Made by a program: the position numbers and the translations under genes. Shown here in pieces: positions 1 to 30,951 of a stretch of 30,951 bases of DNA. How positions within the stretch are numbered: the stretch's first letter is position 1; each line of letters opens with the position of its first letter. This DNA comes from a virus. The notes under the pieces were generated by a model. It was not told the DNA's origin. It worked only from the letters and a program-made list of their open reading frames with translations, and searched no databases. The stretch covers positions 1 through 30,951 of IMG/VR virus record IMGVR_UViG_3300037509_000067. One strand, written 5' to 3'.

Positions 1-2
1 AT

Positions 3-62
3 GTACTCAGAGAATACATCCGTAGTCTCAAAAAAAAGATTAAAAGTGACAACAAAGGTTAA
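3..62 (+). CDS. 3' end of a small RHH/CopG-like protein (5'-partial at window edge)
   Basis: Frame 3 reads VLREYIRSLKKKIKSDNKG*, resembling the last helix of cyanobacterial CopG/RHH proteins; only 19 codons visible. Confidence 0.4.
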   Translation, partial: VLREYIRSLKKKIKSDNKG

Positions 63-87
63 TTGGAAGCCTCCGTACCTACGGCTT

Positions 88-150
88 CCCGCCTATCCCC
101 CATACCACCAAACGCTATCGCGTTATGCTGGCAGTACCCCGGCGAAATTC
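88..150 (-). mobile_element. Possible left end of a second IS200/IS605-family element extending off the window
   Basis: CCCGCCTAT...CCGGCG layout resembles the left end at 15429-15472 (CCCGCCTTAT...ACGGCG) and follows an RHH-like gene end. Confidence 0.35.
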
Positions 151-170
151 TGATGGCTCGTCTGGTATCG

Positions 171-527
171 TCATATTCGCTCAAATCGGTAATAGTCCAG
201 TCCGGTATCAAGTCCGGCAATGATATCCATGAAGTTGTCGAGGGGGCGCGCCCAAGCCACTGACTCCGCCTTAGACCCCTTTGAATCTTTAGGGAATGGA
301 GTCGCATTGTAAGCACCGTCCGGAGTCGGTTCAATCAAAAACTTTGTATCCTCCTCGGTGTGTTGTGCAACAAAAGAAATCCAATCGTCATTTTTGCTGT
401 ACACAACAAAAGCCTCGTCTGATGCGGTGTGGGCAATCCCATACACCACATACTCCCCACCCTTGAAGTGTCGCCATTTCTCCCCTGGCTTTGGCGTGTC
501 TCGGCTTATTACCTGTTGACTTGTCAT
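171..527 (-). CDS. DUF1653 domain protein
   Basis: PGEKWRHFKGGEYVVYGIAH...VVY...WARPLDNFM motif; ATG at 527 preferred over the longer ORF. Confidence 0.75.
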   Translation of the reverse strand: MTSQQVISRDTPKPGEKWRHFKGGEYVVYGIAHTASDEAFVVYSKNDDWISFVAQHTEEDTKFLIEPTPDGAYNATPFPKDSKGSKAESVAWARPLDNFMDIIAGLDTGLDYYRFERI

Positions 528-638
528 GCTCTCTTTTCCCTCATATATCGATATGTGGTATGTCAACCGAGTTAAAATAGTAGCACCCTGATTGATTCCC
601 GTCGCCTTGGCAACTACTATACATCCCAAGAAGACGGC

Positions 639-758
639 TTACTCTTTCCCTAGAAACCCAAAAACTTCATCCTGTGGTAACCGAGCGAACCGCTCCACCA
701 ATTCGCTGCGGCTGATGCCGAGTGCGGTGGCAATGTGGTCTAGGGATGCGATCGATTG
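639..758 (-). pseudogene. 5'-truncated RHH/CopG gene remnant
   Basis: Reads QSIASLDHIATALGISRSELVERFARLPQDEVFGFLGKE*; an in-frame stop lies upstream inside the adjacent cassette. Confidence 0.5.
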
Positions 759-791
759 TGCTATGCTATGCGTATCTTTAGTGAGAGATAC
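759..791 (+). promoter_or_regulatory. Extended -10 promoter plus operator upstream of RHH-1
   Basis: TGcTATGCT (759-767) then GTATCT-N8-AGATAC (772-791), 2 nt before the ATG. Confidence 0.65.
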
Positions 792-793
792 AA

Positions 794-1015
794 ATGGAGA
801 CTAGGCAGGCTCGATACAAGAAAACACGGCAGGGCAAGCAAAAGCAGGCTGAGGCACAGCAACGCTACCTGGAGGCAACAGAGTCGTGGCAGTCATTGAT
901 TCCAGTAGAGCTATCCGATCGGGTCAAAGCGGCTATGCCAGTAGGGGTAAGCAAGTCACAGCTCATCAAGCAGCTGTTGATCAAGTTTGTAGAAAAAGAT
1001 CCTGATACCCCTTGA
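794..1015 (+). CDS. Small ribbon-helix-helix regulator with basic N-terminal arm (RHH-1)
   Basis: Strand-helix-helix pattern SWQSLIPVELSDRVKAAM..GVSKSQLIKQLLIKFV; 52/70 identical to 3830-4042 by hand count. Confidence 0.75.
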   Translation: METRQARYKKTRQGKQKQAEAQQRYLEATESWQSLIPVELSDRVKAAMPVGVSKSQLIKQLLIKFVEKDPDTP

Positions 1016-1040
1016 CGTGTATCTATAAATAAGAGATACT
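1012..1040 (+). promoter_or_regulatory. Sigma70-type promoter with overlapping operator
   Basis: TTGACG-N17-GATACT with GTATCT-N9-AGATAC at 1019-1039. Confidence 0.85.
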
Positions 1041-1071
1041 AAAAGGGTAGAGAGCAAAGGACACACAAGCA

Positions 1072-1449
1072 ATGCAGAGATACCTAAGAGTTGGATATGC
1101 CCACTACATCAACGAAGACAATGCCGTGGAATATGGAATCGCTGATGAATTCAGCAAAAAGACTGCAATCGCTGGAATGCAAGCCAGAGCAAAAGCGCTA
1201 GGGGCTACAACCAACAAGTCTCCTGAGTGGCACGGAGATATGCTGTTCTTCACTCTGTACCTACACTTCGATGTCACCAGCTACCCTAAAGATTGGTCAG
1301 CGTCGGACTTTGCCCAGGCTTATGACTTTGGCACCTGCAACCCAATCCATGACGATGACACTCAAATTAAGTCAGTCAAGATTGTCAAGGAACTTCCTGC
1401 TGGTTGCAAACTTGGCGACATGGATGAATACGTCGCAGACGAGGATTGA
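1072..1449 (+). CDS. Hypothetical acidic protein (cassette cargo)
   Basis: 125 aa ORF with AAAGGA RBS, directly after the promoter. Confidence 0.8.
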   Translation: MQRYLRVGYAHYINEDNAVEYGIADEFSKKTAIAGMQARAKALGATTNKSPEWHGDMLFFTLYLHFDVTSYPKDWSASDFAQAYDFGTCNPIHDDDTQIKSVKIVKELPAGCKLGDMDEYVADED

Positions 1450-1459
1450 AGCATTGACT

Positions 1460-1510
1460 CATCACAGCCACCCTACTGAATTGAACACTCTCAGGGTGGC
1501 TGCTACCCAC
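1460..1510 (+). repeat. 51-bp hairpin repeat, copy 1
   Basis: CATCACAGCCACCCT-loop-AGGGTGGCTGCTACCCAC; near-identical copies at 1831 and 4692. Confidence 0.9.
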
Positions 1511-1540
1511 AAACCACAAAAGAAAGTAAGCAAGACAATC

Positions 1541-1810
1541 ATGACAGAAAACAACGCGGTAAATGCCTTAGAAGATCTAGTTTGTTACATCACCGGACGA
1601 CATACGGTTTCTCACATTTCTCACATTCCTTACACTCCAAGCGGCGATAGCTTTGACGAATATGAACTGAATCGAGAGGAGCTGGATCGACTAGAAAACG
1701 AGCAAGAATACCTTAGTGAATTGCGGATGAAGTTAGACACAACAGACAAGTATGAGGATCTGGATGATATTACTTGGGCAATTTGCGAAGTCAAGGGATT
1801 ATTGAATTAA
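1541..1810 (+). CDS. Hypothetical strongly acidic protein (cassette cargo)
   Basis: 89 aa from ATG 1541; about 21 D/E versus 7 K/R. Confidence 0.75.
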   Translation: MTENNAVNALEDLVCYITGRHTVSHISHIPYTPSGDSFDEYELNREELDRLENEQEYLSELRMKLDTTDKYEDLDDITWAICEVKGLLN

Positions 1811-1830
1811 TTTCCATAGCCTTTGAACCC

Positions 1831-1881
1831 CATCACAGCCACCCTGCTCACTTAAGCACTCTCAGGGTGGCTGCTACCCAC
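1831..1881 (+). repeat. 51-bp hairpin repeat, copy 2
   Basis: CAGCCACCCTG...CAGGGTGGCTG 11-bp stem with the same flanks. Confidence 0.9.
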
Positions 1882-1911
1882 CACGTATACACATAGAGGA
1901 CAAAGAATATC

Positions 1912-2139
1912 ATGTCACAGATCAAAATCATCACTAAACCTCATTCGTTCACAACCATTCGAGCGTTAGCCTTTTTTGAGGCCAAAAACACAGCAAACTC
2001 AACCAAGAAGAGGCAAATCGTTTTTGAGGATGAGTATGGCTTCGGGTTCGTCAGTCTAGATTTCTGGCGATTCCCAGGCGAGGGAATGGATAGAATTTTT
2101 GAAGACTGCTTTAAGGTTGGGGAGGTTTGCCCAGAGTAA
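1912..2139 (+). CDS. Hypothetical protein (cassette cargo)
   Basis: 75 aa ORF with GAGGA RBS after the repeat. Confidence 0.7.
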   Translation: MSQIKIITKPHSFTTIRALAFFEAKNTANSTKKRQIVFEDEYGFGFVSLDFWRFPGEGMDRIFEDCFKVGEVCPE

Positions 2140-2150
2140 ACCACCCGCCG

Positions 2151-2178
2151 CATCCGTCTTGACTAGTCAAGACGGATG
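2151..2178. repeat. Perfect 28-bp palindrome
   Basis: CATCCGTCTTGACT|AGTCAAGACGGATG. Confidence 0.9.
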
Positions 2179-2308
2179 GTTCATTCCTACTGAGCAACCT
2201 GGAGATTACTCGGTGTCTAAAGCCTAATCGCATACCACAAAAACTCATAAATCGCCCCAAAGAATTGATCCTCGCTGGGGCGATCGCACTCACAAACCCG
2301 CAAAGGAA

Positions 2309-2821
2309 ATGAGCAACTCGATCATGCCACAAATCGTATACGACACGGAATTCTTGATCCAACTCAGAGCCACAACAATCCAAGCTGGGCACCACAAGAA
2401 CCTGATTAAAGCTATCGGAGAGGAGGAACTACTCAACCACCTCTCTACTATCTTCTGGGCACCCAAGGGACTACTAGGGCTGGACGTGACGTTAACCCCT
2501 GGAGTCGCCTCGCCCATAGTCCAAGCTGCCATGCAGGCGATAGGACTAAGTCAGCTCATTGGTTTCACCCCGCTATACCCTCGTAGCAATCCCTTCTCCG
2601 GGGACTGGGACTACGTGACCCGATGTGAGGCAATGTTGGATGAACTGGAATTGCGATACCTACCAGCCAAAGGGAGGGCACTAGACTTTTCTGGTGGTGA
2701 TGGCTGCTTCATTCTTGTGGGTGTGGGGATACCCGAAGCAATGCCTGTGCTATTCGACCAACTAAGTTGCATTGTGCTGCCAGTGACGGGTGTTGCAAAA
2801 CTGGTCAGCTTGGTAGACTGA
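2309..2821 (+). CDS. Hypothetical protein
   Basis: 170 aa ORF, no recognised motif. Confidence 0.6.
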   Translation: MSNSIMPQIVYDTEFLIQLRATTIQAGHHKNLIKAIGEEELLNHLSTIFWAPKGLLGLDVTLTPGVASPIVQAAMQAIGLSQLIGFTPLYPRSNPFSGDWDYVTRCEAMLDELELRYLPAKGRALDFSGGDGCFILVGVGIPEAMPVLFDQLSCIVLPVTGVAKLVSLVD

Positions 2822-2889
2822 AGATAACTGATTGTTTCAACCATCCCGCTACTCACTCCAAGGTGGCAGGTTTTTTTTACCCAACCCTC

Positions 2890-3264
2890 ATGTCAACCCC
2901 CGCCGCTAAGTTCTCACGCATCACCCGTCGTATCACCCTCTGGCTAGGCTCTCCCACTGCACTAATCCTGAATGTATCCATCGTTGCTGGCTGGGCAGTA
3001 GTCGGACTCATCAAAGGCTTTAGCGACACTCATCAACTGTTCATAAATACCTTCACGACCATCTGGACATACATGATGGTGACGGTGTTGCAGAACACGC
3101 AGAACCGAGACTCTAGGGCTATCCACATGAAGCTGAATGAGTTGCTATCCGTGAAGACTGAAGCGAGGAATGAACTGATTGCGCTTGAGGAAGCAGAGGA
3201 CGAGAAGCTGGATGCGATCGCTCAGGGCTTCGAGGAGCTGAAGAGGGACTGTGAGAGCGATTGA
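2890..3264 (+). CDS. Low-affinity iron permease family (Fet4-like) membrane protein
   Basis: GSP...W...G...GFSDTHQLFINTFTTI.T..MV..LQNTQNRD.RAIH.KLNELL signature; two hydrophobic segments. Confidence 0.85.
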   Translation: MSTPAAKFSRITRRITLWLGSPTALILNVSIVAGWAVVGLIKGFSDTHQLFINTFTTIWTYMMVTVLQNTQNRDSRAIHMKLNELLSVKTEARNELIALEEAEDEKLDAIAQGFEELKRDCESD

Positions 3265-3316
3265 ATTGATAGACTAGACGCAGCAGATAGTAACAACATA
3301 GCAAGTGACCCGCCCT

Positions 3317-3598
3317 TCATTCTGGAGAGTGGGTTTTTTGTGGGAGTATCAAAGGCAGTGGCTTACGCTCCCCATATTCACTCTCCAGCCAAATCTCTTC
3401 CCCCAAGTGATCGCTCAACCAGGTCAGCGGTTCTGAACCAAAACCCCCAATATCGATACTTATATATACCAAACCTGCGAGTTTTAATAGAGCCTCTTTA
3501 TTTTCGTAAAGCTCGATCAATCTTTCTTCACCATGATTGAACCAATGCTCAGAGGATTCATCCTTAGTCTTGCTGTAGTAGCCCCAATACCTGCTCAT
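3317..3598 (-). CDS. Hypothetical protein
   Basis: 93 aa ORF. Confidence 0.6.
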   Translation of the reverse strand: MSRYWGYYSKTKDESSEHWFNHGEERLIELYENKEALLKLAGLVYISIDIGGFGSEPLTWLSDHLGEEIWLESEYGERKPLPLILPQKTHSPE

Positions 3599-3764
3599 TG
3601 ATTCGCCTGCCGACAGGAATGGTCTTCGCCGCTGCGGAATGCCTTTGCATACTCCAAGCAGCGGTAATCGTCAAGAGGGTTCGCAGATTCTTCACGCAGT
3701 AGACCCCAGAGCATGAGCGTACCTTGTCGAGTAGATTCTGAGCGATCGCGGAGATGATGTTCAT
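3564..3764 (-). CDS. Hypothetical protein
   Basis: 66 aa ORF overlapping the next gene's start. Confidence 0.4.
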   Translation of the reverse strand: MNIISAIAQNLLDKVRSCSGVYCVKNLRTLLTITAAWSMQRHSAAAKTIPVGRRINEQVLGLLQQD

Positions 3765-3793
3765 GTTGTGAGTAAGTGACGCTTATCTTTTTA

Positions 3794-3827
3794 TGTTAAT
3801 GTAGGCGTATCTCTTAAGGAAAGATAC
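3794..3827 (+). promoter_or_regulatory. Extended -10 promoter plus operator upstream of RHH-2
   Basis: TGtTAATGT (3794-3802) then GTATCT-N9-AGATAC (3807-3827), 2 nt before the ATG; same geometry as 759-791. Confidence 0.7.
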
Positions 3828-3829
3828 GA

Positions 3830-4042
3830 ATGGAGACTAGGCAGTCCCGATACAAAAAGACCCCCAAAGGCAAAGCAAAGCAAGCAGAGTCGCAACAGCG
3901 CTATTTAGACTCGTCGGAGTCATGGCAGTCGTTCGTCCCAATTGAGTTATCCGAGCGAGTTAAAGCTGCGATGCCAACGGGGATGAGTAAATCTCAGCTG
4001 GTTAAGCAACTACTAACTGAATTTGTTGAAAAAAGACCTTGA
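3830..4042 (+). CDS. Small RHH regulator (RHH-2), paralog of 794-1015
   Basis: About 74% identical to RHH-1. Confidence 0.75.
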   Translation: METRQSRYKKTPKGKAKQAESQQRYLDSSESWQSFVPIELSERVKAAMPTGMSKSQLVKQLLTEFVEKRP

Positions 4043-4067
4043 CGTGTATCTCTTATTAAGGGATACT
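4039..4067 (+). promoter_or_regulatory. Sigma70-type promoter with overlapping operator
   Basis: TTGACG-N17-GATACT with GTATCT-N9-GGATAC at 4046-4066. Confidence 0.85.
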
Positions 4068-4097
4068 AGTAAATGTAGAGAGCAAAAAACACCCACC

Positions 4098-4670
4098 ATG
4101 AACGCAACAGTATTAGTAGCCAAGCATTTGCAAGTCAGCCACTGGCAGGTCACTAGGGTTGAAGAGTGGGCGAAAGTGCTGTTCGCTGTAATTAAGGGTC
4201 TGGGCGCTCGGTTTGTAAGCAAGAGGGTTCTGAAGATGGAAAGGAAAGAAGTTACACACAGCGAGTATTGCTCGGCTATAGCAAAGAAGGTTAATGAAAG
4301 GTCAAAGGATTACAATCAAGCGGCTTATTCTTACTTGACGGCTGCTATTTGGGCGAAAAAAGAGGGTGAAACTCGCGTTTACATTAACGGTGGAAAAGGA
4401 AAAGGCTTCGGTTGTTTTATTGCTTACGCTCACGAGCATGAGAGCGGCGGTGGTTCCGTCAGGTACGATGTCAAGTCTTATATTCAAGATTGGATGCGCG
4501 AGATCGTAGAGGAGGTTAACAAAGAATATAAATTGGCTCCTACTCCTCAAAAAGCGGAACTGGTTAGCAATGATGCCTTGACCTCCTATGTTACTGAGAT
4601 GTGCTGGCAGTGCCACTATAACGTAGGAGTTCCAAGTTTCAACGGACTCTGTGTCTCGTGTGTTGACTAA
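4098..4670 (+). CDS. Hypothetical protein with C-terminal CxxC...CxxC (cassette cargo)
   Basis: ATG 4098 downstream of the promoter; CWQC/CVSC at the end. Confidence 0.75.
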   Translation: MNATVLVAKHLQVSHWQVTRVEEWAKVLFAVIKGLGARFVSKRVLKMERKEVTHSEYCSAIAKKVNERSKDYNQAAYSYLTAAIWAKKEGETRVYINGGKGKGFGCFIAYAHEHESGGGSVRYDVKSYIQDWMREIVEEVNKEYKLAPTPQKAELVSNDALTSYVTEMCWQCHYNVGVPSFNGLCVSCVD

Positions 4671-4691
4671 TTCTGCAAAGCCTCCAAACTT

Positions 4692-4742
4692 CATCACAGT
4701 CACCCTGTCGAATTGAACACTCTCAGGGTGGCTGCTGCCCAC
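4692..4742 (+). repeat. 51-bp hairpin repeat, copy 3
   Basis: CAGTCACCCTG...CAGGGTGGCTG; a C>T change gives a U-G wobble on the + transcript. Confidence 0.9.
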
Positions 4743-4779
4743 TAATCAATTTTAATCTTTCAATTCAGTAGCAAAAAGC

Positions 4780-4808
4780 TTGACATATATCTCTTATTTA
4801 GAGATACT
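4780..4808 (+). promoter_or_regulatory. Promoter-operator copy with no adjacent RHH gene
   Basis: TTGACA-N17-GATACT with ATATCT-N9-AGATAC at 4787-4807. Confidence 0.85.
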
Positions 4809-4840
4809 CAAGAGAGAAGGAAAGCAAAGGAGCCGAAACG

Positions 4841-5242
4841 ATGATTACCCTAACAACCACCGAACAAACCATCACCGCAAAGGTACTCACCAAGGTCTTC
4901 GGTGGCTCCTTTATCGCTAACCAAATCACCGGACTACTGGTGGAAGGTGAATCGGTCAGAGTGGTGGTTCAGGGAACCATCTACAGCCTAGGCAAGAGCT
5001 ACTTCCGACAGCTAGTGACTGCCATCAAGGCAGCGCTCAAAGTTGCAACAGTCAACCAACAGGTCAAGCAGGCTCAGCAGCAAGCGGTAAAGGTAGCAAC
5101 AACTTTAGTGAGCTGCGTACAGTTCGCACTAGCGCTCCCTACCCTCGCTGAGGCGACTCTCTCGACACTCTGTCGCAAGGTACTCGGCAATGTCCTGACC
5201 TTACTTGGTTCAACTGACTACTCTTATTTACGAAGATCATAA
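4841..5242 (+). CDS. Hypothetical protein (cassette cargo)
   Basis: 133 aa ORF with AAAGGAG RBS. Confidence 0.75.
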   Translation: MITLTTTEQTITAKVLTKVFGGSFIANQITGLLVEGESVRVVVQGTIYSLGKSYFRQLVTAIKAALKVATVNQQVKQAQQQAVKVATTLVSCVQFALALPTLAEATLSTLCRKVLGNVLTLLGSTDYSYLRRS

Positions 5243-5246
5243 GGAG

Positions 5247-5328
5247 AGTCAACAGCCCCATCCCCTTGTGGATGGGGCTGTTGACTAAAAAATCAGCCTA
5301 CCTGTAAGCGTTAACAGGTAGGCTGATT
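5247..5328. terminator. Two tandem strong hairpins between convergent genes
   Basis: 17-bp stem at 5247-5286 followed by an A-tract; 15-bp stem at 5291-5328. Confidence 0.7.
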
Positions 5329-5344
5329 GCGTACAATACGCGCA

Positions 5345-5785
5345 CTACCCCAATCGCCCCTTCCCCGCTGCGTCTTTAATTACCTCGACTAACCTCTCCC
5401 CAATCCGCTCCCCTATCTCCTCAGCCTGAGCCTTCCCTTCCCACATCGATTCAAACCTTGCCTCAAGTTTAAGGACTTTCCTAGACAAGCTATCTCTCTC
5501 CAAAGTGGCTCTTCCCCCATCCAGCTGACTAGCCGCCATCCACGCTTCCAACTTATCCAGTCGCTCATCATTTTTACTCAAGTTCGATTGAATCAGGTTC
5601 GTGATGCCAACAGCAATTGGCATCACCACACCTACCGCACCGCCAAGGGGAATCAGAAACGACCAGTCAATTGCGACGCCGATCTGCTTGTGGGCAATCC
5701 AGCCAAGGAGGACGACTAGAGCGATCGCACCGCAGAAGTACAGGGCGATTTGTTTGAGGCGGGTAGAATCAAAGAAGGGTTGCAC
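5345..5785 (-). CDS. Two-TM membrane protein with coiled-coil C-terminus
   Basis: Hydrophobic segments IALYFCGAIALVVLLGWI and FLIPLGGAVGVVMPIAVGI, then a heptad-like region. Confidence 0.7.
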   Translation of the reverse strand: MQPFFDSTRLKQIALYFCGAIALVVLLGWIAHKQIGVAIDWSFLIPLGGAVGVVMPIAVGITNLIQSNLSKNDERLDKLEAWMAASQLDGGRATLERDSLSRKVLKLEARFESMWEGKAQAEEIGERIGERLVEVIKDAAGKGRLG

Positions 5786-6011
5786 TGCTGTCTCCCTCTG
5801 GGTCAGTTTTGATAGAGAAGAATTTGAACGAAATCTTTGGAGATAAATCCACTACGTCGCCACTCTTGAGGACTTGCCCGTGATTGAAATCAAGGAGAAC
5901 CCCATTAACCTGAACCCCATTGGCACTTGGCTTGTTGAGGGCTGACTGCAGAAAATCAACGCCAGCAGACGAGGAGAACAAAGAGTATATGGGCGGGTCG
6001 CTAGCGTCCAT
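5769..6011 (-). pseudogene. C-terminal half of an FHA domain
   Basis: KPSANGVQVNG...LKSGDVVDL motif; the N-terminal GR and SRxH motifs are absent and an in-frame TGA lies just upstream. Confidence 0.55.
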
Positions 6012-6114
6012 TGACGGAGATGTACCCGATCATCCTATTTTTATAGAGAATAGATAAAGAATCACCCAAAGTTTAAACGCGATCGGTATTGAGTTGCCGG
6101 AGGGTTGGTAAGCG

Positions 6115-6603
6115 ATGTTAAAAGCTGTAGCTTCTTTAAAAAGCGGTGGTAATCTGTATGCGTTTGGGTTGTCCGAGTCAGACTTAAACCGATTGCAATT
6201 TTACAATGAGTCAATATTTTTTGATTTTAGTTTTGCAAGACAACCTCAGCTATTTGGATTAATTGTTTATTTTTGGCAATTTGAGAAGCCCGAAGATGTG
6301 CTTGTTAATTTTGATATTGTCAATGAAAAATGCACATCTTTTTTTAATGAAAGTCGTGGTGTAACAGCGGATACATTATGTGTGTTTCCATTTGCAAGGA
6401 AAACTTTGAGTGATATTCGAGCAACACCATTTTGGGCACTTCAAACGCGTGTTCAAATTACACATCCTGGCGATATACAAACATTCTTTTCAGGACAAAC
6501 TGAAGACGCTATTGAAAAACATTTTCGTGATGCGGGTTGGATAAATTCTCAAACTCAACAAACCTACAAAGGATTCAAGATTCTACAAAAATCTGGCACA
6601 TAG
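6115..6603 (+). CDS. Hypothetical protein (AT-rich block)
   Basis: 162 aa ORF, first of three tightly linked genes. Confidence 0.75.
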   Translation: MLKAVASLKSGGNLYAFGLSESDLNRLQFYNESIFFDFSFARQPQLFGLIVYFWQFEKPEDVLVNFDIVNEKCTSFFNESRGVTADTLCVFPFARKTLSDIRATPFWALQTRVQITHPGDIQTFFSGQTEDAIEKHFRDAGWINSQTQQTYKGFKILQKSGT

Positions 6604-6606
6604 AAT

Positions 6607-6963
6607 ATGATTACCGAAGATGACTCATTAAAACATGAATTAGCCCAAACTAAGCAAGAATTGCTTGAGCTGCGAAAAGAAATAAACAAACTTCAATCAA
6701 AACGTCAACAAATATTGCATAACAGCGTTTTTATTACTATTATGCGATACGTTTTGGTTTTTTCTTTAGGTGGAATAGCATTAGTTGCTGTGGTCTTGTC
6801 TGGAGCAAACTATGAACGAAAAAGTCCAGAGGGTGAATTTGTTTCCTTTAAAGGAACAGAGTTTAAAACCGCGTTACTTGGACTTGCAACGATCGCGGCA
6901 TCTGGCGTTGGTGCTGTAGGATTTGGTGATCGCTTTATAAAAAAAGCTGAGGAAAAAGAGTGA
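6607..6963 (+). CDS. Coiled-coil plus two-TM membrane protein
   Basis: N-terminal heptads followed by two hydrophobic segments. Confidence 0.75.
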   Translation: MITEDDSLKHELAQTKQELLELRKEINKLQSKRQQILHNSVFITIMRYVLVFSLGGIALVAVVLSGANYERKSPEGEFVSFKGTEFKTALLGLATIAASGVGAVGFGDRFIKKAEEKE

Positions 6964-7550
6964 ACTTACAACCCACTAACTATCCATTGTGGTGGCAGGC
7001 TTCTCCTTCTGTCGCTGTTTATGTGCCTATCAAAAAAGAAGATTGCATCTGTATAGATGAAGATGTTCAGGTTGCGCCACCTAAATCGTTGTTAGCGCGA
7101 TCGCTTTTTTTACTGCGTCGCGAGCAAGACTTTATTGAAATTTTTACTCTTCAAGAACCTGTATTAAAGGCGTGGCATGGCATGCTACCCTCTTGTACTC
7201 CATTTAGACACGTTTTTAGATTAACCAAATTAACAGGCTGGGAAGGGAAAGATAGCAAGGGTAAAGCAATTATTCCTTTTAAGCTTAAGGGAATGAGTCA
7301 TGAGCTATGTTGTCTGTATCACCTAAAACGCGATGATAGTTGTGTGCGGCTTGTGTTTAGAATTCAGGTTGGTGCGCCTGAAAAAGTTGCGATTCAACTT
7401 AGCGAAAAAATAGTAAATGAAATGAAAAATATTCCCAGCCATCAAGGAGATTTATTAGTGCGCCCTGACGTAGAAAGCTACAAAAAAGACCTTTGGGCTG
7501 AATTTGTAGCTATTCATTTAGAAGAAATGCTTAGGGAAAAATCATTTTAG
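6960..7550 (+). CDS. Hypothetical protein
   Basis: 196 aa; GTGA overlap with the upstream stop. Confidence 0.7.
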   Translation: MNLQPTNYPLWWQASPSVAVYVPIKKEDCICIDEDVQVAPPKSLLARSLFLLRREQDFIEIFTLQEPVLKAWHGMLPSCTPFRHVFRLTKLTGWEGKDSKGKAIIPFKLKGMSHELCCLYHLKRDDSCVRLVFRIQVGAPEKVAIQLSEKIVNEMKNIPSHQGDLLVRPDVESYKKDLWAEFVAIHLEEMLREKSF

Positions 7551-8127
7551 TATTTTTAGTGTTAGTTATTGTCTCTAGGCGAGTTAACCAATCAATGGCG
7601 TGGGGGTCGCAAAGATACTTACCCCAATCTGAATAGTGAGAAGGCAGTTCTTCATTTAAAAGAGAAATTGCAAATCGTTTGAATCTACCGTAAGGGTTAT
7701 CATATTTATTGTCAATTCCCCATTGAAAATCAATGATATACGCAAGTTTTTTTACAGGTTGTTCTTTAGTATTATTTTTTGCTTTCCAGGTGCGATTCAC
7801 AGTTAGGCGATAATTACAACCTTCGTTTAAGCTTTGACCGAGTTGCCGCTCAATTGGCGTGTCGCGAGTCCCGATCGAGCGCTTCAGTTTTTGGCGTTTA
7901 AACTCTTGGTGCAACTTTGACAAATCATCAAAATGAAGTTCAAGCTCGGCTTGGCTGTCGGTTGGGTTGACAAGATAGAACGAACAAAATGCCCATGGGT
8001 AGAGTCTAACTTCGTAATACAAAAACGCACGTTTGTTAGGCGATCGCGCAATTAATGTGCGTTTTTCTTTCTCTTGCGGAAGAAAGCGTTTAATAAGTTG
8101 AGCCAACCACGACAGCCAAGACCGCAT
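7531..8127 (-). CDS. Hypothetical protein
   Basis: 198 aa ORF in AT-rich DNA; amphipathic N-terminus. Confidence 0.7.
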   Translation of the reverse strand: MRSWLSWLAQLIKRFLPQEKEKRTLIARSPNKRAFLYYEVRLYPWAFCSFYLVNPTDSQAELELHFDDLSKLHQEFKRQKLKRSIGTRDTPIERQLGQSLNEGCNYRLTVNRTWKAKNNTKEQPVKKLAYIIDFQWGIDNKYDNPYGRFKRFAISLLNEELPSHYSDWGKYLCDPHAIDWLTRLETITNTKNTKMIFP

Positions 8128-8601
8128 AACATTTGGTAGAAAGATTATATTTTAATGCCTCTTGATAGGCTTATTGCTCTTGTTGCGGTTGCGTAATTCC
8201 CAAATGGGAAATTTTATGCTTATGTGATAATTATCTCGTTATTTTTTGGGACAGGATCTACGTTAAAGCCAAAAATTCAACTCCCTCTAGGTTCTCTGGG
8301 TTCTGAATTGACAAAATAAGAGTCAGACCCGTGGCAGCAAAAATAGCTAGGGTCACTGGGAATTTTCGACTAAATCGTTTGAGTTGTCTCCCCAAAATAA
8401 CACCTAGCTATCTGTCTTTCCTTGTACCAATTCCATTCAAACGCCAACTAAGGGCTGCTGCCTAGTTAATCTCAGGGTATCTATCCGAATCTCCTGGAAT
8501 CTGCCCGAATCCTCACTTTCGTTACCTCTTCAGCCGCAATCTTTACCGATTCAATTAGCTAGTTCCTGTATTCTTTGGGTAGGTATCATAGTTAAAAAAA
8601 G

Positions 8602-9486
8602 ATGTCAGGACACGGCTATTTTTTATCAGATGAGGGATTGACAAGATTAGAAGCGGAGATGGCGCAAAGGCAAGGGGGTAGGGGGTTAACTCGCCAGCAG
8701 TTGGCTGATTTAATCGAGGATAAAGGTGACCCGATCTCACTGGAAACAATAGCCTCAATGCTGGACAGAAAAAGAAGCGCCTACTACCGGAATATTGCCA
8801 CACTGTTCAGAGCGCTAGAAATTGAATTTGGAAAAAAAGACATTGCCAGGGCAGGTGACTGGCGTCACCATCCCAGCGCTGCCACTAGGGTAGCCTTGAT
8901 GTCATCGAGTAACAGGGGTGACATCATGAATCCAGTAGCGGCAGCAGCGTTCCAGGACTTCCTCAGACTACAGCAGGAAGGAAAAGTCGTGACAATCCAC
9001 TCAGCGGAGAAGAACACCCTCCCAACTCCCTTTATTTACGGCGAAGGGCAGCGAACAGGGATTCCCTCTAGGGTTCTCGACCGGGTGTCGCTAGAGGTCA
9101 TTCGTGGTTCATGGCGGATGCCCCAGAAGTACCAGCAACTACAAGAGTTTATCCACCGGCTCCATACTGAGGGCGAACTAACAGACCTGGTCACCACAGG
9201 CTGTGCCTGGATGTTATGTGGTCCATCTGACGCGCCAACCTTCGACAATCAATCGGGTGTAGTGTGGCAAGCGATCGCGGCTCCACCGGCTGAGGCGATT
9301 GATTACGTTGCATGGGGCGGGGCTGACGTGGGATACAGGAGCTGGATTCGGGTTGGTCAGCCTGATGGAAGTTTTGAAGTTTATGTGACCGACCCAACAG
9401 CGCAGTACTTGACAAAGCGGATGAAGTTGATTGAGTTCAACGATCGGCACTATCGGTATAGTGAAGATGTTGAGCGGGTAGCATAG
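8602..9486 (+). CDS. N-terminal HTH regulator with uncharacterised C-terminal domain
   Basis: LTRQQLADLI...ISLETIASML...IATLFRALEIEF resembles the XRE-like HTH of cyanobacterial signalling proteins. Confidence 0.65.
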   Translation: MSGHGYFLSDEGLTRLEAEMAQRQGGRGLTRQQLADLIEDKGDPISLETIASMLDRKRSAYYRNIATLFRALEIEFGKKDIARAGDWRHHPSAATRVALMSSSNRGDIMNPVAAAAFQDFLRLQQEGKVVTIHSAEKNTLPTPFIYGEGQRTGIPSRVLDRVSLEVIRGSWRMPQKYQQLQEFIHRLHTEGELTDLVTTGCAWMLCGPSDAPTFDNQSGVVWQAIAAPPAEAIDYVAWGGADVGYRSWIRVGQPDGSFEVYVTDPTAQYLTKRMKLIEFNDRHYRYSEDVERVA

Positions 9487-9519
9487 GTAAAGAGGAAGTG
9501 CGTATTGTTCGCAGACATG

Positions 9520-9550
9520 AAAAACCCCGCCTTGTTCAAAGTGGGGTTTC
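9520..9550. terminator. Bidirectional intrinsic terminator
   Basis: AAAAACCCCGC-loop-GTGGGGTTTC between convergent genes. Confidence 0.7.
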
Positions 9551-9578
9551 TGGCGTTATGGGGTTAAATCCAGAACCC

Positions 9579-10130
9579 TCATCCACAATCACGCCCAGTA
9601 AAGCTGTTCTCGCGCCTCCACTGAGCCATCTCAGCCAGCTCATCATTCTCGTACCTGAGGCGGTCATTCCTGTTCTCGGCTAACGCTAGTTCCACCGCCA
9701 CTTCCTCTAGTAGCTCATCTTTCTGAGACAATGCCGCTTTGAGTCCGTCAATCTCATTCTCCAGCTTTACCTGACCTTCCTTGAGTAGCTTTTTGATGGT
9801 TCGGTGAAACCATATCTCAAGCCTAGGATTGAGCCATCCCGTCAGTTTCAGGGCAACTTCCTCGTGCGTCCAGATATCCCAACGCTGTCCTTCCCCCTGT
9901 TCGATGCAATGAATAAGGGAAGTCGGGTTCCCCTGGTAATCATTCTTGACCACATTAATGATCGGGATACCCAAGTCTTCTGATAGCGCTTCTAGGTAGC
10001 GCTTGACGGAGTCCTCGCCAAGGAATGCCTCTATCTGTTTGCCTTCGGTATCGCAGAGGGCTGTGCCGTTCCAGTACCCGTCTGGACGGATTGCAATGTT
10101 ATGGTCTTGAAATACTTCAATGATGTTCAT
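9579..10130 (-). CDS. KilA-N domain protein with coiled-coil tail
   Basis: IRPDGYWNGTALC...WTHEEVALKLTGWLNPRLEIW. Confidence 0.85.
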   Translation of the reverse strand: MNIIEVFQDHNIAIRPDGYWNGTALCDTEGKQIEAFLGEDSVKRYLEALSEDLGIPIINVVKNDYQGNPTSLIHCIEQGEGQRWDIWTHEEVALKLTGWLNPRLEIWFHRTIKKLLKEGQVKLENEIDGLKAALSQKDELLEEVAVELALAENRNDRLRYENDELAEMAQWRRENSFTGRDCG

Positions 10131-10133
10131 TTC

Positions 10134-10841
10134 CTACCCTCTGCTCAAATCCTGTATTGATCCATCAGGCGGCATCCAATAAACGTCTATCTGAAATTGA
10201 GAACCAGACTTGTGTATAAATGAAAGATCCTGCTTTCGACTTGACCCAAACAGTACCAATTTCTTCTTCTTAGCTGGGTAATATGCTGAGTAAATATTAA
10301 GCTGTTCTATACCCTTAAGCCAACTAGAAATGATCTTGACTTCAATCAATGAATCTTCTGTTAGAAGGTCTATACGATACCTGCCACCTTCTATCGCAAC
10401 TTCTTTCTCTCCACCCCACAAACTTCGTAGATGATTTCGATAATCAAACTCGGAAACAAGAATATTATTCCCCTGTGCAGGATGCATAGAGAACGCGATC
10501 AATTCTTCGGTGAATTCTTCTAGCTTCCCTGCCCCTTTTAGCGGCTCCCATATGAGCCAATCGTGGACACGTAAGCTTAATCCACCATGCAGTGAAGAGG
10601 CTAACACCATCGCTAAAGGCATTTTGTACCAAATACCATCCAATTCTTTTACGATAAAATCCCCTTTCTTGTCGAAATTCATAACTCGCTGTGGGCGCTG
10701 GGTGCGGAGGAAAGAGGCTAAATAGGTAAGTCTCTTTTTAGCTGCCAGACACATATCACTCGCGCAAAGGTACTCTCCTTTCTGGCGGATTACCATTCCA
10801 TTCCAGTCGCGCTCAATAATCGCCAGTGATTCATTGGTCAT
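10134..10841 (-). CDS. KilA-N-like domain fused to a PD-(D/E)XK nuclease
   Basis: IRQKGEYLCASDMC N-terminus; EV...RIDLLT...IEVK...QLNIY nuclease motif. Confidence 0.75.
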   Translation of the reverse strand: MTNESLAIIERDWNGMVIRQKGEYLCASDMCLAAKKRLTYLASFLRTQRPQRVMNFDKKGDFIVKELDGIWYKMPLAMVLASSLHGGLSLRVHDWLIWEPLKGAGKLEEFTEELIAFSMHPAQGNNILVSEFDYRNHLRSLWGGEKEVAIEGGRYRIDLLTEDSLIEVKIISSWLKGIEQLNIYSAYYPAKKKKLVLFGSSRKQDLSFIHKSGSQFQIDVYWMPPDGSIQDLSRG

Positions 10842-11055
10842 GTAATCGTCCTACCTCTTTCAGCGTTTGCCTAACAGATTGATCTAGCTCTTCAAACGTC
10901 ACTCCGTAAAGATTCGCAAGTGGCTTAATCAATAAAAAATTCGGAGTTCCCTTTCCTTTCTCCCAACCCCTAACGGTTGCTTCTGCTATACCAAGACGAG
11001 ATGCAACATCAACGGTTCTAAGCCCTGTCCGCTCTCTCAGTTGCTTCATGTTCAT
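10831..11055 (-). CDS. XRE/Cro-like HTH regulator
   Basis: LRERTGLRTVDVASRLGIAEATVRGWEKGKGTP. Confidence 0.9.
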   Translation of the reverse strand: MNMKQLRERTGLRTVDVASRLGIAEATVRGWEKGKGTPNFLLIKPLANLYGVTFEELDQSVRQTLKEVGRLHDQ

Positions 11056-11188
11056 CGTTTCAATTAATATTCTAATTATAATGCAAGAGTCTACGCAGAA
11101 ACCTGCGACTCAAGTTAAAATAATAAGCGATCGCACCAGTCCAGGAAACTATGCGATCGCCACGCCCTTACTCACAAGGACTCCAAAA

Positions 11189-11338
11189 ATGATTGTAAAC
11201 CAATTGGGTACCTATAGTTTCTCCGGGGGCTGCTGCCGTCTACTGTGCTTCAACGATGCTGTCTACTACGATGCCAGCGGGAAAGGGTATTGCCTGAACC
11301 ATGCGCCAAAGCATCTGATAGATAGCGATGAAGAGTAG
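11189..11338 (+). CDS. Small Cys/His-containing hypothetical protein
   Basis: AAGGA RBS, 49 aa, CCxxxC...YCxxH. Confidence 0.5.
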   Translation: MIVNQLGTYSFSGGCCRLLCFNDAVYYDASGKGYCLNHAPKHLIDSDEE

Positions 11339-11375
11339 GGAGAGATTCCAAACCTATTAACCATTAAGCTCAAAT

Positions 11376-11405
11376 GCAAAACCGCCCTCATAAGGCGGCT
11401 TTTGC
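11376..11405. terminator. Bidirectional terminator
   Basis: GCAAAACCGCC-loop-GGCGGCTTTTGC between convergent genes. Confidence 0.65.
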
Positions 11406-11421
11406 GTATTGTACACAATTA

Positions 11422-11664
11422 TTAACTTGATCGGTGTTTCCTCCCATGACAGCGCCTGCACAGCGTCTCTAGGTCATCGAGGTACAGATGCTCTCGCCCG
11501 TAATGAGCATAGGTCTTGTGATGCACCTGTAAGTACTTCCTTGTGCCACAGCCCTTGCACCTGTAGCGATCGCGTGCCATCACTCGCAGCCTCACCCATT
11601 TCCAGTAGGGGGACAGGAGAAATCTTTTGTAACTTTTCCTGGTACGCTTGCGCGGTTTGGGCAT
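11422..11664 (-). CDS. HNH endonuclease
   Basis: RD.YRCKGCG...LQVHHKTY...LETLCRRCH. Confidence 0.88.
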   Translation of the reverse strand: MPKPRKRTRKSYKRFLLSPYWKWVRLRVMARDRYRCKGCGTRKYLQVHHKTYAHYGREHLYLDDLETLCRRCHGRKHRSS

Positions 11665-11719
11665 AAGGGGAAATACTAAAGGAGTTACCCAGATTTACTA
11701 GTATTTGGAACCAAATTAC

Positions 11720-11959
11720 ATGATGAAACTCATAACACCATTTCTTAGTGATTCCCTAGATTTCGCCCTTGGCTTTGAAGCTGGCAAATGCTACCAGCAA
11801 ATGCAAGAAGGTGAAAATCCCATTGAGGGAATGTACCATTTAGCCAACCAAGATCAATTGTTTCTGACGGCAGGAAACCTAGGATACACGGTTCGTGAAT
11901 GGCAAAAACGGGATGATACTTGGATGCACTGCATCTTTGAAAAAGACGAAATGAGATAG
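11720..11959 (+). CDS. Hypothetical protein
   Basis: 79 aa ORF from ATG 11720. Confidence 0.65.
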   Translation: MMKLITPFLSDSLDFALGFEAGKCYQQMQEGENPIEGMYHLANQDQLFLTAGNLGYTVREWQKRDDTWMHCIFEKDEMR

Positions 11960-11986
11960 CAGGTAGAGCGGAAAGCCTGGTTCCTA

Positions 11987-12250
11987 TCAGTATCGGATTA
12001 AAACGTCATAGCTCAGCTCGTTGCGATCGCTCACCAGTTTCCTGCAACAAGGGCAGCGATAAGGAGTGCCAGGATAACCCTCGCCAAAAGGCTTAAGCTG
12101 AACTGGTCTGTTCTGACGACTTTGGCACTGGTGAAAAATTGCCAGCGATACCTTGAGTTTTTTGAATCCCAGAGCGAAAACCAATGCCGTAGAGTATTTG
12201 ATTCGTGCGCGGTCAGACAGTTCGGATAGCAGCATTAGTGGGCGTCTCAA
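11987..12250 (-). CDS. Hypothetical protein with HxC...CPCC motif
   Basis: 87 aa ORF with TTG start. Confidence 0.45.
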   Translation of the reverse strand: MRRPLMLLSELSDRARIKYSTALVFALGFKKLKVSLAIFHQCQSRQNRPVQLKPFGEGYPGTPYRCPCCRKLVSDRNELSYDVLIRY

Positions 12251-12293
12251 CCGATGAGTTAAAATTCAGTGTACATGAGAGCTGACTACAATT

Positions 12294-12692
12294 ATGGACG
12301 ATGAGAAATGGGAGCGTAGAGTCGAAATAATCAAGCTAGTAATCCCGTTGGTGTTCGCTGGATTGGGGGTGTTCTTGATTGCGATCGCGCTCCTTCAAGT
12401 CACCCTCTCTCCCCGACCAAGCGATCGAATCATTGACAAAATCTTCGATGCTTCTAATAACTTAATTCTGCTAGGGGGTGGGGCGCTAACAACTGGAGCG
12501 ATAGGGATGGGAGGGCGCAAGCGAGGGAACATAACCACGGTGCAACAGGAATTCCAGCAACCTATTGACAACGTGATCATTCCAACTCCTAGCACGAACT
12601 CTGTCATCAGTACCTCTGACTACTCCCAGCAGGACGCCATAGGGTTACCGGTAGTGAAGCACAACGATGATGGTTATGATGACGAGCCATAG
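12294..12692 (+). CDS. Two-TM membrane protein (holin-like architecture)
   Basis: Two hydrophobic segments and a charged tail; convergent with the putative lysin. Confidence 0.6.
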   Translation: MDDEKWERRVEIIKLVIPLVFAGLGVFLIAIALLQVTLSPRPSDRIIDKIFDASNNLILLGGGALTTGAIGMGGRKRGNITTVQQEFQQPIDNVIIPTPSTNSVISTSDYSQQDAIGLPVVKHNDDGYDDEP

Positions 12693-12694
12693 GG

Positions 12695-13510
12695 TCAATG
12701 ATTCACTATCAACGGAATCCTGGATATCCCCTGGTCTCGAAACTCTCTCATACAACGCCGCCAGATATTCCAACCATTGTCAAACAAGAACACGATGCAG
12801 CCGCTACTTCCAGGGAAGCGACTGCGGTTAGTGTCGTTGTGGACCATAAACTCACCCCGCATTATGCCCCTTATCTGCACAGGGTCAGGGATGATGTGAA
12901 AGGCGTAGCCTTCGATGCCTTTGGTTTGGAACCGTGCCAGCTCCTCTGTTAGTATCCAGTAGTTCTTAATGTTCAACTCATCGCAACTAGGCAATGGTCC
13001 CTTCCCTTTGAGGCTCGTGCTGCTTTTGTGCTGATAACTAGGTTGCCCTGAGGTGCAGCTAAAGGAATGCGCCTCTCTTGTACCAACAAGGTCGAACGTT
13101 CCAGTAACAAGTGCGTTTTGACGCTTTGCAGGTAAGAACATGTTGAAGGTTGCCAAAGGGTCAGGCTTGCTTTGTAAAGTTACGACCTTGGTTTCAGTTT
13201 TACTAGAGGTAGGTAAAAATACTTCGACGTGAGGATCGGTGGCTGGAGGGGAGCCATACAAATACCACTCACCTGGTTCGATAGCGATCGCGCTTGTCTT
13301 TCCCTGCTGCTCACAAACTATGCGCTCTGAGCTTAGTACTACCTTGTAATGCTTCCCAGTCGGCGCAAAACTTAAAGCCTTGAGGTAAACGCCCGGTGGC
13401 AACTCCACTTTGCTGTGGGAGTCCAAGGATGCAGCGCTTTGAGGAGTGCGCTTGAGGAACGTCGGTTTAATCGTGCGGAATACAGCAGGGGTGGTGGCAG
13501 CCAAGGGCAT
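12695..13510 (-). CDS. Putative peptidoglycan enzyme with DUF2778/Tlde1-like L,D-transpeptidase-fold domain
   Basis: FMVHND...PGSSGCI His/Cys motif; N-terminal TFLK..P....L...K..L..G...H.KV...WY...HVE domain typical of cyanobacterial cell-wall enzymes. Confidence 0.65.
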   Translation of the reverse strand: MPLAATTPAVFRTIKPTFLKRTPQSAASLDSHSKVELPPGVYLKALSFAPTGKHYKVVLSSERIVCEQQGKTSAIAIEPGEWYLYGSPPATDPHVEVFLPTSSKTETKVVTLQSKPDPLATFNMFLPAKRQNALVTGTFDLVGTREAHSFSCTSGQPSYQHKSSTSLKGKGPLPSCDELNIKNYWILTEELARFQTKGIEGYAFHIIPDPVQIRGIMRGEFMVHNDTNRSRFPGSSGCIVFLFDNGWNIWRRCMREFRDQGISRIPLIVNH

Positions 13511-13687
13511 GATGAGCGATGGAGTGAAAATACTAATCTAGCTTGGCTTTTCTGTGGCGTCTTCAAAATTCCTTGCGGGTCATAGCCTGCGCTTCAACTC
13601 TTCTTGCAAAATACTCCAATCGCTTACGATGTTCATCCCTTGCTTCAAGGTTTAACTTGTCGTTCAAAACAGAAAACAACCACTGAT

Positions 13688-14947
13688 CTACCTGTTCAAG
13701 GGTGTCACGACCGGAAAAGATATGATTTGACACTCCAACGGCTGAAGCACGTTGGATTCTAACTTCATCGTCAGAACTTGCTCTACCAGGCTTGCGCCAA
13801 GTAGCGTAGAGGTTCCAACTCCATCAGCGTTACTTCGGGACTGCCCATCCCTAGATTTTGCCTTTAGCAAAATGTTAATAGCCGCATTCCAATCCCTTTG
13901 GAGAGTCAGACCACAAGAGCAAACGTGAGTCCTAGTGCTGAGGGATTTTTTCACAATCGCCTTACACTGACTGCATTCTTGTGAGGTGTACTGAGGTGGA
14001 ACAGCAACAGCTAATTTTCCAAACTTGGTTGCAAAATATTCAATCCACTGCCTGAATTGATACCAACCCGCATCAGCAATTGACTTAGCTAGACAGTGAT
14101 TTTTGAGCAGATTTGCAACTCTTAAGTCTTCATAGGCTATTAAGTCGTTAGACTTACAAACGTGACGCGCCAGTTTCTTGGCGTGTTCGGTACGTTGCCT
14201 ACTTACTCTTAAGTGCTTCCTAGAATACTTAGCTCTTGCCTTACGGCGACCCGATGAACCTTTTACCTTTTTATAGATGCTTCGTTGAGCGTGTTTGATG
14301 CTGGATTCAGCCTTTCTCAAGAATTTTGGGTTGGGTTCTTGATGCCCGTTTGAATCGGTGTAGAAGGATTCAATGCCAACATCAAGACCGATTTGATTAC
14401 CCGTTGGATGCTGAATATCAACACATTCAGCATCAACGGCAAACTGGCAGTAATACCCGTCAGCACGTCGCACAAGTCGAACCCGCTTGATTGACTTAAC
14501 GGGGTACTGATAGATGTCCCATTTACCCAAAAGCTTGAGTTCACCAATTCCCTTTTTGTCTGTAATGGTGATGCGTCTTTTACTTTTGTGGAGCGACCAT
14601 CCGCTAGTCTTATACTCAACAGAGCGGTTATCTTTCTGAAACTGAGGAAACCCTTTCTTCCCTGATTTTTTAGACTTGCAATTATTGTAGAACCGAGAGA
14701 TAGCAAGCCAGCCCCGTTCAGCAGCCGCTTGTACAGCCATTGAGTTGAGGTCTTTGACAAAAGCAAACTCGTTGCGTAATTCGGTCGAGTAATTATTTAA
14801 GCTAAACCGATTGATTTTGGCGTCTTTGGGTGCGTCCATCCAATATCTAATCGATTTATTTCTGATGAATTGCACGGTTCTGATAGCCTCATCAATAGCT
14901 TGATATTGCTGCGGTTTGGCTTTGATTTTATATTCGAGAACTCGCAT
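13688..14947 (-). CDS. tnpB: RNA-guided endonuclease TnpB
   Basis: RuvC-I GLDVG, RuvC-II YEDL, zinc finger CSQC/CSCG, RuvC-III RDWNAAINI. Confidence 0.96.
   Translation of the reverse strand: MRVLEYKIKAKPQQYQAIDEAIRTVQFIRNKSIRYWMDAPKDAKINRFSLNNYSTELRNEFAFVKDLNSMAVQAAAERGWLAISRFYNNCKSKKSGKKGFPQFQKDNRSVEYKTSGWSLHKSKRRITITDKKGIGELKLLGKWDIYQYPVKSIKRVRLVRRADGYYCQFAVDAECVDIQHPTGNQIGLDVGIESFYTDSNGHQEPNPKFLRKAESSIKHAQRSIYKKVKGSSGRRKARAKYSRKHLRVSRQRTEHAKKLARHVCKSNDLIAYEDLRVANLLKNHCLAKSIADAGWYQFRQWIEYFATKFGKLAVAVPPQYTSQECSQCKAIVKKSLSTRTHVCSCGLTLQRDWNAAINILLKAKSRDGQSRSNADGVGTSTLLGASLVEQVLTMKLESNVLQPLECQIISFPVVTPLNR
13727..13759 (-). other. IS right-end hairpin and 3' end of the omegaRNA scaffold
   Basis: GAAT CCAACG tgcttcagc CGTTGG AGTG TCAA; same GAAT/TCAA pair as IS608. 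Confidence 0.88.
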
Positions 14948-15006
14948 TGTGTTTCGCCTCCTTGTTGTCTATGATAGTGGTCTATAGTCCAACCGTCAAG
15001 ACCAGT

Positions 15007-15402
15007 ATGGGACAAAATTACCGTCACGCCAACACATCAATTACTTTGATTAACTATCATTTTGTTTGGATACCAAGACGCCGTAAAGCCGTACTTATTG
15101 GAGAGGTTGTTCAAAGATTCGAGGAATTACTAAGAGCAAAAGTAACCGAGCTAGATTGTCAGGTTATTGCCTTAGAAGTGATGCCTGACCATGTGCATTT
15201 ATTTCTTAACTGCCCTCCAACGGTCGCTCCATCAGACCTCATGCATCGACTTAAGGGAGCGACGGCTTACAGACTTAGAGACGAATTCCCGCACTTAAAA
15301 AAGCTCCCAAGTATGTGGACTAGGAGCTTTTTTTGTTCAACCGCTGGCAATGTCAGCAGTGAAACAATTAAGCGCTACATTGAAAATCAGAAGACCAGGT
15401 GA
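15007..15402 (+). CDS. tnpA: IS200/IS605 Y1 (HUH) transposase
   Basis: NYHFVWIPRRRK, DHVHL HUH motif, catalytic Tyr in KRYIENQ. Confidence 0.96.
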   Translation: MGQNYRHANTSITLINYHFVWIPRRRKAVLIGEVVQRFEELLRAKVTELDCQVIALEVMPDHVHLFLNCPPTVAPSDLMHRLKGATAYRLRDEFPHLKKLPSMWTRSFFCSTAGNVSSETIKRYIENQKTR

Positions 15403-15440
15403 TTTGGTCATCTCCGTACCTTCGATGACCCGCCTTATAT

Positions 15441-15477
15441 CCCACACCTAAAAGGATGTGGGTTTTACGGCGCTTCT
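15441..15477 (-). other. IS left-end hairpin
   Basis: AAAA guide then CCCACATCC-TTTT-AGGTGTGGG; TTAT target at 15478-15481. Confidence 0.85.
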
Positions 15478-15553
15478 ATAACGATTACTCTCTAAGGACT
15501 CCAATAATTCAATTATTCGCTACAAGCTCAGACAAGTCCAACAACATCACCAT

Positions 15554-15581
15554 AAGCGGGAAAGCAAAAGCGGGAAAGCAA
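15554..15581. repeat. 14-bp perfect tandem duplication
   Basis: AAGCGGGAAAGCAA x2. Confidence 0.85.
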
Positions 15582-15700
15582 GTTGTCTTGCCCTAACTCG
15601 ACATTGCGCTACGGGAGAGACACCACAGCAACGAACATTGTAGGCGTCCTCGCAAGCGATCGCAAAGGCATCATGAAGACTGAGATTGCTGAGTTCATAG

Positions 15701-16531
15701 CTACTCTCCCAGTAGCATCTGACGATCGCCCTTCCGTTGCATCCACAGCCGCTTTAGCTCCCCCATCCTTTCCCGTGGGAGCTTAGCCGTAGCGTGCGCG
15801 GTCATTTCCTGCACCCAGTCATTATCCTTGATGCCAACGGATACCAGCCACCTCTTACATTGTTGATTGGCATTCTTACCTGTAAATCCCAACTTCCTTG
15901 CAATCTCACCAATCCCCATACCGTCAAACGTTGCAACGGGGTTGAGGTTCTGATCCACCATCACGGTTTTTTGCACTACCTCTTTCTCTGTGACAACTGC
16001 ATCAGGCCGCCCTTGGATGAGAGCCAAGGTGAGTGCGCCATGCATAACCACGATGGCTTCACTTCGCTCGAACAATACGCGCTGATTCGTCGTGGTGGTT
16101 GCGTTGGCTTGTGCGATCGCAAGTTGTAGTTCCAGCTCTCGGATGCGTTCTGACTGTTGTGGAGTAACTACCTCGGCTTCACGGGTTTTGACGGCGAAGT
16201 ATGATTGAGCTGAAGCAATTTCTGGTTTGCGAGGATCTCCGTTCATTGCCGTGAGATAACAACCGAGGCGAGAAAGTCTGTAGTCTTTGATGACTGAACG
16301 AAAAGCTTGAGAGTCTCCAATTTGCGCCATTTGGACGACCTCGACAAAATGGGCATGAGTGCTTCCCCCTGAGTTCTGACAAGAAGTAGCAGCCCTTTCC
16401 ACCGTCTCTCTCTGTCGCTTCCAAGTCTTATACCCAAATAGAGTTAATAGCTCTGTTGCTAGCCAGTACTCGCCTTGGTCGTCTTCATGGCGAATTGAAT
16501 CGAATGGACTGGTATAAGGTAAACTTTGCAT
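15701..16531 (-). CDS. DinD-like/Bro-N antirepressor-type protein
   Basis: FDSIRH...EYWLATEL..LFGY..W...DYRLSRLGCYLTAMNGDPRKPEIASAQSYFAVKTREAE. Confidence 0.85.
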   Translation of the reverse strand: MQSLPYTSPFDSIRHEDDQGEYWLATELLTLFGYKTWKRQRETVERAATSCQNSGGSTHAHFVEVVQMAQIGDSQAFRSVIKDYRLSRLGCYLTAMNGDPRKPEIASAQSYFAVKTREAEVVTPQQSERIRELELQLAIAQANATTTTNQRVLFERSEAIVVMHGALTLALIQGRPDAVVTEKEVVQKTVMVDQNLNPVATFDGMGIGEIARKLGFTGKNANQQCKRWLVSVGIKDNDWVQEMTAHATAKLPRERMGELKRLWMQRKGDRQMLLGE

Positions 16532-16568
16532 GGTCGATATCCTAGTTTCGTTAGGTTTTCGGCTGATG

Positions 16569-16596
16569 GACACTAGCTAACGCGTTAGCTAGTGTC
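16569..16596. repeat. Perfect 28-bp palindrome
   Basis: GACACTAGCTAACG|CGTTAGCTAGTGTC. Confidence 0.9.
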
Positions 16597-16656
16597 TTCA
16601 TTCTCTCACGAAGCAAGGGATAGTAGAGAGCGCCGAATAATCGAATAGCAGCAATG

Positions 16657-16678
16657 TACCTGGTAATATTACCAGGTA
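16657..16678. repeat. Perfect 22-bp palindrome
   Basis: TACCTGGTAAT|ATTACCAGGTA. Confidence 0.9.
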
Positions 16679-16691
16679 GGACTTGACCCCT

Positions 16692-16946
16692 CTAGGCTGA
16701 TGCAACAGGTTCACTAGGTTCGATATCTTGACTTGCGTCAGCTAACCACTCTTGGAACTCCTCTGGGGTCATTGCGAGGTTACTGTCTTCCTGTAGAGCT
16801 TCCCGCACAGCTTCCGCCACTCTGTTCTCGTAGTCGGGAGGCTTCACCTCTCTTGTTCTATTAAATAGAATCCTGAGTTGATACAGTGGGTTTTTCATGG
16901 TTCCAATACCAACCCTACCTATCAAGGGTAATGGAGATTTACGCAT
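16692..16946 (-). CDS. Hypothetical protein
   Basis: 84 aa ORF; start uncertain. Confidence 0.55.
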   Translation of the reverse strand: MRKSPLPLIGRVGIGTMKNPLYQLRILFNRTREVKPPDYENRVAEAVREALQEDSNLAMTPEEFQEWLADASQDIEPSEPVASA

Positions 16947-16972
16947 GGCGTCATGGGTATTTTCCCTGAAAC

Positions 16973-16997
16973 AAAAAAACCCCGCTTGTGACGGGGT
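16973..16997 (-). terminator. Intrinsic terminator
   Basis: ACCCCG-loop-CGGGGTTTTTTT on the minus strand. Confidence 0.8.
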
Positions 16998-17031
16998 GGA
17001 TAGGTTCAGCAGGGGGAAGTCCTAAGCTGCA

Positions 17032-17060
17032 ACAGCCTGCTTTCTGCGATGAGCGATCGC
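17032..17060. repeat. 29-bp direct repeat of 18273-18301
   Basis: ACAGCCTGCTTTCTGCGATGAG(C/T)GATCGC, 28/29 identical. Confidence 0.85.
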
Positions 17061-17102
17061 CCTGTGACCGTGACAAGTAGCAAGGCGATCGCTTTTAGCT
17101 AG

Positions 17103-17429
17103 CTAATCAACAGACGGATGCCATTCCCACTGATACTCGTTTCCTTGAGCAACTTCTGCCCAGTAGTGAGCTGGAATATCAAACCATTGAAGAAGTAGCT
17201 GTCCTGCTATTCGCCGTTCTTGGTGGGCTTCTTTATTAAGTTCGGTCAGCTTTACGTAAGCGCCTGCCTGATCTTTCCATTCAGAAACCGTAGCTTTTGC
17301 GATTTCTAATTGCCCTGGAGCAACCAAGTAATAGTAAATTTCATTGGTAAATCCTCGCGGGGCGTATTCAACCAATGCTATGGGAGAAGTGGTTTCGTCT
17401 AACTTGAGTTGAGTTAATTGGGCGTTCAT
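17103..17429 (-). CDS. Hypothetical protein (cassette-3 cargo)
   Basis: 108 aa ORF. Confidence 0.75.
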   Translation of the reverse strand: MNAQLTQLKLDETTSPIALVEYAPRGFTNEIYYYLVAPGQLEIAKATVSEWKDQAGAYVKLTELNKEAHQERRIAGQLLLQWFDIPAHYWAEVAQGNEYQWEWHPSVD

Positions 17430-17501
17430 TGCTTCGGTGTCTTTTGTTGTTGGTTGAGTTAAATAGCGGGGTGATTACTTAGCAAGAGAATGATCGTGCT
17501 T

Positions 17502-17762
17502 TTAGGCAGCTGCGTGCTTGCAAACCTTCACAGTTAAGCGCCAATTAGACTCCTCTGACTCAGAGTCTTCCATTCCCCAGACATCATAAGTTTCGCGATC
17601 GTCATACAAATCTTTGTCAAGTTCTGAGTAGTTGACTTCGTAGCCAAGAGATTCTGCTTTCTCAACGGCACTCTTGAAATTGTCAACCTCTAGCAACGCG
17701 ATGTCTTGACGTTGTTCAGAGTAGGAGATGGCATCTTCGAGGGTTGTAAATGTTGTCGTCAT
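17502..17762 (-). CDS. Hypothetical strongly acidic protein (cassette-3 cargo)
   Basis: 86 aa; about 21 D/E versus 8 K/R; AAAGGA RBS. Confidence 0.8.
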   Translation of the reverse strand: MTTTFTTLEDAISYSEQRQDIALLEVDNFKSAVEKAESLGYEVNYSELDKDLYDDRETYDVWGMEDSESEESNWRLTVKVCKHAAA

Positions 17763-17796
17763 TACTTAGGTGTCCTTTACTTGTCTCTACCCTTTT

Positions 17797-17825
17797 AGTA
17801 TGTATGGTCTATACATACATGTCAA
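17797..17825 (-). promoter_or_regulatory. Sigma70-type promoter with variant operator
   Basis: TTGACA-N17-CATACT with GTATGT-N9-ACATAC at 17798-17818; the following AAAAGGGTAGAGA is identical to that after 1040. Confidence 0.85.
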
Positions 17826-18028
17826 GTATTACCCAAATATTCCTGAACTAGTTTATTGAGGATGGCATTGCGACTCATTCCAGGGAAATGAGATTCTAGT
17901 GCTGCTGTTACTGACGAGTCAAAGTACCCCTTCCAGACATCCTTCTTGGCTAGGTAATTTTGTGTTGCCTTGTCCCTCGCCTTTTTCCCTTTCTCGGTCT
18001 GCTCGTATTTTCTCTGCCTCGTGGTCAT
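17822..18028 (-). CDS. Small RHH regulator (RHH-3), distant paralog of RHH-1/2
   Basis: MTTRQRKYEQTEKGK...YL...VWKGYF...PGMSRNAILNKLVQEYL aligns with RHH-1/2. Confidence 0.72.
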   Translation of the reverse strand: MTTRQRKYEQTEKGKKARDKATQNYLAKKDVWKGYFDSSVTAALESHFPGMSRNAILNKLVQEYLGNT

Positions 18029-18036
18029 GTCTTTTT

Positions 18037-18057
18037 GTATGTATATTCCATACATAC
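18037..18057 (-). promoter_or_regulatory. Operator upstream of RHH-3
   Basis: GTATGT-N9-ACATAC, 8 nt before the ATG, overlapping TGtTACAGT. Confidence 0.75.
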
Positions 18058-18114
18058 TGTAACACAAGCAAGAGATGCGAAGATAATGAGGTTAGTGAGT
18101 GAGAGGGCAGAGCA

Positions 18115-18262
18115 ATGACAGCGACCAATGAGCAATGCGGTGCAACTCTAAGTTATGGCGATCGCGTCTCAATCCTCTACCCTCTACACCAATCACAAGG
18201 GAGAAACACGCACTCGCGACATCAAGCCAATCTCCCTGTGGTTTTGGGCGATCGAGTACCAC
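18115..18262 (+). pseudogene. WYL-like domain gene remnant, frameshifted and truncated
   Basis: Removing the 7-bp duplication CCTCTAC (18174-18187) gives VSILYTNHKGETRTRDIKPISLWF..IEYH. Confidence 0.65.
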
Positions 18263-18652
18263 CTAGACAGCGACAGCCTGCTTTCTGCGATGAGTGATCG
18301 CTTCTTCCATCGCAATCCGGCAAGCCACCTGCCGAGCCGCTACCCGCCCCTGTTCTTTGGCGTTGGCAGCTTGGCACACTGCAATCATGTCGCGGATTGA
18401 TTTGACTGTCTCGCTCTCAGTCCAGAAGCTTCTGGAGGTCAGGTAGATGGTTCTGCCACTTGTCAAGTAGACAGTGATTGCAACATCACCCCAGACGGTC
18501 ACCGCCCGGTCGATTTCCTTCCAGTTAATGCCTTCCTTGCCTGCATCCCAGAGGAGTGAGGCAAGCTCTTTCTTGTCGGAGCTAGTCAGAACGCTGTGGT
18601 CGGAAGGGAGAGAAGCGGTGCGAGTGCGGTTGAAGAAGTTGTTGAGTATCAT
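18263..18652 (-). CDS. Hypothetical protein
   Basis: 129 aa from ATG 18652; AGGACACAC leader resembles those of the cassette cargo genes. Confidence 0.7.
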   Translation of the reverse strand: MILNNFFNRTRTASLPSDHSVLTSSDKKELASLLWDAGKEGINWKEIDRAVTVWGDVAITVYLTSGRTIYLTSRSFWTESETVKSIRDMIAVCQAANAKEQGRVAARQVACRIAMEEAITHRRKQAVAV

Positions 18653-18789
18653 AGGTGTGTCCTGCGTGTTAGTGGGGCAACAGAGAGGCGGTTTGTTTGT
18701 TCGGCTCACCGCCTCTCTTGCTTCTCTAATTATGTTCCGTTAGCAAGGACAAGCACTTCAGTGATACTACGGGACTTTTGATATAGTGC

Positions 18790-19002
18790 TTATTTTTGTT
18801 TTCTAGACCATCTCCTGTAGTGAGTCGAGCAAAGCCCTAAAGCGTGATGAGGCTTGTCGCACTCGGAACAGGTAGCGCGTTCGGTGGAACGGCGGCAATC
18901 GCCCTGCCACTTCTTCCCGCAATTCCTGCACCAGTACCGTTGCACCCCTCCCTGTGTTCCATCTTTAACAACCTTGCCCTGTGAGCAATGAATACAGTCC
19001 AT
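18790..19002 (-). CDS. IS1 InsA-like zinc ribbon fused to a second Cys/His finger
   Basis: CIHC...KDG...GVQRYWCRNC then CSEC...GLCSTHY; no transposase catalytic domain. Confidence 0.7.
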   Translation of the reverse strand: MDCIHCSQGKVVKDGTQGGVQRYWCRNCGKKWQGDCRRSTERATCSECDKPHHALGLCSTHYRRWSRKQK

Positions 19003-19107
19003 GACTTCCTCCTTAAGTACCGAGTTATGACTCTATCTTATCCTTGCTAGGGAGACATAAAAAGCCCCTCTAGGTGGAGGGGAGTGTCCGAAAACACGGG
19101 ATTATAC

Positions 19108-19518
19108 TTAGCGGGTCGGTTTTGTAGCGTGAAACTCTGATTCTTTCGTTGGGTCTCCGAAAACACCGGGAAAATATAGTTCAAGCGGAAATTGATGATA
19201 GCCTCTAACTTCAATTAGCTGGATGTGCGGATAGTCGGCAAGGAAGAGCTTTTTCTTGAGTTGCCAGACTGGAGTCGGCATTCCCTTTGCTTCGACTACT
19301 ACCAACGCCCCATTTGGTAATTCACAGAGAAAATCCGCCTTGTACTTCGCTACAGTTTAACCAGAAGGAGAGTAGAGGTTGAACGGGTGTTGCAGGGAGA
19401 TGTTGGCGATCGCTCCCCTATCGTGAAGTCGCTTGAGGTCTAGGTAGGTATTCGCCTCTAACCCGGAGTCAAACCTAAAGCCGTCCACCTTAGTCCTGAT
19501 GGCGTTATACTTGGTCAA
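19108..19518 (-). pseudogene. DUF1064 family (PD-(D/E)XK-like) gene with a premature stop
   Basis: KYNAIRTKVDGFRFDS..EA..Y...LQHPF...G*TVAKYKADF...VVEAKG..TPVWQLKKKLF; TAA at 19357-19359. Confidence 0.85.
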
Positions 19519-19724
19519 TCGATTAGCTCCCAATCTGGCTCAGAGAGTTTTAGCGCCCAAGTCTCACCAGTTTGGTCGGATCGAGCCATCCATCCGGAAT
19601 CAGGGAACAGGGGGCAAATAATAGTTCCCGTATGTTCTATTTGTTCACTTTTAGGGTGGCTTAGCCCAGTCACAAAGCGAACCTTGGATTTTGGTCTAGC
19701 TTGCAAATTACGATCTTTGCTCAT
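19515..19724 (-). CDS. Hypothetical protein
   Basis: 69 aa; GGAG RBS; stop overlaps the next TTG start. Confidence 0.6.
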   Translation of the reverse strand: MSKDRNLQARPKSKVRFVTGLSHPKSEQIEHTGTIICPLFPDSGWMARSDQTGETWALKLSEPDWELID

Positions 19725-19823
19725 AATTGATTCTCCAGATAACAGACTGCCCACCACCGAGCCGCCATCAGCTGATCGTAGAGCGGGTTGAGCTTGCACA
19801 GGGGCGGGATGTGGGATAGTAGC

Positions 19824-20018
19824 TTAGCGACTACGTGTTTCATTATTAACCTCCATCCAAATGCTGCTAGCGTCAATACGGTATTGGTCTTCTGGACTTC
19901 TACCTAGCTTTGGTTTCCCTGCGTCGTCCTTGACGATAATATTGGCGCACTCACAGGCTAGCTTTGCGGGGACGTTATGAGAAACGAGGGCTTTTTGGCA
20001 GGCTTGTTTTAGACTCAT
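19824..20018 (-). CDS. Small hypothetical protein, probable paralog of 20063-20287
   Basis: LVSHNVPAKLACECANII versus LESKGIPVDKAAPAASIL; AAGGAG RBS. Confidence 0.65.
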   Translation of the reverse strand: MSLKQACQKALVSHNVPAKLACECANIIVKDDAGKPKLGRSPEDQYRIDASSIWMEVNNETRSR

Positions 20019-20062
20019 TGGCTTTCTCCTTTGGCTTGCTGAATCCTTACTTAAAGCAGCTT

Positions 20063-20287
20063 TTAACGAGCAGTTGCTTTTATGTAGATAGTCGTCAAAA
20101 TCAAAGCCAATCCAAGTCCGGCAAGAAGCCCTGTCGGAGGTGGATTGTTTAGCAAATAGTCAACCGGATGAACACTAGGTCGAGTGGTATCCCTGGTCTC
20201 TCTAGCCAGTATGCTGGCTGCTGGGGCGGCTTTATCGACTGGGATGCCTTTGGATTCTAGATGTGATTGAATTTCTCTTGCTTGCAT
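20063..20287 (-). CDS. Small protein with C-terminal TM segment
   Basis: LLAGLGLALILTTIYI. Confidence 0.65.
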   Translation of the reverse strand: MQAREIQSHLESKGIPVDKAAPAASILARETRDTTRPSVHPVDYLLNNPPPTGLLAGLGLALILTTIYIKATAR

Positions 20288-20616
20288 TTTTGTAGTCCCT
20301 TTAATTCATTAAAACCTTGTTGTAGTCGGGCTTTCCATTCAGGTGTATTGTGGCTCTTCCAGAGGGGGTTGCCTTTGTGTTTAATCCAGTTAACAGGGGA
20401 ATGGCAGAGCTTGTCGCAGGTGCCGCACACAGGATAGACGTTTTTCCCGGCTTTGTCGTTTTTCCAGAGGTACTCGGTATGGTGCGCCGTGGTAGATGGT
20501 CGAACCTTACAACAACAGCAGATACCCCCAGTTGCCCTGTGTGCCGCCTTCCGTATCTCTGCCCAGTTAGGCGGGTAGCGGACATCCCAGTTGATATGGT
20601 CGTAGTAATGACCCAT
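20257..20616 (-). CDS. HNH-like endonuclease
   Basis: YPPNW..IRK...CCCC...AHHTEY...YPVCGTC; TGATG coupling to the ATPase gene. Confidence 0.7.
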   Translation of the reverse strand: MGHYYDHINWDVRYPPNWAEIRKAAHRATGGICCCCKVRPSTTAHHTEYLWKNDKAGKNVYPVCGTCDKLCHSPVNWIKHKGNPLWKSHNTPEWKARLQQGFNELKGLQKCKQEKFNHI

Positions 20617-22055
20617 CAGCCCAGCCCCAGTCCCTTAAGAACAGCCGAAAGCTGGCTTGCGGTTAGAGTTTTGCCACTTAGCTCTTCCCATTGAGCTTTA
20701 ACCTGTTCAGGCGAGGGTAACTCATCAAGAGACTGCATCCACTCCATCATCTCTTCTTCAATCTGAGACAGGGGCTTGACAGGCTTATTCAGGACAACTG
20801 TTTCCACTTCCTTGTCTTGTGGCTCAACTTCAATCTGCTTTCTGCTATCCCGGTCATAGCCAGAGGGATTAGGCAGAACAGGCATGGGAAACCACTGGTT
20901 CAAGCCGCCGTGGAAGATAGCCCGACCAATCTCGGATTGCTGGCAAATGCCCTTAATATCATCACTGTTGAGCTTCTTGTCGGAAGGGATAAAGTCTGCT
21001 TTCTGGAGCGACTGAGATGCAGGCAGCTGCTTGATGCTGATGATGGCAATCGGGGTGAGTTGGCTTTTGGTGCCACCGTCCATCCCGGTTCCCGTGTTAT
21101 GAGCATTCTGCCCAATCCCCCAAATCGTGATACCCTCTGAATCTCCCGACGCGGCGTAGGTACTGATTTTCTCTTCCAGCCAATCAACAGCCTTCTTCCC
21201 GATACTGTTTAGTTTTTTCATGCAAGCTGTCAGCTCGTCAATCACTAACAGCTTGCGTTGCCCCTTGGCGTCGAAGGCTTCGTAATCCTCCAAACATTGT
21301 TCTAGCCATGCCCAAACCTCTTCTGCTGAGCTTCTTACCACGCCCTTGGGCAATCGATAACAGTAGTTCACTCGCCCTTTGAAGTAGCCCGTCTCCTTTA
21401 AATCATTCTTGGGGTCAACATAGAAGATAGTGGTGTCACCCCTGGCTTGGACGTGCCCCAGTGCGTTAGATACGAACAATCCCTTGCCTGAACCAGGGAC
21501 TCCCACGATCAGGGTGTTCTTCATGTCCTCTGCTAACGCTCGAACTAAGTCGGGAACCTCTTGCTCAAACGTAACAAAATCTGTGCTGGCGTTAGGACTA
21601 GTGGCGACCGGCTGTTCAACCTGTTCTGCTGTTAAATCCTGCAATGGTGGCATATTAGCCTCAACACCAACACGTCTAGCCCAGTGCGACCATTCCCACG
21701 GGTTTGACTTGTTGATAATCAGCTCAACCTTGCGGGTGGCTCCACTAACCTCAGCCGCAAGTTGATACACCTCCTCTTCTTCCTTCAACTGATACTTCAT
21801 GGAGTCCCATTGCACCTTCTCTAGTGCGTTGTCTACCTTTCGGACTTTCTCGGAAACTTTGCAAATGACTGAGTGACCAGCTAGCCCAGCCATCCCCATC
21901 GTTGTGAGCATGGCTTTAGATACTTTGTCGAGCGACCCAGCAAACAATAGGGCACTACCAAATCCAATAACAGCGCCACTCAATAGCATGGCATCGTATG
22001 CGTTGGCTATAAGTCGAGATGGCTTTAAGGCGGCTTTTTCGGTCTGGAACAGCAT
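20616..22055 (-). CDS. Membrane-anchored FtsK/HerA/coupling-protein superfamily P-loop ATPase
   Basis: Two N-terminal TMs, Walker A GVPGSGKG, FYVDPK, Walker B LLVIDE, IWGIGQ motif, small helical C-terminal domain. Confidence 0.82.
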   Translation of the reverse strand: MLFQTEKAALKPSRLIANAYDAMLLSGAVIGFGSALLFAGSLDKVSKAMLTTMGMAGLAGHSVICKVSEKVRKVDNALEKVQWDSMKYQLKEEEEVYQLAAEVSGATRKVELIINKSNPWEWSHWARRVGVEANMPPLQDLTAEQVEQPVATSPNASTDFVTFEQEVPDLVRALAEDMKNTLIVGVPGSGKGLFVSNALGHVQARGDTTIFYVDPKNDLKETGYFKGRVNYCYRLPKGVVRSSAEEVWAWLEQCLEDYEAFDAKGQRKLLVIDELTACMKKLNSIGKKAVDWLEEKISTYAASGDSEGITIWGIGQNAHNTGTGMDGGTKSQLTPIAIISIKQLPASQSLQKADFIPSDKKLNSDDIKGICQQSEIGRAIFHGGLNQWFPMPVLPNPSGYDRDSRKQIEVEPQDKEVETVVLNKPVKPLSQIEEEMMEWMQSLDELPSPEQVKAQWEELSGKTLTASQLSAVLKGLGLG

Positions 22056-22056
22056 T

Positions 22057-22335
22057 TTAGTCAGCCTCCTCGTCTAGTAGAAATAGCCCGTCATCACTTG
22101 AGGTTGCGTGCCAGCAATAGCCATTTTCTTTTGGAAACGCCAAATGAACCACATCAATCAATATTGAGAACGCATCTCCAGGGGATTCTGCGGATACGCA
22201 AACCGGACGAGTGTCCGATTCTCCATTTTTTATGGCTGATATATATCCGAAGTATTTGTATGTCATGCATTTAACAGAACTCAGGCGATCGCTCGTCACT
22301 GCCATCGAGCTGGGGGCTTGTACCCGCGATCGCAT
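22057..22335 (-). CDS. Hypothetical protein
   Basis: 92 aa in operon; start uncertain. Confidence 0.55.
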   Translation of the reverse strand: MRSRVQAPSSMAVTSDRLSSVKCMTYKYFGYISAIKNGESDTRPVCVSAESPGDAFSILIDVVHLAFPKENGYCWHATSSDDGLFLLDEEAD

Positions 22336-22343
22336 TTTTTTTA

Positions 22344-22562
22344 TTAGTCAGTGTCCCTAATGCCCTCTATCTGAAAATCGAGATCATCCCAGTGATTCCG
22401 CGCTATTTCAATCACTCGAAAAACCTCTTCTGTCCACCCTTTGTCCTTCCCTAATTCATTCGCTGTTGCTTGACAAATCCTTGATGCCACTACAGGATCG
22501 GAAATTCCGATTAGTCGTCCCTTGTAAATCTGTAGATATTCCACAATCAAATCCCAGTTCAT
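22344..22562 (-). CDS. Hypothetical protein
   Basis: 72 aa; ATGA overlap with the upstream gene. Confidence 0.65.
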   Translation of the reverse strand: MNWDLIVEYLQIYKGRLIGISDPVVASRICQATANELGKDKGWTEEVFRVIEIARNHWDDLDFQIEGIRDTD

Positions 22563-22759
22563 TTCAATACCATCCATTCCTTGAGTACCGTCTCAACACA
22601 CGCTGTAACACTTGTCCGCCTAATCACTTCTTCCGATGTAGGATGCTTGGCGACAATGCAACCCTCTTCCTCGTTCTTCACTATCTCAATACCCACACTA
22701 GAAAGCAGGCGACTTGCTACAGAAATTGTTAACCCATTCCATCCAGCCATTTTTACCAC
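22559..22759 (-). CDS. Hypothetical protein
   Basis: 66 aa, tightly packed in operon. Confidence 0.6.
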   Translation of the reverse strand: MVKMAGWNGLTISVASRLLSSVGIEIVKNEEEGCIVAKHPTSEEVIRRTSVTACVETVLKEWMVLK

Positions 22760-23025
22760 CCCACGTAAATGCCAACAAATACAAGGAAAAGTAACCCAAT
22801 TGCAACCCTAATATGTGGGGTAACAATATCAATTAAATCGCAATAATTTTCTTGCATTCTTGTCTTAGCTCTATCATCAAGAGCGTCAAGCCCTATCCAA
22901 AGAAAGCCACCCAAAATAACAATCAGGCAACCAACCCGAATCAAAGGGAAGGATGTTGCTAACTGAGAGAGCCACCAACCAGAAGCGAGTAGGGCGGCAA
23001 TTACTGAAAATTGAAAACGTGTCAT
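22753..23025 (-). CDS. Three-TM membrane protein
   Basis: Three hydrophobic segments in 90 aa. Confidence 0.7.
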   Translation of the reverse strand: MTRFQFSVIAALLASGWWLSQLATSFPLIRVGCLIVILGGFLWIGLDALDDRAKTRMQENYCDLIDIVTPHIRVAIGLLFLVFVGIYVGW

Positions 23026-23034
23026 GGTTTTTCC

Positions 23035-23481
23035 CTATAGTGCGTCAAGATGAGATTGCCTAGCATAGGCAACGTGATTGCCCTCATTACCTGACTGGAT
23101 AAGCCCTTGCTGATACCTAGAATCCAAGTGGTTGCGACTATGGCGATCCATGATCTGCTGGTACCTAGTTTCCCGTTGAGCCATGCCTTCATCCAGTTGA
23201 ATGCTAGCCTCCAAGACTTCCAGCCCTGCGTCAACCTGCTCAAGCTTCGCCTTTGCTAAGTCCTTCAAAAATTGTGCGTTCGCTTTCATTGCATCTGTTA
23301 TCTTTCTTGTGTTCATTACAGACTGAGGGGAAGCGCTGCTGGGCATTTTACCAGAGCGCCTCATCACTTTCTGTACATAACCTTGAGCCTTGAAAGTGTT
23401 CTGAATGTCCACTCCAGACGCCAGTCCTGAACCGTGAGAAATGCCACTTGAATTGAACTTAATCATTCGACCTAAAACCAT
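23035..23481 (-). CDS. Coiled-coil hypothetical protein
   Basis: 148 aa, long helical stretch; TAATG coupling. Confidence 0.7.
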   Translation of the reverse strand: MVLGRMIKFNSSGISHGSGLASGVDIQNTFKAQGYVQKVMRRSGKMPSSASPQSVMNTRKITDAMKANAQFLKDLAKAKLEQVDAGLEVLEASIQLDEGMAQRETRYQQIMDRHSRNHLDSRYQQGLIQSGNEGNHVAYARQSHLDAL

Positions 23482-23630
23482 TACCGCGCTCCTCTGCTTT
23501 GTACTTCCACTGCTACTTGCTGTCCGCTGCTATTAAGACTTGCCGTTTTTGCCATGCTTCCAGCGTTATAACCGAACATTAGCGCCCCAAGAAACATGAA
23601 CATGGCAGCTAAGTAGTCTTTATTTGGCAT
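23481..23630 (-). CDS. Small single-TM protein
   Basis: MPNKDYLAAMFMFLGALMFGY, 49 aa. Confidence 0.6.
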   Translation of the reverse strand: MPNKDYLAAMFMFLGALMFGYNAGSMAKTASLNSSGQQVAVEVQSRGAR

Positions 23631-23940
23631 GATAGATTTCTTCTGGATATTGATGAACTGCTGTAGAAATGAGCCTTGAGACAGTAAAAGTGCAGCCGGA
23701 CACAACGACTAGAACAAAGGCAATCGCTGTGCAGTGCATCATCAACTCGGAAGTGAACTTAATCTCCCGAATCTTCTGGGTTGCCGACCGCTGCTCTCTT
23801 GCCTGCGTTGCTACCTGATTGATGAGTGCCTCGGCTTCCCATTCACTCAATCCCTGAGCATCAAACTTGACCTCACCCTCTGGAGTAATACTGAATCTGA
23901 CTTTGTGGGGCGTTGCCTCCTTCACTTCGTAGTTGTCCAT
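23620..23940 (-). CDS. Single-TM protein, paralog of 23873-24181
   Basis: MDNY..KE.T...V..SI...G.V.FDAQGLS; C-terminal TM. Confidence 0.72.
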   Translation of the reverse strand: MDNYEVKEATPHKVRFSITPEGEVKFDAQGLSEWEAEALINQVATQAREQRSATQKIREIKFTSELMMHCTAIAFVLVVVSGCTFTVSRLISTAVHQYPEEIYHAK

Positions 23941-24181
23941 AAATACTTACTCCACAAACCAGAAAAAGCAGCAATTGCCTAAAGGCAATCAGTCTTATAA
24001 GCTGAGACTCCTTGTTCTGCTGTCGAACCTGGGCAGCAGCATTAATGACTTCTTCGTGTAACTTCGCTAAGTCGTAATCACTTAGCCCATTGGCGTCAAA
24101 GTGTATCGATCGTCCGTTGTTGTAAATCGATGTTTTGACTACGGGGTGAGTTCTCTCCTGTATCTCGCTGTAGCTGTCCAT
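23873..24181 (-). CDS. Single-TM protein, paralog of 23620-23940
   Basis: MDSY..QE.T...V..SI...G..I.FDANGLS; TM then YGQL tail. Confidence 0.72.
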   Translation of the reverse strand: MDSYSEIQERTHPVVKTSIYNNGRSIHFDANGLSDYDLAKLHEEVINAAAQVRQQNKESQLIRLIAFRQLLLFLVCGVSIYGQLRSEGGNAPQSQIQYYSRG

Positions 24182-24293
24182 ATGCAATAGCTCCAAGTGT
24201 TAGCGACATCAAAACTAGATAGCCAGTACCTATCCAGACAAGAGTGCTATTAGGCTTCAGCTGTGAAACTAATGCCGAATGCAGCTCCAGCAT
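24096..24293 (-). CDS. Small single-TM protein (or frameshift extension of 24250-24768)
   Basis: GAGGTGA SD 5 nt before the ATG; TM then YGQL...G.N.P.SQ tail shared with 23873-24181. Confidence 0.6.
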   Translation of the reverse strand: MLELHSALVSQLKPNSTLVWIGTGYLVLMSLTLGAIAYGQLQRDTGENSPRSQNIDLQQRTIDTL

Positions 24294-24768
24294 CGTCCTC
24301 ACCTCTTTGGCGAAAAAAGGCAGGGTTGCCTTTGTAGTCCCTCGCCTTTTCTCCTAATTTCTCCAGAAAGAGGCTGGAGTGATTTTCGACAATCTCCATT
24401 ACCTTGTCTGAATCAATCTCAGCGGCAGCATCAGAAGCCTGCCTGAAAGCGTCAACATAGTTGCCGACCTCTTCTGTAACTTGCTTCGCTAGATTGCCGA
24501 TAGGATTATCCAATTTAGGTGTTTTCGTTAATCGGTCTTCTTTTGGCTTCCTTGCAGCTGGTTTGCGCTTAGTTGCTTTACCGCTTCCATTGCTTACTGC
24601 CAAACCATTGCTAATTGGCTGAGCCTCTGGTTCAAGTTCCGCTGCGATCGCCTTTGCGTCAGCTTCTGAAATCTCCCCATCTAACCCGTACTCATTGAGC
24701 TTGGCTTCAATTGCACTATCGGGAACTGTCTTGCCTTGCTCTAACAGAATCGACTTAATTCGTTCCAT
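24250..24768 (-). CDS. Hypothetical helical protein, first gene of the operon
   Basis: 172 aa ORF. Confidence 0.75.
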   Translation of the reverse strand: MERIKSILLEQGKTVPDSAIEAKLNEYGLDGEISEADAKAIAAELEPEAQPISNGLAVSNGSGKATKRKPAARKPKEDRLTKTPKLDNPIGNLAKQVTEEVGNYVDAFRQASDAAAEIDSDKVMEIVENHSSLFLEKLGEKARDYKGNPAFFRQRGEDDAGAAFGISFTAEA

Positions 24769-25212
24769 ATATTACCCCGCGCTTACTGTATTTCAGTGAT
24801 GCACTGTGTTTACTGAAATTACTGTAGTTCAGTGACAATGCATATAACGCCGTCATTTTGTCGCGACAACAAAAATGTCACAAAGCAGAGAATGCGTGTT
24901 AAGCCGTGACACCGATCTTGCATGCTTTCAAGCTGTGACATCATGCCGAAAAACGCAGAACAATGGAACCCGTAACGTCTGGCATCGCTTACGACTCAAA
25001 GCTTTGTTGTAACAATACTTTTAATTGTTCGATTTCAGTGACGTGCCGTGACTAATGCCGCTTTAGCCAATTTGAGTATTTGTCCAAATACTCAAAACAA
25101 GAAGGGGGTTGAGCTTCGACCATTACAAAATAACGCCCAATTGGATGTCTTTAGCAAAAACGGCGCGACGATTCCACAAACAACTCCGCCCGCTAATTCT
25201 TGTATTCTGAGC

Positions 25213-25239
25213 AAAAAAAATACCCCTCGATTGAGGGGC
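25213..25239 (-). terminator. Intrinsic terminator
   Basis: GCCCCTC-AATC-GAGGGGT followed by A and a T8 tract on the minus strand. Confidence 0.75.
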
Positions 25240-25263
25240 TGAAATTGCAATGGATTAACTTTT

Positions 25264-25716
25264 TCAACTCGCAATATCAATCCACCTTTGCACCTCTGGG
25301 TGAGGGATGGGCTTGCTCACTCCAAACTGCAATTTATGCTTTTCCGCCCATCGGTAAAGAGTCCGGATAGTAACTTTTCTTCCCGTCACTTGCCTGATAA
25401 GATTCGGTAAGTCTCGCCCAGTCGCCTGAGCGTAAAAAGCCTGGTCAATCTGTTCTTGCAATTGTTGGTGAGTGTAAGGCGTCAACTTAAGCTGTTGTTT
25501 GACATGAACATATCCAATCGCTTTCCTTGGATGCGACTTTTTCAGGTACGCCAGGGTGAGTAGGTAAGTAGCTTGCTCAACTCCCACGACTCGACTCCAC
25601 TGCTTGACCTTGCAAATCCTCAGCCACTTTCGCCATGCTCTTTCGGAAAGGCAAGCTCCATAAACCTGATCAGATGCCATTTTGACCCATTCGAGGGGGT
25701 ACTCATTCTCTTCCAT
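25264..25716 (-). CDS. Putative DNA-binding protein with two HTH-like repeats
   Basis: LSERAWRKWLR and VTIRTLYRWAE. Confidence 0.6.
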   Translation of the reverse strand: MEENEYPLEWVKMASDQVYGACLSERAWRKWLRICKVKQWSRVVGVEQATYLLTLAYLKKSHPRKAIGYVHVKQQLKLTPYTHQQLQEQIDQAFYAQATGRDLPNLIRQVTGRKVTIRTLYRWAEKHKLQFGVSKPIPHPEVQRWIDIAS

Positions 25717-25937
25717 TACGCCACCTTCCGTGATTGTTCATAAAGAGCAATTGCTCGTGCCGCAATTGGTGAGGGGTTGATTTGCCCAGACATCCAGCGC
25801 TCTACCGTGCGTTTGCTAATACAAAAAAAATCAGCTGCCTCTTGGTAACTGGCGCAGTTGGAATAAATCCACTGGCGAATATTGACTGTATCCGCGTCAA
25901 AGTGCGGTAGACCCAGCTTCTGTTCGCGTGCTTTCAT
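25716..25937 (-). CDS. XRE/Cro-like HTH regulator
   Basis: SYQEAADFFCISKRTVERWMSGQINP; GGAGG RBS. Confidence 0.85.
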   Translation of the reverse strand: MKAREQKLGLPHFDADTVNIRQWIYSNCASYQEAADFFCISKRTVERWMSGQINPSPIAARAIALYEQSRKVA

Positions 25938-26101
25938 TGAAGTAACCTCCAGAACTATTGGTGGTCAGTGTCTTTGGACACGAGGCGATCGCTGTTGTGG
26001 AAGACGGGCGATCGCTTTAATGTGTCTGCTGAGATTATACATCCTTTCCATGACAGTACCGTCACCCTGTGAGACAATTGATTCAAAACTCATAGGAAAA
26101 A

Positions 26102-26632
26102 ATGACACAAGATAAACCACTGACGAGTTTAAAGCTCCGTCGATTCAATGTTTCTATGCTTCAGGAGGACTACGACAGATTAACCGCTCTATCTATCCGC
26201 AACACAGTTAACCGCTCCAGTATGGGCTGGTTAATCCTGCACCAATGGCTAGATGACCATGACGCAGAGCTGAGAGAACACTACATGCAACTGTCTTATG
26301 GGCAAATGGGACGAGACATCGCAGAGATAGAACACGAGGTACTGGGTCGCTACAAACGCATGTCTAGAGCAGGAATTGAAGACCTAGAAGGGCAAGGTAC
26401 TGTCAAAGTGAAATTTTCAATCCCTAGCTGGGATAACCGCCGCCTCATCGGACACGCATCTATGCAGGATGTAAACAAGCCTGAAATGTGGAGGCGGGCT
26501 GTACTGCCTTGGCTAAAATCCCAAGACGACGCGATCGCCCGATTCTGGCAGTCAGCTTGCGAGTGGCTGGGTAAGTCGTTAGACGAAACGAAAGCCCTGC
26601 TGATTCAGGATTTTGACCAGCAGGGTAGGTAA
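26102..26632 (+). CDS. Putative tandem RHH-domain regulator
   Basis: Internal repeat RFNVSMLQEDYDRL...ILHQWL / VKFSIPSWDNRRL...AVLPWL. Confidence 0.6.
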   Translation: MTQDKPLTSLKLRRFNVSMLQEDYDRLTALSIRNTVNRSSMGWLILHQWLDDHDAELREHYMQLSYGQMGRDIAEIEHEVLGRYKRMSRAGIEDLEGQGTVKVKFSIPSWDNRRLIGHASMQDVNKPEMWRRAVLPWLKSQDDAIARFWQSACEWLGKSLDETKALLIQDFDQQGR

Positions 26633-26657
26633 ACAGATTATTGAGGAAGGTTAGGGT

Positions 26658-26859
26658 ATGACAAGATTCACTGCCGCCGAAAATAAGACTAAAGCGCTCT
26701 TGGAGGTAGAAGCCGCTAAAATGAATTACTTGGATTACAGGGTTGAAAAAAAAAGATATTGGGGTTTTGCTTGAGCAAATCAGTTACGGTAATAATCCGG
26801 AAGCTGCTGCTAGAGATATTATTTTACACGTCCAAAAGTTTGGGCGAGAGTTCATGTAA
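26658..26859 (+). pseudogene. Small ORF frameshifted in an A9 run
   Basis: Removing one A from 26746-26754 gives a continuous 66-aa ORF ending ...HVQKFGREFM*. Confidence 0.45.
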
Positions 26860-26861
26860 AA

Positions 26862-26904
26862 TATCTACCCTGCTCATCCGTACTTTTGATGAGCAGGGTA
26901 GATA
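26862..26904. terminator. 17-bp stem hairpin between convergent genes
   Basis: TATCTACCCTGCTCATC-N9-GATGAGCAGGGTAGATA. Confidence 0.65.
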
Positions 26905-26951
26905 GTGCGATCGCCTAAAATAGAAGCATTAGATGCACCCGATGACCGCCG

Positions 26952-27356
26952 CTACAACAGCGGTCTTTTTTTGTGCTGGGACTTCACCGAGTAACGATAC
27001 TTTGCAGCGAGTCCGCTTCCGGTTTCTCTAATGGAAGCAATCTCCTCGCGATCCAACAACCCTTGCTTTGCCAACTTTGCACAGATAGCCGATACCGAGT
27101 TTGGTTTAGCTAATCCAAGTCTCTTTTCTATCTCTGGAGCCGTTGCCGACCCCAGCTCGATCAGGATCTGGAAGATATCCTCAGTCAAACCCTCTTGTCT
27201 GCCGTTGTAGCTGTAATGAATTGGTTCAACTGGTAGTTGCAACGCCAGCGATTGGGCTTGATTGTAGTAGGGTGATCGCTTATCGAACTTCATCAAGGCA
27301 GACTTAATTATCTGCAACTCCTCTGATGCGAATTCCCAGCTAGTTAGTTCTCTCAT
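26952..27356 (-). CDS. Protein with C-terminal winged-helix domain
   Basis: IFQILIELGSATAPEIEKRLGL....VSAICAKLAKQGLLDR. Confidence 0.75.
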   Translation of the reverse strand: MRELTSWEFASEELQIIKSALMKFDKRSPYYNQAQSLALQLPVEPIHYSYNGRQEGLTEDIFQILIELGSATAPEIEKRLGLAKPNSVSAICAKLAKQGLLDREEIASIRETGSGLAAKYRYSVKSQHKKRPLL

Positions 27357-27358
27357 TT

Positions 27359-27730
27359 CTACTCCTCCACGAACACACCATTCGGTGTAATCACTACTGA
27401 CTTCGCGCTGTAGATTGCCTCACCTGTTTCTGCGTTGTAAAAGTACCCTGCCTTGTACGGGTTATAGCTAACCTTGAGTCCCTGAACTTCCGCGACTTCC
27501 GCTACAGCTTCTTCCAGTGTCCCTAAGACGAAAGCATGAACGGTCTTGCGCTTCCGGGCTAAGCAGCGACTGCGTCCTGCTTGACTAACTTGGAACTTGA
27601 CATCGGTCAACCTGACTTGCTGGGCATGACCCGTAATGAGTCCTTTCTCCATGACTGACAAGCACTTGGCTTGCAGATTGCGATAAACCTTTACTTGTTG
27701 CTGGATGACTTGAGGTAATGGACGTTTCAT
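27359..27730 (-). CDS. Conserved phage-type hypothetical protein
   Basis: VYRNL...F.VSQAGR.R...VHAFV.G...YNPYK motif recalled from phage proteins. Confidence 0.7.
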   Translation of the reverse strand: MKRPLPQVIQQQVKVYRNLQAKCLSVMEKGLITGHAQQVRLTDVKFQVSQAGRSRCLARKRKTVHAFVLGTLEEAVAEVAEVQGLKVSYNPYKAGYFYNAETGEAIYSAKSVVITPNGVFVEE

Positions 27731-27785
27731 GACTATGATTGAGTTGAGTTATTTATGAACCGAGAGTGTAGATGCACCTCGGTTT

Positions 27786-28019
27786 TTATTTACCGAGCTT
27801 CTTCCAGATTGTTTTGGCTTCTAGTTTTTCTCGGATTTCGCTAGCGCTGTAAATCACTTCACCGGTTCCATCAATTCCAAAATGCCACCCGGTAATGAAG
27901 TCGTACTTTATGGCTGTCGCCGTTGCGCTAGCGGGACTCAAGTCAAAGCGGTAAACCCCGTCTTTTACGATGGCTTCGGCTTGTACAAATCTTTCTTCGT
28001 TAACTGTCTGTATTTCCAT
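27786..28019 (-). CDS. Hypothetical protein
   Basis: 77 aa, directly after the promoter. Confidence 0.65.
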   Translation of the reverse strand: MEIQTVNEERFVQAEAIVKDGVYRFDLSPASATATAIKYDFITGWHFGIDGTGEVIYSASEIREKLEAKTIWKKLGK

Positions 28020-28050
28020 AGTTAGCACATACTTGGGTTGAATTCTCTTC

Positions 28051-28080
28051 AGTATGCGCTAACTTAATCAACAACGTCAA
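28051..28080 (-). promoter_or_regulatory. Sigma70-type promoter
   Basis: TTGACG-N18-CATACT in the intergenic gap. Confidence 0.6.
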
Positions 28081-28108
28081 TACTTAGGACACAGTTTTTA
28101 GAAATTGC

Positions 28109-28324
28109 TTACAGTAGCGATAGCTGAATTCCCCTCAATCCGTTAGGATTACTTATTTCCATATCAGGATTCGACCTCTCACCCACTTCCCCCTCCTCTG
28201 CCACTCGCCACTGATTCGCATAGAACCGACTGCCACCCTTCGTAATGCAGTAGTCAGAGTGAAAGTGGGCAACATCGAAAGCCCATCCAGCGCAGAAATA
28301 GTGCTGCGTGATGATGATTCTCAT
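28109..28324 (-). CDS. Hypothetical protein
   Basis: 71 aa; ATGA overlap. Confidence 0.6.
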   Translation of the reverse strand: MRIIITQHYFCAGWAFDVAHFHSDYCITKGGSRFYANQWRVAEEGEVGERSNPDMEISNPNGLRGIQLSLL

Positions 28325-28950
28325 TTTGCAGTCTCCACATAAGGTCTAAACGTCAGATTAATTCGCTCTTCCACCGGCTTTGTTGTTTTACAAAGTCGAT
28401 GCACCCAATTTTCTTGGCACCCAGGAAGCATCAGAATTAAGCTGCCATGAGCCAGATCGTAAGTGACAGACTCTTGCTTAATTGTTTTGTCCTTAGGCTT
28501 GAGCTGGAATCGGCGTGTTCCCCCAAGGGAGATAGACGCGATCGCCGGTGCAACACCCATGCTCTTCTCATTGTCTGAATGCCACCCAATGTGGTCGCTA
28601 CCAGAACGGTAGTAGTTGCCGATGACTAGCTGATAACGAAAGCCTGTTCCCTCTACGTTAAATCGAATATTGTGAAGCATCGGCGTCCAAGGCTTTGCGA
28701 TCAACTCCACACTCCCAGAGTAAACATAGCGATAATCACTATCGCCCTGCATCATCTCTAGTCGTGGTAAATCGATCCATTTCCCCAGCATCCTGATTTT
28801 GTTGTGCTGCCAATCCAGTTGTTTACAATGCTCGTACAGTTGATCTGCAACAACAGCAGGCAGGAATTCTGGGTAGTACTTAACTGGGGGTTGCTCATGC
28901 ACCCAGATTACGGGCTTTTCTTGAGGAAATAGTTCTAATTGTTCAATCAT
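28321..28950 (-). CDS. alkB: AlkB-family 2OG-Fe(II) dioxygenase (ALKBH2/3-like)
   Basis: NYY...D.IGWHSD, IASISLG..R.F, HGSL..M, WVH, RINLTFR. Confidence 0.92.
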   Translation of the reverse strand: MIEQLELFPQEKPVIWVHEQPPVKYYPEFLPAVVADQLYEHCKQLDWQHNKIRMLGKWIDLPRLEMMQGDSDYRYVYSGSVELIAKPWTPMLHNIRFNVEGTGFRYQLVIGNYYRSGSDHIGWHSDNEKSMGVAPAIASISLGGTRRFQLKPKDKTIKQESVTYDLAHGSLILMLPGCQENWVHRLCKTTKPVEERINLTFRPYVETAK

Positions 28951-29309
28951 GGACGATTACCCTCCTCTAGTTGACTTTTGCCTTCCACTACAGCCACAGC
29001 CGCGATCGCTGGTTGATGTTGTGCCGAATCCAAGTACTCCAACGTGTCGTCCCCAAAATCTTCTTCGTCCCAGTTATCAACCCCGACAATGCTTTTTCCG
29101 TACTCCTGAATTAGGTAAGGAGGGATAAGAACGGTTATAGGCAACCGGAACACCCATTGACGATAACGTCGCCACCGCCAAAAACAAATAGGGGATTGGA
29201 GTCTAACAAGGCAATCTTCGGTGCCAAACCGAGAATGAGCGATCGCCCAGAAAAACACTTTCCACTCAGAATAGGGAGTTGTGTAGAAGCCAGCGGTAGG
29301 TTTAGCCAT
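28947..29309 (-). CDS. Hypothetical protein
   Basis: 120 aa with overlapping start and stop coupling. Confidence 0.6.
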   Translation of the reverse strand: MAKPTAGFYTTPYSEWKVFFWAIAHSRFGTEDCLVRLQSPICFWRWRRYRQWVFRLPITVLIPPYLIQEYGKSIVGVDNWDEEDFGDDTLEYLDSAQHQPAIAAVAVVEGKSQLEEGNRP

Positions 29310-29619
29310 TACTCTCACTCCCTGCGTAAATCAGTTCTCTAATCAGCTCAGCCGCCCGGACTCCATAACGACTTGCGGTCGCCGTGTTGTAGCTTATTCC
29401 GTCCGGGACTGGAACGAGAACAGCGTCAACAAATTTGGCATAGTCAAATCCGCTCAAATCATCAAGGAAAAAGATAAGATGAACCCCGAAAAAACAATAA
29501 AATTCTTCAGCCCTCGCCTCCAATGCCTCTGCTACTTTGATATTTTGCTGTCGCATGAAGGCGGGAACGCCAGGATTGAGCAAGACATCCTGGATTGAAT
29601 AGGGTAGCGGGTTAGCCAT
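29302..29619 (-). CDS. Hypothetical protein
   Basis: 105 aa; GGAGGTGA RBS. Confidence 0.7.
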   Translation of the reverse strand: MANPLPYSIQDVLLNPGVPAFMRQQNIKVAEALEARAEEFYCFFGVHLIFFLDDLSGFDYAKFVDAVLVPVPDGISYNTATASRYGVRAAELIRELIYAGSESNG

Positions 29620-29959
29620 TGTTCACCTCCTCCTCCAGTTCCTTGTCTACCGTTCCTAAAGCTTCTGGACATTCCTCTCTAACCTGACCCAATAACCCCA
29701 CCCCTTGCAAATGCCCATAAACCAAAGAGCCTGCTAGTAAGTTGTAGGTGTCGTAAACCATTCGCCTGTACTTAGCTTCATATTCTTCCACTTCTGCCTT
29801 TAATTGGTCGCGAATAATCCGCAATCCATTAGACTGGGCTTTCCACAGTACAGGGTGAATTTCTGGGTCAGGGGTCGTGTCCTCCAGTGATTTGACACTT
29901 TCCTCAAACTTGGCAAGCTGCTGTTTCGTTACTCGGTATTGCTGATAGTTTTCAATCAC
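29612..29959 (-). CDS. Hypothetical protein with N-terminus like some XRE/antitoxin regulators
   Basis: MIEN.QQY.VTK.Q...F...L.AEVEEYE; no HTH seen at the C-terminus. Confidence 0.6.
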   Translation of the reverse strand: MIENYQQYRVTKQQLAKFEESVKSLEDTTPDPEIHPVLWKAQSNGLRIIRDQLKAEVEEYEAKYRRMVYDTYNLLAGSLVYGHLQGVGLLGQVREECPEALGTVDKELEEEVNNG

Positions 29960-30134
29960 TTTCTACTTTCCTATTGGAATAACGTGAACATAACTGAATC
30001 ACTTGAACTAAGTTGATGCCGACTTGATCAACCAAACTTCGATCGATAGGATCAATTACCCTAATCCGCTGCTCTTTCCTGTCCCAGCGCACTTCAGTGC
30101 CGGTGCTGTCATCTTTGAAGTAGAACCAGTTCAT
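29952..30134 (-). CDS. Hypothetical protein
   Basis: 60 aa; ATGA overlap. Confidence 0.6.
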   Translation of the reverse strand: MNWFYFKDDSTGTEVRWDRKEQRIRVIDPIDRSLVDQVGINLVQVIQLCSRYSNRKVESD

Positions 30135-30487
30135 GCGCGATTGCTCTCCTCTATCCATCCATCAGGGCTACTTGGAAGTAATGTCCACCACTGCGGAATC
30201 ACTAAAGTTTCATCACTGTGAATTGAGGCATGAAGCACGCGATCACGGCTCCAATCCCATCCCGCTGGAAAATATCGAGCAAACGAATAACGCCCCAGGT
30301 GTGGCACCCGATTGTCGTATACCAAAACGGTGATGCCGATTGGTGGGAGCGCTTGCGTGGTTTCAGTCCAAGTCATTGAGATTGCCGGGGATATATCCGC
30401 AGCTCGTTGCAAAAAATACGCACCTAATTCACAGTTAATCTTTGCCTGTTGCTTAAGTTGTTCAATTTCATCTGATTCTAGAGTCAT
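30131..30487 (-). CDS. DUF551-like phage protein
   Basis: WTETTQALP....VLVY...W...WTLLP..P. Confidence 0.6.
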   Translation of the reverse strand: MTLESDEIEQLKQQAKINCELGAYFLQRAADISPAISMTWTETTQALPPIGITVLVYDNRVPHLGRYSFARYFPAGWDWSRDRVLHASIHSDETLVIPQWWTLLPSSPDGWIEESNRA

Positions 30488-30491
30488 GGTT

Positions 30492-30809
30492 CTATGTCCT
30501 TAAATTACGCTGATTTAATGCCTTGCCATTTCCGTAGTGCCTTTCATAAATACCACTGACATCAAACGGTTTTGGGCTTAGCTTGGACTCAATCTGCCGA
30601 ATCTTTTCTTCTAGTGCTTCCATCCTAGAAAGAGTTACACCACCGACACTTGTTCCATCGCTTAGCTCTTGTTCGATACCGAAATATTCAGCCAGTATTA
30701 CAGTCATCGCTTGAGATTCTGAAAACCCGCGCTCTTCTGTGAACTGCTTCAATCGGTCTTTAATTGGCTGTGGAACGTAAGCGGATACTTTAGGCTTGTC
30801 TGTTGACAT
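30492..30809 (-). CDS. RHH/CopG regulator with coiled-coil
   Basis: KVSAYVPQPIKDRLKQF.EERGFSESQAMTVILAEYF. Confidence 0.8.
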   Translation of the reverse strand: MSTDKPKVSAYVPQPIKDRLKQFTEERGFSESQAMTVILAEYFGIEQELSDGTSVGGVTLSRMEALEEKIRQIESKLSPKPFDVSGIYERHYGNGKALNQRNLRT

Positions 30810-30950
30810 CTAACTCTCCTCTGTTGCTTTGATAGCATCCAAGATTTGATTGTATTTCCCTGTTTTTAGCTCTCTTATAACTCGCTCGATCAATTCAGAG
30901 CGAGTCAAACGACACGCATCTGCCAACTCCTCAACACCCTCAGAGGCAGT
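30810..30950 (-). CDS. RHH-like protein (5'-partial at window edge)
   Basis: EELADACRLTRSELIERVIRE...ATERS*. Confidence 0.6.
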   Translation of the reverse strand, partial: TASEGVEELADACRLTRSELIERVIRELKTGKYNQILDAIKATEES

Positions 30951-30951
30951 A

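Follow-up and report, generated by a model that had tools for sequence, protein, structure and literature searches.

The ATPase TcpA of the Clostridium perfringens plasmid pCW3 works for a type IV secretion system (T4SS) with a relaxase. In Streptomyces plasmids, the spd genes are described as small, coupled and diverse in the parts of the source available to us (PMC4447253), and the accessible text of a second study reports TraB homologues only in Actinobacteria (PMC3548315). For the Thermus thermophilus translocase TdtA, the portion consulted states that no DNA-binding domain was detected and that the protein relies on the competence system of the recipient (PMC5365140). In the FtsK/HerA superfamily, according to the available part of another paper, the motif that precedes the sensor glutamine carries the arginine finger (PMC11703096). 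Our literature search returned no description of the operon presented here, no case of DNA moving from cell to cell within a cyanobacterial filament and no case of a tailed phage spreading without a virion.

The window, meaning the whole stretch of 30,951 nucleotides that was analysed, belongs to a tailed cyanophage of 96 kb that encodes a terminase, a portal and a tape measure protein of its own (PHROG); it is neither a chromosome nor a plasmid. The HIP1 octamer occurs 77 times against 1.5 expected, which supports the cyanobacterial host proposed by an earlier, sequence-only reading of the window.

Operon layout and conservation

Between positions 24768 and 19824, the minus strand carries the 14 coupled ORFs of the operon, whose junctions measure -86 to +44 nt and whose order is o172, o65, o102, o106, o49, o148, o90, o66, o77, o92, ATPase, HNH, o74 and o64. 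The sequence-only reading had counted about 14 tightly coupled genes, and the count stands; o150, which lay beyond the limits it gave, also belongs to the module. In 16 pairs with related phages, 10 of the 14 ORFs and the upstream o150 showed pN of 0.09-0.49 against pS of 0.40-0.86, with dN/dS of 0.07-0.40 where unsaturated, and are therefore real genes. Homologues of o77 and of most of o92 were absent from the 61 loci compared; for o74 and o64, the homologues are partial or at the level of the family.

The five-gene core plus the ATPase was found in 12 of 13 related phage loci, the thirteenth being cut by a contig end, as well as in Aphanizomenon phage vB_AphaS-CL131 (CL131; MG209611) and the Nostoc punctiforme plasmid pNPUN02. 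CL131 gp108-gp113 plus gp121, and NPUN_RS35300-RS35270 of pNPUN02, repeat the gene set and order of the window operon and are HMM-homologous to it; all are annotated as hypothetical. CL131 has an additional gene with three transmembrane (TM) segments and no HNH gene, whereas the window has one. CL131 is described as virulent, and the accessible part of its infection paper makes no mention of cell-to-cell spread. The complete phages G002 and G004, each with its own terminase and portal, have only 14 and 17 of 124 proteins in common with this phage, and the module supplies 7 and 6 of these, respectively, as a cassette would. Additionally, a related ATPase operon is present on a non-mobilizable Fischerella plasmid that is complete at 24.5 kb, and a related operon on pCC7120alpha of Nostoc PCC 7120, while pNPUN01/02 of N. 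punctiforme carry the module.

TM segments were called at a Kyte-Doolittle peak of at least 1.5. Such peaks occur in o65, o102, o106, o90 (two peaks) and o74, so five of the "at least six" small TM proteins previously claimed are clear, whereas the sixth, o49, is borderline, falling under the threshold while its homologues score one TM. All coordinates below refer to the minus strand unless stated otherwise. The basic (+11), HTH-like o150 (25264..25716) is a module member present in 12 of the 13 phage loci. In L054-L059 and pNPUN02 it opens the operon; here a terminator-like hairpin at 25222-25239 separates the two. Its HMM matches are CL131 gp121 (7e-72) and NPUN_RS35300 (2e-23), its HTH matches are weak, and it is a candidate regulator or DNA adaptor. 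The core gene o172 (24250..24768) encodes an acidic, soluble protein whose C-terminal half is rich in heptads, with a heptad score higher than that of every one of 300 shuffles, and matches NPUN_RS35295 (6e-25) and CL131 gp113 (6e-10). It is followed by two single-TM proteins, o65 (24096..24293, with an alternative GTG start at 24302) and o102 (23873..24181), the latter a tandem paralogue of o106 (~38% identity, 241-nt repeat unit). The core gene o106 (23620..23940) has one C-terminal TM and HMM matches to CL131 gp112 and NPUN_RS35290 at E 1e-3 to 2e-3 and to Halotia at 5e-5; the small, hydrophobic o49 (23481..23630) has a positional homologue in L056-L058.

The core gene o148 (23035..23481), with a glycine-rich N-terminus and a long helix, is present in 13 of 13 phage loci and matches CL131 gp111 (2e-24) and NPUN_RS35285 (3e-13). 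A coiled-coil protein had been noted earlier; o148 is long-helical, but in a crude heptad test 39 of 300 shuffles scored as high, which is not significant. The core gene directly upstream of the ATPase, o90 (22753..23025; 2-3 TM), is tied to the CL131/pNPUN02 type by position and alignment (~20% identity), with no HMM match. The accessory ORFs are the soluble o66 (22559..22759), also in L005 and L059; o77 (22344..22577); o92 (22057..22335), whose true start is probably later because its first codons overlap a non-coding element; and the single-TM o74 (20063..20287). The small o64 (19824..20018) represents a family recurrent near these ATPases (L007, L008, L012, L034, L042, L061, L063-65 and CL131 gp117).

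The operon leader (24769..25221) contains three CACTGAA copies, TTCAGTGA at 24792-25034 on the plus strand; a similar TTCAGTG...ACAGT motif lies upstream of the operon in L005 and L059, and the repeats are a candidate operator. The element overlapping o92 (~60 nt, 22276..22341) is flanked by HIP1 or HIP1-like octamers and is 88-92% identical across five related phages, with indels that break the frame and therefore mark it as non-coding. A 22-mer from it occurs in five viral contigs, every one with this operon. Its folding was no better than that of shuffles and it had no Rfam match; it is a candidate cis-site or regulatory RNA. A terminator-like hairpin at 19065..19082, after a split DUF1064 gene, likely marks where the transcript ends on its 3' side. 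Around the ATPases of the window, L005 and L054-L059, in a range that began 3.5 kb ahead of the gene and reached 2.5 kb past it, no array of at least four exact 8-mers in 300 nt, as expected of a clt-like site, was found; the leader of the window operon had only the three TTCAGTGA.

The ATPase and its nuclease partner

The ATPase (20616..22055, 479 aa) consists of an N-terminal TM and helical stalk (residues 1-135), an FtsK/HerA-class core (~165-405) and an acidic, three-helix, HTH-like C-terminal domain (~425-479). It had been read as a two-TM P-loop protein; the P-loop and one clear TM peak (residue 22) are present, but the second hydrophobic helix is under the Kyte-Doolittle threshold here and passes it in the Nostoc and Halotia plasmid homologues. 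The motifs are Walker A GVPGSGKG at 185, Walker B VIDE at 271 and GIGQN at 313. The proposed FtsK/HerA-type fold was recovered by VIA (VirB4 Z 15.0, HerA 14.4, EccC 14.0, Rho 14.0, FtsK 13.6, TcpA 13.5; rmsd 3.0-4.5 over 175-220 residues) and Foldseek (FtsK 3e-5, TcpA 9e-5), and its Atlas neighbours include FtsK_SpoIIIE and DUF87 clusters. The top matches are tied and include protein-secretion ATPases. Since the scores of Rho, KaiC and RecA-like folds come close to theirs, the assignment is to the superfamily and not to one sub-family.

Among 199 aligned relatives, K191 is conserved in 194, E274 in 197 and Q316 in 184. The Walker A motif is deviant (GKG in 157, GKD in 33, GKS in 1). The arginine finger usually sits, as we take it, 11 residues before the sensor Q; 156 relatives have D at this position (D305) and at most 3 have R. 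The conserved R378 and R402, present in 194 and 193 relatives, may substitute for the missing finger. The core is neutral in charge, and the C-terminal domain, which has no wing, carries a net charge of -1 to -8 in nearly all homologues (-4 here), with weak HTH hints (Z 4.8 to the CENP-B HTH; Pfam HTH_Tnp_Tc5, E 0.006).

Two ATPase core types, 22-24% identical, have been exchanged repeatedly between conserved N- and C-termini, with nine core-type changes on the tree of ATPase N-termini. The ATPases of CL131 and pNPUN02 retain the N- and C-terminal domains of the window protein and have the other core type (~20-22% identity to that of the window). Swapping of two such divergent cores in one protein frame is unusual whatever the function.

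The HNH endonuclease-like gene (20257..20616, 119 aa) is translationally coupled to the ATPase, its start overlapping the ATPase stop (TGATG), and matches PHROG HNH families at E 1.6e-5, so the coupled HNH of the sequence-only reading was confirmed. It is conserved and comes after the ATPase in 7 of the 13 phage loci. Of the six HNH-less phage loci, five have a fused domain that is PD-(D/E)XK-like (E 1.6-4.2e-4, short of the curated cut-off), and the sixth stops at a contig edge. The CL131 ATPase has a C-terminal extension like this domain of L060-L065. No nuclease was found beside or in the ATPase in the two plasmid copies examined, including pNPUN02. In its phage versions, then, the module carries a nuclease, encoded by the HNH gene or by a PD-(D/E)XK-like fusion.

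Carriers and proposed function

No relaxase or VirB family was detected among the 62 window ORFs, as previously noted, or among 53 further contig proteins, and none among 322 neighbour proteins within 10 kb of the ATPases, scanned with Pfam, which may cover MPF_C genes poorly. Annotations likewise showed no VirB4, VirB6/8-like or relaxase genes as neighbours. Relaxase PF03432 was absent from all five phage records searched. Two outcomes named beforehand as contrary to a transfer role, homologues always in T4SS/relaxase loci and an unconserved operon, were looked for, and neither was found. An integrase cluster accompanies 17 of the 61 loci, and replication primase/helicase genes are common. 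Carrier plasmids were typed as conjugative in 8/24 and 8/15 cases, so that a T4SS may act in trans, and as non-mobilizable in 8/24 and 7/15. All 37 distinct plasmid records with the ATPase came from filamentous genera, against at least 50 of 221 records from unicellular genera for a control replication protein, and 31 of 32 GTDB loci were named Nostocales. In 18 control records of Planktothrix and Pseudanabaena plasmids, no ATPase match was found; the filament link is confounded by phylogeny.

From these comparisons, the operon may be a TraB/Spd-like, relaxase-free dsDNA pump, likely for cell-to-cell spread along the filament, an explanation that we prefer while giving it somewhat less than an even chance. 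The ATPase would form a ring anchored in the membrane by its N-terminal helices and complexed with o90, o106-type proteins and o148/o172. The DNA would be chosen by o150 or the ATPase C-terminal domain, with the ~60-nt element or the leader repeats as possible sites of recognition. While the phage DNA replicates, the nuclease that the phages have added would cut it and so give the pump ends to load, and the core would be an interchangeable engine with specificity kept in the flanks. The DNA of the element would then pass into the neighbouring filament cell, as with Streptomyces TraB/Spd. The nuclease gene or domain speaks for DNA as the substrate. Against the pump are the tied fold matches, the missing 8-mer array, the acidic, wingless C-terminal domain, the deviant Walker A and finger position, the confounded filament link and an operon in which no peptidoglycan hydrolase was recognised. 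A bolder and rather doubtful proposal is that tailed phages of filamentous cyanobacteria captured a plasmid DNA pump, added a nuclease at least twice and push their genomes along the filament without a virion, with two divergent motors swapped like alleles. If true, a whole filament could be lost to one infection, models of bloom and soil-crust phage dynamics would change, and Nostocales would have a relaxase-free route of DNA delivery. The question is directly testable because the cultured phage CL131 and model-strain plasmids carry the module.

Segregation or membrane tethering within one lineage, with the genome cleared or partitioned at the closing septum as by FtsK/SpoIIIE, is unlikely. 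The FtsK-like fold agrees with it, as does a weak actin-like gene (E 6e-5) in related operons at 14 loci. Neither a tyrosine integrase, a serine recombinase nor ParA was found in the five phage records (three complete), so another maintenance route could be needed; however, segregation requires neither a nuclease nor a set of membrane and helical partners four to six strong, a carrier plasmid can encode a ParA itself, and the restriction to filamentous genera is left unexplained. Protein transport or membrane remodelling, in which an EccC/VirB4-like ATPase exports or inserts o148 or o172, or remodels septal junctions, with no DNA substrate, seems rather unlikely. Here, the tie of VirB4 and EccC for best fold match, the deviant Walker A, the lack of the usual arginine finger, the neutral core, the acidic C-terminal domain and the nearest Atlas models of o148 (FliJ/YscO-like, by shape only) are set against a nuclease linked to the phage ATPases in two independent forms, a basic HTH-like core member (o150) and an operon scan in which WXG100 and other secretion families were not found.

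DNA donation between separate filaments, whether by TdtA-like transjugation or TraB-like mating, would use pump and nuclease to push DNA out of the cell, not through septa, for uptake by a competent neighbour, and we regard it as improbable. The HerA-like fold and the integrases adjoining related operons fit, and, in the available part of the source, the TdtA operon joins a translocase with nucleases on an integrative element (PMC5365140). Against donation, TdtA lacks this set of membrane partners in the text consulted, the two plasmid copies have no nuclease, and such a system should serve unicellular hosts too. Superinfection exclusion or inter-element conflict, in which the module blocks or destroys incoming rival phage or plasmid DNA, is quite improbable: a nuclease beside small membrane proteins, and a core of two types that swaps repeatedly, would suit it, but gene order is strongly kept across phages and plasmids, and PADLOC matched only the ATPase, weakly (mad8 4e-6, HerA 6e-4), with none for 14 other proteins. 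No PADLOC match to a HerA-type defence system (Nezha, HerA-DUF, MADS) came with the cognate partner genes, so the defence module suggested earlier has nothing further in its favour.

Genome packaging into a virion or membrane particle is scarcely credible: FtsK/HerA-class ATPases package some viral genomes in the portion read of one paper (PMC11703096), STIV2 B204 is among the fold matches (Z 13.0) and o172 has a single weak PHROG match to a virion protein (E 1.2e-4), but the operon is also on plasmids, the phage's own terminase means that the operon ATPase is not the packaging motor, and CL131 ORF108-121 are absent from its 23 virion proteins (PMC6293099 Table S5). A viral packaging ATPase (A32, P9, pI), as the sole motor linked to capsid genes, was rejected on the separate terminase and portal and on the CL131 virion proteins. 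Of the earlier interpretation, the fold, the conservation, the absence of T4SS/relaxase neighbours, the cyanobacterial host and the link to filamentous genera, the only ones among named carriers, were upheld; packaging was rejected, and defence is left with the weak ATPase matches.

Comparison with known systems

The cyanobacterial MPF_C T4SS (PMC3548315) occurs in the same hosts and sometimes on the same plasmids, and VirB4 is a top fold match. Unlike MPF_C, the operon lies in surroundings where VirB, VirD4 and relaxase families are missing for 10 kb, subject to the Pfam coverage noted above, and is also carried by plasmids typed as non-mobilizable and by phages. TcpA (PDB 6o1w/6o1x) shares the FtsK-like fold and the N-terminal membrane anchor, whereas no relaxase or T4SS was found beside these ATPases. 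TdtA/NurA of ICETh1 from T. thermophilus likewise combines a HerA/FtsK-class translocase with a nuclease on a mobile element with no relaxase, as far as the part consulted describes it (PMC5365140); partner genes shared with the window operon were not found.

The Streptomyces TraB/clt/Spd/TraR systems (pSVH1, pIJ101, AICEs) differ in several respects. Unlike TraB, the window ATPase has no FtsK_SpoIIIE Pfam match, no clt-like array of direct 8-bp repeats, an acidic, wingless C-terminal domain where TraB has a winged helix that reads DNA repeats, and changes in Walker A and at the finger position; the operon is also set apart by its nuclease partner, by a host that is diderm and by its place on a tailed phage. 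The likeness of its small membrane genes to Spd is one of layout only, as sequence homology of the operon proteins to Spd proteins was not found. As described in the available parts of the sources, the Streptomyces systems nevertheless have, like this operon, a single FtsK-class ATPase anchored in the membrane, small genes for membrane and helical proteins that are coupled, a gene of HTH-like type and no relaxase, together with filamentous hosts and integrase and replication neighbours (PMC4447253, PMC12857230).

Operon structure, conservation and carriage

The window makes up the opening 30,951 bases of the virus record, which is linear, 96,178 bases long and estimated to be 89% complete. The single sequencing run that contains most of the window bears the label biocrust metagenome and may be its source; no RNA run was listed as containing it. 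PHROGs profiles identified a large terminase (contig 58898-60391, E 2e-33), a tape measure protein (3e-41), a tail protein and, weakly, a portal (7e-6). The gene after the portal carries a fused 2H-phosphoesterase/RNA ligase-like domain (contig 62767-64161; L002:15767-17161). The HIP1 octamer was counted 77 times against 1.5 expected; abundant HIP1 is a mark of a cyanobacterial host, and the excess marks a cyanobacterium as host of this phage, as had been proposed from the sequence alone. Three matches of 35-43 nt were dropped as candidate CRISPR spacers, since their flanks did not resemble CRISPR repeats. GGCC is scarce throughout the contig (13 versus 285 expected) and GGCGCC is absent (count 0), an avoidance also seen in the complete related phages G002-G004.

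Between 24768 and 19824, we found 14 minus-strand ORFs with junctions of -86 to +44 nt, which agrees with the roughly 14 tightly coupled genes of the sequence-only reading. Terminator-like hairpins bracket the operon (25222-25239 and 19065-19082). Of the six or more small membrane proteins claimed, five showed clear hydrophobic peaks, but the sixth was only borderline; likewise, of the two hydrophobic helices at the N-terminus of the supposed two-TM ATPase, one is clear and the other weak. Non-synonymous differences were fewer than synonymous ones in 16 of 16 pairwise comparisons, covering ten operon ORFs and the upstream o150 (genes are named by length in amino acids). The o102 and o106 genes are tandem paralogues, no homologue was found for o77 or most of o92, and NCBIfam returned no match for 16 operon-related proteins. 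Downstream, a DUF1064 nuclease-like gene (19108-19533, minus strand) is broken into ORFs of 58 and 65 aa and is unbroken, at 143 aa, in viral loci L054 and L055. A small minus-strand ORF (19721-19843) shares 70% identity over 27 aa with an L055 protein, itself matching Mo-nitro_C (PF06967, E 3e-16).

The comparison drew on 61 loci. This operon type occurs in 13 viral loci (L005, L054-L065), which, with several near-copies, represent about five or six independent lineages. Homologues of o150, o172, o106, o148 and o90 were found all together in 12 of the 13; the operon is conserved. At L056:8761-9206 and L058:9061-9273, the homologue of o148 is broken up or cut short, by either decay or sequencing error. 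HMMs built from the 13 loci matched gp121, gp113, gp112, gp111, gp109 and gp108 of the cultured Aphanizomenon phage CL131, as well as the Nostoc punctiforme plasmid pNPUN02 and a Halotia plasmid. In the remaining loci, mostly Nostocales contigs and plasmids, the core type of the window closes a parallel operon, in which a gene for 140-190 aa and one for a multi-TM protein have no detectable homology to the small genes of the window. Of 124 proteins, the complete phages G002 and G004 have 14 and 17, respectively, in common with this phage. Judged from gene content, the module is a travelling cassette, since it supplies seven and six of just these 14 and 17 common proteins.

Several other genes were recorded on the phage and its relatives. 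An IS200/IS605 element with TnpA and TnpB occupies window 13688-15402, and two more TnpB genes lie at contig 35742-36959 and 91656-92843; the window TnpB is 86% identical to one of G004, and the best DNA matches of the phage IS605 are Nostoc plasmids, at only ~65%. The window also encodes a low-affinity iron permease domain (2767-3264, plus strand; PF04120, E 4e-35), a family also present in L056-L058, and an AlkB-like 2OG-Fe(II) oxygenase (28321-28950, minus strand), also found in L054/L055. This phage encodes a CHASE3 histidine kinase (L004:16453-17766; contig 93453-94766), of which each of the three complete related phages has a homologue, and a receiver-like protein (contig 74147-74494). 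Outside the operon, a Tlde1-like domain protein (12695-13510, minus strand; E 1.5e-4), which shares 43-52% identity with a portion of the G002 and G003 endolysins, possibly acts in wall modification or lysis. In a related phage, L057:13343-14224 (minus strand) encodes a Csx3-domain protein (PF09620, E 2e-23), which may be a ring nuclease that counters type III CRISPR.

The ATPase, its exchangeable core and its nucleases

In the AlphaFold model of the 479-aa ATPase (mean pLDDT 75), helices at the N-terminus and a long stalk precede a RecA-like core, which is followed by a tail of three helices. The core matched VirB4, HerA, EccC, Rho, FtsK and TcpA with effectively tied Z scores of 13.5-15, and a second structure search agreed; a PDB sequence search gave only P-loop noise. 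The family contains 665 clusters at 50% identity, and its Atlas neighbours belong to Cyanobacteriota and tailed phages. Among 199 alignable sequences of 212 unique relatives, the Walker A lysine, the Walker B glutamate and the sensor glutamine are retained, R378 and R402 are nearly invariant, the last Walker A residue is G or D instead of S/T, and D predominates at the position that we take to be that of the arginine finger in FtsK. The tail is acidic, with HTH likeness from weak hints; a LOTUS/OST-HTH identity, to which weak Foldseek rows pointed, had no backing from Pfam or PDB profiles. By fold, the protein would thus be an FtsK-class motor, not a textbook member because of its altered Walker A, its finger position and its acidic, weakly HTH-like tail. 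The R/Q motif is described in PMC11703096.

Conservation differs between the core (~165-405) and its flanks. The window ATPase and its relative P0023 share 85% identity over residues 1-140, yet 24% across the core and 47% across the tail (~425-479); with P0045, the values are 68, 22 and 64%. DNA identity with L054 covers codons 1-150 and resumes at codon 434, with none in between. A quick core tree with long branches, used for the two-clade split only and excluding L034 (no Walker A match), separated two core types by a very long branch. On an N-terminus tree of 32 sequences, core type requires nine changes, at least four of them forced by well-supported branches, versus 9.9 for shuffled labels, that is, no fewer than random. 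G002 and G004 have different cores despite 73 of 119 common proteins. Repeated recombination through the conserved flanks would be the simplest reading of these swaps, and it would place partner and substrate specificity outside the core. A homing HNH nuclease as the agent of the swap is not favored, since HNH is present with both cores and its identity follows the operon backbone (86, 78, 62 and 62%).

The HNH gene had been described as coupled to the ATPase; in the window, as in seven of the 13 viral loci, an HNH gene comes after the ATPase. Five of the remaining six carry a C-terminal ATPase extension matching PDDEXK_9 (E 1.6-4.2e-4, below the curated cut-off), with two more nuclease families ranking behind; the sixth is cut off at a contig end. 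The same extension is present in CL131 gp108, and neither HNH nor extension was found in the two plasmid copies examined. A nuclease recruited twice independently in phages would argue for DNA as the substrate of the putative pump.

Five related phages share, at 88-92% identity, a 60-nt non-coding element upstream of the ATPase; it is better conserved than the surrounding genes, and a 22-mer of it occurs in those five contigs alone of the viral collection. A structured RNA was rejected (z -0.45 to -1.4, no better than shuffles), and Rfam gave no match. In L005 and L059, the same place is taken by a terminator-like hairpin, which makes ATPase dosage control as plausible a predicted role as a loading site.

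Neighbours, carriers and alternative roles

Relaxase, VirB and coupling-protein families were not found in a scan of 322 proteins (sets of 150, 118 and 54) encoded within 10 kb on each side, a collection that excludes 42 small cluster representatives and singletons below 200 aa. The claimed lack of relaxase and VirB genes therefore extends to these neighbours, and no canonical T4SS/relaxase locus was found near these ATPases. PF00589, PF07508, PF03432 and PF13614 were absent from the five phage records searched. The cellular loci often have integrase, primase/helicase and CyRepA1-type genes nearby. About a third to half of the carrier plasmids were typed as conjugative, and a T4SS elsewhere on these may partner the putative pump.

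The proposed link with filamentous lifestyle was borne out in part. Both cores together matched 37 distinct plasmid records, all 37 from genera that we take to be filamentous, whereas unicellular genera accounted for at least 50 of the 221 records matched by a control replication protein. However, most carriers are Nostocales, and the filamentous Planktothrix and Pseudanabaena plasmids gave no match; the link is confounded by phylogeny. In a genome-based lifestyle test, 6 of 401 sampled phylum genomes matched, all of 5.7-8.5 Mb; the test was set aside, as it scored just three candidates per genome and did not itemise 375 of the negatives.

The alternative of a membrane-linked packaging motor was rejected, since this phage, G002 and G004 have a terminase and portal of their own and the CL131 homologues lie outside the virion proteome. 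For a defence role, no known defence system was recognised beyond weak PADLOC hits of the ATPase.

Comparison with known systems

The module is real, conserved and undescribed. A literature search, spanning few subscription papers and the supplements of PMC6293099 only, returned no description of it, nor did a term search of PMC12481020, PMC8597652 and PMC12691664. According to PMC6293099, CL131 is virulent in culture and without integrase, and its supplementary Tables S2 and S5 list ORF108-113 as hypothetical and not among the 23 virion proteins. Passages of PMC7466765 report unsynchronised lysis in filaments and leave cell-to-cell spread unmentioned.

Some DNA-moving role, segregation and donation included, is probable. 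The narrower reading, a TraB/Spd-like pump that would spread DNA along the filament, is the best single explanation but a tentative one, held at somewhat less than even odds. TraB/Spd, MPF_C, TdtA and the motifs are used here as defined in PMC4447253, PMC12857230, PMC3548315, PMC5365140, PMC10250835 and PMC11703096. No clt-like 8-mer array was found near the window ATPase; arrays of four to six direct 8-mers are located at the stop codon of the ATPase or immediately downstream in Nostocales loci L019, L021, L032, L034, L035 and L042. Arrays resembling clt, the Streptomyces 8-bp direct-repeat locus, are thus a feature of a few Nostocales loci and not of the operon type of the window. Several defining features of TraB are missing from the window module or doubtful in it, but the conserved operon, the motor fold and the lack of a relaxase are consistent with the TraB/Spd-like transfer machine proposed by the sequence-only reading.
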